Part shown: positions 1 through 64,000 of the stretch, piece by piece
Position numbering within the stretch: position 1 is the first letter of the stretch
How the letters are laid out: every line of letters begins with the position of its first letter
From: Shigella phage ESh36
Reading direction: 5' to 3' (one strand)
DNA length: 64,000 bases
Sequence record: ON528746
The notes under the pieces: generated by a model
Databases searched by the model: none
The model's input: the letters and a program-made list of their open reading frames with translations, nothing else
Told to the model about the DNA's origin: nothing
Position numbers and translations under genes: made by a program

Positions 1-1729
1 AATCATAGTAACGGAAATGAATATTACCAAGAGCACCATAAAGACTGTTAATAAGAATTTTACGGTTCAACTGATTTGTGTTAGCAAGCGTAGCTGCTTT
101 TTCACATTCTTCGATCAGACTATTAAGAACAGATTCAGTGTAATTCGATAATTCGTTTAAGAAATCATCACTGAACTTAACATATCGTTCAACTTCTGGT
201 TTAGTTGAACAAGACCCTGCACCTTTCATAATAATCTTTTTAATAGCTTCGGCATTCATTTCTTCCGCGAACATTTTCTTTTTCCAATCTTTACGCTGGA
301 AAAATACTTTAGCGATTTCCTTTGGAATGATACCTTCTTGGTGCTTATCATACATCCATCCATTCGGAGAGCAAGAATATTCATCACTTGGCTTAGGAGC
401 TGTTCCTGCGATATATTCATGAATTGGATGAACTTTAAACTGCCCACGAATAGTCTCAGGACTAATGTTAACCTGACGAATAATGCTAGGATACAGAGAC
501 GTCAAGTCAAAACTCATAATGTATCGACGAGCAATCGGTTTAGGTTCAAACACAAATGCACCTGGAAAACTCTGTTTAACGTGCGAACCTTGTTGAGGAA
601 TAACCTTATGTTCACCTTTCAGTGAGTTAAAAATAATAGCATCCCAAGTTTTAATAGGACTCATTACACCAGAAAAAGGCATTTTAGCGTAATAAGACAT
701 ACTTAAAACTAGATCGATAAACCCACGAATTTTATCAATTGCTTGAACTGATTCTACGTCAATGATGTTATAACTAATGTATCGTTGATGATTAGTCTCA
801 CGAAGTTTATTAATAGGACCATCGTACGGCAATTTACCTTTTTTGGTTTCATGTTGAGCAACTGATTCCAAAGAGAACGATGGCAAATTAGTAAATGCGA
901 ATTTCTTGTACAAATCTAAATAATCAAGAATAGATACGCCATCAATAGAATAAATTTCTTTGCTACCGTACATATTTTGAATTAGTTTAGATTTTACTCG
1001 ACCGATTGGAGAGAAGCGTTTCATACTACGTTCACCGAGAACCATTTTAACGCGATTCATGATATACGGAACGTCAAATCCCTCAATATTCCAACCAGTA
1101 AAAATAGCAGGTCGTTTCTGTTCCCAAAGATTGATATATTCCATGAGCATATCACGCTCATTATCGAATGGCATATAAATTACTCGGTCAAGAATTTCTT
1201 GAGGAACTTCATCACCACCTTCACAGTCAAGCTTAGCAGCTAACTTTGCATCCCATTTTGATACTGAACCGTACATTGAATTCAACAAATCAAAGACGTA
1301 AAAACGATCGTCAATTGAATCATAATGAGTGATAGCATCAATTTCATATTCAGCTTTCATTGGGTCAGGAAATTTATCACCAGTAACCTCAATGTCACAG
1401 TTAGCTACACGAACAAATTTTCGGTCATAAACAATTTCTGAACCATATGTATCACTGATATAAGCGAGTTTAAAATCGTTCATACCGAGAGCTTCGAGAC
1501 CAATGTCTTCCATTCGTTTCATCCAGTCTCGTGCATCTTTCATTGATGGAAATTTTTGAGGAGCGCAGTTTTTACCATAGATGTCTTTGTACTTTGACTC
1601 TTCCTTACAGTGCCTAAACATAGTCGGAAGATATTCTACTTCACGAGTACGTTCCTTTCCGTTTTCATCAATATAACGTTCAACAATGTTATTTCCGACT
1701 GTTTCAATAGAGATATAAAATTCTTTCAT
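1..1729 (-). CDS. 43: DNA polymerase gp43, N-terminal ~576 codons (partial; 3' end lies beyond window start)
   Basis: ATG at 1729 with SD; translation begins MKEFYISIETVGNNIVERYIDENG and contains the exonuclease motif VANCDIEVTG; matches T4 gp43 N-terminus. Confidence 0.9.
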   Translation of the reverse strand, partial: MKEFYISIETVGNNIVERYIDENGKERTREVEYLPTMFRHCKEESKYKDIYGKNCAPQKFPSMKDARDWMKRMEDIGLEALGMNDFKLAYISDTYGSEIVYDRKFVRVANCDIEVTGDKFPDPMKAEYEIDAITHYDSIDDRFYVFDLLNSMYGSVSKWDAKLAAKLDCEGGDEVPQEILDRVIYMPFDNERDMLMEYINLWEQKRPAIFTGWNIEGFDVPYIMNRVKMVLGERSMKRFSPIGRVKSKLIQNMYGSKEIYSIDGVSILDYLDLYKKFAFTNLPSFSLESVAQHETKKGKLPYDGPINKLRETNHQRYISYNIIDVESVQAIDKIRGFIDLVLSMSYYAKMPFSGVMSPIKTWDAIIFNSLKGEHKVIPQQGSHVKQSFPGAFVFEPKPIARRYIMSFDLTSLYPSIIRQVNISPETIRGQFKVHPIHEYIAGTAPKPSDEYSCSPNGWMYDKHQEGIIPKEIAKVFFQRKDWKKKMFAEEMNAEAIKKIIMKGAGSCSTKPEVERYVKFSDDFLNELSNYTESVLNSLIEECEKAATLANTNQLNRKILINSLYGALGNIHFRYYD

Positions 1730-1768
1730 AGATATTCCTTAGTTTATAGCCCGAGTTATTAGGCTCTT
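1730..1768 (-). promoter_or_regulatory. Gene 43 translational operator: 5-bp stem/8-nt loop hairpin (AGCCU-AAUAACUC-GGGCU) next to the SD
   Basis: Hairpin at 1748-1765 immediately 5' of the gene 43 SD/ATG; matches the remembered T4 gp43 autoregulatory operator layout. Confidence 0.55.
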
Positions 1769-1787
1769 GATATATTATACTCCAAAT

Positions 1788-1805
1788 AAGGGGCCGAAGC
1801 CCCTT
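1788..1805 (-). other. Intercistronic C(UUCG)G-type RNA hairpin after regA
   Basis: Plus strand AAGGGGC-CGAA-GCCCCTT, i.e. GGGGC-UUCG-GCCCC on the transcribed strand. Confidence 0.6.
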
Positions 1806-1807
1806 GC

Positions 1808-2176
1808 TTAATTACCAATCGTATATTTTGGAACGAGTTTCCATTCATGTTTTTGTTTAAAAGAAATAACTCGGAAGTTATTAGTTAAATCTTTCATAAA
1901 AGTTCTTTGACCAGGAGCGATTTCAATCAGTCCCCAATCTTCTAACAGCCATGCAATCGAATCACGACGAACTTCATCTTCTTCTGTCATTTCAACTTGG
2001 CGACCATCCATACGAAGCATTTCTTTAAAATGAACGATATAGTATAGTCCTTTTTTCTGAAGAATATGACAGGACTGATACAGAACTTTATCTTTATTAT
2101 TAGCAATTCCCATACGAGTCAAAGTTTCTTTTACTTTCAGAAAATCTTCAGGTTTTTTAAGAGTAATTTCAATCAT
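1808..2176 (-). CDS. regA: Translational repressor RegA
   Basis: 122 aa ORF; length, sequence and position (after 62, before 43) match T4 RegA. Confidence 0.9.
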   Translation of the reverse strand: MIEITLKKPEDFLKVKETLTRMGIANNKDKVLYQSCHILQKKGLYYIVHFKEMLRMDGRQVEMTEEDEVRRDSIAWLLEDWGLIEIAPGQRTFMKDLTNNFRVISFKQKHEWKLVPKYTIGN

Positions 2177-2177
2177 T

Positions 2178-2741
2178 TTACCATTCCAATGCTAGTTTTT
2201 TGAGTTGTTTCTGTTCTTTTACGTTCTTAGTCACTTCTTTCAAAAAATCATCCGTGACTAAACCTTTTAGTTCTTTTAATACTAAAGGAAGTTTTCCATT
2301 TTTAGTAAGAATTGATTTATAGTTAATTGCATCATTTGTATTAACTTGATACCGCTTAGCAAGTAACTTAATAATCAATACTTCAGTAGAATCTTCGACC
2401 AGTTTTGCCCATTTACTATATCTTTTACCCCGAGGAACAGCAGCCATCAGATAATTAAAATGGGCTTCATCGCTTAAACCTGATCCAATTAAATTCATAG
2501 CATATACAGCTGGCATGCATTCAGGAAATTGCGATAATGCATTCTCAACCATGTATTTTGAATAATCTTTTTGAGCAATAGAGCATTTAGTTTTATTATT
2601 AATAGCTCCAATTATTTCAAAAAACTCATTTTCAGCTTTTTCCTTAAAAGAATCAGCAGCAGATTGGACAGCTGTCCAATCTTTTGAATACCAAGCAACT
2701 TGATGCTCGTTTAATTGAATATCATCTTCAAATAAGCTCAT
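2178..2741 (-). CDS. 62: Clamp loader small subunit gp62
   Basis: 187 aa ([20 protein letters not shown]...); adjacent to 44 and regA; matches T4 gp62. Confidence 0.88.
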
Positions 2742-2742
2742 A

Positions 2743-3702
2743 TCACTTCCACTGCATTTCGCATGCTAATTGAATGAAAAGATATGCTAAATGTAATTCC
2801 GTATTAGCCGCAATTCCATGATACTGGTTATTTTCACCAACAATTTCATACATACGAATAATACTTTGCGGAGTTACGCGTGTATAGATTTCTTCGGCAA
2901 GCTTACCAACGAACCACGAATAATCAGCTGCATATTTTGGTGCTAAAGCTCTGAGTTGTTTAACATCTTTATTTTTGAGAGACTCAAGAACATCATCAAT
3001 AGCACCACGATCGTTAGTAACCAGTGATAAAATACCAGCATCCAAAACACCTTTAGATGAATAACTATCGAGCTCACCAATAGTTTTACGAAAATCAGGA
3101 AAATTCTTTTTAACCAAAGCTGCTACAACTTTCATATCAGCTATAGCAATTCCTTCATGCTTACAGATTTCAGTCAACCGACGAATCATCTGCTTCATCA
3201 TTTCAATTTTATCTTCATCGGTCGGTTGACCGAACGTAATAACTCGGCAGCGTGACTGAAGCGGTTTAATAATACCATCAATATTGTTAGCAGTAATAAT
3301 AATACTGCAGTTTGAACTATAAGCTTCCATAAAGGAACGAAGATGCCGCTGAGACTCTGCTAATCCTGAACGGTCAAATTCATCAATAACAATTACTTTT
3401 TGACGACCATCAAATGAAGCTGCACTAGCAAAATTAGTCAAAGGACCACGAACGAAATCAATTTTACAATCTGACCCATTCACAAACATCATATCAGCAT
3501 TTACATCATGACACAATGCTTTTGCTACAGTTGTTTTACCTGTTCCTGGAGAAGGAGAATGAAGAATAATATGTGGAATTTTACCTTTACTTGTAATAGA
3601 TTTAAAGGTTTCTTTATCAAAGGCGGGAAGAATACATTCATCGATAGTAGATGGACGATATTTCTGTTCAAGAATGTGTTCTTTTTCATTTACAGTAATC
3701 AT
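2743..3702 (-). CDS. 44: Clamp loader ATPase gp44
   Basis: 319 aa from the ATG at 3702 (MITVNEKEH...); Walker A GTGKTT; the ORF-track start at 3717 is a TTG extension. Confidence 0.9.
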
Positions 3703-3733
3703 AATTTCCTCATTCAAGTTTTAGTGTAAATTT

Positions 3734-3749
3734 AAGGGCCGAAGCCCTT
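3734..3749 (-). other. Intercistronic C(UUCG)G-type hairpin between 45 and 44
   Basis: AAGGGC-CGAA-GCCCTT on plus strand, directly after the gene 45 stop. Confidence 0.55.
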
Positions 3750-3751
3750 TA

Positions 3752-4438
3752 TTAAAAATCGTGGGTAGAATCAGCTTCAAGAGCTACTACATAATTCGCG
3801 TGTTCACCTTCAAATTTAGCAGCACCTTGTTTACCTTTTGCCCAGAGCAGAAGTTTATAATTTCCTGGTTGCATTTTCATATTTGCCATATTGATAATGA
3901 AATTAAATGTATTTTCACCGTCATAATCACCAAGAGTCAAAGAATATTTAACACGGGTCAAAGCAGAATCTTCTACTTTATTAAAACCGTTAATTACGAT
4001 TTTACCTTCTTTTATTGTGATAGCAATTGTATCAATCTGCAGACCACGAGATACACGCAACAGTTGTTGAAGGTCTTCAGCTTTAATTTCAGTAACAACA
4101 GATGCTACCGGGAATGGAATTGGTTTATTAGGAGCCACTACTGTGCTCGGATCAGCTGCTGGCCAAAAAATTGTTGAACGAGCATCAGCAATTTTAATAT
4201 TTCCATCTTCTGACTGGGAAATTTCTGCATCGTCATTAACTAGGGACAGAATACCGAGAAAACCGTTCAAATCGTAAATTGCTACATCAAAATCAATAGT
4301 GTCAGAAATATTTGCTTCCGCATAAGTTGTACCATTAACTGCGCGAGTCATAATAAATTGACCAGATTTAAGCATAATACCAGAGTTAATAGTAGCGAAA
4401 TTTTTAAGCAGAGCAGTAGTATCTTTAGACAGTTTCAT
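3752..4438 (-). CDS. 45: Sliding clamp gp45
   Basis: 228 aa; MKLSKDTTALLKNFATINSGIMLK... matches T4 gp45. Confidence 0.9.
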   Translation of the reverse strand: MKLSKDTTALLKNFATINSGIMLKSGQFIMTRAVNGTTYAEANISDTIDFDVAIYDLNGFLGILSLVNDDAEISQSEDGNIKIADARSTIFWPAADPSTVVAPNKPIPFPVASVVTEIKAEDLQQLLRVSRGLQIDTIAITIKEGKIVINGFNKVEDSALTRVKYSLTLGDYDGENTFNFIINMANMKMQPGNYKLLLWAKGKQGAAKFEGEHANYVVALEADSTHDF

Positions 4439-4493
4439 GTAATTTCCTTCAATTCAAATGAGATTTAATTTTATAACTAATTTAATAAAGCAA

Positions 4494-4883
4494 TTAACGA
4501 TTAAAATCAGAAGCAATTGTTTCCGCAACAATTTGAGCAGCAACAATTAGACGTTCATCTGCATTACCGCAATAATCATCTTCAAGGCGTTCACCACATG
4601 AAGTCATAATAAATTTAGCACCAGCATTTAAAGATTCTGTCGTATGTTTGCGCATTAGTTCAATCCATTTATTACTTACTTCACGATCGATAGCTTCATA
4701 ATACGCATGACGAGCAGGTGCAGATTTAATTTTATTCTGAATAACTTCCATTGCGTTATCAGAAAGAGACAAAACCCATGCTCGACGAATTTTATTTTGG
4801 TTTTGTGGATTTGAATCAGAACGCACGTGTTTTGGCTGAATATCTTTTACATCAACAGTATAATTCACAGTAATTTTAGTCAT
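4494..4883 (-). CDS. rpbA: RNA polymerase-binding protein RpbA (by synteny)
   Basis: 129 aa ORF between 45 and 46, the size and position of T4 rpbA. Confidence 0.5.
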
Positions 4884-4892
4884 AATACACCT

Positions 4893-5081
4893 TTAGTCAT
4901 AATAATCAGTAACAGTCCAAGCTTCATTTCTGTTGGACATTATTTTCGTATATTCTGCTTTAAATGCATTCTTAAGCATAGATTCAGTAACTATATGCTC
5001 TTCATTAGAAAAATTATTTCTCAGAATATATCGTTTTATTTCAGGAATAGTTAATAGATGCTGTCCAGTTGAATATTCCAT
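4893..5081 (-). CDS. Hypothetical protein (T4 45.2 position)
   Basis: 62 aa ORF between rpbA and gene 46. Confidence 0.4.
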   Translation of the reverse strand: MEYSTGQHLLTIPEIKRYILRNNFSNEEHIVTESMLKNAFKAEYTKIMSNRNEAWTVTDYYD

Positions 5082-5136
5082 GTTTTTCCTCCATAGAGAT
5101 TATACTCTAATAAATTAAAGCATAATCTCTTATAAA

Positions 5137-6819
5137 TTAAACCATTACAGTAAATCGACCAACTTTCTTCATTTGAAGATGCTGACCATATGCTTGCGGG
5201 TCGTGGTCTCTATGTGAAATAACAAAAACATTAGTATTTTTTAAACTATCTAAAATAGTTGAAATAGCTTTTACACCTTCAACATCAGTTGCTGAATCAA
5301 AAACTTCATCGAGAATTAGTGTGTTTATTTTAACACCTGAAACTTTTTCAGCAATATCACGCCAAGTAAATAGAAGAGCAATATCAATTCGTGCTTTTTC
5401 GCCTTGACTGAATGAAGCATAACTAAAATCTTCACGACCACGGGATTTAATTGTCTCATTAAATTCTTCATCTAATGTAAACACATAATCCGCTTCCATT
5501 ATTTTAAGATAATGGTTAATCTGCTTATTAAATAATGGAATGTACTTTTTAATAATAGCACCTTTAATACCAGAATCTTTGAGCATATCAGTCAAAATTC
5601 CTCTGTGGTATTTTTCCATTACTAAATTAGTTTTTGTCTTAACAATTTTATCAAGTTCTTCTTGAAGCAGTGCTATTTCATCAGCATGGTCAATAAACTC
5701 GGATGATGCTTTTTCTATAGCTGCTTTAACTTTTTTAGCTTTATCTACAGTCGTGATTAGAGATTGCTTTTTATTGCGAATATCATTTGCCAACGTCTGT
5801 TGGGTTTTAATATTATCTCGGTATTCATCAACGAGAACTTTTAAATTATCACGATGTGTTGAAAGCTGTTCAAACGAATGCGTGCATTCAGAAACTTTAT
5901 CTTTAATTTTAGAAACAACTTTATCACCGGAACTTAATTGTGACAAACAGGTTGGACATAATCCACCTTCGTGATACATATTAATGACTTTATTATACGA
6001 GTCAATTTTTGATTTAATTAAAAATGCTTCTTGGCCGATTTTATTAAATGCATCAGTCGGGTCTTCATCCAAAACAATATTAACTAATCTTTCATTAGCT
6101 TCTTCTATTTCCGATTTTAGCGTTCTAGCTTCTTTTGCCAAATCATCATACATATTCTGTAGACGAGTAAGGTTATCACCAGTTAATTTTTTCTGGCGTT
6201 CAACGTTATCATTATATATTTTAATTTGTTGGATAATACTATCTTTTTTAACATCAAGCACTTGGTTTTGTGAATTTAATTCACGTATTAGTGCTTTATT
6301 AAGCTTATCCATTTCAGCTAATGTTCCTACCTCGAGCAGGTCTTCCACAAGCTTTCTTCGTGCAGGGGTCGACAAACCCATGAAAGGGGTATACCCTGCT
6401 GTACCAAGGACAACAATCTGCTTGAAACTGGCATATGACATTCCGATAAGCTGTTCAAATTCTGCTTGGAAATCTTTACTGCTGGCAGATTCATTAAGAC
6501 GTGTACCGTTAACGGTGATTTCGAAAACGTTTGGTTTTTGCCCTCTTTTGATATAGTACTTTTTCTCATCATATTCCATCCACAGTTCAACTAAAAGTTC
6601 TTTCTTATTTGTGCTGTTTATTAATTGACCTTTCTTTACATCACGAAATGGCTTGCCAAAAAGCCCAAATGTGATGGCTTCTAACATAGTAGACTTACCA
6701 CCACCATTTCGTCCAGTAATAAGAGTTTTTTGAACCTTATCTAGTTGAATGTCAATAGGATTTCCACCTACTGACATTATATTTTGATACCTAACTCGGT
6801 TTAGTTTAAAATTCTTCAC
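5137..6819 (-). CDS. 46: Recombination nuclease ATPase subunit gp46 (SbcC/Rad50-like)
   Basis: 560 aa; Walker A GRNGGGKST; long coiled-coil middle; matches T4 gp46. Confidence 0.9.
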   Translation of the reverse strand: MKNFKLNRVRYQNIMSVGGNPIDIQLDKVQKTLITGRNGGGKSTMLEAITFGLFGKPFRDVKKGQLINSTNKKELLVELWMEYDEKKYYIKRGQKPNVFEITVNGTRLNESASSKDFQAEFEQLIGMSYASFKQIVVLGTAGYTPFMGLSTPARRKLVEDLLEVGTLAEMDKLNKALIRELNSQNQVLDVKKDSIIQQIKIYNDNVERQKKLTGDNLTRLQNMYDDLAKEARTLKSEIEEANERLVNIVLDEDPTDAFNKIGQEAFLIKSKIDSYNKVINMYHEGGLCPTCLSQLSSGDKVVSKIKDKVSECTHSFEQLSTHRDNLKVLVDEYRDNIKTQQTLANDIRNKKQSLITTVDKAKKVKAAIEKASSEFIDHADEIALLQEELDKIVKTKTNLVMEKYHRGILTDMLKDSGIKGAIIKKYIPLFNKQINHYLKIMEADYVFTLDEEFNETIKSRGREDFSYASFSQGEKARIDIALLFTWRDIAEKVSGVKINTLILDEVFDSATDVEGVKAISTILDSLKNTNVFVISHRDHDPQAYGQHLQMKKVGRFTVMV

Positions 6820-7079
6820 AAAAGATTCCTTTTAATGTATCTTTTAGACCATTCTATCATATCATCATAATCTAAAAAGTATTCATCAAATTCAGCCATG
6901 CAAACAACACCTTGTGCTGATTTTGATGTGATATAAATTATTCCAACATATCTAGAATCTTCTTCGGTGTAATCAATATTTGCTATGAATTCATCGTTAA
7001 TGTCAAATGTCGAAAACTTCACAGTATGCATCCTTAATACAAGATACAGCCATATCTTGTAATGATTTAGGTGTGTCAT
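6816..7079 (-). CDS. Hypothetical protein (46.1 position); start uncertain
   Basis: 87 aa ORF overlapping the next ORF; an internal ATG at 7031 (MHTVKF...) may be the true start. Confidence 0.35.
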   Translation of the reverse strand: MTHLNHYKIWLYLVLRMHTVKFSTFDINDEFIANIDYTEEDSRYVGIIYITSKSAQGVVCMAEFDEYFLDYDDMIEWSKRYIKRNLL

Positions 7080-7266
7080 TATCTAAAATGTTGAAGTTAA
7101 AAGATACAGCCCAGTCAGTGCAGACCGTAACCTTTTTAATACAATTATCTTCAACCTCTAGCGGTTCAAACCAATATTCAATAATTTCTTTATGCCCAAT
7201 ATCATCTTTTACTTCGCATTCAAAATGCTGACTCATCATAACATTTTTAAATTCATCAAAAGTCAT
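7003..7266 (-). CDS. Hypothetical protein (46.2 position)
   Basis: 87 aa ORF, 4-nt overlap with the gene 47 stop. Confidence 0.4.
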   Translation of the reverse strand: MTFDEFKNVMMSQHFECEVKDDIGHKEIIEYWFEPLEVEDNCIKKVTVCTDWAVSFNFNILDNDTPKSLQDMAVSCIKDAYCEVFDI

Positions 7267-8282
7267 TGTGTTGCCTCTACATATAACTGATTTGCATATT
7301 GAATAAGTGCTTCGCGATCAGAATCAGTGATGTCTGGAATTGCATTAATGTATTCTTCCATCAATGTCTGAAGAGATTGAACTTCAACTTCTTCACTATC
7401 ATCTGACTCGACAGAGTTATCAATCTTTGACACAACTCGTAATGAATGCACAACTTTTTCTAGTTCAGATTCGAACTTCGTTAGATTTTTGTCTACTTCA
7501 GTTACTATAACACGTACTGATAGATTTGTAAAATCTTTATAGTCAATTTTTCCCTTAAATGGATATTGAATTCGACGATGCCAGGTAGTGTTGTTTGGAA
7601 TAAATTCCATTCGTTCTGTTTCTGTATCAAACATCCAGAACCCGCGAGGGTCATTCTCGTCACCTGCAGTTAGTGTCCATGGTGTCCCAATATATCTGAC
7701 ATTAGCAGCCTCAGAGATAGTATGGAAGTGACCAGACCACACCTCTTTATAAGTCTTAAGGAAATCAGGTTCAAGACCGTGAGATTTCATTCCTTTATAA
7801 AAATAAAATCCATTCAGTTCCCAGTGACCAACACAAAAAGAAGCAGATGAAGTTTTGATATGTTCAAGAATTTCACCAGTATTTTCTTCACACATCCAAG
7901 GAATTAAATCAATCAAACATCCGTCAAAATCTACTGTAGTAGGCTTATCATATACTTTAACATTAGGATATTTAGCCAAAAGCTCAGTAGAAGCATTTGG
8001 ATGCATTACATTTTTGTAGTGGAGATCGTGATTTCCTACAATAGTATGTAATGTGATTCCAGCGTCATCAAGCATTTGAACTATTTCACGGGCAAACTCC
8101 ATTGTTTTATGCGTGATCGCTTTTCGCACATCAAAAATATCACCATATTGAATCCATACCGTAATTCCATTTTTCTTAGAATATTCTATCGCTTGCTTAA
8201 TTCCATCAATTTGAATACCGCGAATCCACTCATCATCAGCTTTAACGCCTAAATGCCAATCACCCAAGTTTAGTATTTTCAT
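7263..8282 (-). CDS. 47: Recombination nuclease subunit gp47 (SbcD/Mre11-like)
   Basis: 339 aa; phosphoesterase motifs GDWHLG, GDIFD, GNHD; matches T4 gp47. Confidence 0.9.
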   Translation of the reverse strand: MKILNLGDWHLGVKADDEWIRGIQIDGIKQAIEYSKKNGITVWIQYGDIFDVRKAITHKTMEFAREIVQMLDDAGITLHTIVGNHDLHYKNVMHPNASTELLAKYPNVKVYDKPTTVDFDGCLIDLIPWMCEENTGEILEHIKTSSASFCVGHWELNGFYFYKGMKSHGLEPDFLKTYKEVWSGHFHTISEAANVRYIGTPWTLTAGDENDPRGFWMFDTETERMEFIPNNTTWHRRIQYPFKGKIDYKDFTNLSVRVIVTEVDKNLTKFESELEKVVHSLRVVSKIDNSVESDDSEEVEVQSLQTLMEEYINAIPDITDSDREALIQYANQLYVEATQ

Positions 8283-8392
8283 GATGTCTTTTCCATCCTA
8301 ATTTAGCTGCTTTTGAAACCAGTTCTTTAATTTTTCCTTTTGCCCATTCAGGACCAGGAGGTTCATGACATAACATTTGCTTAACTCCGTTA

Positions 8393-8884
8393 TTATACCA
8401 TTTTTTTACCTTTATTATGTGATGAAGCTTTAAATTTATTTGACCTTCCTTTTACATAACCTTCTGGAATATAAGGTAAAAAGGCAGATTTTCCTGTTAA
8501 TGGATCATGTGAATGTATATTTCCTTTACAATTATGAGAACCATATAATGGATGATTTTGTCCTTTATTATCTCTTCCAAATGAACCTTTTGGAGCAGCA
8601 TATGACATATTAAAGAATAATGGATTTTTAACTGCATCATGCAATCGTTGATAATATAACTCGCATTTAATAGCTTCTTCACGCGTATCAAATTCAGCTA
8701 AAATGCATGAATCAAATAAGTGAGGATTATCTGAAAGCTCTTTATTATAAATTTTCTTATACTTTTTAGATAAAACTGAACCATGATATCCAGCTAAATG
8801 CCTATCTAAAGACGTAGATCCAATATAAAAAGGAGGAAGTTTATCTCCACTATATATTGTTAAATAAGTTATATATTTTTTCAT
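8393..8884 (-). CDS. GIY-YIG nuclease-domain protein (Seg/I-TevI-like catalytic domain, short form)
   Basis: 163 aa; N-terminal TIY-x8-YIGST then R and FDSCILAEF...REEAIKCELYYQRL, paralleling I-TevI GIY-x10-YVGSA...FECSILEEI...ERENFWIKEL. Confidence 0.5.
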   Translation of the reverse strand: MKKYITYLTIYSGDKLPPFYIGSTSLDRHLAGYHGSVLSKKYKKIYNKELSDNPHLFDSCILAEFDTREEAIKCELYYQRLHDAVKNPLFFNMSYAAPKGSFGRDNKGQNHPLYGSHNCKGNIHSHDPLTGKSAFLPYIPEGYVKGRSNKFKASSHNKGKKMV

Positions 8885-9044
8885 ATATCAAGAACCGTCA
8901 TTGAAATGCAAAATAAAATTATTGAAATAAATCCATCTGGAGTGCTAAAGAACCCAATCCAACACGCTCTAGTGAATAGATAAAACGCTAGAAAAAGTAT
9001 CACATATCCAAGAAATATCATTATATCAAACTCCGTATAAAGCT

Positions 9045-9062
9045 AAAGGGCCGAAGCCCTTT
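9045..9062 (-). other. C(UUCG)G-type hairpin at the 3' end of a-gt
   Basis: AAAGGGC-CGAA-GCCCTTT overlapping the a-gt stop codon. Confidence 0.55.
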
Positions 9063-10263
9063 ATTTTGTAATAATGTCAAATTGTTCTTTAAAGCAGAAG
9101 CTTGAATCTTGATGCTGATACAAAAATTCATAAGCTTTTTCGCGTTCGCGGTCATAAAGAGCTCGGTCAGATGACAGTTCTTTAATACGTTCAAATGTTG
9201 ATTCCATGTCATTTTCATCAAACCAAACGATACCGCTATCATGAGAAATTAACGGAGTATTATCAACACGAAATTTTAAATTTTCGCCAGTAGATTTCCA
9301 AAATACTGGAATTGTTCCGCATGCACCAAGCTCTAGATGAGTATATTCTAAAGAACGTTGTAGATATTTTTTATCTAATTTACTCAGCTGATAACCAAAT
9401 CCGGATTTACTCATGCGTTCAAGCATTTCACTATTTACATAACGGTCAAGAATTTGCGTTGGCAAATTAGGAGCAATTTTAATTTGGTCTACTTGATGAA
9501 GACGATAATACTCATATGGAATTCCTTTTTCTTTAATAGGAATGAACGCTGGAGAACGTTCCAGACCTTCCATAATAGTACTTAGTCCTGCAGGTTTAAG
9601 ATGTTTTTCGTGAAAATCAAACATCTGATAAAAACCTTTCCATGTAGTCGTACGACCAATCCAACGGTTGACATTCATATTAATTTCAGAAACATCTTTC
9701 CAGTATGTTGATCGAACCTTCGCAATATCCATAGGAGGCTGAAAGTTGTATACAGTCGGTGCTTCTTCAATATCATCAAACAGAGAAACTGTTTCTGGAT
9801 ACCATTCTTTCATCAAAACTTTATTAAAATCGCCATTATCAGAATGGCTAAAAATAACATCAGCTCGACGAACAGTTTCTTCTAATCCCAAATTTCGGCG
9901 CAAAGAAAGAGAAGAATGGTCATGTTGATAAACTACAACACGAACCGAAGGTTTAATGTTATCAATAATTTTTTTATAGTTATTAATAGTGTCTTCTTCG
10001 ACTGAAGTAGCAGGAACTGAATTGATAATTAGAATATCACAATCATTTACCAGCTTAAGTGTTTTATCGTATTCTTTTGCCAATAAAACCGGAATTGAAA
10101 ATGATTTATAATCATGCGCGCAATTACGAGTAAATGATTTATCTTTAGCATAAACCAAAGTTACTTCATGACCATTTTTAATAAACCAATCACGCTGCTC
10201 GAGAGAAAATTTAGTTACGCCGCAACCTTCAAGACCTCGAGCCATAAAAATGCATACTTTCAT
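9061..10263 (-). CDS. a-gt: DNA alpha-glucosyltransferase
   Basis: 400 aa; near-identical to remembered T4 a-gt (…FMARGLEGCGVTKFSLEQRDWFIKNGHEVTLVYAKDKSF...). Confidence 0.9.
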   Translation of the reverse strand: MKVCIFMARGLEGCGVTKFSLEQRDWFIKNGHEVTLVYAKDKSFTRNCAHDYKSFSIPVLLAKEYDKTLKLVNDCDILIINSVPATSVEEDTINNYKKIIDNIKPSVRVVVYQHDHSSLSLRRNLGLEETVRRADVIFSHSDNGDFNKVLMKEWYPETVSLFDDIEEAPTVYNFQPPMDIAKVRSTYWKDVSEINMNVNRWIGRTTTWKGFYQMFDFHEKHLKPAGLSTIMEGLERSPAFIPIKEKGIPYEYYRLHQVDQIKIAPNLPTQILDRYVNSEMLERMSKSGFGYQLSKLDKKYLQRSLEYTHLELGACGTIPVFWKSTGENLKFRVDNTPLISHDSGIVWFDENDMESTFERIKELSSDRALYDREREKAYEFLYQHQDSSFCFKEQFDIITK

Positions 10264-10312
10264 TTAATATCCTCATTGTTTTGGTTTATTTTACCAAAAA
10301 TTTATAAAGCAA

Positions 10313-10332
10313 TATAGGAGCCGAAGCTCCTA
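10313..10332 (-). other. C(UUCG)G-type hairpin upstream of a-gt
   Basis: TAGGAGC-CGAA-GCTCCTA palindrome. Confidence 0.5.
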
Positions 10333-10446
10333 TCCGCATAATACACCATACAGAGGCTCATTAGAGCTTCTAAATTTTATACGTTTATGTGTTATAGTTC
10401 CTTCTGCTTTAGCTTTATCGTGAGCCTCTTTAAAGCGTCTCATCAT
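10330..10446 (-). CDS. Possible small ORF (38 aa), below the ORF-track cut-off
   Basis: ATGATG...TAG frame read manually (MMRRFKEAHDKAKAEGTITHKRIKFRSSNEPLYGVLCG); stop sits inside the hairpin; weak SD. Confidence 0.2.
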   Translation of the reverse strand: MMRRFKEAHDKAKAEGTITHKRIKFRSSNEPLYGVLCG

Positions 10447-10506
10447 TTCTACTTTAGAGGAACGAATTTTATTATAATCTATTTCAGAAGTCTGGGTGTT
10501 CATCTT

Positions 10507-10713
10507 TCACAGTTGCCACCATTTTTTGACTTGATAAGAATCAACCCACACTTTCATATTAGGGTCTGCTCTTACAATAGGAGGATTAACTTCTTTAATT
10601 GAACTATCATGGTATTCTTTTTCAGAAATTTTCACACAAAGATGACCATTCAAAGATTCAGTAAATCCTGCATTAATTTTAAGACGCTTGAATTTTACGT
10701 GTGTAAGCATCAA
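10507..10713 (-). CDS. Hypothetical protein
   Basis: 68 aa ORF in the early-gene orientation; overlaps the next ORF. Confidence 0.3.
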   Translation of the reverse strand: MMLTHVKFKRLKINAGFTESLNGHLCVKISEKEYHDSSIKEVNPPIVRADPNMKVWVDSYQVKKWWQL

Positions 10714-10996
10714 TCATATCCTCAATCTGCGATCTAGTAGTCTTCCAAAGAATACTAATGAGTTCATCGTTATATGGCTGTTTTAGAATATCCCGACTTT
10801 TCTTGATAGCATATTCGTATTGAGCAAAATTATTGTTTTCAGCTGCAATTTGAGCGTGTTTATAAAGACGGTTCAGTTCGCGTTTATTTTTAGACAATAA
10901 CTTATTTGCTTTTCTTTCTGCTTCAAGACGGTTCTTTTCTTCAATAGAAGAAATAAGCTTTTCCACTTCATCATTAATTTCGGGTTTATCAGTCAT
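10679..10996 (-). CDS. Hypothetical protein (coiled-coil)
   Basis: 105 aa ORF; compact packing with neighbours. Confidence 0.45.
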   Translation of the reverse strand: MTDKPEINDEVEKLISSIEEKNRLEAERKANKLLSKNKRELNRLYKHAQIAAENNNFAQYEYAIKKSRDILKQPYNDELISILWKTTRSQIEDMIDAYTRKIQAS

Positions 10997-10997
10997 A

Positions 10998-11216
10998 TTA
11001 TTTCTCTAATATAATATAAAAATCATCATCTGTTAAATGATACCGATAGTTTAATTCTACACCATTAGATTTAAAAGCGGTATCATACGGATTTTCTGGA
11101 TCAATATCAATGTCAAGAGCTAAAACTTCCCTGAGATACATTTTAAGTAAATAGGGAATAGCTTCAACTTCAGGTATTTCTTCCAAGAATCCGGAGAGGT
11201 TAATCGTTAGCCTCAT
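10998..11216 (-). CDS. Hypothetical protein
   Basis: 72 aa ORF immediately downstream of gene 55. Confidence 0.45.
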
Positions 11217-11757
11217 ATAAAAAATCCAAACTAGGAGAATCGTCTACAACACTTTTCTTTTCAGCCCCCGGTGTTCTATAGGTTGATTCTTCGTAATGCG
11301 TCATTTTATCGTAGATGTCTTGAATAAAAGTTTCATCTACTAACGCAACCATATCGTCGTCACGACTGTCATAGACATTGTGAACGAAGTAACTATATTT
11401 CTTTGCAACTTCCTTACGTTCTTTTTTAATACGTTGGACGAATGCATTAAAACAAGCTTGAGTTATATATGCATGTGGGTTTTTATATTTCGTTTCATCA
11501 AAATTATGAAGCCCCTTAATAGAAGCTTCTATACCATCTGCAATCATTTCTTGTTTCCAGGATTGGGTGTATCCTGAAAAGTTGAAACGTTTAGATAAGC
11601 CTTCTGCAATAAGCATAATGGCTAATCCGATAGTATCATTCTGACGAACTACTTTATTTGGGTCTTTATTATTTGCTAATTCTGTTTTCCAATCAATAAT
11701 AGCTTGTAAAAGCTCTTTATTGTTTACGTAATTATATTTAGGCTTAGTTTCTGACAT
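11200..11757 (-). CDS. 55: Late-transcription sigma factor gp55
   Basis: 185 aa from the ATG at 11757 ([24 protein letters not shown]...); matches T4 gp55. Confidence 0.9.
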
Positions 11758-11835
11758 TTTCACCTCTTAGCTCAATTCATAGATCTATTATATCATAATA
11801 TTTGAATATCTATCTTAAAGCATAGAGGATATCAG

Positions 11836-12105
11836 TTATCTAAGTAAACAGTATGCTTGGAACACTTTCTCCATCATCTTTTTAAATTCATGAATATCTA
11901 TATAATGACTAGTTAAATCAGCATGATATAAAAAGTCTAAAAACTTTTCATGTGTGCTAACATATTCGCTTTCATTTAATTCAGAAACATGGCTTTCCCA
12001 ATATCCAACACCAGTCTTATTTGGGAAAAATGAAATTTTCATGCATTGGTCAACATAGAAAATACCAAAATTTTCAATAGCAATAGAAATATTAATTAAT
12101 TTCAT
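11836..12105 (-). CDS. Hypothetical protein (55.x series)
   Basis: 89 aa ORF. Confidence 0.4.
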   Translation of the reverse strand: MKLINISIAIENFGIFYVDQCMKISFFPNKTGVGYWESHVSELNESEYVSTHEKFLDFLYHADLTSHYIDIHEFKKMMEKVFQAYCLLR

Positions 12106-12323
12106 ACATTCATCAACTTAGCCGCTTCAAGAGCTGCATCTAGTGAATCAAACTGGTCAACGTATTCAATCAATTCGCCATAATTAGCGTATAACCACCA
12201 TTGGCTAAATTCATACTCAAGGATGAATCCATTTCCTTCAATTTGAGTTAAACCAATGCCATTTGTATTTACTTCATATCCGGCAAGACGTAAATCGTTA
12301 ATAAGAGCTTCGTTCATATTCAT
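12102..12323 (-). CDS. Hypothetical protein (55.x series)
   Basis: 73 aa ORF; 4-nt overlap with neighbour. Confidence 0.45.
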   Translation of the reverse strand: MNMNEALINDLRLAGYEVNTNGIGLTQIEGNGFILEYEFSQWWLYANYGELIEYVDQFDSLDAALEAAKLMNV

Positions 12324-12646
12324 ACCTTAGCAATTTTCAGATCAGCAAATTTTTTCTTGCGTTGATTTTTCATACGACGAATAGTTTTATCGGAAATTTC
12401 ATGCTTTTGATAAGCTTTAGATTCTACGCCAAAAGCTTTAACATCAAATTCTGACAAGATATATTGAACCAACAATTCACGGACAGTATTGCGCCCAATC
12501 TTCTGATCATTCTGTTTCATCGTCTGATGAAGCTCTTTTTCCCATTTATCCAAAATTTGAGGAGTTACAATATCGCCTTTTTCTAGCAAAGAAACTACTT
12601 TATCATATGCGTAAGAATTGATGGCGTTTTTAATTTGAATAGTCAT
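12320..12646 (-). CDS. Hypothetical protein (55.x series)
   Basis: 108 aa ORF; 4-nt overlap. Confidence 0.45.
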   Translation of the reverse strand: MTIQIKNAINSYAYDKVVSLLEKGDIVTPQILDKWEKELHQTMKQNDQKIGRNTVRELLVQYILSEFDVKAFGVESKAYQKHEISDKTIRRMKNQRKKKFADLKIAKV

Positions 12647-12684
12647 ACATTATCCTCAATTGCGTTAAAATTTTATTATCCAAA

Positions 12685-12700
12685 AAGGGCCGAAGCCCTT
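12685..12700 (-). terminator. C(UUCG)G hairpin followed by a U-run (intrinsic terminator candidate)
   Basis: AAGGGC-CGAA-GCCCTT, then TTTTATTATCCAAAA on plus = U-rich tract on the transcript. Confidence 0.55.
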
Positions 12701-12899
12701 AGCTAAACTGTTTGGCACCCTTCCAGCCTTCGTACATCATTGCGACTGATATTAATATTGCTCCTGCGCATTTTGAATATTTGTGATTCCAAAACCAGTT
12801 CAGAAAAACTTCGTCATCAATACCTTGGGCTATCATATTTTCAAAGAACTGACGACGAGCTTCAGCAATTCGTTGTGATAATTTAGATTCAGGATTCAT
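12699..12899 (-). CDS. Hypothetical protein
   Basis: 66 aa ORF. Confidence 0.4.
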   Translation of the reverse strand: MNPESKLSQRIAEARRQFFENMIAQGIDDEVFLNWFWNHKYSKCAGAILISVAMMYEGWKGAKQFS

Positions 12900-13031
12900 T
12901 TAAATTTTCCAGTTACCATTTTCATCAATAAATTTAATCCAATCATTTACTGACCACTTGGTCGTATCGCCTTTTGGAGCAACATTTAAAGTGTATAATC
13001 CTTGTTTAAAAAGCATGCGTTTGATATTCAT
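12900..13031 (-). CDS. Hypothetical small protein; start placed at the internal ATG
   Basis: ORF-track 12900..13115 overlaps its neighbour; ATG at 13031 (MNIKRMLFKQ...) gives 43 aa. Confidence 0.3.
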   Translation of the reverse strand: MNIKRMLFKQGLYTLNVAPKGDTTKWSVNDWIKFIDENGNWKI

Positions 13032-13038
13032 ATTTTCC

Positions 13039-13332
13039 TCAGCTGTAACGATAGCACTCGTTTGATTTACGCTTAGCAACTCGTTGAGAAGTATTGTAAT
13101 CAAAATCATCGTCAATGTAAACTGATTTTTTCAACTTTCTTACTTCACCACGTAATTGGCGATTTAACTCATCTTTAACTTCTGAATCAATGCCTTTCAT
13201 TCTACGCCATTTATCAGAGCGAAAAATGTTTTCGACCATATCTTTATGACTTACACCATCAGGAGCTTTACGCTTTCCAAAATAGTCATAATCACGCACT
13301 TTTAAATCTTTACGACGATACGTTTTACCCAT
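13039..13332 (-). CDS. Hypothetical basic protein
   Basis: 97 aa from the ATG at 13332 with SD (MGKTYRRKDLKVRDYDYFGKRK...). Confidence 0.4.
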   Translation of the reverse strand: MGKTYRRKDLKVRDYDYFGKRKAPDGVSHKDMVENIFRSDKWRRMKGIDSEVKDELNRQLRGEVRKLKKSVYIDDDFDYNTSQRVAKRKSNECYRYS

Positions 13333-13529
13333 GGAGTTTAATTTCCTTAGCAACTGAACTAAATACAGCACGATCACAAATCAAGCGTTTATTCCATTTA
13401 AGTAAAGTATAGTGAACCTCAAAATCATCTACTGCTGTAACAATAACAATATGTCCGTTAACACGATAATACTGATCTCTTTTAATCTCTTTATCAACCA
13501 TATCAATTCCTCAAAGGCAATTCATGTGT

Positions 13530-13563
13530 TAATAATACCACAGTTTGAACTTCTTGTAAACAA
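13530..13563 (-). promoter_or_regulatory. T4-type early promoter
   Basis: On the transcribed strand: GTTTAC, 18 bp spacer, TATTAT, with AT-rich upstream tract. Confidence 0.6.
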
Positions 13564-13629
13564 CTTTGTGAAAATTATTTTAGGGAATGATAAGAAGGGA
13601 ACGATAGTTAGAATGGTAATATACAGAAT

Positions 13630-13654
13630 GTGAGAAAGAAAGGCCCAGAGGGCC
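13630..13654 (-). terminator. Intrinsic terminator downstream of nrdH
   Basis: GGCCC-AGA-GGGCC hairpin followed on the transcript by UUUCUUUCUC. Confidence 0.6.
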
Positions 13655-13658
13655 CATC

Positions 13659-13967
13659 TTAGTCTTCTATGATATCTCTATCATATCCAAGTGAAATGAG
13701 AGTTTCTTTGAAGTGTTTAATGTTCTTTTGTCTAGAATCATTGATGAAAATGACTGGATAACGAATGTTAAGAGATGTGAATCCAGCGCGTTTAGCAAGA
13801 GATACAATCAGTGGACGATCATACTCAATCTTACCATTATTTGTAAGAACTTTATAGAAAGTAAAAGGAGCATTGAGCTCCTTTAGAAGTTTTGTAACTG
13901 ATTGACATCCAGGACAACGACCTACTTCATCTGGAATTCCATAGACTTCAATCTTGTTCTGTTTCAC
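13659..13967 (-). CDS. nrdH: Glutaredoxin-like redoxin NrdH
   Basis: 102 aa; CPGC active-site motif near the N-terminus; position upstream of nrdG/nrdD as in T4. Confidence 0.6.
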   Translation of the reverse strand: MKQNKIEVYGIPDEVGRCPGCQSVTKLLKELNAPFTFYKVLTNNGKIEYDRPLIVSLAKRAGFTSLNIRYPVIFINDSRQKNIKHFKETLISLGYDRDIIED

Positions 13968-13969
13968 AA

Positions 13970-14182
13970 CTATTCCTTACTAAGAGCAGCATTCAGCTTA
14001 TTAGTAATTTTATCCAGACGCTCATTGAACTCGCTAGAAGACAGTCCTTTTTCTGGAGAAATCAAACTAATCACGAAAAATATAGCAATAAAAGGAATAA
14101 GGAAAATAGCTCCAACTGCCATAAACAGAAAGAATGTTACAGTTGTAAGAAAATCAGCTAAACCTTTGCGAAATTTATACAT
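13970..14182 (-). CDS. Small membrane protein
   Basis: 70 aa; one long hydrophobic segment (FLFMAVGAIFLIPFIAIFFVISLI). Confidence 0.4.
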   Translation of the reverse strand: MYKFRKGLADFLTTVTFFLFMAVGAIFLIPFIAIFFVISLISPEKGLSSSEFNERLDKITNKLNAALSKE

Positions 14183-14297
14183 ATTTTACCCTTAATTGAT
14201 TAACCAAGCATTGATAAGCACTAAACTATATTGCGAATAAAATTCTGGACCAAAATGAAAAATCATATCATTTATAGTGTCCATAATATAATTCAAT

Positions 14298-14768
14298 TTA
14301 ATCATGTTTCCACACCCCATCGGTATTTGACCAAAGTCGCTGATTATCTGATCCTCGCCACAGCTTTTTAGTCGGAAGATTTTTCTCATACTTCCCATCA
14401 ATAATAACATCAACATATTTAAGCATTTCTAGTTGTTTAATATCCTCAAACTTATATCCTGTCCACAACCAAATGCTTTTATTTGGATAAAGATTTTTTA
14501 CTGTTTGAACAATGCAATGAATAACATCTCGGTTATCAGGATAGAGAGGGTCTCCTCCAGTTATAGTCAATCCTTCTATATAATCATTATTCAAACATTC
14601 AATTAATTGTTCCAGTGTTTCACCAGTGAATGGAACGCCATTTCTAGCATTCCATGTTGATTTATTATAACACCCTTCGCATTTATGCAAACAACCTGTG
14701 ACGAAAAGAACGACCCTGCATCCAGGGCCATTCACAAAATCACAAGGATAAAATCTATCATAATTCAT
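14298..14768 (-). CDS. nrdG: Anaerobic ribonucleotide reductase activating protein NrdG (radical SAM)
   Basis: 156 aa; radical-SAM-like cysteine cluster CLHKCEGC; 4-nt overlap with nrdD. Confidence 0.85.
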   Translation of the reverse strand: MNYDRFYPCDFVNGPGCRVVLFVTGCLHKCEGCYNKSTWNARNGVPFTGETLEQLIECLNNDYIEGLTITGGDPLYPDNRDVIHCIVQTVKNLYPNKSIWLWTGYKFEDIKQLEMLKYVDVIIDGKYEKNLPTKKLWRGSDNQRLWSNTDGVWKHD

Positions 14769-16582
14769 TGGTGTTTAACCCTACGCATGATTTCTTTATT
14801 TTTTCCAAGATTAAATCCGCGTTCGTTCGGATTTCCCAAATAACCACAAGTTCTTCTTATTGTGTTCATCTTTTTAGGATCAGTTTCTCCACAAATAGAA
14901 CAAACAAATCCGTTTTCAGTAGGAGTCATTTCATGAGTACTTCCACACGTAAAACATTTATCTACTGGCATATTAACACCAAAATAATCTAAATGTTGTG
15001 CAGCATAATCCCATACAGCCTCAAGACCTTTTAGGTTATTTTTCATATCAGGAAGTTCAACATAAGAAATGTGACCACCTGTCGCAATGAAATGATATGG
15101 TGCTTCGCGAGAAATCTTTTCAAACGGAGTGATATTTTCTTCTACTGAAACATGGAAACTGTTAGTGTACCATCCTTTATCAGTAACATCTTTTACACTT
15201 CCATATTTTTCAGTATCAAGTTTACAGAAGCGATAACAAAGGTTTTCAGCAGGTGTAGAATACAAACTAAAAGCAAAACCGGTTCTTTCAGTCCACTGCT
15301 TAAGACGAGCATTCATTTTAGTTAAAATTTCCTGTCCAATATCACGACCGACAAGAATATTCAATTCGTGAATACCAATGTATCCCAAAGACACTGAACT
15401 TCTACCGTTTTTAAATAACTCAATTATGTCGTCATCAGGTTTAAGACGAACCCCGAATGCACCTTCTTGGTAAAGAATAGGAGCAACAGTCGCTTTAACT
15501 CCTTTTAAGGAACTAATTCTACACATCAAAGCTTCAAAGCATAAATCCATTCGCTCATTGAACAATTCGGCAAATTTTTGTTCATTGAACTGTGTTCCAA
15601 TATAAGAATCTAACGCAATGCGAGGAAGATTCAGTGTTACAACACCAAGATTATTACGTCCATCAAGAATTTCATTACCAGTCGAATCTTTCCATACGCT
15701 TAAGAAACTACGGCAACCCATTGGAGAAACAGGAATAGATGAACCAGTGATAGCTTTATTGTTCTTAGCTGAAATAATATCAGGATACATTCTTTTGCTT
15801 GCACACTCTAGAGCAAGCTGCTTAATATCATAGTTCGGATCATCTTTATAAAGATTAACACCTTCTTCAACGAACATAACAAGCTTAGGGAAAATAGGAG
15901 TTATCCCATCGCGACCAAGACCTTTAATACGATTTTTCAGAATTGCTTTCTGAATCATTCGTTCAGTCCAGTCAGTTCCCGTACCAAATGTAATTGTTAC
16001 AAAAGGCGTTTGTCCGTTTGAACTAAAAAGAGTATTTACTTCATATTCATAAGCTTGGAATGCATCGTATACGTCTTTTTCTGTTTTAGATTGAGCATAA
16101 TTCAACGCATCAGCGATTTGCCATTTTTCTGCGTCCTCAATATGTTTTGCGTAGGTACGTTTAACATAAGGAGAAAGTACTTTATCTACATTCGCAAAGG
16201 TCGTTCCGCCATATTGATGGGAAGCAACCTGTGCAGTAATTTGTGCCATAATTGCAGTAGCAACGCCAATTGATTTAGGAGTTTCAATCTGTGCATTACC
16301 GAGCTTAAATCCGTTCTCAAGCATTCCTTTTAAATCTACTAAACAGCAATTAGTAAATGGAAGAGCAGGGGAATAATCAATATCATGGAAATGAATAATT
16401 CCGCTTTCATGCGCTTTCATAATAAAAGACGGGACCATATTTTTGGCAATGTGTTTAGACACAATACCAGCCATAAGGTCCCGTTGAGTTGGAAAAACAC
16501 GAGAATCTTTATTAGCATTCTCGTTTAAAAGGTCTTTATTAGTTTTATGAATCAATCCTTCAATTTCTTTTTCAATTGTCAT
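14765..16582 (-). CDS. nrdD: Anaerobic ribonucleoside-triphosphate reductase NrdD, uninterrupted
   Basis: 605 aa continuous ORF; C-terminal glycyl-radical motif RRTCGYLG and Cys cluster CFTCGS...CSICG. Confidence 0.9.
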   Translation of the reverse strand: MTIEKEIEGLIHKTNKDLLNENANKDSRVFPTQRDLMAGIVSKHIAKNMVPSFIMKAHESGIIHFHDIDYSPALPFTNCCLVDLKGMLENGFKLGNAQIETPKSIGVATAIMAQITAQVASHQYGGTTFANVDKVLSPYVKRTYAKHIEDAEKWQIADALNYAQSKTEKDVYDAFQAYEYEVNTLFSSNGQTPFVTITFGTGTDWTERMIQKAILKNRIKGLGRDGITPIFPKLVMFVEEGVNLYKDDPNYDIKQLALECASKRMYPDIISAKNNKAITGSSIPVSPMGCRSFLSVWKDSTGNEILDGRNNLGVVTLNLPRIALDSYIGTQFNEQKFAELFNERMDLCFEALMCRISSLKGVKATVAPILYQEGAFGVRLKPDDDIIELFKNGRSSVSLGYIGIHELNILVGRDIGQEILTKMNARLKQWTERTGFAFSLYSTPAENLCYRFCKLDTEKYGSVKDVTDKGWYTNSFHVSVEENITPFEKISREAPYHFIATGGHISYVELPDMKNNLKGLEAVWDYAAQHLDYFGVNMPVDKCFTCGSTHEMTPTENGFVCSICGETDPKKMNTIRRTCGYLGNPNERGFNLGKNKEIMRRVKHQ

Positions 16583-17052
16583 TTTAAACTCTTTCTAAGC
16601 TGCTTCTTAAATGAAGCTATTAATTGTGTTTTAGTGTCAGATTCATTATATTCAAATCCTCTTTGAAGCATCTCAGCCATCATTTCCTCTTTTCCTAAAC
16701 GAGAAAATTCCTTTGATTTATCTCCAACGAAGTTAGGGTGAATATTATTTTGGGTGTAATCGGATTTTAAATAAGTAAGTAAATTTTCTAACCATTCAAG
16801 ATAATCAACACCTTGTCCCTTTAAGCCAGAACGATTAAATTTGTGTTTCATTTGACCTTCTGCAGCATTGCAGAGATTACAGAGCAATCCACGTACCTTT
16901 CCAGCTTTCGGTCCATTTAATTCATGGTCATGGTCAAGATGATTAGCTTGAACATCAGGATTTAATTCTCGTTGGCAAATTAAGCATTTACCGTTTTGTG
17001 CATTATAAAATTTCTGTTTTTCTTCTTTATATAATTTGCCAGTCAATAACAT
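16579..17052 (-). CDS. 49: Endonuclease VII (Holliday junction resolvase) gp49
   Basis: 157 aa; MLLTGKLYKEEKQKFY...HLDHDHELNGPKAGKVRGLLCNLCN matches T4 EndoVII. Confidence 0.9.
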   Translation of the reverse strand: MLLTGKLYKEEKQKFYNAQNGKCLICQRELNPDVQANHLDHDHELNGPKAGKVRGLLCNLCNAAEGQMKHKFNRSGLKGQGVDYLEWLENLLTYLKSDYTQNNIHPNFVGDKSKEFSRLGKEEMMAEMLQRGFEYNESDTKTQLIASFKKQLRKSLK

Positions 17053-17100
17053 AATAAACCCTTACCTTAAATAGATAAGGGTATTTATTATTTTCAAGTA

Positions 17101-17565
17101 TTAAAACGCTCGGTCAGAAAAAGAAATTTGAGTTTCAAGCCATTCAATATATTCTGCCGCAGCTTGCATTAAATTTCCTTCATAGCCATCGTTGTTTTCT
17201 TGTGCAGCTAATTTAGCTAATGCATATGAAATGCGTTCACCTTGAAAAGCGGCTTTAGGTTTATGAATAGCTTGATCAACTCGTTCTACAACTTCTTCAA
17301 TTTCGCCATTTTCTACTGATTCAGTGTTCCACAAGCACCAATACGTAATTGGCTTATCGTAAATGTTAATAACCTTTCCGCCAGAAAGTTCAATTTCAAT
17401 AATTCCAGTATCAGGTTCTATATCATCTTCGCATTCTTTTGCAAGTTCACGAACTTTAAAGACAGTACCTGCACTAAGTTCCGGCCAGTAATTACATAGC
17501 CCTTTATCAGCACGATTAATTCTAAACCACTTATCTACTGCAATCATATCCCATCTCCATATCAA
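17101..17565 (-). CDS. Hypothetical protein at the position of T4 pin (protease inhibitor); identity not verified
   Basis: 154 aa ORF immediately after gene 49. Confidence 0.35.
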   Translation of the reverse strand: MIWRWDMIAVDKWFRINRADKGLCNYWPELSAGTVFKVRELAKECEDDIEPDTGIIEIELSGGKVINIYDKPITYWCLWNTESVENGEIEEVVERVDQAIHKPKAAFQGERISYALAKLAAQENNDGYEGNLMQAAAEYIEWLETQISFSDRAF

Positions 17566-17670
17566 TTAAGTCATTTATCGTTGGTTCATTATATACTGTT
17601 TCTTCATCAGTGTAAACCGGTTCTTCCGGCTCTGGCTCTACAGTTTCCCATCTAGCCGCCCACCAAGGTT

Positions 17671-18018
17671 TTATAGCGTAATCCATTCTCGTATTGTCTG
17701 AGTTACTACACGTTCACGAGGTTCGACTAATTCAACAGTCGGAACTGCATAATACCAATCAGAATGGTAAGAACCTGAGCGAGATTCATTTACGGAAACA
17801 TGCACATTATGTTTTGGACTAAAATAAACACACTGACGATATTGGCATTTGCCGTCTTGCACCCAGTCTTCTATTTCGACAGGTTTAAGATAATCCGAAA
17901 AATCGAAATCATAGTTTTCTGAAAATGCATCATGGTCTTCGATGATTTCACTCAGAACTGCATCAACATCGTAAATCATATTTACCCCAATTTGACCATA
18001 CAATCGCCGTATTTCCAT
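17671..18018 (-). CDS. Hypothetical protein (49.x)
   Basis: 115 aa ORF. Confidence 0.4.
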   Translation of the reverse strand: MEIRRLYGQIGVNMIYDVDAVLSEIIEDHDAFSENYDFDFSDYLKPVEIEDWVQDGKCQYRQCVYFSPKHNVHVSVNESRSGSYHSDWYYAVPTVELVEPRERVVTQTIREWITL

Positions 18019-18197
18019 TTAGAAATAGACTTTTCACCATTAGAATAATAAACTTCGAGTTTAGCGCGGCCATTTTTAATTTGAATAACCTTTGCTGTCA
18101 TCAAAGTTCCATACCCATAATAAACTGCAACCTCATCACCCACATATACCGCGCTTCCGCGGTAGTCATGGATATAATCAGTTCCTTCGAGCATCAT
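17982..18197 (-). CDS. Hypothetical protein (49.x)
   Basis: 71 aa ORF; overlaps neighbours. Confidence 0.35.
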   Translation of the reverse strand: MMLEGTDYIHDYRGSAVYVGDEVAVYYGYGTLMTAKVIQIKNGRAKLEVYYSNGEKSISKWKYGDCMVKLG

Positions 18198-18457
18198 TTA
18201 AAGTATTCCCGCAATTGGTCAAATCCACCAATATGACTTCCATCAGGAGCAAATACCTGAGGCATCGTCAATCCAATTTGAGTATCACGACCCAGTTTCG
18301 TCAGAAGCTCAGCGATTTTCTCATCATCAAAAACACCTTTTTCCGGCATAATGTTGATAAATTCAAACGGCTGTTTCTTCACAGTCAAAAGACGTTTTGC
18401 ATTATCGCAATACACACATTTGTGGATGTTGCTATCATAACCATATACTTTAAACAT
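18194..18457 (-). CDS. nrdC: Thioredoxin/glutaredoxin NrdC
   Basis: 87 aa; CVYC active site; MFKVYGYDSNIHKCVYCDNAKRLL... matches T4 NrdC. Confidence 0.88.
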   Translation of the reverse strand: MFKVYGYDSNIHKCVYCDNAKRLLTVKKQPFEFINIMPEKGVFDDEKIAELLTKLGRDTQIGLTMPQVFAPDGSHIGGFDQLREYFK

Positions 18458-18458
18458 A

Positions 18459-18716
18459 TTATTCCTTAATTCCTAGTACTTGTTTAAAAGTCTCGTCGTA
18501 ATCAAGACTTTGGCCCGTTTGTTCTTTATGTTTGTATATAATATCACTTACTTCTGATAGCATATTTTTATATGAACGAGTTAAAGCAGATTTAAGCACG
18601 CTGTATCTATCAGGAAATTTACCATGTTCATTATAATAAGCTATTGCTAATTCACGGACTGCTTTTTCAGCAATCTCCATATATTCTTTACGCTTTTTCA
18701 TTTTCTTCTCGGTCAA
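18459..18716 (-). CDS. Hypothetical protein (nrdC.1 position)
   Basis: 85 aa ORF. Confidence 0.45.
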
Positions 18717-19002
18717 ATCGGTGTTTACAATGACGACATTTATAACGAAGATTACTAGTCTGCCAATGAACTAATTGAACCTGTTCAGTTCCACATTCAG
18801 GGCAATTAGGAACGTTTTTAGAAGCCCTTTCGCGACGTTCAACCATGACCATTACAGAATCCCAATTAATAGGGCTGCTATAATCATCACAACCGTGAAT
18901 CTTTCCACGCATTTCCAGATCGTCTTCTTCACCAGCCATAATAATTTTAATTAGACTAGAATTACTTGAAGCTGCAATGTCTTCTAATAGACGCTTTTTC
19001 AT
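18688..19002 (-). CDS. Hypothetical Cys-rich protein (zinc-ribbon-like; nrdC.2 position)
   Basis: 104 aa; CPECGTEQ...CRHCKH. Confidence 0.45.
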
Positions 19003-19925
19003 TTCAATACCTCAATAGCATTGCGTAAACCATTTGCTTTGGCGGTTAAAGCCTTAAGAACTTTAGTATGCTCTTCAATTTGTTTTTCAACTTCAATCAA
19101 ACGAGCATTGAGATATTCGCGTTCTTCTTTCATAGTATCATTTCCATGATTGGATTTTGGTGTAGGTTTAAATTCACTAGGGTCCTTTAATTTAATAACA
19201 AATTTAGTTTCAAACAGTGAAAGACCATAATTCGTATTATCATCAAAGGATTTGACTACATCCATATCAGATAATAACACGCGCAAATTATAAGCCAAAG
19301 AACTAATAGTTTCATTGTGTTTATTAGCTTCGCGTGGTTTCATATACGGAAGATTTTTATATATTTCATGCGGAGCACAAACAATAATTGACAATTCAAA
19401 TTGCCCATTCTGGGACGATGGAGTGAATTTAGCCGTAACCCAGTCTTTTACATTCACATTAATAGTACGGTTATCACCATGACAAAACAGTCTACGAGAA
19501 TGCTTAAAAAGCATATTCACGTTATTATTGAATTCGTGTGAAAATTCACTAGCAAATTTTTCTTTACTATCTTTAGAAAACCATTCTTCTAAATAAGTTC
19601 TTTTCACGTCGTTAATAATATTAAATGTAACAACACTAGCATTTGATACATTAGTCTCAATGTAGCTTGGATACATAAATTTTTTAACATTATTAACAGC
19701 TATCACAGAAGATAGTAATCGGGAACGTTTGAACCACTCGAGCAAAGAACCAAGAGAATGTGAATACGCATTTTGTGTATCTTTACAAATATGGTTTTCC
19801 CATCCAATATAGTCTAAAAAATCACGAAGAATATTATTGATTACTGCTCTGTGTCCGATCTGATAATTACGGTGTTTAGTAATAAGACTGTCAAAATAAT
19901 CAATATAATGTTTACGAGTTTTCAT
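18999..19925 (-). CDS. Hypothetical protein with C-terminal coiled coil (nrdC.3 position)
   Basis: 308 aa; K/P-rich linker then helical heptad tail ...[24 protein letters not shown]. Confidence 0.5.
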   Translation of the reverse strand: MKTRKHYIDYFDSLITKHRNYQIGHRAVINNILRDFLDYIGWENHICKDTQNAYSHSLGSLLEWFKRSRLLSSVIAVNNVKKFMYPSYIETNVSNASVVTFNIINDVKRTYLEEWFSKDSKEKFASEFSHEFNNNVNMLFKHSRRLFCHGDNRTINVNVKDWVTAKFTPSSQNGQFELSIIVCAPHEIYKNLPYMKPREANKHNETISSLAYNLRVLLSDMDVVKSFDDNTNYGLSLFETKFVIKLKDPSEFKPTPKSNHGNDTMKEEREYLNARLIEVEKQIEEHTKVLKALTAKANGLRNAIEVLK

Positions 19926-19977
19926 GTTCTTCTCACTTGGTTAATGATTTATACTCCGAGCCATCCTTGGCTTTAAA

Positions 19978-20979
19978 TTACTTAATTAACTGTAAAGCTT
20001 GTTCCAAACGATCAAGGCGATTAACAGATTCTTCCCAAATCCTTTTAGCACTTTCATATTCTTTTTCTGCTTTATTTTTAATTTCTAAAGCTTCTTTATA
20101 AGCTTTTTCTAGTGCAATAACTTCTGGACGAATTTCTATTGGCTCAGGAGAATCATCGAGCCAATCCATCAATTCTTCAAGTGTGGTTTCTTCTTTAGGA
20201 GCATTCACAATTTCTTCACATTTCTTCTGATGAATTTCTTTATCTGTTAGTGAATAAGTACATTTCACTTCACGAAGACTAACTACAATTTTATATCCTT
20301 CCCAACCGCATATATTCTTAAAAGGATATGTATGAATATTTTCTACTGTTTCCATACAAAGTAGTGCAGTCTCTAATTGACGAGTTATATCGCTAGCAAT
20401 TGAGAAAAATTTATTGATGTTCTTTTGATTAGCTTCTGGTGTAAAAAATTCATAATTCACAAAAATAGCTGCTTTATTTTTATCAAGTTCATATTCTTTT
20501 ATGATAATCATATCAGAAGCCCAAGGATGAATTTGACGATAATCGCCATAACATAATTTAGAAGCTGATTTTAGAATCTGTCCTTTGAAAAGTCTGAAAT
20601 TACTGATCCAACGACGAGTAAAAATATTCTCAGGGTCTTCTTTATTATTAAGATGATATGAATTAACATCACCGAACCAATTATATCCTACTACATCTTT
20701 AGTTCGTTTAATTTCTTTCCCAAATTTACCAAGAATATCTTGGTTAACTAAATATGAAAGAAGACGAGACCCTTTAAAGGTTTCCTTAATATCATCTTTA
20801 TATTCGCGACTAGAAATTTTATGAACTTCATGAATAAATTTGCTGGAAGAAACAATACTTGCATCAGTATTATTGAGCCATTGATTGATAATGGAAATAA
20901 CGCTATTCTGACTAGACACAGGTTTAACTTTATCATCAATAACGCTATTGAATGATTTGATATATTCGTTACGAGTCAT
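19978..20979 (-). CDS. Hypothetical protein with C-terminal coiled coil (nrdC.4 position)
   Basis: 333 aa from the ATG at 20979 with strong SD; the ORF-track start at 21030 lies inside the promoter. Confidence 0.5.
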   Translation of the reverse strand: MTRNEYIKSFNSVIDDKVKPVSSQNSVISIINQWLNNTDASIVSSSKFIHEVHKISSREYKDDIKETFKGSRLLSYLVNQDILGKFGKEIKRTKDVVGYNWFGDVNSYHLNNKEDPENIFTRRWISNFRLFKGQILKSASKLCYGDYRQIHPWASDMIIIKEYELDKNKAAIFVNYEFFTPEANQKNINKFFSIASDITRQLETALLCMETVENIHTYPFKNICGWEGYKIVVSLREVKCTYSLTDKEIHQKKCEEIVNAPKEETTLEELMDWLDDSPEPIEIRPEVIALEKAYKEALEIKNKAEKEYESAKRIWEESVNRLDRLEQALQLIK

Positions 20980-21005
20980 ATTAATCTCCTCAGTAGAAAG
21001 TAAGA

Positions 21006-21039
21006 ACATTATACCACATCCTTGTGGCAAAGTAAACTA
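21006..21039 (-). promoter_or_regulatory. T4-type early promoter
   Basis: Transcribed strand GTTTAC-18 bp-TATAAT. Confidence 0.6.
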
Positions 21040-22059
21040 GTTTAGTGCATTTAGTGCATTGTTCAGTTTAGAACGTTGCTTTGTCAGATTTTGAACCCTT
21101 GACTGAGCTTGTTCTAACACCTTTTCAGTTTCTAGCACTTCATTGGTCGCTTTAACGAGTTCATCATCTACTGCCTTAAGAGACTTCTCAATCGCGTCAG
21201 CGTGCCATTTTTCTACAGGTTTAAAATTTGAATTTTCAGTAGGAAGAAAACTCACTTTATTAAGTTTACATGCATCTATATTGCTTGAGCTATACATCCA
21301 AAATTTAGGATCGTTTGATGAGTAATTGGATAAATTTAAGATATCTTGCACTTCCTGCTTTTTCTCTTGCGGGACTTCGTCCTTTCTCAAAAAATCGTAT
21401 TTAAATGAAACGAACATATCAAGTTCATATGTTGTTGTGTCTAATTTAAATCGTTCGAAATGCTGTGAAATCTTAGACTGAACAGTGGCAACAACATCCA
21501 TATACTTAAATGCTTCTGTCAACTGCGATTTAAGGCATTCGCAAATTGAAAGAGAATTTTTTGTATTAGGTTTAAAGCTAATTCGCGCAGTTCTGTTATT
21601 TTCTTTTAATGGTCTTACTTCCATCTGAAGAGTATAACCATCAAATTTCAGGTTCTTTAAGTTAATGTCAGAACCTTTTAATCGACTAGCAGTCGACAAA
21701 ATTTGCTTTAATTGTCTACGGAACAGAGCAATAAATCTCCATTCAATACGATAATGATTTGGATTGAAAAATCCAGATGATAAATCGACCTTACTTTGAC
21801 CAACACCTTGAACAAATAGAGGATTTTTATAATCAATAGTTTTACAGAAATCGGTGAGCTGTTCACGAGCAGTCATTTGAGTAATATACCCAGCTTCATT
21901 AAAATTACGCACCCATTCACTGCTGTTCAGATGTTTAAAGGCGTGAATGGAACAATTAACTTTATCAGGGTCTAAATTATTTTCACACAAAAATGTCATA
22001 ACATTACGAGTATCGCTGGCAGTACGAACCATATCTTCAATTTGAGAACGAGTTTTCAT
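21037..22059 (-). CDS. Hypothetical protein with C-terminal coiled coil (nrdC.5 position)
   Basis: 340 aa; tail ...VLEQAQSRVQNLTKQRSKLNNALNALN. Confidence 0.5.
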   Translation of the reverse strand: MKTRSQIEDMVRTASDTRNVMTFLCENNLDPDKVNCSIHAFKHLNSSEWVRNFNEAGYITQMTAREQLTDFCKTIDYKNPLFVQGVGQSKVDLSSGFFNPNHYRIEWRFIALFRRQLKQILSTASRLKGSDINLKNLKFDGYTLQMEVRPLKENNRTARISFKPNTKNSLSICECLKSQLTEAFKYMDVVATVQSKISQHFERFKLDTTTYELDMFVSFKYDFLRKDEVPQEKKQEVQDILNLSNYSSNDPKFWMYSSSNIDACKLNKVSFLPTENSNFKPVEKWHADAIEKSLKAVDDELVKATNEVLETEKVLEQAQSRVQNLTKQRSKLNNALNALN

Positions 22060-22067
22060 GGTATTCC

Positions 22068-22976
22068 TTAAGATTTAAGTAAATCGACAATTTTAATTAA
22101 CTTTTCACGCTCAGATTTAGCTTTACTACTCAGTCCAGATAGTCTGAAAATTTCATCATCATATTGTTGAATAGAAATATTCAGCTCTTCAATTTGCTTA
22201 TTAAAATAATCAATTTGTTCAGAATGTTTTTCGTTACTACGAACTGGTGCAGGTTTTGTAGGCAATTTAGTTGAACTGGATTCATCCGGGCGATAAATTA
22301 AAATACAACTTGAACCAATCGGACATTTAGCACCAGACACATATTCTAATGTTCCGGCTTCTTTTAAAACTTCAAAAGCTAAACAGAGATGATGCCCCAT
22401 ATTGACATAATCTGTAGAGTGAGCTCTGATGTAATAATCATCTCCGCGAATACTAAATTTAAAGCATTTAAGGTCTTCTGTATTATTGGTCTTAAAAATC
22501 ATTTGTTTATCTAGACCTTTAGCTAATCGAGCGCCCAATGCTAATAATCGTCGTTGATTTTCCCACAAATCCGCAATCATTTGGTCAAATGATAATTTCG
22601 GCATTAGTCGACCATAAAGGTCATATCCTTTATTATAATTACGAAGGATTTCACTCGCGTTAATACGAGACAACGCTCCAATTTTATTAAGGGCTTTCAT
22701 AATGCGATTAGATAAAAGCATTCCAGACCCGTTTGTTCGTTGTAAATGTTTTTCTAATCCAAATCCAATATCAACTTTAAACTTATCTAAAATTTCAGCA
22801 TGAACATCTCTGTCAATAACATTCAAATCCAAAGTTGGGTTAAATCTATGAAAAAATTTATCTGGCTCTCCACGACGAAGTACAGTCCATTCATTTGATT
22901 TTTTATTAACTAAAGATTTAATTACTGCATTGACATTATTAATTACTACTGACATATTTTCCTCACTCAATTTCAA
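22068..22976 (-). CDS. Hypothetical protein with C-terminal coiled coil (nrdC.6 position)
   Basis: 302 aa; tail ...EIFRLSGLSSKAKSEREKLIKIVDLLKS. Confidence 0.5.
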   Translation of the reverse strand: MKLSEENMSVVINNVNAVIKSLVNKKSNEWTVLRRGEPDKFFHRFNPTLDLNVIDRDVHAEILDKFKVDIGFGLEKHLQRTNGSGMLLSNRIMKALNKIGALSRINASEILRNYNKGYDLYGRLMPKLSFDQMIADLWENQRRLLALGARLAKGLDKQMIFKTNNTEDLKCFKFSIRGDDYYIRAHSTDYVNMGHHLCLAFEVLKEAGTLEYVSGAKCPIGSSCILIYRPDESSSTKLPTKPAPVRSNEKHSEQIDYFNKQIEELNISIQQYDDEIFRLSGLSSKAKSEREKLIKIVDLLKS

Positions 22977-23370
22977 TTTTACTAAATATACAGAATAAGA
23001 TGGAACAGACTATATAAGCACCACACACAGATTGAACTAATACCATTCCAAAGAACCAAACAATATTATCAAACAATGTCTGTTTTACGTCGAAAGGACG
23101 TAAACTTACAGTAATATTATCACCTTTTTCTATTGAAGAATACATCTCTGGGGAAATATATTCACTAAATCTATAACCGTCTTTTAGTTCATATACGGCA
23201 ATAAACGATAAACTAGACCCTTTTCCTTGTGTTCCTGTAATGGTATTAACTACAGTAACATCATAATCTTTATAATGCATATAATCATTAATTGCGTAAT
23301 AACCATATGCAACTACTACACATAAACAACATATCAATAAATTCAATCTTTTAATTATCAACCGTTTCAT
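22963..23370 (-). CDS. Membrane protein (nrdC.7 position)
   Basis: 135 aa; N- and C-terminal hydrophobic segments. Confidence 0.45.
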   Translation of the reverse strand: MKRLIIKRLNLLICCLCVVVAYGYYAINDYMHYKDYDVTVVNTITGTQGKGSSLSFIAVYELKDGYRFSEYISPEMYSSIEKGDNITVSLRPFDVKQTLFDNIVWFFGMVLVQSVCGAYIVCSILFCIFSKIEIE

Positions 23371-23425
23371 AATAATCTCAATTAAAAGGGCTTAGAACCA
23401 TTATACCATCCTTGGTATAAAGCGG

Positions 23426-23953
23426 TTATGCGAGTACCGTCTTTAACCGTTCTTCAAACTTCCGAAGAGTATTTTGGCGTTCAGCTCTTTGCTTTTTGTA
23501 AGTTTCAATACGCTCTGAAATGAGAGTGTATCGTTCATTTACCGATTCTTTCATAAAATCAGGAATTTCACGAGAAGCTTTAATCTCGTCAAATTTATCA
23601 ATAACAGCTTGTTCTTCAGCAATTAAGTTATCATACATTAAAATATCTTTCTTGATGAACTCAATATCTTCTTGAGTTACACGAGATAATTTAGATGCTT
23701 TATCCTTTTTGTACTGTTCGTTAGTATCACGAGACCAGTGTAATGTACGATTTTTATTCGTATTCTTGTAAATTTCTACAATACCAATCTCATCAATAAT
23801 AACGATCCAATTCCAACGGGATTTGTAAATTTGTCCTCCATCAACAGTGATTTCACCTCCGATTGAGATGTCATTAAAGAACTTGCTTTGTGCTTCAGAT
23901 TTAAATTTACCATCGTTGTAATTTACCAAGTTGAAAATATCTTTAGCGTTCAT
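23426..23953 (-). CDS. Hypothetical protein (nrdC.8 position)
   Basis: 175 aa; SD GGAGG before ATG; early promoter immediately upstream. Confidence 0.5.
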   Translation of the reverse strand: MNAKDIFNLVNYNDGKFKSEAQSKFFNDISIGGEITVDGGQIYKSRWNWIVIIDEIGIVEIYKNTNKNRTLHWSRDTNEQYKKDKASKLSRVTQEDIEFIKKDILMYDNLIAEEQAVIDKFDEIKASREIPDFMKESVNERYTLISERIETYKKQRAERQNTLRKFEERLKTVLA

Positions 23954-23979
23954 TTTCTGTTCCTCCGTAGTTGATAGTT

Positions 23980-24013
23980 GTATAGTACCACAGAGGAACA
24001 GTCTTGTAAACCA
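23980..24013 (-). promoter_or_regulatory. T4-type early promoter
   Basis: GTTTAC-18 bp-TACTAT on transcribed strand. Confidence 0.6.
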
Positions 24014-24328
24014 CTAAAAGAAACTTCTTTCACAATTTTTTCCACTGAACCAGGCGCTCACTGCTTTCTTAGTCTCAGGAGCAGTGTTATCCATAAACCA
24101 TTCAAAGGCAGCCTTTTTATGATTCTGGAGGGCTTCTCGGGCTTTAATCTGCTCACGGTCTATTAACACTAACATATGAGCCTTTCTTGTCACCATGGGC
24201 TTCTTATGATTTTTTGAATACTCCCAGTCATTTGTCCATCGCATTGTCGTTGCGAACTTAAATACTGCTTCTTTAATTTTAGTTTCGTAAATTTCACGAG
24301 CCTTTGAGTATAACATCATTACCTCCAT
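24014..24328 (-). CDS. Hypothetical protein (nrdC.9 position)
   Basis: 104 aa ORF. Confidence 0.45.
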   Translation of the reverse strand: MEVMMLYSKAREIYETKIKEAVFKFATTMRWTNDWEYSKNHKKPMVTRKAHMLVLIDREQIKAREALQNHKKAAFEWFMDNTAPETKKAVSAWFSGKNCERSFF

Positions 24329-24417
24329 TCACCAGTTTAATTCTAGTCATCTTTTTAATGGCAATCCATATAATCTATTTCTGAACTGCCTTTTTGTCAT
24401 AGAAGTCCTCTTATGAA

Positions 24418-25404
24418 TTATTTCAGAAGAGTAACCTCAGCAATTTCTTCCCAACCGTTTTTGTCGGTCATAATAAAGTCAGCAAGATAAAGAGCAGTAC
24501 GCAGTGAAACATTGCGTAAACGATTAACATTAACTTTCATCCATGATAATGCTTTATAAGTTTCTTCATCAGAAAGACCGCGCTTTTGCATCATGTCAGT
24601 TGAAAGAATAACATCTTCAACCCTGACCATAATTTCTTCATTAGTGTGAACACCCAAATCTAAATAAACTGAGCGGGACACTAATGCTTGTAAATGTGGA
24701 GCAAGTTTAGTACCACGGTCTAATTCGCGGTCAATGTCAACGTTTGTGATAAAAACAATCGTTCCTTTAAATTCAAACTCACGCTCAATGCCTTTTTCTT
24801 CTAAGTAAGAAGATGCAGTGCTCCAGCAGACTTTACGGGTCTCTCCGGTGTCCAGAGCGGCTTTTAGAAGATTAAGAATGTCCATATCAGAGAAAACATC
24901 CACATCATCAATCAAAAGGACAGAATTCTCTTCACGATTATTCCAGAGCTGTTCATAAAGACCAATACCAGAGATTTTACCGTTAATGCTTTTATATTCA
25001 ATGTATCCCTTATCATTTGCTTTATTCAAAGCTTTATCTAAAGAATACGTTTTACCAATACCCGCCGCACCAGAGATAATTAATGAACGAATGTTTCCGT
25101 TAATAATACCATTCGTCATCATTCCCATAACATTAAATCTTTTATTAATGCGGGTTTTCATATCTTCATATGATTCTTTAACTTCTTCAACTTTTACACC
25201 ATCATATGAAATGTCTGATTTGTAAACCCAAACACCGCGACGCTTACCGTCAATTTCAACAAAAACTTTACCATCTCCTTGTGCATCTACCGGAGCATTA
25301 TCTGGGAACCATTCACCTAAGAGCTCAAAAGTTCCAGAGATTTCTTTACCGAAGTAGATACCCTTATTGATAGTTACAGTTTTCATTTTATTCTCCAATC
25401 TCAC
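24418..25404 (-). CDS. P-loop ATPase (AAA-like; nrdC.10 position)
   Basis: 328 aa; Walker A GAAGIGKTY and Walker B-like LLIDDVD. Confidence 0.55.
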   Translation of the reverse strand: MRLENKMKTVTINKGIYFGKEISGTFELLGEWFPDNAPVDAQGDGKVFVEIDGKRRGVWVYKSDISYDGVKVEEVKESYEDMKTRINKRFNVMGMMTNGIINGNIRSLIISGAAGIGKTYSLDKALNKANDKGYIEYKSINGKISGIGLYEQLWNNREENSVLLIDDVDVFSDMDILNLLKAALDTGETRKVCWSTASSYLEEKGIEREFEFKGTIVFITNVDIDRELDRGTKLAPHLQALVSRSVYLDLGVHTNEEIMVRVEDVILSTDMMQKRGLSDEETYKALSWMKVNVNRLRNVSLRTALYLADFIMTDKNGWEEIAEVTLLK

Positions 25405-25420
25405 ATTTGTTTTGATAGGG

Positions 25421-25454
25421 TAATAGTATCACACTACTACCCTTCTGTAAACAA
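25421..25454 (-). promoter_or_regulatory. T4-type early promoter
   Basis: GTTTAC-18 bp-TACTAT. Confidence 0.6.
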
Positions 25455-25455
25455 T

Positions 25456-25719
25456 TTATTTTAACGTTCGCCAAATTTTTACTGCTTCACGGCGAGATAC
25501 TTCTACAGCTCCAAGTTCTATAGCTTTTTGGCGTCGGCGAGCGTGTAAGTCATAATGTTTAATGCGTTTATCTTGAAACCAAGAACGTTTCATTCCTATT
25601 GCTTCTGCCATTTCATGAAGCTCTTCAATATCTCCATCAGTGAACATATGACAATTTTTAGTTGGATGACCGCGAAGTTTCCATCCATGATTCATTAAAA
25701 CATCTACGTAAACTGTCAT
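25456..25719 (-). CDS. Hypothetical protein (nrdC.11 position)
   Basis: 87 aa ORF. Confidence 0.45.
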   Translation of the reverse strand: MTVYVDVLMNHGWKLRGHPTKNCHMFTDGDIEELHEMAEAIGMKRSWFQDKRIKHYDLHARRRQKAIELGAVEVSRREAVKIWRTLK

Positions 25720-25865
25720 TGATTCTTCTCCAAATAAGTTTCGATAATTTTCTGAGCGAGATAAACCGCGTTATCTTCAGTTGCGTCTTCTAAGAAACTT
25801 TCAAAACACTCTGAAATTTCTTCTGTGTCAATCAACTTTTTTACTTCAATTGGTGTAATTTTCAT
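25716..25865 (-). CDS. Hypothetical small protein; start moved to the ATG downstream of the promoter
   Basis: ORF-track 25716..25982 runs through the promoter; ATG at 25865 with GGAG SD gives 49 aa (MKITPIEVKK...). Confidence 0.35.
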   Translation of the reverse strand: MKITPIEVKKLIDTEEISECFESFLEDATEDNAVYLAQKIIETYLEKNQ

Positions 25866-25897
25866 TTTATTCTCCAAATCCGTATCAGTTGATAGTT

Positions 25898-25931
25898 GTA
25901 TAGTACCATAAAGCTTTATGCTTGTAAACCA
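25898..25931 (-). promoter_or_regulatory. T4-type early promoter
   Basis: GTTTAC-18 bp-TACTAT with AT-rich UP-like tract. Confidence 0.6.
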
Positions 25932-25959
25932 CTTTGTGAAAAATTTTTGAAATAAAAAA

Positions 25960-25975
25960 GGAGCCCGAAGGCTCC
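25960..25975 (-). terminator. Intrinsic terminator after the nucleotidyltransferase-fold gene
   Basis: GGAGCC-CGAA-GGCTCC hairpin followed on the transcript by UUUUUUAUUUC. Confidence 0.65.
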
Positions 25976-25978
25976 CTA

Positions 25979-26989
25979 TCATTTATAATAACTTCGGTGG
26001 TTTTCAAGATAAACCCTCTCAAGGAAGTCATCCCAAAAACCCATGTCTACTTTTTGCTGCATACCGTTCTTAGAAGCTTCAGTAGATGCTGCTTCTACTT
26101 GATCGACCACATCTTCCAAAAACTCTTGAACCGTTTTAAATGGATGCTTACCCAACTTCACGTCGAGAATAAAGGGAGCATCTTGGAGTGGATAAATCAA
26201 GTCGCCAGTTTTGTAAATTTCCAATAGTTGAAGTCCACCACGACAAGCATGGCTCAGAGCTTTCCAGTCAATGCCTTCGTTGGCTTCGGCTTTACGAGCA
26301 CGTTCACCGTATTCAGCATCTAATTTGTTCAGTGACTGCTTAAGCTCAATAAGAGAAAGCGTTGTCTGATATTTACGACCCAACACAGTGTAGAACGTTT
26401 GTGGACCTGTTTTCTCATGATTATGGAATACCCATTCACAGAATTCGTTCTCTGGAAGACGATGCTTAATATCTTCAACTTTAGTACGACGCTGCTTAAT
26501 GGAACCGTCTTCTTGGTAATCAATCCACTGCTCAGGGATTTGATTAACTACTTTCAATACATCACGTAATGCAGCCAAACGAGAACCCTTAACGCCGTAT
26601 TTAGAAGCTTGCTTGCGAACATATCCTAAATAGGATTTCATGTTAGTCGTATAAAAACGAGAACGGTTGTCTTGAATAAACTTCCACACATCAGGCAAAT
26701 CAGATTTAACCACTAGTTCAGGTGGAGTGTGAAGCATATCTAATGCTACAGTTTCACCATCTGCTGCTAATTTAAAGAAATATTTAAGACTGTATAGTTC
26801 ATGGTCAATATCATCTTTAGTGTTTTTAGATGATGTGTTGTTAGTATTTTTACTCATGTGCTCTTTAACATTTCCAATAAGAATATCGCGAGCAGGAGGA
26901 ACAAAGATTTCTTTAAAATCTACATCAGATTCTGGAGTAGAAGTTCCATAAAGATGACTACCAAAATAAGACTTAACTACAGTTTTCAT
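25979..26989 (-). CDS. Polymerase-beta-type nucleotidyltransferase-fold protein (function unknown)
   Basis: 336 aa; N-terminal GS-x9-DxD motif (YFGSHLYGTSTPESDVDF) with a downstream acidic residue (ALDMLH); ~230 aa helical C-terminal region; TAATG-coupled to the upstream membrane gene. Confidence 0.6.
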   Translation of the reverse strand: MKTVVKSYFGSHLYGTSTPESDVDFKEIFVPPARDILIGNVKEHMSKNTNNTSSKNTKDDIDHELYSLKYFFKLAADGETVALDMLHTPPELVVKSDLPDVWKFIQDNRSRFYTTNMKSYLGYVRKQASKYGVKGSRLAALRDVLKVVNQIPEQWIDYQEDGSIKQRRTKVEDIKHRLPENEFCEWVFHNHEKTGPQTFYTVLGRKYQTTLSLIELKQSLNKLDAEYGERARKAEANEGIDWKALSHACRGGLQLLEIYKTGDLIYPLQDAPFILDVKLGKHPFKTVQEFLEDVVDQVEAASTEASKNGMQQKVDMGFWDDFLERVYLENHRSYYK

Positions 26990-27462
26990 TATTCAGCCTT
27001 ATATTCAATAACAGGACATACTTTAGCTTTACGAGCTTTTAAAAATTCAACGATAATCGATTTCTTGGGTTGAATAGGAGGTAAACCTTTATACGCCCTA
27101 TCAATATTTTCTATGTGTAAAGCATAATCCTTTTTCCATTTATAATCTTTATATTTTTCATACAAATGCGCAGGAATAACAAATGAACCGATAATAAGTA
27201 AAACAACCAAAAGCGCAAGTATAAATGCTGATGGAAGAAGAGTCCATAAACTACCGAAAATAAGCCAACGTTGTAGGCTTTCTGCACAAATAATTGTTAG
27301 ACCTGCGAGTATAGTACATCCGAAAAAAGAAACGAAAAATGTAGGGATAACAATAGACCAAAAGTATGCACACAGTGTCTTAGGTCGTTTCCATTCATCG
27401 TTAAACAGTTTGAATAATTTATAGTGCCAAGAGTTTTCATTAATAATCATAATTATAATCAT
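26989..27462 (-). CDS. Two-TM membrane protein
   Basis: 157 aa; two long hydrophobic segments then a K-rich tail; overlaps both neighbours by 1-4 nt. Confidence 0.5.
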   Translation of the reverse strand: MIIIMIINENSWHYKLFKLFNDEWKRPKTLCAYFWSIVIPTFFVSFFGCTILAGLTIICAESLQRWLIFGSLWTLLPSAFILALLVVLLIIGSFVIPAHLYEKYKDYKWKKDYALHIENIDRAYKGLPPIQPKKSIIVEFLKARKAKVCPVIEYKAE

Positions 27463-27980
27463 CCTTTCATTGAAGGTGTAACAGTTGTTAAATACTTAAT
27501 CATAGCCTCAGCTTCTGATTTTGATAATGAAATTTCTTCATTGTTTTGACGAATAGAAATAAAATCCGGATGACGGTCACCACCAGCTTTTAAAACACAC
27601 ATATAAGTATCAGTTTCATCTTCAATATTTGAAATGATTGAAGCAGTTCCACATGAATGCGGTTTTTGATAAATCAATACAGCTTTTCTTCCGCCATTTG
27701 ACTGTTCATAAACTTTTAACACATCAAACAAATCGCTTCTTTTATCAATAGCTAAGATGTTGTTTTCATCTTCAATATTAAATCCTTCGGATACTTCATA
27801 AAGTGTCACCCATAAATCACCAATATCAATAACAGCGTTCACTTTTCCATGACTTTCAAGAGCATTACAAATTTTCTTAATTTCATCATAACTCATTTTA
27901 ATAATATCATCTCCTTGAATAAGGAAGATGTCATTTTTAAATTCAACACGAATTAAACCACTTCCACTTGAAATAAACAT
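27459..27980 (-). CDS. Hypothetical protein, paralogue A
   Basis: 173 aa; shares EGFNIEDENNILAID and C-terminal SKSEAEAMIKYLTTV with the adjacent 184-aa ORF. Confidence 0.5.
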   Translation of the reverse strand: MFISSGSGLIRVEFKNDIFLIQGDDIIKMSYDEIKKICNALESHGKVNAVIDIGDLWVTLYEVSEGFNIEDENNILAIDKRSDLFDVLKVYEQSNGGRKAVLIYQKPHSCGTASIISNIEDETDTYMCVLKAGGDRHPDFISIRQNNEEISLSKSEAEAMIKYLTTVTPSMKG

Positions 27981-27986
27981 ATTTCC

Positions 27987-28541
27987 TCACTTTGAAATCA
28001 TAATTGGAATGACAGAATCGAGATAAGTCTTTAGCGCAATAGCTTCGTCTTTGGTAAATGTGACAATATACGATCGAAAATCATCAATTTGACGAATAGT
28101 TAAGACATCACCATCTTCATAGCATTTTGAAACATTTAAAATAGTTTCATCATTCTGATTACAGGAGTTAGTAATAATAGCATTACATTTTTTAAACCAT
28201 TTTAAATTATGTTTTCTTTTAGTAGAATCATAAAAATATTTAATGTTAGTTATAAAATTATCCCAATTATTAATTGATAAGCACATTGACTCGCTTTTAA
28301 TATTAAATCCTGGGCATGAAGAATAAAAATTAATTTTATGCTCATCATTAATGCTTACAATTTTATCAGTGTAAGCATATTCAATTTGGGTTAAACGAAC
28401 AATTTCACTAAACGTAAAATATAACATATCGTCTTCTTGCGTCAAACGATACATGTTATTTACTTTTTCTATAGCCAATTCACCAAAAAGCGGACTAACT
28501 TCTAATACTAATCGTTTCATATTAATCCTTTTTATTGGCAC
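27987..28541 (-). CDS. Hypothetical protein, paralogue B
   Basis: 184 aa; PGFNIKSESMCLSINN and TKDEAIALKTYLDSV motifs parallel paralogue A. Confidence 0.5.
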   Translation of the reverse strand: MPIKRINMKRLVLEVSPLFGELAIEKVNNMYRLTQEDDMLYFTFSEIVRLTQIEYAYTDKIVSINDEHKINFYSSCPGFNIKSESMCLSINNWDNFITNIKYFYDSTKRKHNLKWFKKCNAIITNSCNQNDETILNVSKCYEDGDVLTIRQIDDFRSYIVTFTKDEAIALKTYLDSVIPIMISK

Positions 28542-28800
28542 GAATTTGTTCTAAAATTTTAGAGTATTCCTTTGTATCAGATTTACGTACAATCGATACA
28601 CTATACGGCATACTATCGGTGTCTTTTATAAAGCGTTCCAAATGACATTCTAATAAAATTTCTGGATTATAAATCGTGTACATCAAATTACCTGTTGCTC
28701 CACGATATTGACAGACTTCTACTGATTGAACACCATTCCATAATTTTGTTAAGACCAAATCACCTACTTCTAATTTAGGAAAGCCCATGTTATTCACCAA
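28522..28800 (-). CDS. Hypothetical protein
   Basis: 92 aa ORF overlapping neighbours. Confidence 0.4.
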   Translation of the reverse strand: MVNNMGFPKLEVGDLVLTKLWNGVQSVEVCQYRGATGNLMYTIYNPEILLECHLERFIKDTDSMPYSVSIVRKSDTKEYSKILEQIRANKKD

Positions 28801-28975
28801 TTAAAGTTTCAATATAAGAATCAAGATTTACTTTAGCTTCTTCCATAAGAGTTTTGTATTTAATCTTGTTAGCATGTCCGGAGAAAGCTGATTCATCAAT
28901 AACTGTTGCTGTATGAACAGCTTTGCTATATGTTTCAATTAATTCTTTTAATTTAAAAGCCTGCTCACTTGTCAT
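28790..28975 (-). CDS. Hypothetical small protein (first gene after the promoter)
   Basis: 61 aa ORF. Confidence 0.4.
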   Translation of the reverse strand: MTSEQAFKLKELIETYSKAVHTATVIDESAFSGHANKIKYKTLMEEAKVNLDSYIETLIGE

Positions 28976-29105
28976 TACATACTCCTTTGAATAATATCAA
29001 TAATGTTGTTCACCAGATTATAAGTAAACATTGGGTAATTATATTGAATCATCACATACACAACAAACAAAACTTTCATTCTCTTCTCCTTGGCAGTTGA
29101 CAAGA

Positions 29106-29139
29106 TTACTATACCATAACCTTGCCAACTTGTAAACCA
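29106..29139 (-). promoter_or_regulatory. T4-type early promoter
   Basis: GTTTAC-18 bp-TATAGT. Confidence 0.6.
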
Positions 29140-29313
29140 TTAAATGACGTTTTCAATAAAATTCTGAAGCTTTGTGTGAGCATCAACCATGATTTTCATT
29201 TCTTCTTTTGCGAAAGCTGTACCTCTTTCACGAGAAGAACATTCATAGTCAGAAACTGCATTAGCATATTCTTCAATTAGCTTCATTAAAAACATCTGCT
29301 TTTCAGTTTTCAT
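29140..29313 (-). CDS. Small ORF (57 aa) missed by the ORF track
   Basis: Manual read: MKTEKQMFLMKLIEEYANAVSDYECSSRERGTAFAKEEMKIMVDAHTKLQNFIENVI; stop abuts the promoter -35. Confidence 0.35.
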   Translation of the reverse strand: MKTEKQMFLMKLIEEYANAVSDYECSSRERGTAFAKEEMKIMVDAHTKLQNFIENVI

Positions 29314-29497
29314 TATTCCACCTAATCATTTCAAGATATTGAACTAACTTAGCTTTAGATTTATCCAAATCCTTTTTAGCTGCTTCTATACCATCGTATG
29401 AATATCCTTCACAATGCTCAACTGCTAATTGATATGAATCTATTTCAATATCACGTGCTAATTTAATGATTTTTTCAAACTGTTCGCGTGTTAGCAT
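29303..29497 (-). CDS. Hypothetical small acidic protein
   Basis: 64 aa ORF. Confidence 0.4.
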   Translation of the reverse strand: MLTREQFEKIIKLARDIEIDSYQLAVEHCEGYSYDGIEAAKKDLDKSKAKLVQYLEMIRWNNEN

Positions 29498-29499
29498 AC

Positions 29500-29739
29500 T
29501 TACACTCTCGTATTATGATCGATAATTTCATCAAGAAACATATCTAACGCTTCTATAGCATTATCCACTTTAGTTTCAAAGTCTTTAATGCCTTTATTCG
29601 AAATACCCGATGAATACCAAGCAAAGTCAATCAGCTCTTCATCTGCTTTACGAATTGAAGCCACTAATTCCTTGATTTTATCTGCTTGCTCTATACTAAT
29701 CATTATTCCACCACATATGACAGAGAGAATATTGCACAC
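29500..29739 (-). CDS. Hypothetical small protein
   Basis: 79 aa ORF. Confidence 0.4.
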
Positions 29740-29879
29740 GCCATGTGAATTGCAACTTCATCACACATATCATAACGTTTCTTAAGAAGTTCTACAAGTT
29801 CTTCACTAGTGACTTCATCCATGTCGACGAAAAAATCACCATTAATGATGACATAGCGATTAAGTGCTTCAATTTTCAT
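29703..29879 (-). CDS. Hypothetical small protein; start moved to the ATG after the promoter
   Basis: ATG at 29879 with GGAG SD gives 58 aa ([17 protein letters not shown]...); the ORF-track start at 29924 is inside the promoter. Confidence 0.4.
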
Positions 29880-29905
29880 GATGTTCTCCTCTTTATCCGA
29901 TGGTT

Positions 29906-29939
29906 GTATAGTACCACAGCTCAAACGTAAAGTAAACCG
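29906..29939 (-). promoter_or_regulatory. T4-type early promoter
   Basis: GTTTAC-18 bp-TACTAT. Confidence 0.6.
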
Positions 29940-29952
29940 GTAAAATGAAAAA

Positions 29953-29970
29953 AGTCTCCCGAAGGAGACT
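29953..29970 (-). terminator. Intrinsic terminator (UUCG-loop hairpin plus U-run)
   Basis: AGTCTCC-CGAA-GGAGACT; transcript continues UUUUUUCAUUUU. Confidence 0.65.
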
Positions 29971-29974
29971 AACG

Positions 29975-30361
29975 TTATTCGAGGGAAAGAAGATACTTAC
30001 TCTGGTAAAACATTCCAGTAATATCATCTATCGTGCTTTGGATGGCTGGAGGCATTTCTTTATAAATGCTGTTAGATTGGTCTAGTATGCGATCAATCAT
30101 TTTAATTGTGTCGGTAGGAAGTTTACTAGCATCTGGAATTGAAGGTGTGTATTTTCTACCAGAATACCCCAAATATTGCTCACCAAATTTATCAATCAAA
30201 TCTGGCAACTCGGAGAAAATAAAATCGTATGCTTTGTGTCTAGCATAACTTTTAGTTTCAAAATGCGCAGAATGAAAATAAGCTTGTGCAGCCATTAATA
30301 AACCTAAGTATTCATCTGCCTTTGAAGGTTTTCCACTTTGTGAAAAGTCGCTGAATTTCAT
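29975..30361 (-). CDS. Hypothetical protein (rI.-1 position)
   Basis: 128 aa ORF; 4-nt overlap with rI. Confidence 0.45.
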
Positions 30362-30651
30362 TCAGTCTCCAATTTAATGTTCATAATTCTAGCGTATGAT
30401 TGTGCCATCTCCGCGCCTCGCTCTATACATTCAAAATCGGAAGAGCACGGGTCATTTTTATAAGTCGTTCGCATAAAACTATAGAACTGTTCAGATGATT
30501 CTACGCTTTTATTTTCAAAAAGCATATAAACGTGTCTAATACCAGATTCCATAAATTTATCAAAATGAGGATCGACATTCGCTTCAATTGGTGGAGATAA
30601 AGCAAACGCTAATCCTAGCATGGCAAATAGTGCCGTTGCTTTTAAGGCCAT
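30358..30651 (-). CDS. rI: Lysis inhibition regulator RI
   Basis: 97 aa; MALKATALFAMLGL...ANVDPHFDKFMESGIRHVYMLFENKSVESSEQF... matches T4 RI (signal anchor). Confidence 0.88.
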   Translation of the reverse strand: MALKATALFAMLGLAFALSPPIEANVDPHFDKFMESGIRHVYMLFENKSVESSEQFYSFMRTTYKNDPCSSDFECIERGAEMAQSYARIMNIKLETE

Positions 30652-30663
30652 AAAGGCCTCCTA

Positions 30664-30876
30664 TCATTTTTGTCCTGTATTTACTTTATGCCGATGCACG
30701 GCCTTAACTTTATCAAGGTATTTTTCAAAATTTCGCAATCTAGTATAGTCTGCCGGAGATTGGTTGAGTGATACTTCTCGACGCAAAGCTGAAATGATAT
30801 TTCCAACTTCCCTACGAATTTCATCTAATTGAAGAACAGTAAGATTGCGAAGTTGCTTTTCAGTTAATTGTAGCAT
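30664..30876 (-). CDS. Hypothetical protein (rI.1 position)
   Basis: 70 aa ORF. Confidence 0.45.
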
Positions 30877-30918
30877 ATATACCCCTTTAGTTAGATAAAC
30901 CTATTTATAACTTTTGCA

Positions 30919-31500
30919 CTAACCGAGCTTTTTAGTTAATTCATTCCAATGTTTTCTACACAAAGAAACATAAATTTCATCACCAATACAGATTTGATTA
31001 CCTTCTTTAACTGGTGTTCCATCTTCCATTAATCGAGCTGTCATAATAGCTTTTTTACCACAATGACAAACTGCCTTTAGTTCAATAAGTTTATCTGCAA
31101 TCGCCAAAAGTTCTTTAGAACCTTCAAACAATTTTCCAGCGAAATCAGTCCTTAGCCCATAAGCCATAACAGGAACATTATATGTATCAACAATTCGACT
31201 TAATTGATGCACCTGTTCAGTTTTTAAAAACTGAGCTTCATCTACAAATACACAATGAATATCTTTTTGTGCTTCAGCCCATTTATAGAACTCAAAAATA
31301 TCCATATCATCCGTAATAATATTCGCTTCCTGCTTAATTCCAATGCGAGAAACGACTTCACAGACAGAATCGCGAGTATCAATAGCAGGCTTAAGAACTA
31401 ATACACTCATTCCGCGTTCTTTATAATTATGTGCAGCAGTCAAAAGAGAAGCAGATTTTCCAGCATTCATTGCTGCGTAAGTAAAAATTAAACTCGCCAT
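30919..31500 (-). CDS. tk: Thymidine kinase
   Basis: 193 aa; P-loop AAMNAGKSASLL; matches T4 Tk. Confidence 0.9.
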   Translation of the reverse strand: MASLIFTYAAMNAGKSASLLTAAHNYKERGMSVLVLKPAIDTRDSVCEVVSRIGIKQEANIITDDMDIFEFYKWAEAQKDIHCVFVDEAQFLKTEQVHQLSRIVDTYNVPVMAYGLRTDFAGKLFEGSKELLAIADKLIELKAVCHCGKKAIMTARLMEDGTPVKEGNQICIGDEIYVSLCRKHWNELTKKLG

Positions 31501-31509
31501 ATCACCTTC

Positions 31510-31695
31510 TTAAAGCATATTCACATAAGCTATTAATTCGTTTTCTTTCTTATCAAACCGATCAGCAAATTCTTCCTGCTGTTCAGGAGATAGCGGGCCG
31601 TATTCATCATAAAAGGTGTTTGCTTCTGTATGCTCATCTAGAAGTTCATGGATAAGCTCAAACAATTTATCTTTTTGTTCTTTACTCAGACTCAT
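31510..31695 (-). CDS. Hypothetical small acidic protein (tk.1 position)
   Basis: 61 aa ORF. Confidence 0.4.
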   Translation of the reverse strand: MSLSKEQKDKLFELIHELLDEHTEANTFYDEYGPLSPEQQEEFADRFDKKENELIAYVNML

Positions 31696-31861
31696 GTATT
31701 AATTTCCAGGAGTTTTAAAATAATTCGCTTTTGCTTAAATATTTCCATGGTTAAATGACCAGTATCTTTTTGACCGATTCCAATGGCAAAACCTTTATTG
31801 ACAGCGAGTTCAATTAAATTATCAAGCTCACGTAACACTTCATATTGTAACTCAAAACTAT

Positions 31862-32089
31862 TCATTTTGGTTTACCTTCTTTAACGAAATCAGGATAAGG
31901 ATAAAATCCTGAATAAAATCCTTCACCTTTATGATTGATGCATCCTTTATTAGAACAATAGCACCAATAATCGAAATCACAAGCCATTTCATCATTACAT
32001 AAAGCAAAAACAACCGGCCATTCACACTTTTCGCAGTGGGCATTTTTAAGAATACTTGTTTGGCTCATAACCATGTAACCTTTAAACAA
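31862..32089 (-). CDS. Cys-rich small protein (tk.2 position)
   Basis: 75 aa with 9 Cys (CEKCEW...CNDEMACDFDYWCYCSNKGC). Confidence 0.4.
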   Translation of the reverse strand: MFKGYMVMSQTSILKNAHCEKCEWPVVFALCNDEMACDFDYWCYCSNKGCINHKGEGFYSGFYPYPDFVKEGKPK

Positions 32090-32277
32090 TATTCTTCTAC
32101 GTGTTGTTTACGACCTTTCTTATCAATAAAGGTATATTCAACGAATGTTCCAATATAGTCTTTATCTACATCATGAGGACTATTAATTGGGCATTTAGTA
32201 CGGCAAATGCGTTCCCATTGACGAATAATTTCCACTTTGTTTTTAGGATCAAACGGATGCGGGTAATGTACTTTCAT
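32065..32277 (-). CDS. Hypothetical protein (tk.3 position)
   Basis: 70 aa ORF. Confidence 0.4.
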   Translation of the reverse strand: MKVHYPHPFDPKNKVEIIRQWERICRTKCPINSPHDVDKDYIGTFVEYTFIDKKGRKQHVEEYCLKVTWL

Positions 32278-32728
32278 AATCCACCACTATTAAATCAATA
32301 TCAGGAGTAAACATGTCGATTAATTTAGAAACCTTATCCCAATCGCCGCCAGCAATACCGCAACCTATGCGTGGAATGTAAATTACTGGTTTAAACAAAA
32401 GGGTTTCTGCCTGTAGATTTAATTCTATCATGCAGTTTACTAAAGCACCATAATCAAGATTAGGACCCGGTTCATATTGCGTATACAGGTTATAGCATAT
32501 ACCAAATCCTGTAGGATTATGTTTAAAAACAATAGACATATCGCCTAATTTATCACGAGAACCGTACTCGGTAGTGGTTTTATCTATTTCTAAAATTTTG
32601 GGATAGGCTCTTGCTAATTGACCTGCTACGCCAGAGCCCATTGTGTGGAAGCAATTGCACCCGTGCGCAATAATATTACCTTGAAGAAATAGGGCGACAA
32701 TATCGCCCTTGATATATTTTACAATCAT
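32249..32728 (-). CDS. Macro-domain-like protein (ADP-ribose binding/processing fold; tk.4 position)
   Basis: 159 aa; N-x2-N...GxGVAG segment (IAHGCNCFHTMGSGVAGQLARAYP) and later GCGIAGG, as in macro domains. Confidence 0.45.
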   Translation of the reverse strand: MIVKYIKGDIVALFLQGNIIAHGCNCFHTMGSGVAGQLARAYPKILEIDKTTTEYGSRDKLGDMSIVFKHNPTGFGICYNLYTQYEPGPNLDYGALVNCMIELNLQAETLLFKPVIYIPRIGCGIAGGDWDKVSKLIDMFTPDIDLIVVDYESTLPASV

Positions 32729-33072
32729 CTAGTACTCAATCCTCGATTATAAGAATCTACTAAACGGTCAACCATTGAATGACAAGCGGCTTTATCTTTC
32801 TCCTCCGCAACTGAACATTCTAAGGTATTCCACTTTTTAGCATATCGTTTTAACAATGTATCATTTTTGTATCTGCTTGATTTATCTCTTTCTCCGTCTT
32901 TATATGCATATATTAATTTCTGTGCAAATTCAGCTTGGCATGCTTTATTTTTCCCGCAATAATCCGCGGCAGTACGATTTACATACTCTCTAATTTCAGT
33001 ATATGATGTATCTGCTGATGCAGAAGCAGAAAATGAAATTAATCCTATACATAAAACCAAAATTTTAGTCAT
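32725..33072 (-). CDS. Secreted/periplasmic small protein at the vs position
   Basis: 115 aa; N-terminal signal peptide (MTKILVLCIGLISFSASASA); several Cys. Confidence 0.45.
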   Translation of the reverse strand: MTKILVLCIGLISFSASASADTSYTEIREYVNRTAADYCGKNKACQAEFAQKLIYAYKDGERDKSSRYKNDTLLKRYAKKWNTLECSVAEEKDKAACHSMVDRLVDSYNRGLSTR

Positions 33073-33610
33073 TTACTATTTCCAAAAGTTTATTATTTTT
33101 AAGGTAATTAGCCTTTTCTAGGACTTCAGAAGCATATTTAGAACCTGCTTTAACATTCCATCCCGAATTATAAGAGGATATTGCTTTTCTTATATCGCCC
33201 TTATGTATATTTAACCAATAAGAAAGTTCAATGTACGCCCAGGAAGCTGAATTGGACCGTTTATTCAACATTCTTTTTATTTCAGCATCGGTCATATTAT
33301 AACCAAGTTCCTTAACTCTTGCTCGCATAGTTGGCAAATAATTTTGGAACATTCCATAGGCATGATGCTTTGGTTTAGATTTTAAATTAACTCCGGCAGA
33401 GCTTTCTTGCCACAAAATAGCAGCCATTATATGACCCAATCCGCTCTTGTGGATATTTTTGTGTGTTTTATATTTTCCATCCTTAGAAAATTGTTCCCCG
33501 AATTGATATGCGTAACGCATGTTATCGAGTTGGACATTACTGAAAGTATGCTCGGAGCTATGCGCCATCATTGAAATGGCCAATAGACCAGCGAGTAGTG
33601 CTTTTCTCAT
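33065..33610 (-). CDS. Lytic transglycosylase-like protein with signal peptide (vs.1 position)
   Basis: 181 aa; signal peptide; SLT-type segment AAILWQESSAG...YGMFQ. Confidence 0.55.
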   Translation of the reverse strand: MRKALLAGLLAISMMAHSSEHTFSNVQLDNMRYAYQFGEQFSKDGKYKTHKNIHKSGLGHIMAAILWQESSAGVNLKSKPKHHAYGMFQNYLPTMRARVKELGYNMTDAEIKRMLNKRSNSASWAYIELSYWLNIHKGDIRKAISSYNSGWNVKAGSKYASEVLEKANYLKNNKLLEIVND

Positions 33611-33617
33611 GCTTACC

Positions 33618-34079
33618 TCATTGAGTTTTAATTACTGCTTTAGAAGCCTTTCCTGGTAAACGACGACTGTTGATAATTGCCATCCTGCATTGAAGCGACG
33701 GGTCTTTGAACTTCGCATTAGGTTTACAAACTGTAAATCCAAGCCAAAGATTTCCATCTGTAATTTCTAAACGTCCAGGACGGTATTCAACCCCATCAAT
33801 AAAATCCTCGTCAATGTCAGGACGCGGAGGCATACTCAGGAATTCATTAACTTCTAAAACATGGTCTTTTATTTTGTGGAATAATTCAAAAACATATGTC
33901 TCATCAATCTCCCGTTGAATTGCACGATCAAGAAGATGCTGAGAATATTTTAGATGAAACGATGAGACCCCTGCTGCTTTTGATGCCTCACGAATCTCAT
34001 TGTTAATTTGACGAAACTCCGACTCAAAGTGACGACGAAGCTTATTTCGACGGATAAAAACTTCTGTGTTGATAGTCAT
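33618..34079 (-). CDS. regB: Endoribonuclease RegB
   Basis: 153 aa; MTINTEVFIRRNKLRRHFESEFRQINNEIREASKAAGV... matches T4 RegB. Confidence 0.88.
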   Translation of the reverse strand: MTINTEVFIRRNKLRRHFESEFRQINNEIREASKAAGVSSFHLKYSQHLLDRAIQREIDETYVFELFHKIKDHVLEVNEFLSMPPRPDIDEDFIDGVEYRPGRLEITDGNLWLGFTVCKPNAKFKDPSLQCRMAIINSRRLPGKASKAVIKTQ

Positions 34080-34104
34080 GTTATTCTCCTCTTAACTGAT
34101 AGAA

Positions 34105-34138
34105 AAATTATACCACAGTCAAGAGGAAAAGTAAACAG
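34105..34138 (-). promoter_or_regulatory. T4-type early promoter (regB)
   Basis: GTTTAC-18 bp-TATAAT ~25 nt upstream of the regB ATG. Confidence 0.65.
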
Positions 34139-34417
34139 TTATTCTTTAAATCTAATCAATTTATTCATAGACTTTGAAACTTCTGCACGGACCTCATGCA
34201 GGTTTTTAAGCTGTTCAAGACGTTGCTCATAGTAAGCAATTTCATCTTCTTCAAGACAGTCCTGTGAATCTTCTTTAAGATAACGCGCATAGTCCTGGAA
34301 AGCTTTACGGACTACTTCTTGGAAGTCATCAAGACTTTGAATTTTCTTAGGAGCAACAGATACACGACGAGGGGCAGTATAATACTCATAACCAAACCCT
34401 GCGCTTAATTGAGCCAT
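34139..34417 (-). CDS. Hypothetical protein (vs.3 position)
   Basis: 92 aa from the ATG at 34417 ([13 protein letters not shown]...), overlapping the stop of the upstream gene. Confidence 0.4.
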
Positions 34418-34683
34418 TAATATTTTTCCTCTGGTTGGAACACAGCACGACAAGCCCACATACTGGCTTCTTTGAGTTTCGTTTTAGCAATAGTTAACTG
34501 ATCGAGGCTTTCAGCATAATTCTTCGCGAATTCACAGTCTTCACAATTATCTAGTGCTTCCCAAAATTCATCGTATAAAGCGTCAAAGATAAGTCCTAAA
34601 CGAACTTCAGCATCTTTGATAGCATTCACTTTACTGATTTTATCGTCAGTATGTGGCTTATAACCTTTAATATCTTCAATCAT
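34417..34683 (-). CDS. Candidate Acb2 (anti-CBASS cyclic-oligonucleotide sponge; vs.4 position)
   Basis: 88 aa from the ATG at 34683 with GAGGAAG SD; position equals T4 vs.4, which I recall as Acb2; sequence not independently verified. Confidence 0.4.
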
Positions 34684-34897
34684 ATTTGACTTCCTCACCA
34701 GTACATAAATCATATTCAACTAAACGAATAGGTTCATGAATGCCATATCCTTGAACAGAAATTTCTGTCGTAGGATAAATTCCATCAATATCACCCATGG
34801 TCCATGCTTCATTAAATTGCTGTTCGCCTGAATTACTAAACCACTCGGCGAAAGCATTTAACACATCTTTAGAACCTTCAATAATTATCTTTGCCAT
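34676..34897 (-). CDS. Hypothetical protein (vs.5 position)
   Basis: 73 aa ORF. Confidence 0.4.
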   Translation of the reverse strand: MAKIIIEGSKDVLNAFAEWFSNSGEQQFNEAWTMGDIDGIYPTTEISVQGYGIHEPIRLVEYDLCTGEEVKYD

Positions 34898-35259
34898 TAC
34901 AAGCTCTCAGTAAAGGTACGAGCGATAACGTCGCGCTGCTGTTCCGGAGTCAGAGAGTTAAAGCGAACTGCATAACCGGATACACGGATGGTCAGCTGCG
35001 GATATTTTTCCGGATGCTTAACTGCATCTTCCAGAGTTTCACGACGCAGAACGTTAACGTTCAGGTGCTGACCACCTTCAATTTTAACGGTAGGCTGTGA
35101 TTCAATTTCAATTTCACGGGCATGCAAACCGTAGAAAATTTCTGGGTCTACAAAAGAGTCCTCTTTAAAGGTTTTAGAAACAATAATTCGTGCTTGAATA
35201 CCATCTTCAAAATAAATAGTACCTTTATGTGTGCCTTCAAGAATTTGATATGCTTTCAT
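34897..35259 (-). CDS. Autonomous glycyl radical cofactor GrcA/YfiD homologue (vs.6 position)
   Basis: 120 aa; C-terminal ~60 aa (...[59 protein letters not shown]) matches E. coli GrcA as remembered; glycyl radical motif RVSGY. Confidence 0.8.
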
Positions 35260-35265
35260 ATAACC

Positions 35266-35646
35266 TCAATTAGAAAATAAATTTATCCAAGATTGTTCTT
35301 TAATTAAAAATGGCTCAGAATCATATGCCATTAAACTTTGTGTGATTAGTCCTTTAAAAGGCCCATCAATAAATTCCATGGTAAAATATGGAATTTTATT
35401 CATTAATCTTGCATTAGGAGCAGTACACAAAACTCTGCATCCTTTGAATACACCTTTTTGTAATTTGTATTGCTTAGGATAAAATTCGCTCAAGACGTTG
35501 TTATTTGCCAAAATTTCAAAATGATTCACCAATTTATTTTTAATAGTTTTTGGTGAAAAATAAAGATATTCGAAAAGTTGCGTGTCTGTCATCATTGCAT
35601 TCCAATCACAAAAAATTGAGGACGAGTAATACCGCCAATGCAGCAT
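35266..35646 (-). CDS. Hypothetical protein (vs.7 position)
   Basis: 126 aa ORF. Confidence 0.4.
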   Translation of the reverse strand: MLHWRYYSSSIFCDWNAMMTDTQLFEYLYFSPKTIKNKLVNHFEILANNNVLSEFYPKQYKLQKGVFKGCRVLCTAPNARLMNKIPYFTMEFIDGPFKGLITQSLMAYDSEPFLIKEQSWINLFSN

Positions 35647-36098
35647 TTACTATTGCAGCAGTGTTGCACAGTTTCAATATGAATATCATAAATTTTATCC
35701 ATATCAGGAGATTTAACAGGCTCATCGATTATATACAAAATCCGCGAAAGCGATAAACCTCTGAACTTGCTACCTCTATTACCAACAAAACTACGGATAG
35801 AATCGGTAAATAAGCGGAATCGAATATCATCGCTAGAATAACGAGAAAATTCTTTTTTAATGTGGCCCGCAGAAATTTTAGCGTAAGCTGAAGTATTAGA
35901 AAGAACAATAACTGTTCCACCATTATACAGCCAATTAGCAGCAAAGTTAGTCACAGCAGTTGATTTACCTGATTGACGTCCACCATCTAAACGAAGTGTA
36001 CAATATTCTTTAAATAAATGTGACGAATAAGGTACATAAAATCCACTATTACAAATTTCTTCTACTCTAGCATCAGAATGGTGTGTAAAAGCATTCAT
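35592..36098 (-). CDS. Small P-loop NTPase-like protein (vs.8 position)
   Basis: 168 aa; Walker A GGRQSGKST and Walker B-like ILYIIDEP. Confidence 0.45.
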   Translation of the reverse strand: MNAFTHHSDARVEEICNSGFYVPYSSHLFKEYCTLRLDGGRQSGKSTAVTNFAANWLYNGGTVIVLSNTSAYAKISAGHIKKEFSRYSSDDIRFRLFTDSIRSFVGNRGSKFRGLSLSRILYIIDEPVKSPDMDKIYDIHIETVQHCCNSKCCIGGITRPQFFVIGMQ

Positions 36099-36286
36099 CA
36101 GGATAGATAAGGACCAGTTAAAAATGTTCTCATTTTATTCTCTCTAAATTTGGGCCATTCCATGGCACATGAATTGTCCATTTCTGTATTTACCCATTAC
36201 CGCACTTGGGCTCGACCTTATTACAGGTTGGCGGGAATCCCTCATAGAATCATGAGGTCCAGCTTGTTCCCATATTTCTTATTTGC

Positions 36287-36760
36287 TTATTTGAATGATT
36301 TGACGTACTGAATAGAGCCTTTGCTATTCACGAAAGCGATTTTACCATTTTTGTTATACATGGTAGCAGTACGCTGATAACCATAAGTTTGTTTACCAGA
36401 TTGATAACCAACTAATGCGAAATTATCTTCACCCATTTTATTCTGCTTCGCGCGGATACGTTCATGACCATGTGCCATAAGAACCTTAGCGTCGCCAGTT
36501 GCAATGGATCTACGAGTTTTTTCATCTTCAACTGTATTAACAAAGTCGTCAAATGAATCAAATTTAGCGTGAGATTTATTATACAGTTTTCCATCTACTG
36601 CATAATTATATCCCTGTACATCCATCTCAACTTCTGTACCATCATCCAATACAGCAGTGATTTTTTGACCTTTTTTAAATTTCAAAAGATCAGTAAAAGA
36701 TTCAGCGATAATTTGAGAATTAATAGCTGCTTCAGTGATAAATTCTTGATATGTTTTCAT
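36287..36760 (-). CDS. Head internal protein (IP family) with capsid targeting sequence
   Basis: 157 aa; N-terminal MKTYQEFITEA leader typical of T4 internal proteins (cleaved after the Glu by the prohead protease). Confidence 0.6.
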   Translation of the reverse strand: MKTYQEFITEAAINSQIIAESFTDLLKFKKGQKITAVLDDGTEVEMDVQGYNYAVDGKLYNKSHAKFDSFDDFVNTVEDEKTRRSIATGDAKVLMAHGHERIRAKQNKMGEDNFALVGYQSGKQTYGYQRTATMYNKNGKIAFVNSKGSIQYVKSFK

Positions 36761-36769
36761 GTGTTTCCT

Positions 36770-37186
36770 TTAAATGTAAATAGTTTTACCGTAGTATTTA
36801 TACCAGTGTGGCTTCATTAAAATTTTTTCATCGAGTCGTTGTTGACTCAACTTAATAGCTGATTTGCATGGATTATAATCATTTTTCCATTCTGCTGAAA
36901 TATCGCTGATGTCAGGAACTTCAGTATCTTTTATACTGAACCCACGTTTTAAGCATTCCGTTATAATGTCTGATTGACGCTTTCGCAAAAATTCTAACTT
37001 ATCGTAAAAGAACGTAACATGACCAGAACCTAAAATAAACTCGGAAGATATTTTAAAATCTTTAACCCGTTTACCATTTGCCACATGTTTACGAACTATA
37101 CCAAAAACACGTGGCAATTCACGGTATTCTGCGATTAAATGTTGATCAGCAAGTTCAGATACTAAAGTCAAATTAATACGAGTCAT
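36770..37186 (-). CDS. denV: Endonuclease V (pyrimidine dimer DNA glycosylase)
   Basis: 138 aa; [17 protein letters not shown]...[11 protein letters not shown]...; matches T4 DenV. Confidence 0.9.
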
Positions 37187-37209
37187 TTTATCCCTCCAAG
37201 TAATTGTGA

Positions 37210-37243
37210 ATATACTATCACAATTCTAGGAGAAAGTAAACAA
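37210..37243 (-). promoter_or_regulatory. T4-type early promoter (denV)
   Basis: GTTTAC-18 bp-TAGTAT. Confidence 0.6.
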
Positions 37244-37245
37244 CT

Positions 37246-37776
<531 letters not shown>

Positions 37777-38232
37777 TTAAAAGAGGCTGTTCATTATTCG
37801 GTAAAGTGAAGGACCCATCACATATTGCCACTGAGTGCGAGGAATAAGAGCAAAAGCATCCATCTCTGGAATCATAACTCCATCTTTATTTTCAAAATAG
37901 GACTCGCAATGGCAATTTCTAAACATCTCATGCTCTACCGGAATCGTATAATAAAATAACTGTAAGTCTTTATTACTGGAATATTTAAATACACCTAGGT
38001 CTTCTAGAAGGTCTGGATTATAATTGCTAAAGCCAGTCTCTTCTAAACATTCTCTTTTTGCAGCTTCCAGTGCGCTTAAGTCAGAACTTTCTACACGGCC
38101 CTTTGGAATATCCCAGCGATGTGCCATCATTCCAGGCTTACGAGAACCAGTAACCCGACCCATAAATAAATCTTTATCTTCTGTCATAAAGATAATACCA
38201 GCTGATAATGTTTTCATTTTAATTTCCTGCAT
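37777..38232 (-). CDS. nudE: Nudix hydrolase NudE (e.1)
   Basis: 151 aa; Nudix box GRVESSDLSALEAAKRECLEETGF. Confidence 0.85.
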   Translation of the reverse strand: MQEIKMKTLSAGIIFMTEDKDLFMGRVTGSRKPGMMAHRWDIPKGRVESSDLSALEAAKRECLEETGFSNYNPDLLEDLGVFKYSSNKDLQLFYYTIPVEHEMFRNCHCESYFENKDGVMIPEMDAFALIPRTQWQYVMGPSLYRIMNSLF

Positions 38233-38702
38233 TCAGTGATAAAGTTATTTAAATTTTGAGCATATTTCTTTTCATCATAAATCTTTTGCTGTCTGCGTAA
38301 ACGCCATGGCATTTCAATGAACGTGTACCATATCCCAGATAATATTGCTGCTGTAAAAATATTAACAAGTATGGTTAAAATAATCCAATCTCCCGTTCTG
38401 TCTACTGGACTTTCTCCAAAGAAGCAAAATACAAATGATGTCACAGGAAAACTAATAATATACCACAGAATCATAATCTTATCTGTGAACCAATCAGTGT
38501 TCGTTAATTTAGCGCGACCGTTATGAATACACACGAATTTATCGTCTGTTATAGTAGATGGCTTAACTGGTTGATATCCCATTCTAAACTCCCTAATCAA
38601 CAAATTTTTCATATCTTCGGAACAGCCATTCCAGTCAACTCTATCAACTGAAATGCCATCATCCCCATCATCTAAATCATACCAGCGAGTTTTTAAAATC
38701 AT
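38214..38702 (-). CDS. Membrane protein (e.2 position)
   Basis: 162 aa; two adjacent hydrophobic segments in the C-terminal half. Confidence 0.45.
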   Translation of the reverse strand: MILKTRWYDLDDGDDGISVDRVDWNGCSEDMKNLLIREFRMGYQPVKPSTITDDKFVCIHNGRAKLTNTDWFTDKIMILWYIISFPVTSFVFCFFGESPVDRTGDWIILTILVNIFTAAILSGIWYTFIEMPWRLRRQQKIYDEKKYAQNLNNFITECRKLK

Positions 38703-39061
38703 TTGATTTTCCTACAATCATTCACGAATTCTTTCATTGATTCATTTTCAATATAAGACATGTAGTTATTATATTCTTTTAATTGTATTTTGTAATCCTT
38801 TTTTCTTTGCCAATTTATTTTAAAATTATCATAATGAAAATATAAAATAATACCAAAGAATGAAAATAATGAAATAATTTTAGTATAACAAAGCTCACTC
38901 CAAACTTCTGTTATATTTACTGTGCCGTCGATGTTTAAAATAAGACAGTCAATTAACAATCCAAAAAGACTACCCGCAAGAGCTGCAGCCAACGCTACAG
39001 CAAAAATTAAAAATGACTCAGAAAACGAATATTTGACTTTATTTAGTTTTGGCTTTTGCAT
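38699..39061 (-). CDS. Membrane protein (e.3 position)
   Basis: 120 aa; two TM-like segments. Confidence 0.45.
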   Translation of the reverse strand: MQKPKLNKVKYSFSESFLIFAVALAAALAGSLFGLLIDCLILNIDGTVNITEVWSELCYTKIISLFSFFGIILYFHYDNFKINWQRKKDYKIQLKEYNNYMSYIENESMKEFVNDCRKIK

Positions 39062-39456
39062 CGTGATTCCTTAACAAATTTCATAATTTCATTAAATTCA
39101 TACATATCAAGTTTAAGCTGGTGTTCCTTTTTAATCTTTTCACACTGTGCTTTCCAATCACGTACACGTTTACGATAATGTCTTCCTTGATACCAATATC
39201 CTATCCAATTTACAGGTACTAATAAAAGTGGAACTATTAATGGAAGAATTAGCATTAACACAAGTATTTCGCCAGAATCAATATCAGTCATAACATCTAA
39301 AACACCTCCAATAATCAATAGAATTACAAATGATATGAGTATAACAGGACCTATTAACACATCAGTAGAAATTATCTGGCGCTTTAATTCATACTTTAAG
39401 GGTTTACTTGGAAGATACATTGATGGCTTTGACATATTCTCTACATTCCTTAACAA
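39043..39456 (-). CDS. Membrane protein (e.4 position)
   Basis: 137 aa; two TM-like segments; 3' end RCKSQN resembles the CRKLK/CRKIK ends of e.2/e.3. Confidence 0.45.
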   Translation of the reverse strand: MLRNVENMSKPSMYLPSKPLKYELKRQIISTDVLIGPVILISFVILLIIGGVLDVMTDIDSGEILVLMLILPLIVPLLLVPVNWIGYWYQGRHYRKRVRDWKAQCEKIKKEHQLKLDMYEFNEIMKFVKESRCKSQN

Positions 39457-40012
39457 ATTTTTCTAGTAATAAATCGCTTTCAAAACTAGGATTTTCCACG
39501 AATTTATCAAAAAGATCATCAACAATAGTTAAGATATTCTTTTTACTAAGAATACGTTTATTTTCATGCTTTGTTTCAGAATCAATTATAAGAGTAAAGA
39601 AATATTTCTTTCCCTGAAATTTTACCGTAGTATCAATATAGAACAAATTTGACTTTTGTAAATTACGTTTAAACCATGCGTCACTTAAACTATAAACGCC
39701 AAGATAATCATAATCGTCATTTAAATAACAAACCGTCCATTCAGGAGAAATGAAATCAGTAAATTCAACATCAAAATCACACGTCAATGAATGAATTGAT
39801 TCAATACTGTTAATGAGTATTCCAGGACGTATTAAAGACTTTTTACCTCTAGAAAATCTTCCAGAAAGACTTTCAACAGTTTCATATGAAGAACCCCAAT
39901 AATAATTACGTCCTTCTGCCATACGTTTAAGAGCATTTAATAATTGGTCTGGAACATCAACCTGTCTTTGGAACTCTTCAAACATTGAATTGAAATCACT
40001 TTGCATTTTCAT
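39404..40012 (-). CDS. Hypothetical protein (e.5 position)
   Basis: 202 aa ORF. Confidence 0.45.
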   Translation of the reverse strand: MKMQSDFNSMFEEFQRQVDVPDQLLNALKRMAEGRNYYWGSSYETVESLSGRFSRGKKSLIRPGILINSIESIHSLTCDFDVEFTDFISPEWTVCYLNDDYDYLGVYSLSDAWFKRNLQKSNLFYIDTTVKFQGKKYFFTLIIDSETKHENKRILSKKNILTIVDDLFDKFVENPSFESDLLLEKFVKECREYVKAINVSSK

Positions 40013-40032
40013 TCCTACTTACTCCAAGTAAT

Positions 40033-40048
40033 AGGGGCCGAAGCCCCT
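40033..40048 (-). other. C(UUCG)G-type hairpin between e.6 and e.5
   Basis: AGGGGC-CGAA-GCCCCT. Confidence 0.55.
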
Positions 40049-40053
40049 TATCA

Positions 40054-40647
40054 TTATTTCAGAGAATTAATATATTCCTGAACATCGGCAGAGGTAGTTT
40101 CAACCCCAGAAATATTACCATTAAAGGTTTCAACTCGAGCAAGAGTATCTTCAATATCAACCTTAGTCAGTGCTGCAATTTCAACTACATCATCAGCAGT
40201 ACTAATTCCAAGGGCATTCGCGGCGCGAGTTTCACGGATATATTCCAATTTAACTGCAAGTTCTTGGCGAGCATCATCTAACTCAACTACTTTCTTGGCA
40301 ATTTCAATTCGCATTTCAGCATAACCATCAGCTTTAGTAGTCAACTGCTCAGCTGTTCGACGATATAGTAAGCCGAGTTTAGCATGCATTGTTACATCTT
40401 GACCTTCGGAAAGAAGCTTGCGAATTTCACGCTCTTTTGATTCAGCCTGTTTATTCTTTTCAATAACAAGTTCACGAATACGCTTTTCTTCATTAATAGA
40501 TTTAACAGAAGCGGTTTTTAGATCTTTAATTTTATCAAGTAGTTTTGCTGCTGCAGCAGTATACTGTTCTTCAACAGATAGATTTTTAGCCATAGCAGAA
40601 CCAAGTTTAGTGCGAATAAACTCAACAATTTTCTTCAGTGTGTTCAT
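40054..40647 (-). CDS. Coiled-coil protein (e.6 position)
   Basis: 197 aa; largely helical/coiled-coil composition. Confidence 0.45.
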
Positions 40648-40672
40648 AGTATTTCCTTAGGTTGGTATAATT

Positions 40673-40705
40673 AGATAATATCACGTTTTAATAGATGGTA
40701 AACTT
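40673..40705 (-). promoter_or_regulatory. T4-type early promoter
   Basis: GTTTAC-17 bp-TATTAT. Confidence 0.55.
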
Positions 40706-41039
40706 ATTCTTCGTCTAGCTCGTCGATAAAGACGTTGATGGCCTCGATAACGGCATCATTGATAGCTAATAAAATAAAATCATCGTCAGTACCTTTAGAA
40801 GATTCTAAAGCATTGATATATGCTTGGTTGGCGAGTTCCCAAGCCTTTTTAAAATAAGGAGCTTCATCATCAGGACAAATATCCCGCACGCCTTCAAAGA
40901 TACGTTTGGCATAATCTAACACCCATTGTACAGGCATGTTTTGAGAACGTTCGTTAAACTCTTTAAAGTCCTTAGATTCAAAAAGCTCTTCAGGATAATT
41001 ATTTCTATTACAAAAAGCTTTACTAAAGTTACGTTTCAT
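40704..41039 (-). CDS. Hypothetical acidic protein (e.7 position)
   Basis: 111 aa ORF. Confidence 0.45.
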   Translation of the reverse strand: MKRNFSKAFCNRNNYPEELFESKDFKEFNERSQNMPVQWVLDYAKRIFEGVRDICPDDEAPYFKKAWELANQAYINALESSKGTDDDFILLAINDAVIEAINVFIDELDEE

Positions 41040-41095
41040 AATGTTTTCCTCATTTGTATAGGCTCATAATATCTCAGTCATGAGCCTATGTAAAC

Positions 41096-41359
41096 TTATT
41101 TCATATTATTGAAATATTCTTCTGCGATTTCGTCGTTATCATGGTAAACTTTAGAAGACAGTTTAACATAACCTTCAGCAGTGAACATGTTAATCACAAC
41201 CTTTACAGTATACCACTGACCGTCTTCATTACCCATTACTGCATAAGTTTCAAACATCGGATGGTCAGGACCGATAACTTTAATATCATTCACTGTACGA
41301 CCAAAATCTTCTGAAACACATTTCATAAAGAAGTTGAACAGTTCACCGTAATTATCCAT
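41096..41359 (-). CDS. Hypothetical protein (e.8 position); start moved downstream of the promoter
   Basis: ATG at 41359 with GGAG SD gives 87 aa (MDNYGELFNFF...); the ORF-track N-terminus is translated promoter. Confidence 0.45.
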   Translation of the reverse strand: MDNYGELFNFFMKCVSEDFGRTVNDIKVIGPDHPMFETYAVMGNEDGQWYTVKVVINMFTAEGYVKLSSKVYHDNDEIAEEYFNNMK

Positions 41360-41400
41360 TTCATTCTCCAAGTTGTTTTCTGTATCAGTAGTTGATAGTT

Positions 41401-41434
41401 GTATAGTACCATGGAAGAACAGAGATGTAAACAG
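41401..41434 (-). promoter_or_regulatory. T4-type early promoter
   Basis: GTTTAC-18 bp-TACTAT. Confidence 0.6.
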
Positions 41435-41554
41435 TTTTGTGAAAAAATTTTTAGGGAATTCTAGGGCAGGGATGGGCAATTAAAGGATAGGATAATATAT
41501 TATAAAGGGTATAAACTAAATGATGCCTAGAGAGGCCCGGAAAGGCCTAGATAC

Positions 41555-41580
41555 CAAAAAGCCCTATCATTTAGATAGGG
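41555..41580 (-). terminator. Intrinsic terminator downstream of the internal-protein gene
   Basis: CCCTATC-ATTTA-GATAGGG hairpin followed on the transcript by CUUUUU. Confidence 0.6.
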
Positions 41581-41588
41581 ATTTAAAA

Positions 41589-42152
41589 TTATTTACCTAG
41601 TTTACTTATTATAGCTTCTGCAGCAGCTTTTAGCTTAGATGCAGTGTTAATACGATTTTTAATTTCAGTATACGCATCGCCAAGAACATCAAGGCTATCA
41701 GAATAAACACTTACACTATTGCGTTCGCTATTTGAAATAGAACCTTTAGTTTTGCGGTCAAAATCGGTGTACACGTCTTGAAGATCGCGGGCTGCCTTCT
41801 TTGCATCATCCAATGCATCAAGAGCTTTATTCAAAGCATTAACGTATTTTTTAGTGTCGAACATATTCTTAGAAATTTTAACAGGTGCGCGTTCAGGAGT
41901 AGCTAACACAGATTTAGGAACCTGAGCGCCAGATGCCAATTTCTTAGAAATTTTGAAAAATGCTTTATTGAATTTATTTTCTTGACTCATTGTAAAAGAA
42001 CTATTATCGATGTTGTACATTTCAATAGCTTTAGCTTTCCACTTAAGAAAATCGCCGCGGTCTTTTGGGTCCAATTGGAAGAATACTTTAGTAAGATCTG
42101 CTTCAGATGGTAATTTTGCTGCTTCGGTTAAAAATTCGGCATAGGTTTTCAT
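41589..42152 (-). CDS. Head internal protein (IP family) with capsid targeting sequence
   Basis: 187 aa; N-terminal MKTYAEFLTEA leader. Confidence 0.6.
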   Translation of the reverse strand: MKTYAEFLTEAAKLPSEADLTKVFFQLDPKDRGDFLKWKAKAIEMYNIDNSSFTMSQENKFNKAFFKISKKLASGAQVPKSVLATPERAPVKISKNMFDTKKYVNALNKALDALDDAKKAARDLQDVYTDFDRKTKGSISNSERNSVSVYSDSLDVLGDAYTEIKNRINTASKLKAAAEAIISKLGK

Positions 42153-42242
42153 TTAAAATCCTTGAAATAATTTATCGGTTGGTTATTAATTATTTATTAC
42201 TTTGTTACTATCCGTAACAGCGTTATCCGAGTGATTCAAACT

Positions 42243-42270
42243 AAAAAGCCCCAACCTTTCGGTCGGGGCT
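42243..42270 (-). terminator. Strong intrinsic terminator ending the tRNA/small-RNA transcription unit
   Basis: 10-bp stem AGCCCCGACC/GGUUGGGGCU with GAAA loop, followed by UUUUU on the transcript. Confidence 0.7.
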
Positions 42271-42272
42271 AA

Positions 42273-42586
42273 GCCTTGCGGCAACCTTGTCGGGGTTCCA
42301 CCTGCTAAGGCAAGTGTTTGTACGAAACGCCGGGACTTGAACCCGGTTATTAAGTAGTTGACGCTACTCAATATTTTTAAAAGGCCATATCTCGACCATA
42401 TCCGAACGTTCCGTCAAAAACGCTACTCGGCTTACGGCAAAGATATTTCCTCGAATCGATAATTCGGTGCGCCGTTTCTGCTGTGATATAAGGGGACATT
42501 AACAAAACATAAAGATTTATTAATGCCAGTCCTTAAACAGGGAACATCAGTCCGACGACTTACCGGTAGCGACCCGGTTTCTTGTC
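42273..42586 (-). ncRNA. Candidate stable small RNA(s) between tRNA-Arg and the terminator (T4 species 1/2 position)
   Basis: No credible ORF; lies inside the tRNA operon before its terminator; contains a T-arm-like CCGGG-UUCAAGU-CCCGG element; boundaries not determined. Confidence 0.3.
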
Positions 42587-42662
42587 TGGTCGAGGCAGTA
42601 GGGATCGAACCTACGACCCAGGACTTAGAAGGTCCTTGCTCTTCCTTCTGAGCTATGCCTCG
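42587..42662 (-). tRNA. tRNA-Arg (anticodon UCU)
   Basis: Manual cloverleaf: acceptor CGAGGCA, anticodon loop CUUCUAA, T-loop GGTTCGATCC, CCA encoded. Confidence 0.85.
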
Positions 42663-42666
42663 TATT

Positions 42667-42741
42667 TGGCGGACGTGATAGGATTCGAACCTATAACCAA
42701 TCGCTTAACAGGCGATCGCTCTGCCATTGAGCTACACATCC
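42667..42741 (-). tRNA. tRNA-Asn (anticodon GUU)
   Basis: Manual cloverleaf: D-stem GCTC/GAGC, anticodon stem ATCGC/GCGAT, loop CUGUUAA, T-arm ATAGG-TTCGAAT-CCTAT, CCA encoded. Confidence 0.8.
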
Positions 42742-42745
42742 AAAT

Positions 42746-42832
42746 TGGTGGGGAGTGATGGAGTCGAACCACCCGAGTCGCAATGACAATGAATTTACAG
42801 TCCACACCGCTACCTCTACGGGATAACTCCCC
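42746..42832 (-). tRNA. tRNA-Tyr (anticodon GUA), type II with long variable arm
   Basis: 87 nt; anticodon loop CUGUAAA; variable arm GTC-ATTGC-GAC; T-loop GGTTCGACTCC; CCA encoded. Confidence 0.75.
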
Positions 42833-42845
42833 TTAATTCTTAATT

Positions 42846-42920
42846 TGGTGGCCCTGGGTGGAATTGAACCACCATCTGGCGATTATGAGTCGCTTGCTTG
42901 AACCTTCCAGCTACAGGGCC
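42846..42920 (-). tRNA. tRNA-Ile (anticodon CAU, Ile2/lysidine type; Met not excluded)
   Basis: Anticodon arm GCGAC-UCAUAAU-CGC as in E. coli tRNA-Ile2; acceptor GGCCCTG/CAGGGCC; unusual short D-stem. Confidence 0.7.
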
Positions 42921-42921
42921 T

Positions 42922-42997
42922 TGGTGCTGATTGACGGAATCGAACCGCCGACCTTCTCATTACAAGTGAGTTGCTCTACCTACTGAGCTAAATCAGC
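42922..42997 (-). tRNA. tRNA-Thr (anticodon UGU)
   Basis: Canonical cloverleaf; anticodon loop CUUGUAA; CCA encoded. Confidence 0.85.
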
Positions 42998-43002
42998 AAA
43001 AC

Positions 43003-43092
43003 TGGCGGAGGCGATAGGATTTGAACCTATGAGTCGCCGGAGCGACTGCCGGTTTTCAAGACCGGTGCATTAAACCACTCTGCCACGCCTCC
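43003..43092 (-). tRNA. tRNA-Ser (anticodon UGA), type II
   Basis: 90 nt; matches remembered T4 tRNA-Ser; anticodon loop CUUGAAA; long variable arm. Confidence 0.88.
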
Positions 43093-43094
43093 AG

Positions 43095-43168
43095 TCTCCA
43101 TACAAGGATTTGAACCTTGGACCTCCTGATCCCAAATCAGGCGCTCTACCAAACTGAGCTACACGGAG
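43095..43168 (-). tRNA. tRNA-Pro (anticodon UGG); 3' CCA not encoded
   Basis: Anticodon loop UUUGGGA; followed by CU and then the tRNA-Ser 5' end (Pro-Ser dimeric precursor arrangement). Confidence 0.85.
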
Positions 43169-43178
43169 TAAATTAAAT

Positions 43179-43252
<74 letters not shown>

Positions 43253-43257
43253 AAATT

Positions 43258-43344
43258 TGGTGCGAGAAGTGGGACTCGAACCCACAAGGAAATCATTCCG
43301 CAGCATTTTAAGTGCTGTGCCTTTACCAATTTGACCATTCTCGC
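43258..43344 (-). tRNA. tRNA-Leu (anticodon UAA), type II
   Basis: 87 nt; matches remembered T4 tRNA-Leu (GCGAGAAUGGUCAAAUUGGUAAAGGCACAGCACUUAAAAUGCUGCGG...). Confidence 0.9.
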
Positions 43345-43345
43345 G

Positions 43346-43418
43346 CTGGGAATAAAGGACTCGAACCTTTGCATCTAGCAGTCAAAGTGCTATGCCTTAC
43401 CAACTTGGCTAATTCCCA
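43346..43418 (-). tRNA. tRNA-Gln (anticodon UUG); 3' CCA not encoded
   Basis: Starts UGGGAAU; anticodon loop CUUUGAC; discriminator G then one C before the tRNA-Leu 5' end. Confidence 0.88.
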
Positions 43419-43504
43419 ATTATTAACAAAGGCTCTCAAACAAGAACCCTTGATGATAGAGGGTATTAATCAGTGCGATATGAGTTAATAATAACAAATA
43501 ATTC

Positions 43505-44020
43505 TTAAAGCAAATTAAACATTTTAACTGTCGGCAAAACAATTTCTTCTTCGATATAAGCAAATTCTACATGTTCAACTACACGCAAGAAATCATATTC
43601 ATAGTATTCAGAAGCATGACCAAGAATATCAATGAGGCCTTCAGATATCTTATTACCATTCACAAAGAATAAGTCAAATACACGTTCTTCATCTTCTTCG
43701 GATTTATTACCAAGGTCAACTTCTATATCAAAAACTTTTTTAATGAATTCTGGATAAAGTTGGTCTGAGAACAGTCCTTCAACCAAATATTCATATATAA
43801 AAAGCTCCTGCTCGCTGAACAAACCATTACCACAATAACGGTCAGCTTTAGTGCTAGAATGACGACTCTTAAACTTCTTCAAGAGATATTTAAATTGCTG
43901 GAGCTCATGCTCTTCTACACCAAATAGTGTTTTGGTTTTATAGTTGTCACCATCATTTTCATAGGTAGTGACATCAATTACGTAGCCCTTAGGAATTGTG
44001 CTGCCTAAACGAATATACAT
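43505..44020 (-). CDS. Hypothetical acidic protein
   Basis: 171 aa ORF; first gene region upstream of the tRNA cluster. Confidence 0.45.
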   Translation of the reverse strand: MYIRLGSTIPKGYVIDVTTYENDGDNYKTKTLFGVEEHELQQFKYLLKKFKSRHSSTKADRYCGNGLFSEQELFIYEYLVEGLFSDQLYPEFIKKVFDIEVDLGNKSEEDEERVFDLFFVNGNKISEGLIDILGHASEYYEYDFLRVVEHVEFAYIEEEIVLPTVKMFNLL

Positions 44021-44316
44021 TTGCTCACCATATTAATGTAAGTATATTTAATACATTCAAGACCCAAAGGATTCTTGAAAATATCATATTCAAGAGGACC
44101 TTTTTCTGTTTCAATAAAGAAATCAAAATTTACTGTATTAAATTTGCGGTCTTCCTTTACTAATTTAACTTGAGAAGATGAACGGCCAATGTAAACCTTT
44201 TCAACTTCAAAATATGTTAAAATACCATAATCATCAATCAAGGATTTAGCTGCTTCTTGATCATATTTATATCCATTTTCAATGGATGATACTTTCGCAT
44301 AAAGAATCATTATCAA
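44005..44316 (-). CDS. Hypothetical protein
   Basis: 103 aa ORF; overlaps neighbours. Confidence 0.4.
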   Translation of the reverse strand: MIMILYAKVSSIENGYKYDQEAAKSLIDDYGILTYFEVEKVYIGRSSSQVKLVKEDRKFNTVNFDFFIETEKGPLEYDIFKNPLGLECIKYTYINMVSKCIFV

Positions 44317-44702
44317 CCTTCATCAACAATAGTGTGCGTATTGGCATTAACTATTTGCCACCAATCAAAGCGATTAGAACCATACATCGGTTTGTTTTCA
44401 TTTTCTTTGATAATGTCACGGAGTTCATCTTCGGTAGCGGCTTTCGCTATTAAATCAGCATATCCACCACGAGGATAATAATTATCACCTGCAAAAAGTA
44501 AAAAGTTTGGTTTAATGTTATTGAACTCTTCAAGAGTAATAACTTTTCCTGACGGTTGAACAATCTCTACATATTTATATCCCAATTTTTGAGCAGCATC
44601 TACTGCTTCAAGCAAAGTATCATGAGCCCATCCAATTTGACAACCTGGCTTTTCAGATGGATTCGCCTGATAATCCGCATACACTTTATACATTCTATTC
44701 AC
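44313..44702 (-). CDS. Hypothetical protein
   Basis: 129 aa ORF. Confidence 0.45.
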   Translation of the reverse strand: MNRMYKVYADYQANPSEKPGCQIGWAHDTLLEAVDAAQKLGYKYVEIVQPSGKVITLEEFNNIKPNFLLFAGDNYYPRGGYADLIAKAATEDELRDIIKENENKPMYGSNRFDWWQIVNANTHTIVDEG

Positions 44703-44880
44703 CTTTAGAAATTTTATCCATAACGATAGCGATTAAACCAATTAAAAATGCTACTACAAGTGAAAACACATTTTCTGCTGTAGTTAATAATCCACATATA
44801 AATCCAACAAACATTGAAAAACTAAAAGCAGAAGCAGAAATTGCAATAGCAACATTTCGAATTAATTCACAACGTTTCAT
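44695..44880 (-). CDS. Small membrane protein; start moved downstream of the promoter
   Basis: ATG at 44880 with GGAG SD gives 61 aa, mostly hydrophobic (…AISASAFSFSMFVGFICGLLT…VVAFLIGLIAIV). Confidence 0.45.
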   Translation of the reverse strand: MKRCELIRNVAIAISASAFSFSMFVGFICGLLTTAENVFSLVVAFLIGLIAIVMDKISKGE

Positions 44881-44907
44881 TTTTATTCTCCTCAGTAGTT
44901 GATAGGG

Positions 44908-44941
44908 TAATAGTATCACAACTAAAACCCTATGTAAACAA
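44908..44941 (-). promoter_or_regulatory. T4-type early promoter
   Basis: GTTTAC-18 bp-TACTAT. Confidence 0.6.
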
Positions 44942-44951
44942 CTTTGTGAAA

Positions 44952-45209
44952 TTATTTTAAATCTTCTAATCGTTTCTTCATCTTAGAACCATTTTTAGCA
45001 ATTTCTCCTGCATCGGAGCATAATGCTAAAAGCGCTTTAACTTTAGTTTGATCTCCTTTAAAAGACGAAGGATCGACTGCAGCAGCAAGTTCTTTAATAC
45101 GAGAGAAAAGACGCTCAGCTTCAGCTAAAGCCATTCCAAGCTTTACTTCCATACCGTGGGAAGATTCAATGATAGTAGTTTTTGTAGCAAACTCTTTGAA
45201 AGTTTTCAT
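44952..45209 (-). CDS. Head internal protein, IPI-position allele with capsid targeting sequence
   Basis: 85 aa; N-terminal MKTFKEFATKTTIIE leader; sits just upstream of 57B as T4 ipI does, but the mature part differs from remembered T4 IPI. Confidence 0.5.
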   Translation of the reverse strand: MKTFKEFATKTTIIESSHGMEVKLGMALAEAERLFSRIKELAAAVDPSSFKGDQTKVKALLALCSDAGEIAKNGSKMKKRLEDLK

Positions 45210-45237
45210 TTTATTTTCCTAATTAATTTTGATGAGA

Positions 45238-45271
45238 TAATAGTATCACTACCTCATCAGCATGTAAACAA
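45238..45271 (-). promoter_or_regulatory. T4-type early promoter (internal protein gene)
   Basis: GTTTAC-18 bp-TACTAT; ~30 nt upstream of the ATG. Confidence 0.6.
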
Positions 45272-45281
45272 CTTTGTGAAA

Positions 45282-45978
<697 letters not shown>

Positions 45979-45979
<1 letters not shown>

Positions 45980-46704
45980 TATAGTACCTTTAGTGTATTT
46001 TTAATTTTAGAAAAAAGTTCTTCAAGAGAACCATCGTTTGTAATTACTAAATCGCCATCACGAATTGGCAATCCAGCTTCTGTAATATGTGTATCATTGG
46101 ATTTTTGGCCAGGACGAACTACATGAATTACTGTAGCACCCATCGCCCTAGCCGCATCCATTTCATGATCTTGACGGGTATCAGGAACGATATAATAATC
46201 ATAACCTGAGTTAAATTTATCAAGATAATCTAAAGCAAATAATTTTACCCAGTACATGCGGTCGAAGTTATTAACAATCAAATCCGTACCTAGGGCTTGC
46301 ATCAGACGACGGACTGACCATTGATCTTCAATATTATTTATAACGTCAGCAATCTTATTAAATGCTACGAAAGTAACTGATTCTTTTCCTTCGTCATCAA
46401 AAACAAACACGCCTTTAATTGGGCTTTTACTATTAAGATAGCAAAATGCTTGTTCCATAATCGTAATTACTTCTAATTTAGTCAGATTTAAATTAGTCTC
46501 ACGATCATAATCAATTCCTTCAAACTCTTTACGAGTTAAGCAAGGATAATCATTGTTTGCTGCAAATACACCCCATGCATAAGCCAACGCATCTTTAATA
46601 GGACCAGCAAGTTGATATTTAGCTGCAGAATAATTATTCATGATAAAATCTGCAGTAGTATCTTTTCCACTACGCTTTACACCGCTTAAAAAGATTAGTT
46701 TCAT
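45979..46704 (-). CDS. 1: Deoxynucleoside monophosphate kinase gp1
   Basis: 241 aa from the ATG at 46704 (MKLIFLSGVKRSGKDTT...); P-loop; the ORF-track start is a 13-codon extension. Confidence 0.88.
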
Positions 46705-46753
46705 GTGTTTCTCCTCAAATTTAATTAAGATTATAACACACAAAACTGAAGCA

Positions 46754-47284
46754 TTAAACTTCTGCTATAATTTTTCCATCTTTTTCTACTTGAAAATAGG
46801 TGTAAGGAATCGTTGCAGTACATACTAAAGCCGGGTCTGAATCTTCCGTGTAGCTAAATTCTACTTCAGATAGGTCAGAAACCCAAGGCTTATAAAAATT
46901 TATTGACATCACGATTTCAGTTTTGCTATTATCTAAAATGTAAAGCGTAATGTATTCAGGACCTGTTTTTTGGGCAGTATTTTCACCTGTAAGATAGTTG
47001 CTAGTTCCTAGCATCCATTCATACATTCCTATCCACGACTTAAGCTCTTCATCAACTATAAATCTCACGATGAGTGGATCGTACTCAAATGTAACTCCTG
47101 GACGTTGTGCTCTGCCTAGTCCAAACGGCCCAGTCACGGTATCAGTAACAGGTATCCTAATTCCCGGAATAGGAACTGACTGAGCATTTAAAGTAAAAGC
47201 AGATGTAGTATTACTATGTGGTATTGATACTACAAAGTTAGTTGTATTTGCTTGGTTAAAAATTTGTTGCAGTGCTTGCGACAT
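46754..47284 (-). CDS. 3: Tail sheath stabiliser/tail completion protein gp3
   Basis: 176 aa from the ATG at 47284 (MSQALQQIFNQANTTNF...); order 1-3-2-4 as in T4. Confidence 0.8.
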   Translation of the reverse strand: MSQALQQIFNQANTTNFVVSIPHSNTTSAFTLNAQSVPIPGIRIPVTDTVTGPFGLGRAQRPGVTFEYDPLIVRFIVDEELKSWIGMYEWMLGTSNYLTGENTAQKTGPEYITLYILDNSKTEIVMSINFYKPWVSDLSEVEFSYTEDSDPALVCTATIPYTYFQVEKDGKIIAEV

Positions 47285-47390
47285 ATATTCCTCATAATGC
47301 TTTATAAATGTTGGTGGTATAATGGGTCTAAGTCCCTTCCATTCAATTCCAATTAGAACAAACAATAGAAAAGAATGGAAGATAATAGAA

Positions 47391-48215
47391 TTAGATATTT
47401 GACCAGACTTTGTTTGCAGAGAAACGTTTTCCTTTTGAAACGAACTGCTGAAGTGGCATTAACACAACGTTCGCCCAGTCTTTCGGGGCGATTTCAACAA
47501 GGCTACCCATAATATTACCGGGTATATATGCCTTAATCATTTGGTCTGCACCCCTAAATCCTTTCACTTGACTCCAATCAATTTTTAATTTCGTTTTATT
47601 AGTAATAGTAGGTGTATTTGAATATTGCTTTAAAAGCTCTTCTAGAAATTGCTGACGAGCTTTAGGTGGAATATAGTGCAAGTTCAATCCGTACATTAAA
47701 TTATGTTTACCTAAACCAAGGTAAATTATCAAAGGAAATTTATCCCAGTAAGGAAGAGTTTCCTTGTGTTTAGCATCATAAGCAAAAGCATATATTCGTC
47801 CCGGCTGCGGGCGAACAACCTTATGTCCTTTTACTTGCTTAATAGTTTCAGCAAACCACTTTCTGGTTTTATTATTAATTGCTGCGCCTTCATTACGAAT
47901 TTTATCGCGCAATGTTTGTCTGAATGAATTTATCATAAGCAGTTGTCTTTCTTGCTTATTGAGTTTATTCATTGGTTTTGATTCAAGCTTTTGAATCTTT
48001 TCAGCCGTTTTAATTCCTGAAGCATATTTTGACATTGCTGAAGTAAACGTAGAGTATTTGATTCCTCTTTCTTCAGCAAATTGCTTTCCTGTCATTCCTT
48101 TTGCTTTGGCCTTTTTATATTCAAGACCTATTTGAATCCATTTCTTTTCGTTTAATGATTGCTTAACCTTTGGAACTTGGGGAGTGCTTTCATTAATTAT
48201 TTGAAAAATAGCCAT
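47391..48215 (-). CDS. 2: DNA end protector protein gp2
   Basis: 274 aa; size and position match T4 gp2. Confidence 0.8.
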
Positions 48216-48667
48216 TATGCCCCCTTAAAGCCAAGAGCTCGTAATCCATCTTCTGTCAGAATTCTAAATTTTATTCCACGCTTTTCAGCTAAAGCTTGCG
48301 CTGCTTTCCATTTGTCGGTATTAACAGAATATGTATAAATTTCATTCATAAATCTTTTCTTCGCTGCGGTTGTTAGATGTGCTGGTTTAACTGGTGGTTG
48401 TGTTTCTTTTTTAGGTTTTATTTCAATAAAAAATTCTTGTCCAGAAGAATCTTTCATCCAAATATCCATGAAGTATCTACGTTTTTTCCCTTCTGCATTA
48501 CAAAAATAAGGAATTACTGCTGTTTCACTACCCCATGCAATAATTTCTGGATTTTTATCTAACCATTCAAAAAAGAATTTTTCCCAATTTGATCTATACG
48601 TAATTTTTTTAGGGTCACCTCTATACTTTGATATATTTTTAGGAACCCATTTTCCAGAATATGCCAT
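48215..48667 (-). CDS. 4: Head completion protein gp4
   Basis: 150 aa; overlaps the gene 2 start by 1 nt. Confidence 0.8.
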
Positions 48668-48678
48668 TGGATTCTCCT

Positions 48679-48686
48679 TATAAATA
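48679..48686 (+). promoter_or_regulatory. Late promoter (TATAAATA) for gene 53
   Basis: Exact TATAAATA ~29 nt upstream of the gene 53 ATG, followed by SD AGGAGG. Confidence 0.65.
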
Positions 48687-48693
48687 GATAATA

Positions 48694-48701
48694 TATTTAT
48701 A
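48694..48701 (-). promoter_or_regulatory. Late promoter (TATAAATA on the minus strand) for gene 4
   Basis: Plus-strand TATTTATA = minus-strand TATAAATA, ~27 nt upstream of the gene 4 ATG. Confidence 0.55.
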
Positions 48702-48714
48702 AACAGGAGGGCCC

Positions 48715-49305
48715 ATGCTCTTTACATTTTTTGATCCGATTGAATATGCGGCCAAAACGGTGAATAAAAACGCGCCGACTATTCCTATGACAGATATTTT
48801 TAGAAACTATAAAGACTATTTTAAACGCGCTCTTGCGGGATACCGCTTACGTACTTATTATATCAAAGGTTCACCACGCCCGGAAGAATTAGCAAATGCT
48901 ATATATGGAAATCCACAGTTGTATTGGGTTTTATTGATGTGTAATGATAATTATGATCCGTATTATGGATGGATTACTTCGCAAGAAGCTGCTTATCAAG
49001 CATCTATACAAAAATACAAAAACGTAGGTGGAGACCAAATAGTATATCATGTGAATGAAAACGGTGAAAAATTTTATAATTTAGTATCATATGATGATAA
49101 TCCATATGTTTGGTATGACAAAGGCGATAAAGCTAGAAAATATCCTCAATATGAAGGAGCACTTGCTGCGGTCGATACGTATGAAGCTGCTGTTCTTGAA
49201 AATGAAAAACTTCGTCAAATAAAAATAATAGCAAAATCAGACATCAATTCATTTATGAACGACCTTATACGTATAATGGAGAAATCTTATGGAAATGATA
49301 AGTAA
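48715..49305 (+). CDS. 53: Baseplate wedge protein gp53
   Basis: 196 aa; size and position match T4 gp53. Confidence 0.85.
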   Translation: MLFTFFDPIEYAAKTVNKNAPTIPMTDIFRNYKDYFKRALAGYRLRTYYIKGSPRPEELANAIYGNPQLYWVLLMCNDNYDPYYGWITSQEAAYQASIQKYKNVGGDQIVYHVNENGEKFYNLVSYDDNPYVWYDKGDKARKYPQYEGALAAVDTYEAAVLENEKLRQIKIIAKSDINSFMNDLIRIMEKSYGNDK

Positions 49306-51019
49306 TAACCTTAATTGGTTTGTTGGTGTTGTTGAAGATAGAATGGACCCATTAAAATTAGGTCGTGTTCGTGTTCGTGTAGTTGGTCTGCATCCACCTC
49401 AAAGAGCACAAGGCGACGTAATGGGTATTCCAACCGATAAATTACCATGGATGTCAGTTATTCAACCCATAACTTCCGCAGCAATGTCTGGAATTGGAGG
49501 CTCCGTTACTGGTCCAGTAGAAGGAACTAGAGTTTATGGTCATTTTTTAGACAAATGGAAAACTAACGGAATTGTTCTTGGCACGTACGGTGGAATAGTT
49601 CGCGAAAAACCGAATAGACTTGAAGGATTTTCTGACCCAACTGGACAGTATCCTAGACGTCTAGGAAATGATACTAACGTATTAAACCAAGGCGGAGAAG
49701 TAGGATATGATTCGTCTTCTAACATTATCCAAGATAGTAACTTAGACACTGCAATAAATCCTGATGATAGACCGCTATCAGAGATTCCAACTGATGATAA
49801 TCCAAATATGTCAATGGCTGAAATGCTTCGCCGTGATGAAGGATTAAGACTAAAAGTTTATTGGGATACTGAAGGATATCCGACAATTGGTATTGGTCAT
49901 CTTATCATGAAGCAACCAGTTCGTGATATGACCCAAATTAATAAAGTTTTATCAAAACAAGTTGGTCGTGAAATTACCGGAAATCCAGGTTCTATTACAA
50001 TGGAAGAAGCGGTAGCTTTATTTGAACGTGATTTGGCTGATATGCAACGTGACATTAAATCGCATTCTAAAGTTGGCCCAGTTTGGCAAGCAGTTAATCG
50101 TTCTCGTCAAATGGCATTAGAAAATATGGCATTTCAGATGGGTGTTGGTGGTGTAGCTAAATTTAACACAATGTTAACTGCTATGTTAGCCGGAGATTGG
50201 GAAAAAGCATATAAAGCTGGTCGTGATTCATTGTGGTATCAACAAACAAAAGGCCGTGCATCCCGTGTTACCATGATTATTCTTACAGGGAATTTGGAAT
50301 CATACGGCATTGAAGTGAAAACACCGGCTAGGTCTTTGTCAGCAATGGCTGCTGCTGTAGCAAAGTCTTCTGATCCAGCTGACCCTCCTATTCCGAATGA
50401 TTCTAGAATTTTATTCAAAGAGCCTGTTTCTTCATATAAAGGTGAGTATCCGTATGTTCACACAATGGAAACTGAAAGCGGTCATATTCAGGAATTTGAT
50501 GATACCCCTGGGCAAGAACGATACAGATTAGTTCATCCGACTGGAACATATGAGGAAGTATCACCCTCAGGAAGAAGAACAAGAAAAACTGTTGATAATT
50601 TGTATGATATAACAAATGCTGATGGTAATTTTTTGGTAGCCGGTGATAAAAAGACTAACGTCGGTGGGTCAGAAATTTATTACAATATGGATAATCGTCT
50701 CCACCAAATAGATGGAAGCAATACAATATTTGTACGTGGCGATGAAACTAAGACAGTTGAAGGTAATGGAACTATCCTAGTTAAAGGTAATGTTACTATT
50801 GTAGTTGAAGGTAATGCTGACATTACAGTTAAAGGAGATGCTACCACTTTAGTTGAAGGTAATCAAACTAATACAGTAAATGGAAACCTTTCTTGGAAAG
50901 TTGCCGGGACAGTTGATTGGGACGTTGGTGGTGATTGGACAGAAAAAATGGCATCTATGAGTTCTATTTCATCTGGTCAATACACAATTGATGGTAGCCG
51001 TATAGACGTAGGTTTATAA
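49289..51019 (+). CDS. 5: Baseplate hub and tail lysozyme gp5
   Basis: 576 aa; internal lysozyme domain paralogous to e (MLRRDEGLRLKVYWDTEGYPTIGIGHL); C-terminal VEGN/VKGN beta-helix repeats. Confidence 0.92.
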   Translation: MEMISNNLNWFVGVVEDRMDPLKLGRVRVRVVGLHPPQRAQGDVMGIPTDKLPWMSVIQPITSAAMSGIGGSVTGPVEGTRVYGHFLDKWKTNGIVLGTYGGIVREKPNRLEGFSDPTGQYPRRLGNDTNVLNQGGEVGYDSSSNIIQDSNLDTAINPDDRPLSEIPTDDNPNMSMAEMLRRDEGLRLKVYWDTEGYPTIGIGHLIMKQPVRDMTQINKVLSKQVGREITGNPGSITMEEAVALFERDLADMQRDIKSHSKVGPVWQAVNRSRQMALENMAFQMGVGGVAKFNTMLTAMLAGDWEKAYKAGRDSLWYQQTKGRASRVTMIILTGNLESYGIEVKTPARSLSAMAAAVAKSSDPADPPIPNDSRILFKEPVSSYKGEYPYVHTMETESGHIQEFDDTPGQERYRLVHPTGTYEEVSPSGRRTRKTVDNLYDITNADGNFLVAGDKKTNVGGSEIYYNMDNRLHQIDGSNTIFVRGDETKTVEGNGTILVKGNVTIVVEGNADITVKGDATTLVEGNQTNTVNGNLSWKVAGTVDWDVGGDWTEKMASMSSISSGQYTIDGSRIDVGL

Positions 51020-51045
51020 ATTTACATCATTAGAGAATTCAACAA

Positions 51046-51582
51046 TTGGCTAATATACTTCCAATGAGCGCTGATTTAGGAGAATCCATGGAAGGTTCTT
51101 CTATCGACGTCACCTTTACCGCTCAATTAGAAACAGGTGAAACGTTAGTATCTATAAATATAACTAGTTACGAAGAAACTCCTGGGGTTTTAGTAGAAGA
51201 AAATCGCTTATATGGAACATATGAATCTGTATTTGGTTTCGGAAATGACGCGTTGAAATATCGTTTAGGCGATGAATTTAAAACTGCTGCTTCATGGGAA
51301 GAACTTCCAACTGATTCTAATACTCAGTTGTATTTGTGGAAAGCTCCTCAAAATCTCCAGAAGACATTCACTTACGAAGTAACATTAATATATGACTATC
51401 AAGAACAAAGTGAATCTGGAGGTTCTGGCAGTAATTCTAGGTCATCTTCTGATACTACTGAACCAACCGATCCTCCAGCTCCAATAAGAAAAACTCTTGT
51501 TAAAAATTACACAAAAACTATAGTTGGAAATTGGAGTCGTTGGGCTAATAAATTAAGAAGCTACGTGTATGAGAGGCAATAA
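51046..51582 (+). CDS. Hypothetical protein (5.1 position)
   Basis: 178 aa ORF between genes 5 and 5.4. Confidence 0.5.
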
Positions 51583-51876
51583 ATGTCAGGATTAAGTTAT
51601 GATAAGTGTGTTACTGCTGGCCATGAAGCGTGGCCTCCAACAGTTGTGAATGCTACACAAAGTAAAGTATTCACTGGAGGAATTGCTGTTCTCGTAGCAG
51701 GCGATCCAATTACAGAACATACAGAAATTAAAAAGCCATATGAAACACATGGCGGAGTGACACAACCTAGAACTTCTAAGGTATATGTCACAGGAAAGAA
51801 AGCTGTTCAAATGGCTGATCCAATATCATGCGGTGATACTGTGGCTCAGGCATCATCTAAAGTATTCATTAAATAG
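51583..51876 (+). CDS. 5.4: PAAR-repeat spike tip protein gp5.4
   Basis: 97 aa; PAAR-like protein ([20 protein letters not shown]...); size matches T4 gp5.4. Confidence 0.75.
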
Positions 51877-51884
51877 GATTTAAA

Positions 51885-53867
51885 ATGGCAAATACCCCTG
51901 TAAATTATCAATTAACAAGAACAGCAAATGCTATTCCCGAGATATTCGTCGGGGGTACATTTGCTGAAATAAAACAAAACCTCATTGAATGGCTTAATGG
52001 TCAAAATGAATTTTTGGATTATGATTTTGAAGGCTCAAGATTAAACGTTCTGTGCGACCTTTTGGCTTATAATACATTGTACATTCAGCAGTTTGGTAAT
52101 GCTGCCTTGTATGAAAGCTTTATGCGTACTGCTAATTTGCGTAGTTCAGTAGTTCAAGCTGCACAAGATAATGGATATTTACCTACTTCAAAATCAGCTG
52201 CTCAAACTGAAATTATGCTAACTTGCACAGACGCATTGAATAGAAATTACATTACTATTCCTCGTGGTACTCGCTTTTTAGCATATGCAAAAGATACTTC
52301 CGTTAATCCTTACAACTTTGTATCTACCGAAGATGTTATTGCTATTCGCGATAAAAATAACCAATATTTTCCGCGTTTAAAATTAGCCCAGGGACGTATA
52401 GTAAGAACTGAAATCATTTATGATAAATTAACACCTATTATCATTTATGATAAAAATATTGATAGAAACCAGGTTAAATTATACGTTGATGGAGCAGAAT
52501 GGATTAACTGGACAAGAAAGTCAATGGTTCATGCTGGTTCTACCTCGACAATTTACTACATGCGTGAAACTATTGATGGAAATACTGAATTCTATTTTGG
52601 TGAAGGTGAAATTTCTGTTAATGCTTCTGAAGGAGCATTGACTGCTAATTATATTGGAGGTCTTAAACCTACTCAGAACTCTACGATTGTTATTGAGTAC
52701 ATCAGTACTAACGGTGCGGATGCGAATGGCGCAGTCGGATTTTCATATGCAGATACATTAACAAATATAACTGTCATCAATATTAATGAAAATCCAAACG
52801 ATGACCCAGATTTTGTTGGGGCAGATGGCGGCGGCGATCCAGAAGATATTGAACGTATTCGCGAATTGGGTACTATTAAACGTGAAACCCAGCAACGCTG
52901 TGTAACTGCGACTGACTATGATACATTCGTTTCAGAGAGATTTGGTTCTATTATTCAAGCAGTTCAGACGTTCACTGATTCTACTAAACCTGGTTATGCA
53001 TTTATTGCTGCTAAACCTAAATCAGGATTGTATTTAACTACCGTACAGCGTGAAGATATTAAAAATTATCTCAAAGACTATAATTTAGCTCCTATTACGC
53101 CATCAATTATTTCTCCTAATTATCTTTTTATTAAGACTAATTTAAAAGTCACATATGCTTTAAATAAGCTGCAAGAATCCGAACAGTGGCTCGAAGGTCA
53201 AATAATTGATAAAATTGATCGTTATTATACCGAAGACGTAGAAATTTTTAATTCATCTTTCGCTAAATCTAAGATGTTGACATATGTAGATGATGCAGAT
53301 CATTCTATCATTGGCTCATCAGCGACAATTCAAATTGTTCGTGAAGTACAAAACTTCTATAAAACGCCTGAAGCAGGTATTAAATACAATAATCAAATAA
53401 AAGATCGTTCTATGGAATCTAATACGTTTTCATTTAATTCTGGACGAAAGGTTGTAAATCCTGATACTGGTTTAGAAGAAGATGTATTATATGACGTTCG
53501 CATAGTATCAACAGACCGAGATTCTAAAGGAATTGGTAAAGTTATTATTGGTCCATTTGCTTCTGGCGATGTTACAGAAAATGAAAACATTCAGCCATAT
53601 ACAGGCAACGATTTTAACAAATTAGCAAATTCTGATGGACGCGACAAATACTATGTTATCGGTGAAATAAATTATCCAGCTGATGTGATTTATTGGAATA
53701 TCGCTAAAATTAATTTAACATCTGAAAAATTTGAAGTTCAGACCATCGAATTATATTCTGACCCAACCGATGATGTTATCTTTACTCGCGACGGTTCACT
53801 GATTGTATTTGAAAATGACTTACGTCCACAATACTTAACTATCGATTTGGAGCCTATATCACAATGA
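51885..53867 (+). CDS. 6: Baseplate wedge protein gp6
   Basis: 660 aa; size and order match T4 gp6. Confidence 0.88.
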   Translation: MANTPVNYQLTRTANAIPEIFVGGTFAEIKQNLIEWLNGQNEFLDYDFEGSRLNVLCDLLAYNTLYIQQFGNAALYESFMRTANLRSSVVQAAQDNGYLPTSKSAAQTEIMLTCTDALNRNYITIPRGTRFLAYAKDTSVNPYNFVSTEDVIAIRDKNNQYFPRLKLAQGRIVRTEIIYDKLTPIIIYDKNIDRNQVKLYVDGAEWINWTRKSMVHAGSTSTIYYMRETIDGNTEFYFGEGEISVNASEGALTANYIGGLKPTQNSTIVIEYISTNGADANGAVGFSYADTLTNITVININENPNDDPDFVGADGGGDPEDIERIRELGTIKRETQQRCVTATDYDTFVSERFGSIIQAVQTFTDSTKPGYAFIAAKPKSGLYLTTVQREDIKNYLKDYNLAPITPSIISPNYLFIKTNLKVTYALNKLQESEQWLEGQIIDKIDRYYTEDVEIFNSSFAKSKMLTYVDDADHSIIGSSATIQIVREVQNFYKTPEAGIKYNNQIKDRSMESNTFSFNSGRKVVNPDTGLEEDVLYDVRIVSTDRDSKGIGKVIIGPFASGDVTENENIQPYTGNDFNKLANSDGRDKYYVIGEINYPADVIYWNIAKINLTSEKFEVQTIELYSDPTDDVIFTRDGSLIVFENDLRPQYLTIDLEPISQ

Positions 53868-56800
53868 CAGTAAAAGCACCTTCAGTCACTAGTCTCAGAA
53901 TTTCCAAGTTATCCGCAAATCAGGTGCAAGTACGCTGGGATGACGTTGGTGCTAATTTCTACTATTTTGTAGAAATCGCTGAGACAAAAACGAACTCGGG
54001 GGAAAATCTCCCGAGTAATCAATACAGATGGATTAACTTAGGATATACTGCAAATAACAGCTTCTTTTTTGATGATGCTGACCCATTGACATCATACATT
54101 ATCAGAGTAGCTACAGCTGCGCAAGATTTTGAGCAGTCTGATTGGATTTATACCGAAGAGTTTGAAACTTTTGCTACAAATGCTTATACATTTCAAAACA
54201 TGATTGAAATGCAATTAGCCAATAAATTCATTCAGGAAAAATTTACTCTTAATAATTCTGATTATGTTAATTTTAACAATGACACTATAATGGCTGCATT
54301 GATGAATGAATCATTTCAATTCAGCCCATCGTATGTTGATGTTTCATCAATAAGTAATTTTATTATTGGTGAAAATGAGTATCATGAAATACAAGGTTCT
54401 ATTCAGCAAGTATGTAAGGATATTAACCGAGTTTATTTGATGGAATCAGAAGGAATTCTATATCTTTTTGAGCGCTATCAACCTGTAGTTAAAGTATCCA
54501 ATGATAAAGGACAAACCTGGAAAGCCGTAAAGCTCTTCAATGACCGTGTAGGATATCCTTTATCTAAGACAGTATATTACCAATCTGCGAGCACAACATA
54601 CGTTCTAGGATACGACAAGATTTTCTATGGCCGTAAATCGACTGACGTTAGATGGTCAGCAGATGATGTCAGATTCAGTTCGCAGGATATAACATTTGCT
54701 AAACTTGGCGACCAGTTACATTTAGGATTTGATGTAGAAATCTTTGGTACTTATGCTACATTACCTGCAAATGTATATCGTATAGCTGAAGCCATTACTT
54801 GTACGGATGATTATATCTATGTTGTTGCCAGAGATAAAGTTAGATATATAAAAACGAGCAATGCACCTATAGATTCTGATCCATTATCTCCAACATATTC
54901 GGAAAGGCTATTTGAACCTGATACAATGACTATAACTGGAAATCCTAAAGCAGTATGCTATAAAATGGATTCTATTGGTGATAAAGTTTTTGCTCTTATT
55001 ATCGGTGAAGTTGAAACATTAAATGCTAATCCTAGAACGTCAAAAATAATTGATTCTGCTGATAAAGGAATATATGTTTTAAATCATGACACAAAAACGT
55101 GGAAAAGAGTTTTTGGCAACACTGAAGAAGAAAGAAGACGTATTCAACCTGGATATGCGAATATGTCAACTGATGGTAAATTAGTTTCTCTGTCTTCGAG
55201 TAATTTTAAATTTTTAAGTGATAACGTTGTTAATGACCCTGAAACTGCAGCGAAATATCAGTTAATCGGTGCTGTTAAATATGAATTTCCTCGTGAATGG
55301 CTAGCCGATAAGCATTATCATATGATGGCATTTATAGCAGATGAAAAATCTGATTGGGAAACTTTTACACCTCAGCCAATGAAATACTACGCAGAACCGT
55401 TCTTTAACTGGTCTAAAAAATCTAACACACGGTGCTGGATAAACAACTCTAATAGAGCTGTAGTAGTTTATGCTGATTTAAAATACACTAAAGTTATAGA
55501 AAATATTCCGGAAACATCGCCAGATAGATTAGTTCATGAATACTGGGATGATGGTGATTGTACGATAGTAATGCCAAATGTTAAATTCACAGGATTTAAA
55601 AAATATGCGTCTGGGATGCTTTTTTATAAATCTTCTGGTGAAATAATTTCTTACTATGATTTTAACTATCGAGTGAGAGACACGGTTGAAATAATTTGGA
55701 AGCCAACTGGAATATTTTTAAAAGCATTTTTACAAAACCAAGAGCGTGAAACTCCTTGGTCACCAGAAGAAGAGCGTGGATTAGCTGACCCTGATTTAAG
55801 ACCATTGATTGGCACAATGATGCCTGATTCTTATTTACTACAAGATTCGAATTTTGAGGCATTTTGCGAAGCATATATTCAATATCTTTCTGATGGATAT
55901 GGAACTCAGTATAACAATTTACGAAATTTAATTCGTAACAAATATCCACGAGAAGAGCATGCATGGGAATATTTGTGGTCAGAGATATATAAAAGAAACA
56001 TTTATTTAAATGCTGACAAACGTGATGCTGTTGCAAGATTTTTCGAATCACGTAGCTATGATTTTTATTCTACTAAAGGAATTGAAGCATCATACAAATT
56101 TCTTTTTAAAGTTCTTTATAATGAAGAGGTTGAAATTGAAATTGAATCTGGGGCTGGTACTGAATATGATATAATCGTTCAATCTGATTCTTTGACTGAA
56201 GATTTAGTAGGACAAACGATTTATACAGCCACAGGAAGATGTAATGTTACTTATATAGAAAGAAGTTATTCTAATGGTAAATTGCAATGGACCGTAACTA
56301 TTCATAATCTTTTGGGAAGATTAATTGCTGGTCAAGAAGTTAAAGCAGAAAGACTCCCTAGTTTTGAAGGCGAAATTATTCGTGGAGTTAAAGGAAAGGA
56401 TTTGCTTCAAAACAATATAGACTATATTAATAGAAGTAGATCATACTATGTAATGAAAATTAAATCCAATTTACCTTCTTCCCGCTGGAAATCTGACGTT
56501 ATTCGTTTTGTTCATCCAGTAGGATTTGGATTTATAGCAATTACCCTTTTAACGATGTTTATTAATGTTGGTTTAACTCTTAAACATACAGAGACTATAA
56601 TTAATAAATACAAAAACTATAAATGGGATTCTGGATTGCCTACTGAATATGCTGATAGAGTAGCTAAATTAACTCCAACCGGTGAAATTGAGTATGATTC
56701 AGTAACAGGCGAAGCAATTTATGAACCTGGCCCAATGGCTGGTGTAAAATATCCTCTTCCTGATGACTATAATGCTGAAAATAATAATTCAATATTTCAA

Positions 56801-56962
56801 GGTCAATTGCCATCTGAACGACGTAAATTAATGAGTCCTCTATTTGATGCATCTGGAACAACATTTGCACAATTTAGGGATTTAGTTAATAAACGTCTAA
56901 AAGATAATATAGGAAATCCAAGAGACCATGAAAATCCAACACAGGTTAAAATAGATGAATGA
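53864..56962 (+). CDS. 7: Baseplate wedge protein gp7
   Basis: 1032 aa; ATGA overlap with gene 6; size matches T4 gp7. Confidence 0.88.
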   Translation: MTVKAPSVTSLRISKLSANQVQVRWDDVGANFYYFVEIAETKTNSGENLPSNQYRWINLGYTANNSFFFDDADPLTSYIIRVATAAQDFEQSDWIYTEEFETFATNAYTFQNMIEMQLANKFIQEKFTLNNSDYVNFNNDTIMAALMNESFQFSPSYVDVSSISNFIIGENEYHEIQGSIQQVCKDINRVYLMESEGILYLFERYQPVVKVSNDKGQTWKAVKLFNDRVGYPLSKTVYYQSASTTYVLGYDKIFYGRKSTDVRWSADDVRFSSQDITFAKLGDQLHLGFDVEIFGTYATLPANVYRIAEAITCTDDYIYVVARDKVRYIKTSNAPIDSDPLSPTYSERLFEPDTMTITGNPKAVCYKMDSIGDKVFALIIGEVETLNANPRTSKIIDSADKGIYVLNHDTKTWKRVFGNTEEERRRIQPGYANMSTDGKLVSLSSSNFKFLSDNVVNDPETAAKYQLIGAVKYEFPREWLADKHYHMMAFIADEKSDWETFTPQPMKYYAEPFFNWSKKSNTRCWINNSNRAVVVYADLKYTKVIENIPETSPDRLVHEYWDDGDCTIVMPNVKFTGFKKYASGMLFYKSSGEIISYYDFNYRVRDTVEIIWKPTGIFLKAFLQNQERETPWSPEEERGLADPDLRPLIGTMMPDSYLLQDSNFEAFCEAYIQYLSDGYGTQYNNLRNLIRNKYPREEHAWEYLWSEIYKRNIYLNADKRDAVARFFESRSYDFYSTKGIEASYKFLFKVLYNEEVEIEIESGAGTEYDIIVQSDSLTEDLVGQTIYTATGRCNVTYIERSYSNGKLQWTVTIHNLLGRLIAGQEVKAERLPSFEGEIIRGVKGKDLLQNNIDYINRSRSYYVMKIKSNLPSSRWKSDVIRFVHPVGFGFIAITLLTMFINVGLTLKHTETIINKYKNYKWDSGLPTEYADRVAKLTPTGEIEYDSVTGEAIYEPGPMAGVKYPLPDDYNAENNNSIFQGQLPSERRKLMSPLFDASGTTFAQFRDLVNKRLKDNIGNPRDHENPTQVKIDE

Positions 56963-57959
56963 TTCAAGTGTTATCTATCGTGCGATAGTTACTTCAAAAT
57001 TTAGAACAGAAAAAATGTTGAATTTTTATAATTCAATTGGAAGTGGTCCGGATAAAAACACTATCTTTATTACATTTGGAAGATCAGAACCGTGGTCATC
57101 AAACGAAAATGAGGCGGGATTTGCCCCACCTTATCCCACCGATTCTGTGTTAGGTGTAACTGACATATGGACGCATATGATGGGAACAGTAAAGGTTCTT
57201 CCATCAATGCTTGATGCAGTTATTCCTCGTCGAGATTGGGGAGATACTAGATATCCGGATCCGTATACATTTAGAATTAACGATATTGTAGTGTGTAACT
57301 CAGCTCCTTACAACGCTACTGAATCAGGCGCAGGCTGGTTAGTATATCGTTGTTTAGATGTTCCTGATACTGGAATGTGTTCAATCGCATCTTTAACTGA
57401 TAAGGATGAATGCCTTAAATTAGGCGGAAAATGGACACCTTCTGTTAGGTCAATGACTCCTCCTGAAGGTCGAGGAGATGCTGAAGGAACAATTGAACCT
57501 GGGGACGGGTATGTATGGGAATATCTTTTTGAGATTCCACCCGATGTATCTATAAATAGATGCACGAATGAATATATCGTGGTTCCTTGGCCTGAGGAAT
57601 TAAAAGAAGATCCAACTAGATGGGGGTATGAAGATAATCTCACTTGGCAACAAGATGATTTTGGATTAATTTACCGGGTTAAGGCAAATACTATCCGTTT
57701 TAAAGCATATTTAGATTCAGTTTACTTTCCTGATGCTGCATTGCCAGGAAATAAAGGATTTAGACAAATATCAATAATCACAAATCCTCTTGAAGCTAAA
57801 GCTCATCCAAATGACCCAAATGTTAAAGCTGAAAAGGATTATTATGATCCAGAAGATTTAATGAGGCATTCGGGCGAAATGATTTATATGGAAAATAGGC
57901 CACCTATTATCATGGCAATGGATCAAACAGAAGAAATCAATATTCTGTTTACATTTTAA
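56955..57959 (+). CDS. 8: Baseplate wedge protein gp8
   Basis: 334 aa; size and order match T4 gp8. Confidence 0.88.
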   Translation: MNDSSVIYRAIVTSKFRTEKMLNFYNSIGSGPDKNTIFITFGRSEPWSSNENEAGFAPPYPTDSVLGVTDIWTHMMGTVKVLPSMLDAVIPRRDWGDTRYPDPYTFRINDIVVCNSAPYNATESGAGWLVYRCLDVPDTGMCSIASLTDKDECLKLGGKWTPSVRSMTPPEGRGDAEGTIEPGDGYVWEYLFEIPPDVSINRCTNEYIVVPWPEELKEDPTRWGYEDNLTWQQDDFGLIYRVKANTIRFKAYLDSVYFPDAALPGNKGFRQISIITNPLEAKAHPNDPNVKAEKDYYDPEDLMRHSGEMIYMENRPPIIMAMDQTEEINILFTF

Positions 57960-57964
57960 ATTAA

Positions 57965-57990
57965 GGGAGCCCATGGGCTCCCTTTTTCTT
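57965..57990 (+). terminator. Intrinsic terminator after gene 8
   Basis: Perfect palindrome GGGAGCC-CATG-GGCTCCC followed by TTTTTCTT. Confidence 0.7.
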
Positions 57991-57998
57991 TATAAATA
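57991..57998 (+). promoter_or_regulatory. Late promoter (TATAAATA) for gene 9
   Basis: Exact TATAAATA ~25 nt upstream of the gene 9 ATG. Confidence 0.65.
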
Positions 57999-58022
57999 CT
58001 ATAAACTCATAAGGAAACCGCT

Positions 58023-58889
58023 ATGTTCATTCAAGAACCAAAGAAATTGATTGATACCGGCGAAATTGGTAACGCTTCTACTGGTGATATCTTATTCGAC
58101 GGTGGTAATAAAATTAATAGTGATTTTAACGCAATTTATAATGCGTTTGGCGATCAGCGCAAAATGGCAGTAGCAAATGGCACTGGAGCAGATGGCCAAA
58201 TTATTCATGCTACGGGATATTATCAAAAACATTCTATAGCAGAGTACGCAACTCCAGTAAAAGTTGGCACTAGGCATGATATTGATACCTCTACTGTAGG
58301 TGTTAAAGTTATCATTGAAAGAGGCGAACTTGGTGACTGTGTTGAATTTATTAACTCAAATGGATCTATATCAGTTACTAATCCTTTAACGATTCAAGCA
58401 ATTGATTCAATTAAAGGTGTTTCAGGCAATTTAGTAGTAACTAGCCCATATAGTAAAGTAACTTTACGCTGTATTTCATCTGATAATTCTACATCGGTTT
58501 GGAATTATTCTATTGAAAGTATGTTTGGACAAAAGGAATCACCAGCTGAAGGTACATGGAATATTTCTACATCCGGATCAGTTGATATTCCATTATTTCA
58601 TCGTACTGAATACAACATGGCTAAATTGCTAGTTACGTGCCAATCAGTAGATGGAAGAAAAATTAAAACAGCAGAAATAAATATTCTTGTAGATACCGTT
58701 AATTCAAAGGTCATTTCTTCTGAATATGCTGTCATGCGGGTCGGCAATGAAACCGAAGAAGATGAAATCGCTAATATTGCATTTAGTATTAAAGAAAATT
58801 ATGTAACAGCGACTGTAAGTTCTTCTACTGTTGGCATGAGAGCAGCAGTTAAAGTTATCGCTACGCAGAAAATCGGGGTGGCTCAATAA
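58023..58889 (+). CDS. 9: Baseplate long-tail-fibre socket protein gp9
   Basis: 288 aa; size and order match T4 gp9. Confidence 0.88.
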   Translation: MFIQEPKKLIDTGEIGNASTGDILFDGGNKINSDFNAIYNAFGDQRKMAVANGTGADGQIIHATGYYQKHSIAEYATPVKVGTRHDIDTSTVGVKVIIERGELGDCVEFINSNGSISVTNPLTIQAIDSIKGVSGNLVVTSPYSKVTLRCISSDNSTSVWNYSIESMFGQKESPAEGTWNISTSGSVDIPLFHRTEYNMAKLLVTCQSVDGRKIKTAEINILVDTVNSKVISSEYAVMRVGNETEEDEIANIAFSIKENYVTATVSSSTVGMRAAVKVIATQKIGVAQ

Positions 58890-60694
58890 TGAAACAAAAT
58901 ATTAATATCGGTAATGTTGTAGATGATGGTACCGGTGACTACCTGCGTAAAGGTGGTATAAAAATAAATGAAAACTTTGATGAACTTTATTATGAGCTTG
59001 GTGATGGGAATGTTCCATATTCAGCCGGTGCCTGGAAAACTTATAATGCTTCATCTGGGCAAACACTAACGGCAGAATGGGGGAAATCATACGCTATTAA
59101 TACTTCGTCTGGGAGAGTAACACTACAACTTCCTAAAGGAACTGTTAATGATTACAACAAGGTAATTAGAGCTAGAGACGTATTCGCTACATGGAACATC
59201 AATCCAGTTACTTTAGTAGCTGCTTCCGGAGATACAATTAAAGGGTCGTCATCGTCAGTTGAAATTAATATTCAATTTAGTGATTTGGAGCTAGTTTATT
59301 GTGCTCCAGGACGTTGGGAATATGTCAAAAATAAGCAAATTGACAAAATTACCAGTTCAGACATTAGTAATGTAGCTCGTAAAGAATTTTTAGTTGAAGT
59401 TCAAGGACAAACTGACTTTTTAGATGTTTTCAATGGAACTAGTTATAATGTTAATAACATCAGAGTAAAACACCGCGGTAATGAATTGTATTACGGCGAT
59501 GTTTTTAGCGAAAACAGTGACTTTGGCTCTCCGGGCGAAAATGAAGGCGAATTAGTTCCTCTTGATGGATTTAATATTCGATTAAGACAGCCTTGTAATA
59601 TTGGTGACACTGTTCAAATTGAAACATTTATGGATGGTGTATCACAATGGAGAAGTTCATATACAAGACGCCAAATAAAAGTACTGGATTCAAAACTAAC
59701 ATCAAAGACTTCTTTAGAAGGAAGCATTTATGTTACTGATTTATCGGCGATGAAATCAATTCCATTTTCTGCATTTGGATTAATTCCTGGTGAACCAATT
59801 AATCCGAACTCTCTTGAGGTTCGTTTTAATGGAATTTTGCAGCAGCAGGCTGGAACAGCTGGATATCCTCTGTTTTTGTGTGAAGGCGCTAATTCAGATA
59901 CGCAAGAAGGATGTATATCTCTTGGTGGCGAATGGAAAGAATCAAACACCGATTATTCTATAGAATATGAAGACGGAAAACCTATCAGTCTTTTATTTGA
60001 TAGAAAATTTGAATCCGGTGACATTATCGTTATAACATGGTTCAATAATGATTTAGGAACTCTTTTAGAAAAAGATGACATTATTGAATTAACTGATGAC
60101 CGTTATGTTAGTAAAGGATCATCTACTGAAGTTACTGGTGATGTAGCCTTAACAGATTTTGATAAAATCGGTTGGCCAAATGTTGAAAAAGTTGATTCTT
60201 ATACTAGAACGTATAATTCAATATCATCTATTTTCGATAGCATTTATCCCGTAGGTTCAATTTATGAAAATGCTATAAACCCAAATAATCCGGTGACTTA
60301 TATGGGATTTGGTTCATGGAAATTATTTGGTAAAGGACAAGTTTTAGTAGGATGGAATGATGATGTTACGGATCCAAACTTTGCTTTAAACAATAATGAT
60401 TTAGATTCTAGCGGAAATCCTTCACATACGGCAGGTGGAACGGTTGGAACAACATCAGTAACGCTTGAAAACGCAAATCTTCCTGCAACTAAAACCGACG
60501 AAAGAGTTTTAATTGAAGACGAAAATGGATCGGTTATTATTGGAGGTTGCCAATATGACCCAGATGAAACTGGTCCTATATATACAAAATATCGTGAAGA
60601 TTACGCAACAACAAACTCTTCACATACTCCTCCTGCTAATATTAGTAATATTCAACCGTCTATTACTGTATACCGTTGGATAAGGATTGCATAA
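58889..60694 (+). CDS. 10: Baseplate wedge/short-fibre attachment protein gp10
   Basis: 601 aa; size and order match T4 gp10. Confidence 0.88.
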
Positions 60695-61353
60695 TGAGTT
60701 TACTTAATAATAAAGCGGGAGTTATTTCCCGCTTAGCAGATTTTCTTGGTTTTAGAACTAAGAAAAATGATATTTCGGTTATGAATAATCAGCCAGTAGG
60801 TGCTGTAACAATTTCACAAATAGCAAAAGGGTTTTATGACCCAAATGTAGAATCTGCTATTAATGATGTTAGAAATATGGCAGAGCAACAGGTTGGAGCT
60901 GTATTAGTTAATATAAGTGGCGTATCTCCTACTGGCGTGCAGCAAACAGACTATTGGTCATTTGAAGGAACTGTTACTGATACTTCAGCCAAACCAGGTG
61001 ACCCAGTTATTGTTAACATGTTTGGTATTCCAGTTAAAGCTACTAATGGAATGACTTCAATCGAATTCACGAGTGCCGTTAGAACAGCTCTACAGGAAAT
61101 GGTTGCAAAATTTATTGCAATTGATTCATTTGAAGACCATCCTACTATAGGAAATAAAATACAAGTTAAGTATTTAGATAACCAAGAACATATCTTAGAA
61201 CAATACTCTGATAAAGGAATTACTTTCAAACAAGAAATAATTTCTCCTTCTAAACCTGGGTATGGAACTTGGCAATTATTAGGTGCGCAAACTGTTACGC
61301 TAGATAGTCACACACAACCTACAGTATTTTATTATTTTGAGAGAATAGCATGA
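60694..61353 (+). CDS. 11: Baseplate wedge protein gp11
   Basis: 219 aa from the ATG at 60694 ([20 protein letters not shown]...), matching the T4 gp11 N-terminus; the ORF-track start is an upstream extension. Confidence 0.88.
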
Positions 61354-62900
61354 GTAACAATACATATCAGCACGTATCAAATGAATCAAAATATGTTAAA
61401 TTCGATCCTACTGGATCGAATTTTCCTGACACTGTCACGACAGTGCAGTCTGCATTATCAAAAATAAGTAATATTGGCGTAAATGGTATTCCTGATGCAA
61501 CTATGGAAGTTAAAGGAATAGCAATGATTGCGTCAGAACAAGAGGTTTTAGATGGAACTAATAATTCTAAAATCGTTACACCAGCTACATTAGCAACAAG
61601 ATTATTGTATCCAAATGCTACTGAAACTAAATATGGTTTAACGCGTTATTCAACAAATGAAGAAACATTAAAAGGCTCAGATAATAATTCATCAATAACA
61701 CCACAAAAACTGAAATACCACACTGACGATGTGTTCAAAAATAGATATTCGTCTGAGTCATCAAACGGGGTTATTAAAATATCATCTACACCTGCAGCTT
61801 TGGCTGGAGTTGATGATACTACTGCGATGACTCCGCTAAAAACCCAAAAACTTGCAATAAAATTAATTTCGCAAATAGCTCCTTCAGAAGACACTGCAAC
61901 AGAATCGGTGAGAGGAGTAGTTCAATTATCTACTGTTGCACAAATTCGTCAAGGAACTCTTCGCGAAGGATATGCAATTTCTCCGTATACCTTTATGAAT
62001 TCTGTTGCAACACAAGAATATAAGGGTGTTATACGTTTAGGAACACAATCGGAAATTAACAGTAATTTAGGAGATGTTGCAGTAACAGGTGAAACATTAA
62101 ATGGTCGAGGAGCTACTGGTTCTATGCGCGGTGTAGTAAAATTAACGACGCAAGCCGGTATTGCCCCCGAAGGTGATGGCTCTGGAGCATTAGCATGGAA
62201 CGCAGATGTAATTAATACTCGCGGTGGACAAACTATTAACGGTTCTTTAAATTTAGACCATCTTACAGCAAATGGAATTTGGTCACGCGGCGGTATGTGG
62301 AAAAATGGCGATCAACCTGTTGCCACTGAAAGATATGCGTCTGAAAGGGTTCCAGTTGGAACTATTATGATGTTTGCAGGTGATTCTGCACCTCCAGGTT
62401 GGATTATGTGCCATGGTGGAACCGTGTCAGGAGATCAATATCCTGATTATAGAAACACAGTTGGAACAAGATTTGGTGGTGATTGGAATAACCCTGGCAT
62501 TCCTGATATGCGAGGTCTTTTCGTCAGAGGAGCTGGCACAGGAGGTCATATTTTAAATCAACGAGGACAAGATGGTTATGGAAAGGATAGACTTGGCGTA
62601 GGATGTGACGGAATGCATGTTGGCGGTGTTCAAGCACAACAAATGTCATACCATAAACATGCTGGTGGCTGGGGAGAATACCAAAGACATGAAGCTCCAT
62701 TTGGCGCGTCCGTTTATCAAGGATATCTTGGAACTAGAAAATATGCCGACTGGGATAACGCTTCATACTTCACTAATGATGGATTTGAATTAGGTGGACC
62801 GAGAGATGCCCTTGGTACACTTAATCGTGAAGGATTAATTGGTTATGAAACTAGACCATGGAATATATCATTAAACTATATTATTAAAATTCATTACTAA
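61350..62900 (+). CDS. 12: Short tail fibre protein gp12
   Basis: 516 aa; position after gene 11; T4 gp12 is slightly longer. Confidence 0.85.
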
Positions 62901-62909
62901 GGATTACAA

Positions 62910-64000
62910 ATGATTGAATTAAAAGAGTTACCTTTTGTTGATAGCGTTCCTGACGAAGGTCAGGAACGTATTTCATGGATTAAAAATGGTGAAGAAATAT
63001 TAGGAGCTAGTACTAAGTATGGAAATGATGGATCAATGAATAGACCAATTGTTTCCGTGTTTAAAAACGTCGAAGTTCTTGATGAAAATGTGGGAATTCT
63101 TAAAACTGCCATTGAAACATCACAGAAAGATATTAAAACAATTCAAGGAGTTTTAGATGTATCAGGAGATATAGAAGCGCTATCACAGATCAGCGTTAAT
63201 AAAAATGATATATCAAGTTTAAAGACGCTCACAAGTGAACATACTGATATATTAAATGGTACAAATACTACGGTTGATAATATTCTTTCTGATATTGGTC
63301 CATTTAATTCGCAAGCAAATTCAGTTTATAGAACAATTAGAAATGATTTATTGTGGATTAAACAGGAATTAGGACAATATTCTGGCCAAGACATTAACGG
63401 TCTTCCTGTTGTTGGTAATGCTAGCACAGGAATGAAGCACCGTATCATTAATAATACAGATGCTATAACTTCCCAAGGAATACGTCTAAGTGATTTGGAA
63501 GAAAAATTTATTGAATCTGATGTAGGTTCGCTTACAATCGAAGTAGGAAATCTTAGACAGGAATTAGGACAAAGACCGCCTTCATTTAGTGAAAGTATAT
63601 ATTCACGTGTGCATAATTTAGATCAATCACAAATTAATCTTAATTCCGAAATTAAATCTATCAAAACTTCTATTGGATATCCAGGAAATACTTCAATAAT
63701 CACAGATGTTAACACTAATACACGAGAAATTTCAGCTTTAACTGATGAGCTAAATAAAAGCGGAGGTGTTAAACAGCGATTAACTGTCATTGAAACATCA
63801 ATTGGCTCAGATGATATTCCTTCTAGTATTAAAGGTAAAATTAAAGATAATACAACATCTATTGAGTTTTTAAATGGAATTGTTGGTGAAAACACTTCAT
63901 CTGGACTACGAGCAAACGTTTCGTGGTTAAACCAAATTGTTGGAACTGATTCTAGCGGTGGACAACCTTCTCCTCCTGGGTCTCTTTTAAATAGAGTTTC
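62910..64000 (+). CDS. wac: Fibritin (whisker antigen control), N-terminal ~363 codons (partial; continues past window end)
   Basis: Open frame from ATG 62910; ...ISWIKNGEEILGA...NGLPVVGN...SWLNQIVGTDSSGGQPSPPGSLLNRV matches T4 fibritin; N-terminal residues diverge. Confidence 0.85.
   Translation, partial: MIELKELPFVDSVPDEGQERISWIKNGEEILGASTKYGNDGSMNRPIVSVFKNVEVLDENVGILKTAIETSQKDIKTIQGVLDVSGDIEALSQISVNKNDISSLKTLTSEHTDILNGTNTTVDNILSDIGPFNSQANSVYRTIRNDLLWIKQELGQYSGQDINGLPVVGNASTGMKHRIINNTDAITSQGIRLSDLEEKFIESDVGSLTIEVGNLRQELGQRPPSFSESIYSRVHNLDQSQINLNSEIKSIKTSIGYPGNTSIITDVNTNTREISALTDELNKSGGVKQRLTVIETSIGSDDIPSSIKGKIKDNTTSIEFLNGIVGENTSSGLRANVSWLNQIVGTDSSGGQPSPPGSLLNRV

Follow-up and report, generated by a model that had tools for sequence, protein, structure and literature searches.

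The open reading frame (ORF) that follows 57B in the window (the whole 64-kb stretch of DNA analysed here) is almost certainly ip5, an already named and common member of the T-even internal-protein set. The explanation that best accounts for the observations overall is that ip5 is a swapped internal-protein gene whose product, once injected, probably inhibits a host defence. The ORF starts with ATG, spans 44952..45209 on the minus strand with the stop codon counted in, and encodes a complete product of 85 residues that reads MKTFKEFATKTTIIESSHGMEVKLGMALAEAERLFSRIKELAAAVDPSSFKGDQTKVKALLALCSDAGEIAKNGSKMKKRLEDLK.

Setting, identity and distribution of ip5

Read along the minus strand, the region comprises gene 1 (dNMP kinase; 45979..46743), 57A (45737..45979; Pfam GP57, E 2.5e-47), 57B as the upstream neighbour of ip5 (45282..45737; Pfam PF23474 Acb1, E 2.6e-60, positioned as 57B of T4), ip5 itself, a trna.4 homologue of 61 residues as the downstream neighbour (44695..44880; phrog_1692, E 1.2e-34) and a trna.3 homologue (44313..44702). 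This is the order of T4, which has ipI in the slot of ip5, and it places ip5 in the 57B-trna.4 interval, one of the two internal-protein (IP) loci. Together with the ORF list, it confirms the initial annotation, which had described an 85-residue ORF with an MKTFKEF...IIE leader at the ipI position. A putative ribosome-binding site, AGGA (45217..45220, minus strand), was read from the sequence 7 nt 5' of the ip5 ATG and is the same in T4 before ipI. 57B is a clear member of the Acb1 family of anti-CBASS phosphodiesterases, and carries the label 'RNA ligase' or 'hypothetical protein' in PHROGs and many GenBank records. The true start of trna.4, which encodes a small and strongly hydrophobic product, is the ATG at 44880, aligned with trna.4 of T4, RB51 and T6; a mechanically called ORF of 74 residues with a GTG start (44695..44919, minus strand) runs into the promoter cassette described below, and phrog_1692 matches its residues 14-74. 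As an Rfam scan of 44000-46000 returned sub-threshold chance matches only, no RNA gene is hidden in that interval.

The product of the ip5 coding sequence (44952..45209, minus strand; an 85-residue precursor plus stop) matches PHROG 3499, 'internal head protein', over its full length (E 8e-49, residues 1-85 on profile positions 1-85 of 85), and is 95-99% identical over all 85 residues to annotated Ip5 proteins, that of JB75 included (RB51, 95.3%; T2, 97.6%; T6, 98.8%). The RB51 record, with the order 57B-Ip5-tRNA.4, annotates its protein as 'Ip5; similar to Ip5 from T6, T2, RB15 and RB70 and RB69ORF127c', UniRef calls the RB70 and T2 proteins Ip5, and the JB75 and VR25 records label theirs in the same way. 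What had been taken for a differing variant at the ipI position is therefore the known Ip5, going by the annotation of RB51, RB70, JB75 and VR25. Pfam and NCBIfam were found to hold no family for it, the sole Pfam match, DUF7890 (E 0.074), lying below the cut-off. Ip5 was reportedly named in the T-even polymorphism study of Repoila, Tetart, Bouet and Krisch (EMBO J, 1994). The name as used here is taken from database annotations and from the wording 'ip4-10' in Silas et al. Elsewhere, the 1994 study of Repoila et al. is cited for 'at least 10' internal proteins (PMC12373910) and credited with 'more than 30 variants' (PMC2839356).

A tblastn search of 50,697 phage records located the Ip5 family in 496 records and at 509 places, so that some records have two matches. 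Identity is at least 80% in 268 records (T2, T6, RB3 and RB51 among them), 247 of which reach at least 95%, and lies below 60% in 228 records, with values of 47-54% among those listed. Since T4-type Ip1 occurs at 80% identity or more in about 280 records, Ip5 is approximately as common. Two Tequatrovirus phages, Shigella phages ESh16 and ESh34, are the only ones with an exact match over 401 nt. Two record labels look inconsistent with the Tequatrovirus-type genomes to which they are attached: OR584013.1 ('Pseudomonas phage PsgM02F') has a T4-like 57B-Ip5 locus that is 98% identical, and NC_041919.1 (Escherichia phage HP3) is filed under Rosemountvirus.

A second branch of the family, of the RB69ORF127c type, has a mature domain that is 47-54% identical, also belongs to PHROG 3499 and has its own capsid-targeting (CTS) leader, MKTYSEFLSESILNE. 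Three motifs (KLGxALxEAExL, ALLxxC and EIAKNGxxMKxRLE) are invariant in both branches, which share 37 invariant columns at about 48% identity. In RB69-type phages and VR25, the gene of the RB69ORF127c type lies between e and denV, which is the second IP locus; Tequatrovirus phages carry theirs downstream of 57B, and Gaprivervirus ECML-359 likewise has an 81%-identical ip5 at the 57B locus, behind ip9. In the compared loci, the Ip5-family places are L004 2501-2782, L007 1201-1482 and, for ECML-359, L006 1201-1443. In ECML-359, ip5 is followed (L006, 1500 onward) by an apparently unannotated CTS ORF, MKTYQEFINEAADAKVEFAY..., which resembles the JB75 protein labelled Ip6; Ip6 follows Ip5 in T6 and HP3, too. 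An exhaustive HMMER search of 1.84 billion representative proteins recovered three clusters only, all CTS-bearing and of the same type, and no distant cellular relatives; the family is confined to T4-like phages.

ip5 is under purifying selection. Pairwise Nei-Gojobori dN/dS is 0.07-0.13 among close Tequatrovirus copies and ∼0.02-0.03 against the ECML-359 copy, where synonymous sites are near saturation; the pair that includes the window copy is saturated and yields no ratio. The low dN/dS, the strength of the PHROG match and the 496 phage records together argue that the ORF is not a chance frame.

Exchange of cassettes at the 57B-trna.4 locus

The initial annotation had judged the mature sequence to be unlike T4 IPI, and BLASTP of the mature parts and hhalign prove it right. 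T4 pre-IPI begins MKTFKEFTSTTTPVSTITE and continues with ATLTSEV..., and Ip5 begins MKTFKEFATKTTIIE and continues with SSHGM.... BLASTP of precursor against precursor aligns the N-terminus alone (15/47 identities), BLASTP of mature Ip5 against mature IPI gives no alignment at E<=100, and thus no homology of the mature domains, and a profile-profile comparison with hhalign covers residues 1-22 only. The alignment with T4 IPI, which the initial annotation had named as a possible refutation, matches the leader and nothing else. The candidate reading of the gene as T4 IPI with minor substitutions was rejected on the results of BLASTP, hhalign and the comparison of mature parts. The two proteins also fall into different PHROGs (4363 for T4 IPI, 3499 for Ip5). 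IPI*, the mature form of IPI, folds into two beta sheets flanked by N- and C-terminal helices (PMC3012670), whereas the AlphaFold2 model of Ip5 consists of three helices and has no strands, and a Foldseek search with that model against the PDB, which contains the IPI* structure 2JUB, did not match it. The term 'allele' used in the initial annotation therefore does not hold, the mature part being non-homologous by PHROG, by BLASTP and by predicted fold (all-alpha versus beta/alpha). The separate PHROG, the lack of a BLASTP alignment and the different predicted fold make this a cassette replacement in which the leader alone is shared, and ip5 and ipI are alternative cassettes with common regulatory DNA and a common leader.

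The DNA itself marks the limits of this exchange. From the end of 57B through the promoter and ribosome-binding site to about codon 7 of ip5, the window is ∼98% identical to T4; the likeness fades within the leader and is gone over the mature region, until it sets in again sharply 5 nt past the ip5 stop, and these two places are the breakpoints between T4 and the window. The shared upstream DNA holds a predicted T4-type early promoter (45240..45268, minus strand; consensus scan), with GTTTACA as -35 element, a 17-nt spacer and a TG-extended TACTAT as -10 element. This region has two mismatches to that before T4 ipI, and the annotation of JB75 gives the same element as a promoter. The suggestion in the initial annotation that the gene has its own early promoter is in keeping with this result, TTTACA-17-TACTAT with an upstream TG being found at 45268..45240 and being promoter-like by consensus scan.

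The promoter is part of a 69-nt direct repeat that was detected on either side of ip5 by a repeat search. The upstream copy (45229..45297) takes in the last codons of 57B, the promoter and a stem-loop, and the downstream copy (44899..44967) the last codons of ip5 and a promoter (44938..44910; promoter scan) and stem-loop that would serve trna.4. The copies are 83% identical, with a 33-nt exact core, TTTCACAAAGTTGTTTACAT, that occurs only twice in the window. The upstream stem-loop, GATGAGGTAGTG...TATTATCTCATC (45231..45258, minus strand), is predicted to form over the -10 element (91-nt RNA fold of -18 kcal/mol, z = -2.85), and its downstream counterpart, TAGGGT...ACCCTA (44902..44933, minus strand), is predicted to fold with similar parameters (91-nt RNA fold of -19.3 kcal/mol, z = -2.73). 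The stems differ between the cassettes (GATGAG/CTCATC versus TAGGGT/ACCCTA) and the pairing is kept in both. An early promoter-like site with a stem-loop is thus repeated on both sides of ip5, as would be looked for in an analogue of the promoter-early stem-loop (PeSL) elements. 57B and Ip5 both end in ...DLK-stop, encoded by identical nucleotides, GATTTAAAATAA (44952..44967 and 45282..45297), which lengthens the repeat into both coding sequences. In a divergent Gaprivervirus, 57B and Ip5 also both end in DLK and yet are followed by different DNA; the common ending in the window may reflect either an old recombination in the repeat or coincidence.

The spacer between ip5 and trna.4 (44881..44951) is an exact chimera of the two spacers that flank Ip6 in T6 (L005, 1759-1834 and 2069-2126): its 5' part corresponds to the Ip5-Ip6 spacer and its 3' part to the Ip6-trna.4 spacer, with the crossover in the shared stretch GTGATAyTATTACCCTATC. 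The arrangement of the window and RB51 (Ip5 only) and that of T6, HP3 and JB75 (Ip5 and Ip6) are thus separated by one recombination within the cassette, and the crossover stretch marks the site at which the Ip6 cassette was gained or lost. Modular shuffling at the IP loci had already been proposed (PMC2839356; PMC4122927), and the shuffling of cassettes at ip5 reproduces this known picture and is not a new discovery.

Leader, predicted processing and fold

Codons 1-15 (45165..45209, minus strand) encode the leader, MKTFKEFATKTTIIE, which is assigned as capsid-targeting by homology to the leader of T4 IPI and ends in an I-x-E motif of the gp21 type. Residues 1-7, MKTFKEF, conform to the capsid-targeting pattern MKT(F/Y)(K/Q)EF and are identical to residues 1-7 of T4 IPI, and IIE at residues 13-15 conforms, as a motif only, to the L/I-x-E signature of the gp21 prohead protease. 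hhalign places IIE15 of Ip5 over ITE19 of T4 IPI (ITE17-19), and the 2JUB chain (IPI*), which covers precursor residues 20-95, starts just past ITE19. Moreover, SSHGMEVKLG directly follows the I-x-E motif in every Ip5 variant, even in ECML-359 with its short leader of 10 residues. T14I, which turns ITE into IIE, is the single window-specific residue change, common only to Shigella phages ESh16 and ESh34. Cleavage behind this motif would give a predicted mature form, Ip5* (44955..45164, minus strand), of 70 residues with a computed mass of 7.5 kDa and a computed pI of 9.2, for which AlphaFold2 predicts three helices. Two further L/I-x-E motifs, LAE at residues 28-30 and IKE at 38-40 (45090..45128, minus strand), lie within predicted helix 1 and are kept across the family (LVE and ISE in the RB69-type branch); they may be extra gp21 sites or simply part of a helix, and on their account the processed form of Ip5 is not certain.

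Each head holds ∼360 copies of internal proteins, which gp21 cleaves and which enter the host by injection (PMC9958956; PMC3012670). By this T4 precedent and by its leader, the Ip5 precursor is very probably packaged, processed by gp21 and injected. The MKTFKEF leader would carry the 85-residue precursor into the scaffolding core of the prohead, where the gp21 protease would cut after I-I-E15 to leave the basic three-helix Ip5* of 70 residues, and some hundreds of copies of Ip5* may then be packed with the DNA and injected together with it. Alternatively, Ip5 might never be packaged and be just an ordinary early protein of the cytoplasm, its leader being a relic of recombination with ipI. The early promoter is in line with such a protein, as is the fact that no TATAAATA late-promoter motif lies directly upstream, the nearest one on the same strand being at 46342 inside gene 1; T4 ipI, however, has the same upstream region and is packaged, and all branches of the family have kept the leader with its I-x-E, those at the second IP locus and those with a leader of another length among them, which argues that it is not a relic. 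We therefore consider an unpackaged Ip5 highly improbable and retain the packaged and injected form as the basis for what follows.

The AlphaFold2 model of Ip5, computed from an alignment of nine sequences, has a mean pLDDT of 83. Its helices span residues 17-44, 54-63 and 67-83, with block-mean pLDDT values of 88-95, and the leader is disordered (pLDDT ∼50). A fold search of PDB and BFVD with this model found no match beyond the protein's own family, and a search of PDB sequences with the family profile gave chance-level matches only, the best being ADAMTS5 (E 0.009). A further rival view is that Ip5 has no specific host target and is a basic filler or DNA counterion of the capsid interior, interchangeable with other internal proteins. 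Ip5* is as basic as IPI* (pI 9.2 and 9.0), assembly does not require internal proteins (PMC9958956) and the literature searched gave no phenotype or target for Ip5. A generic counterion would, however, hardly need a three-helix fold under strong purifying selection with 37 invariant positions; every internal protein examined in depth is a specific inhibitor (PMC12373910), and the swapping of non-homologous genes at the locus fits a host-specific function better than a common structural role. We thus regard a filler role as improbable, and favour the interpretation that Ip5 is an injected inhibitor.

The host target of Ip5 and comparison with known systems

Apart from the leader, Ip1, Ip2 and Ip3 have nothing in common, and the Type IV enzyme of the GmrSD type that is inhibited is a different one for each (PMC12373910). 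Since these proteins have just the leader in common and each blocks a distinct GmrSD, inhibition of a host defence is the likeliest function of Ip5 as well, and by analogy we hold a role as anti-defence inhibitor to be probable. In this scheme, Ip5* would bind and stoichiometrically block a host defence protein that attacks the incoming modified DNA. The prime suspect would be a subtype of the GmrSD family of Type IV restriction enzymes beyond those assayed, and we put forward a GmrSD-family target as a tentative assignment, somewhat short of an even chance. The assignment is limited by three points: (i) when Silas et al. (2025) assayed ip4-10, with ip5 equated by name, against further GmrSD variants that were active, none was reproducibly inhibited (PMC12373910); (ii) T2 and T6, both of which carry Ip5 by tblastn, are still restricted by GmrSD-ECOR21 and GmrSD-ECOR17 (PMC12373910); (iii) the two further L/I-x-E motifs within predicted helix 1 leave some doubt over the processed form.

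That an internal protein may act on a different host nuclease, as the initial annotation suggested for this gene, is the standing hypothesis of the field (PMC12373910, PMC3012670). For Ip5, the target may be a host immune factor outside the tested GmrSD subtypes and perhaps outside the GmrSD family, a possibility that we hold to be less likely than not and that draws on the negative GmrSD panel and on the presence of the Ip5 family in phages with glucosyl-hmC and with arabinosyl-hmC DNA; if true, the arsenal of T-even internal proteins reaches beyond Type IV restriction. In its stricter form, this explanation holds that Ip5 inhibits a defence other than GmrSD, such as a further nuclease that depends on modification, or some unrelated immune system that acts early. 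The negative ip4-10 panel speaks for it, as does the occurrence of Ip5 homologues both in Tequatrovirus, with glucosyl-hmC DNA, and in RB69-type phages, reported to have arabinosyl-hmC DNA (PMC6024577), which suggests a target that may be independent of any single sugar modification; in addition, the neighbouring 57B is itself an anti-CBASS enzyme, making the region a mixed anti-defence neighbourhood. Conversely, where the target of an internal protein is known, in three cases, it is an enzyme of the GmrSD type (PMC12373910), and the diversity of GmrSD is very large, only 15 groups having been sampled and 8 found active (PMC12373910). On balance we consider a target other than GmrSD rather unlikely, and a GmrSD-family enzyme remains our tentative first candidate.

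The remaining IP locus of the window was found to carry a second CTS-bearing ORF. It encodes Ip4 (36287..36760, minus strand; 157 residues, MKTYQEFITE...; phrog_3155, E 6e-102), whose counterpart is named Ip4 or IpIV in phages JK1 and PP01. The Ip4 gene lies just after denV (36770..37186), and the lysozyme gene e (37246..37740) directly abuts denV, from which it follows that ipII and ipIII of T4 are absent. A scan of the whole window, both IP loci included, for the leader motif detected no CTS-bearing ORF besides Ip4 and Ip5. The phage has Ip4 and Ip5 and lacks Ip1, Ip2 and Ip3, and for such a set the published T2 and T6 data predict sensitivity to each of the three GmrSD variants which Ip1, Ip2 and Ip3 neutralise; this is of use in predicting the host range of therapeutic T4-like phages. 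Non-homologous replacements of IPI at 57B-trna.4, already recognised as hyperplastic and as bearing recombination cassettes, have been known since 1994, and Ip5 is already named and present in ∼270 sequenced phages; the remaining interest of ip5 thus lies in its host target. As common as Ip1 and strongly conserved, Ip5 is a reasonable candidate for a targeted search for host partners.

Compared with T4 IPI, the inhibitor of GmrSD-CT596, Ip5 has the same locus, promoter, ribosome-binding site and I-x-E leader, a similar size and a basic pI, and presumably the same route of packaging and injection, and it differs in a mature part that has no detectable similarity, belongs to PHROG 3499 and not 4363 and is predicted to be all-alpha and not beta/alpha. 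Carriers of Ip5 that lack Ip1-3 have no protection against the assayed GmrSD variants (PMC12373910). The closest likeness is to Ip5 of T2, T6, RB15, RB51 and RB70, which is the same protein with the same position downstream of 57B, the same leader and the same promoter cassettes, although T6, HP3 and JB75 have both Ip5 and Ip6, whereas the window and RB51 are without an Ip6 gene after Ip5. The RB69ORF127c type (Mosigvirus and Gaprivervirus, annotated as ip5 in VR25) has a homologous mature domain with shared motifs, but sits at the e/denV locus, has a longer C-terminus (KYISGASEK versus DLK) and a different leader, which ends in L-N-E. The elements at the IP locus are T4 early promoters with weaker, AT-rich stems and in this differ from the PeSLs of RB49 and phi1, which have sigma70-like promoters and GGGG/CCCC stems (PMC2839356). 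They nevertheless resemble the PeSL cassettes (Arbiol et al. 2010, PMC2839356; Comeau et al. 2014, PMC4122927) in that a promoter and stem-loop are repeated beside a small accessory gene, and, as in PeSL systems, whole genes are exchanged between related phages by crossovers within the repeat.
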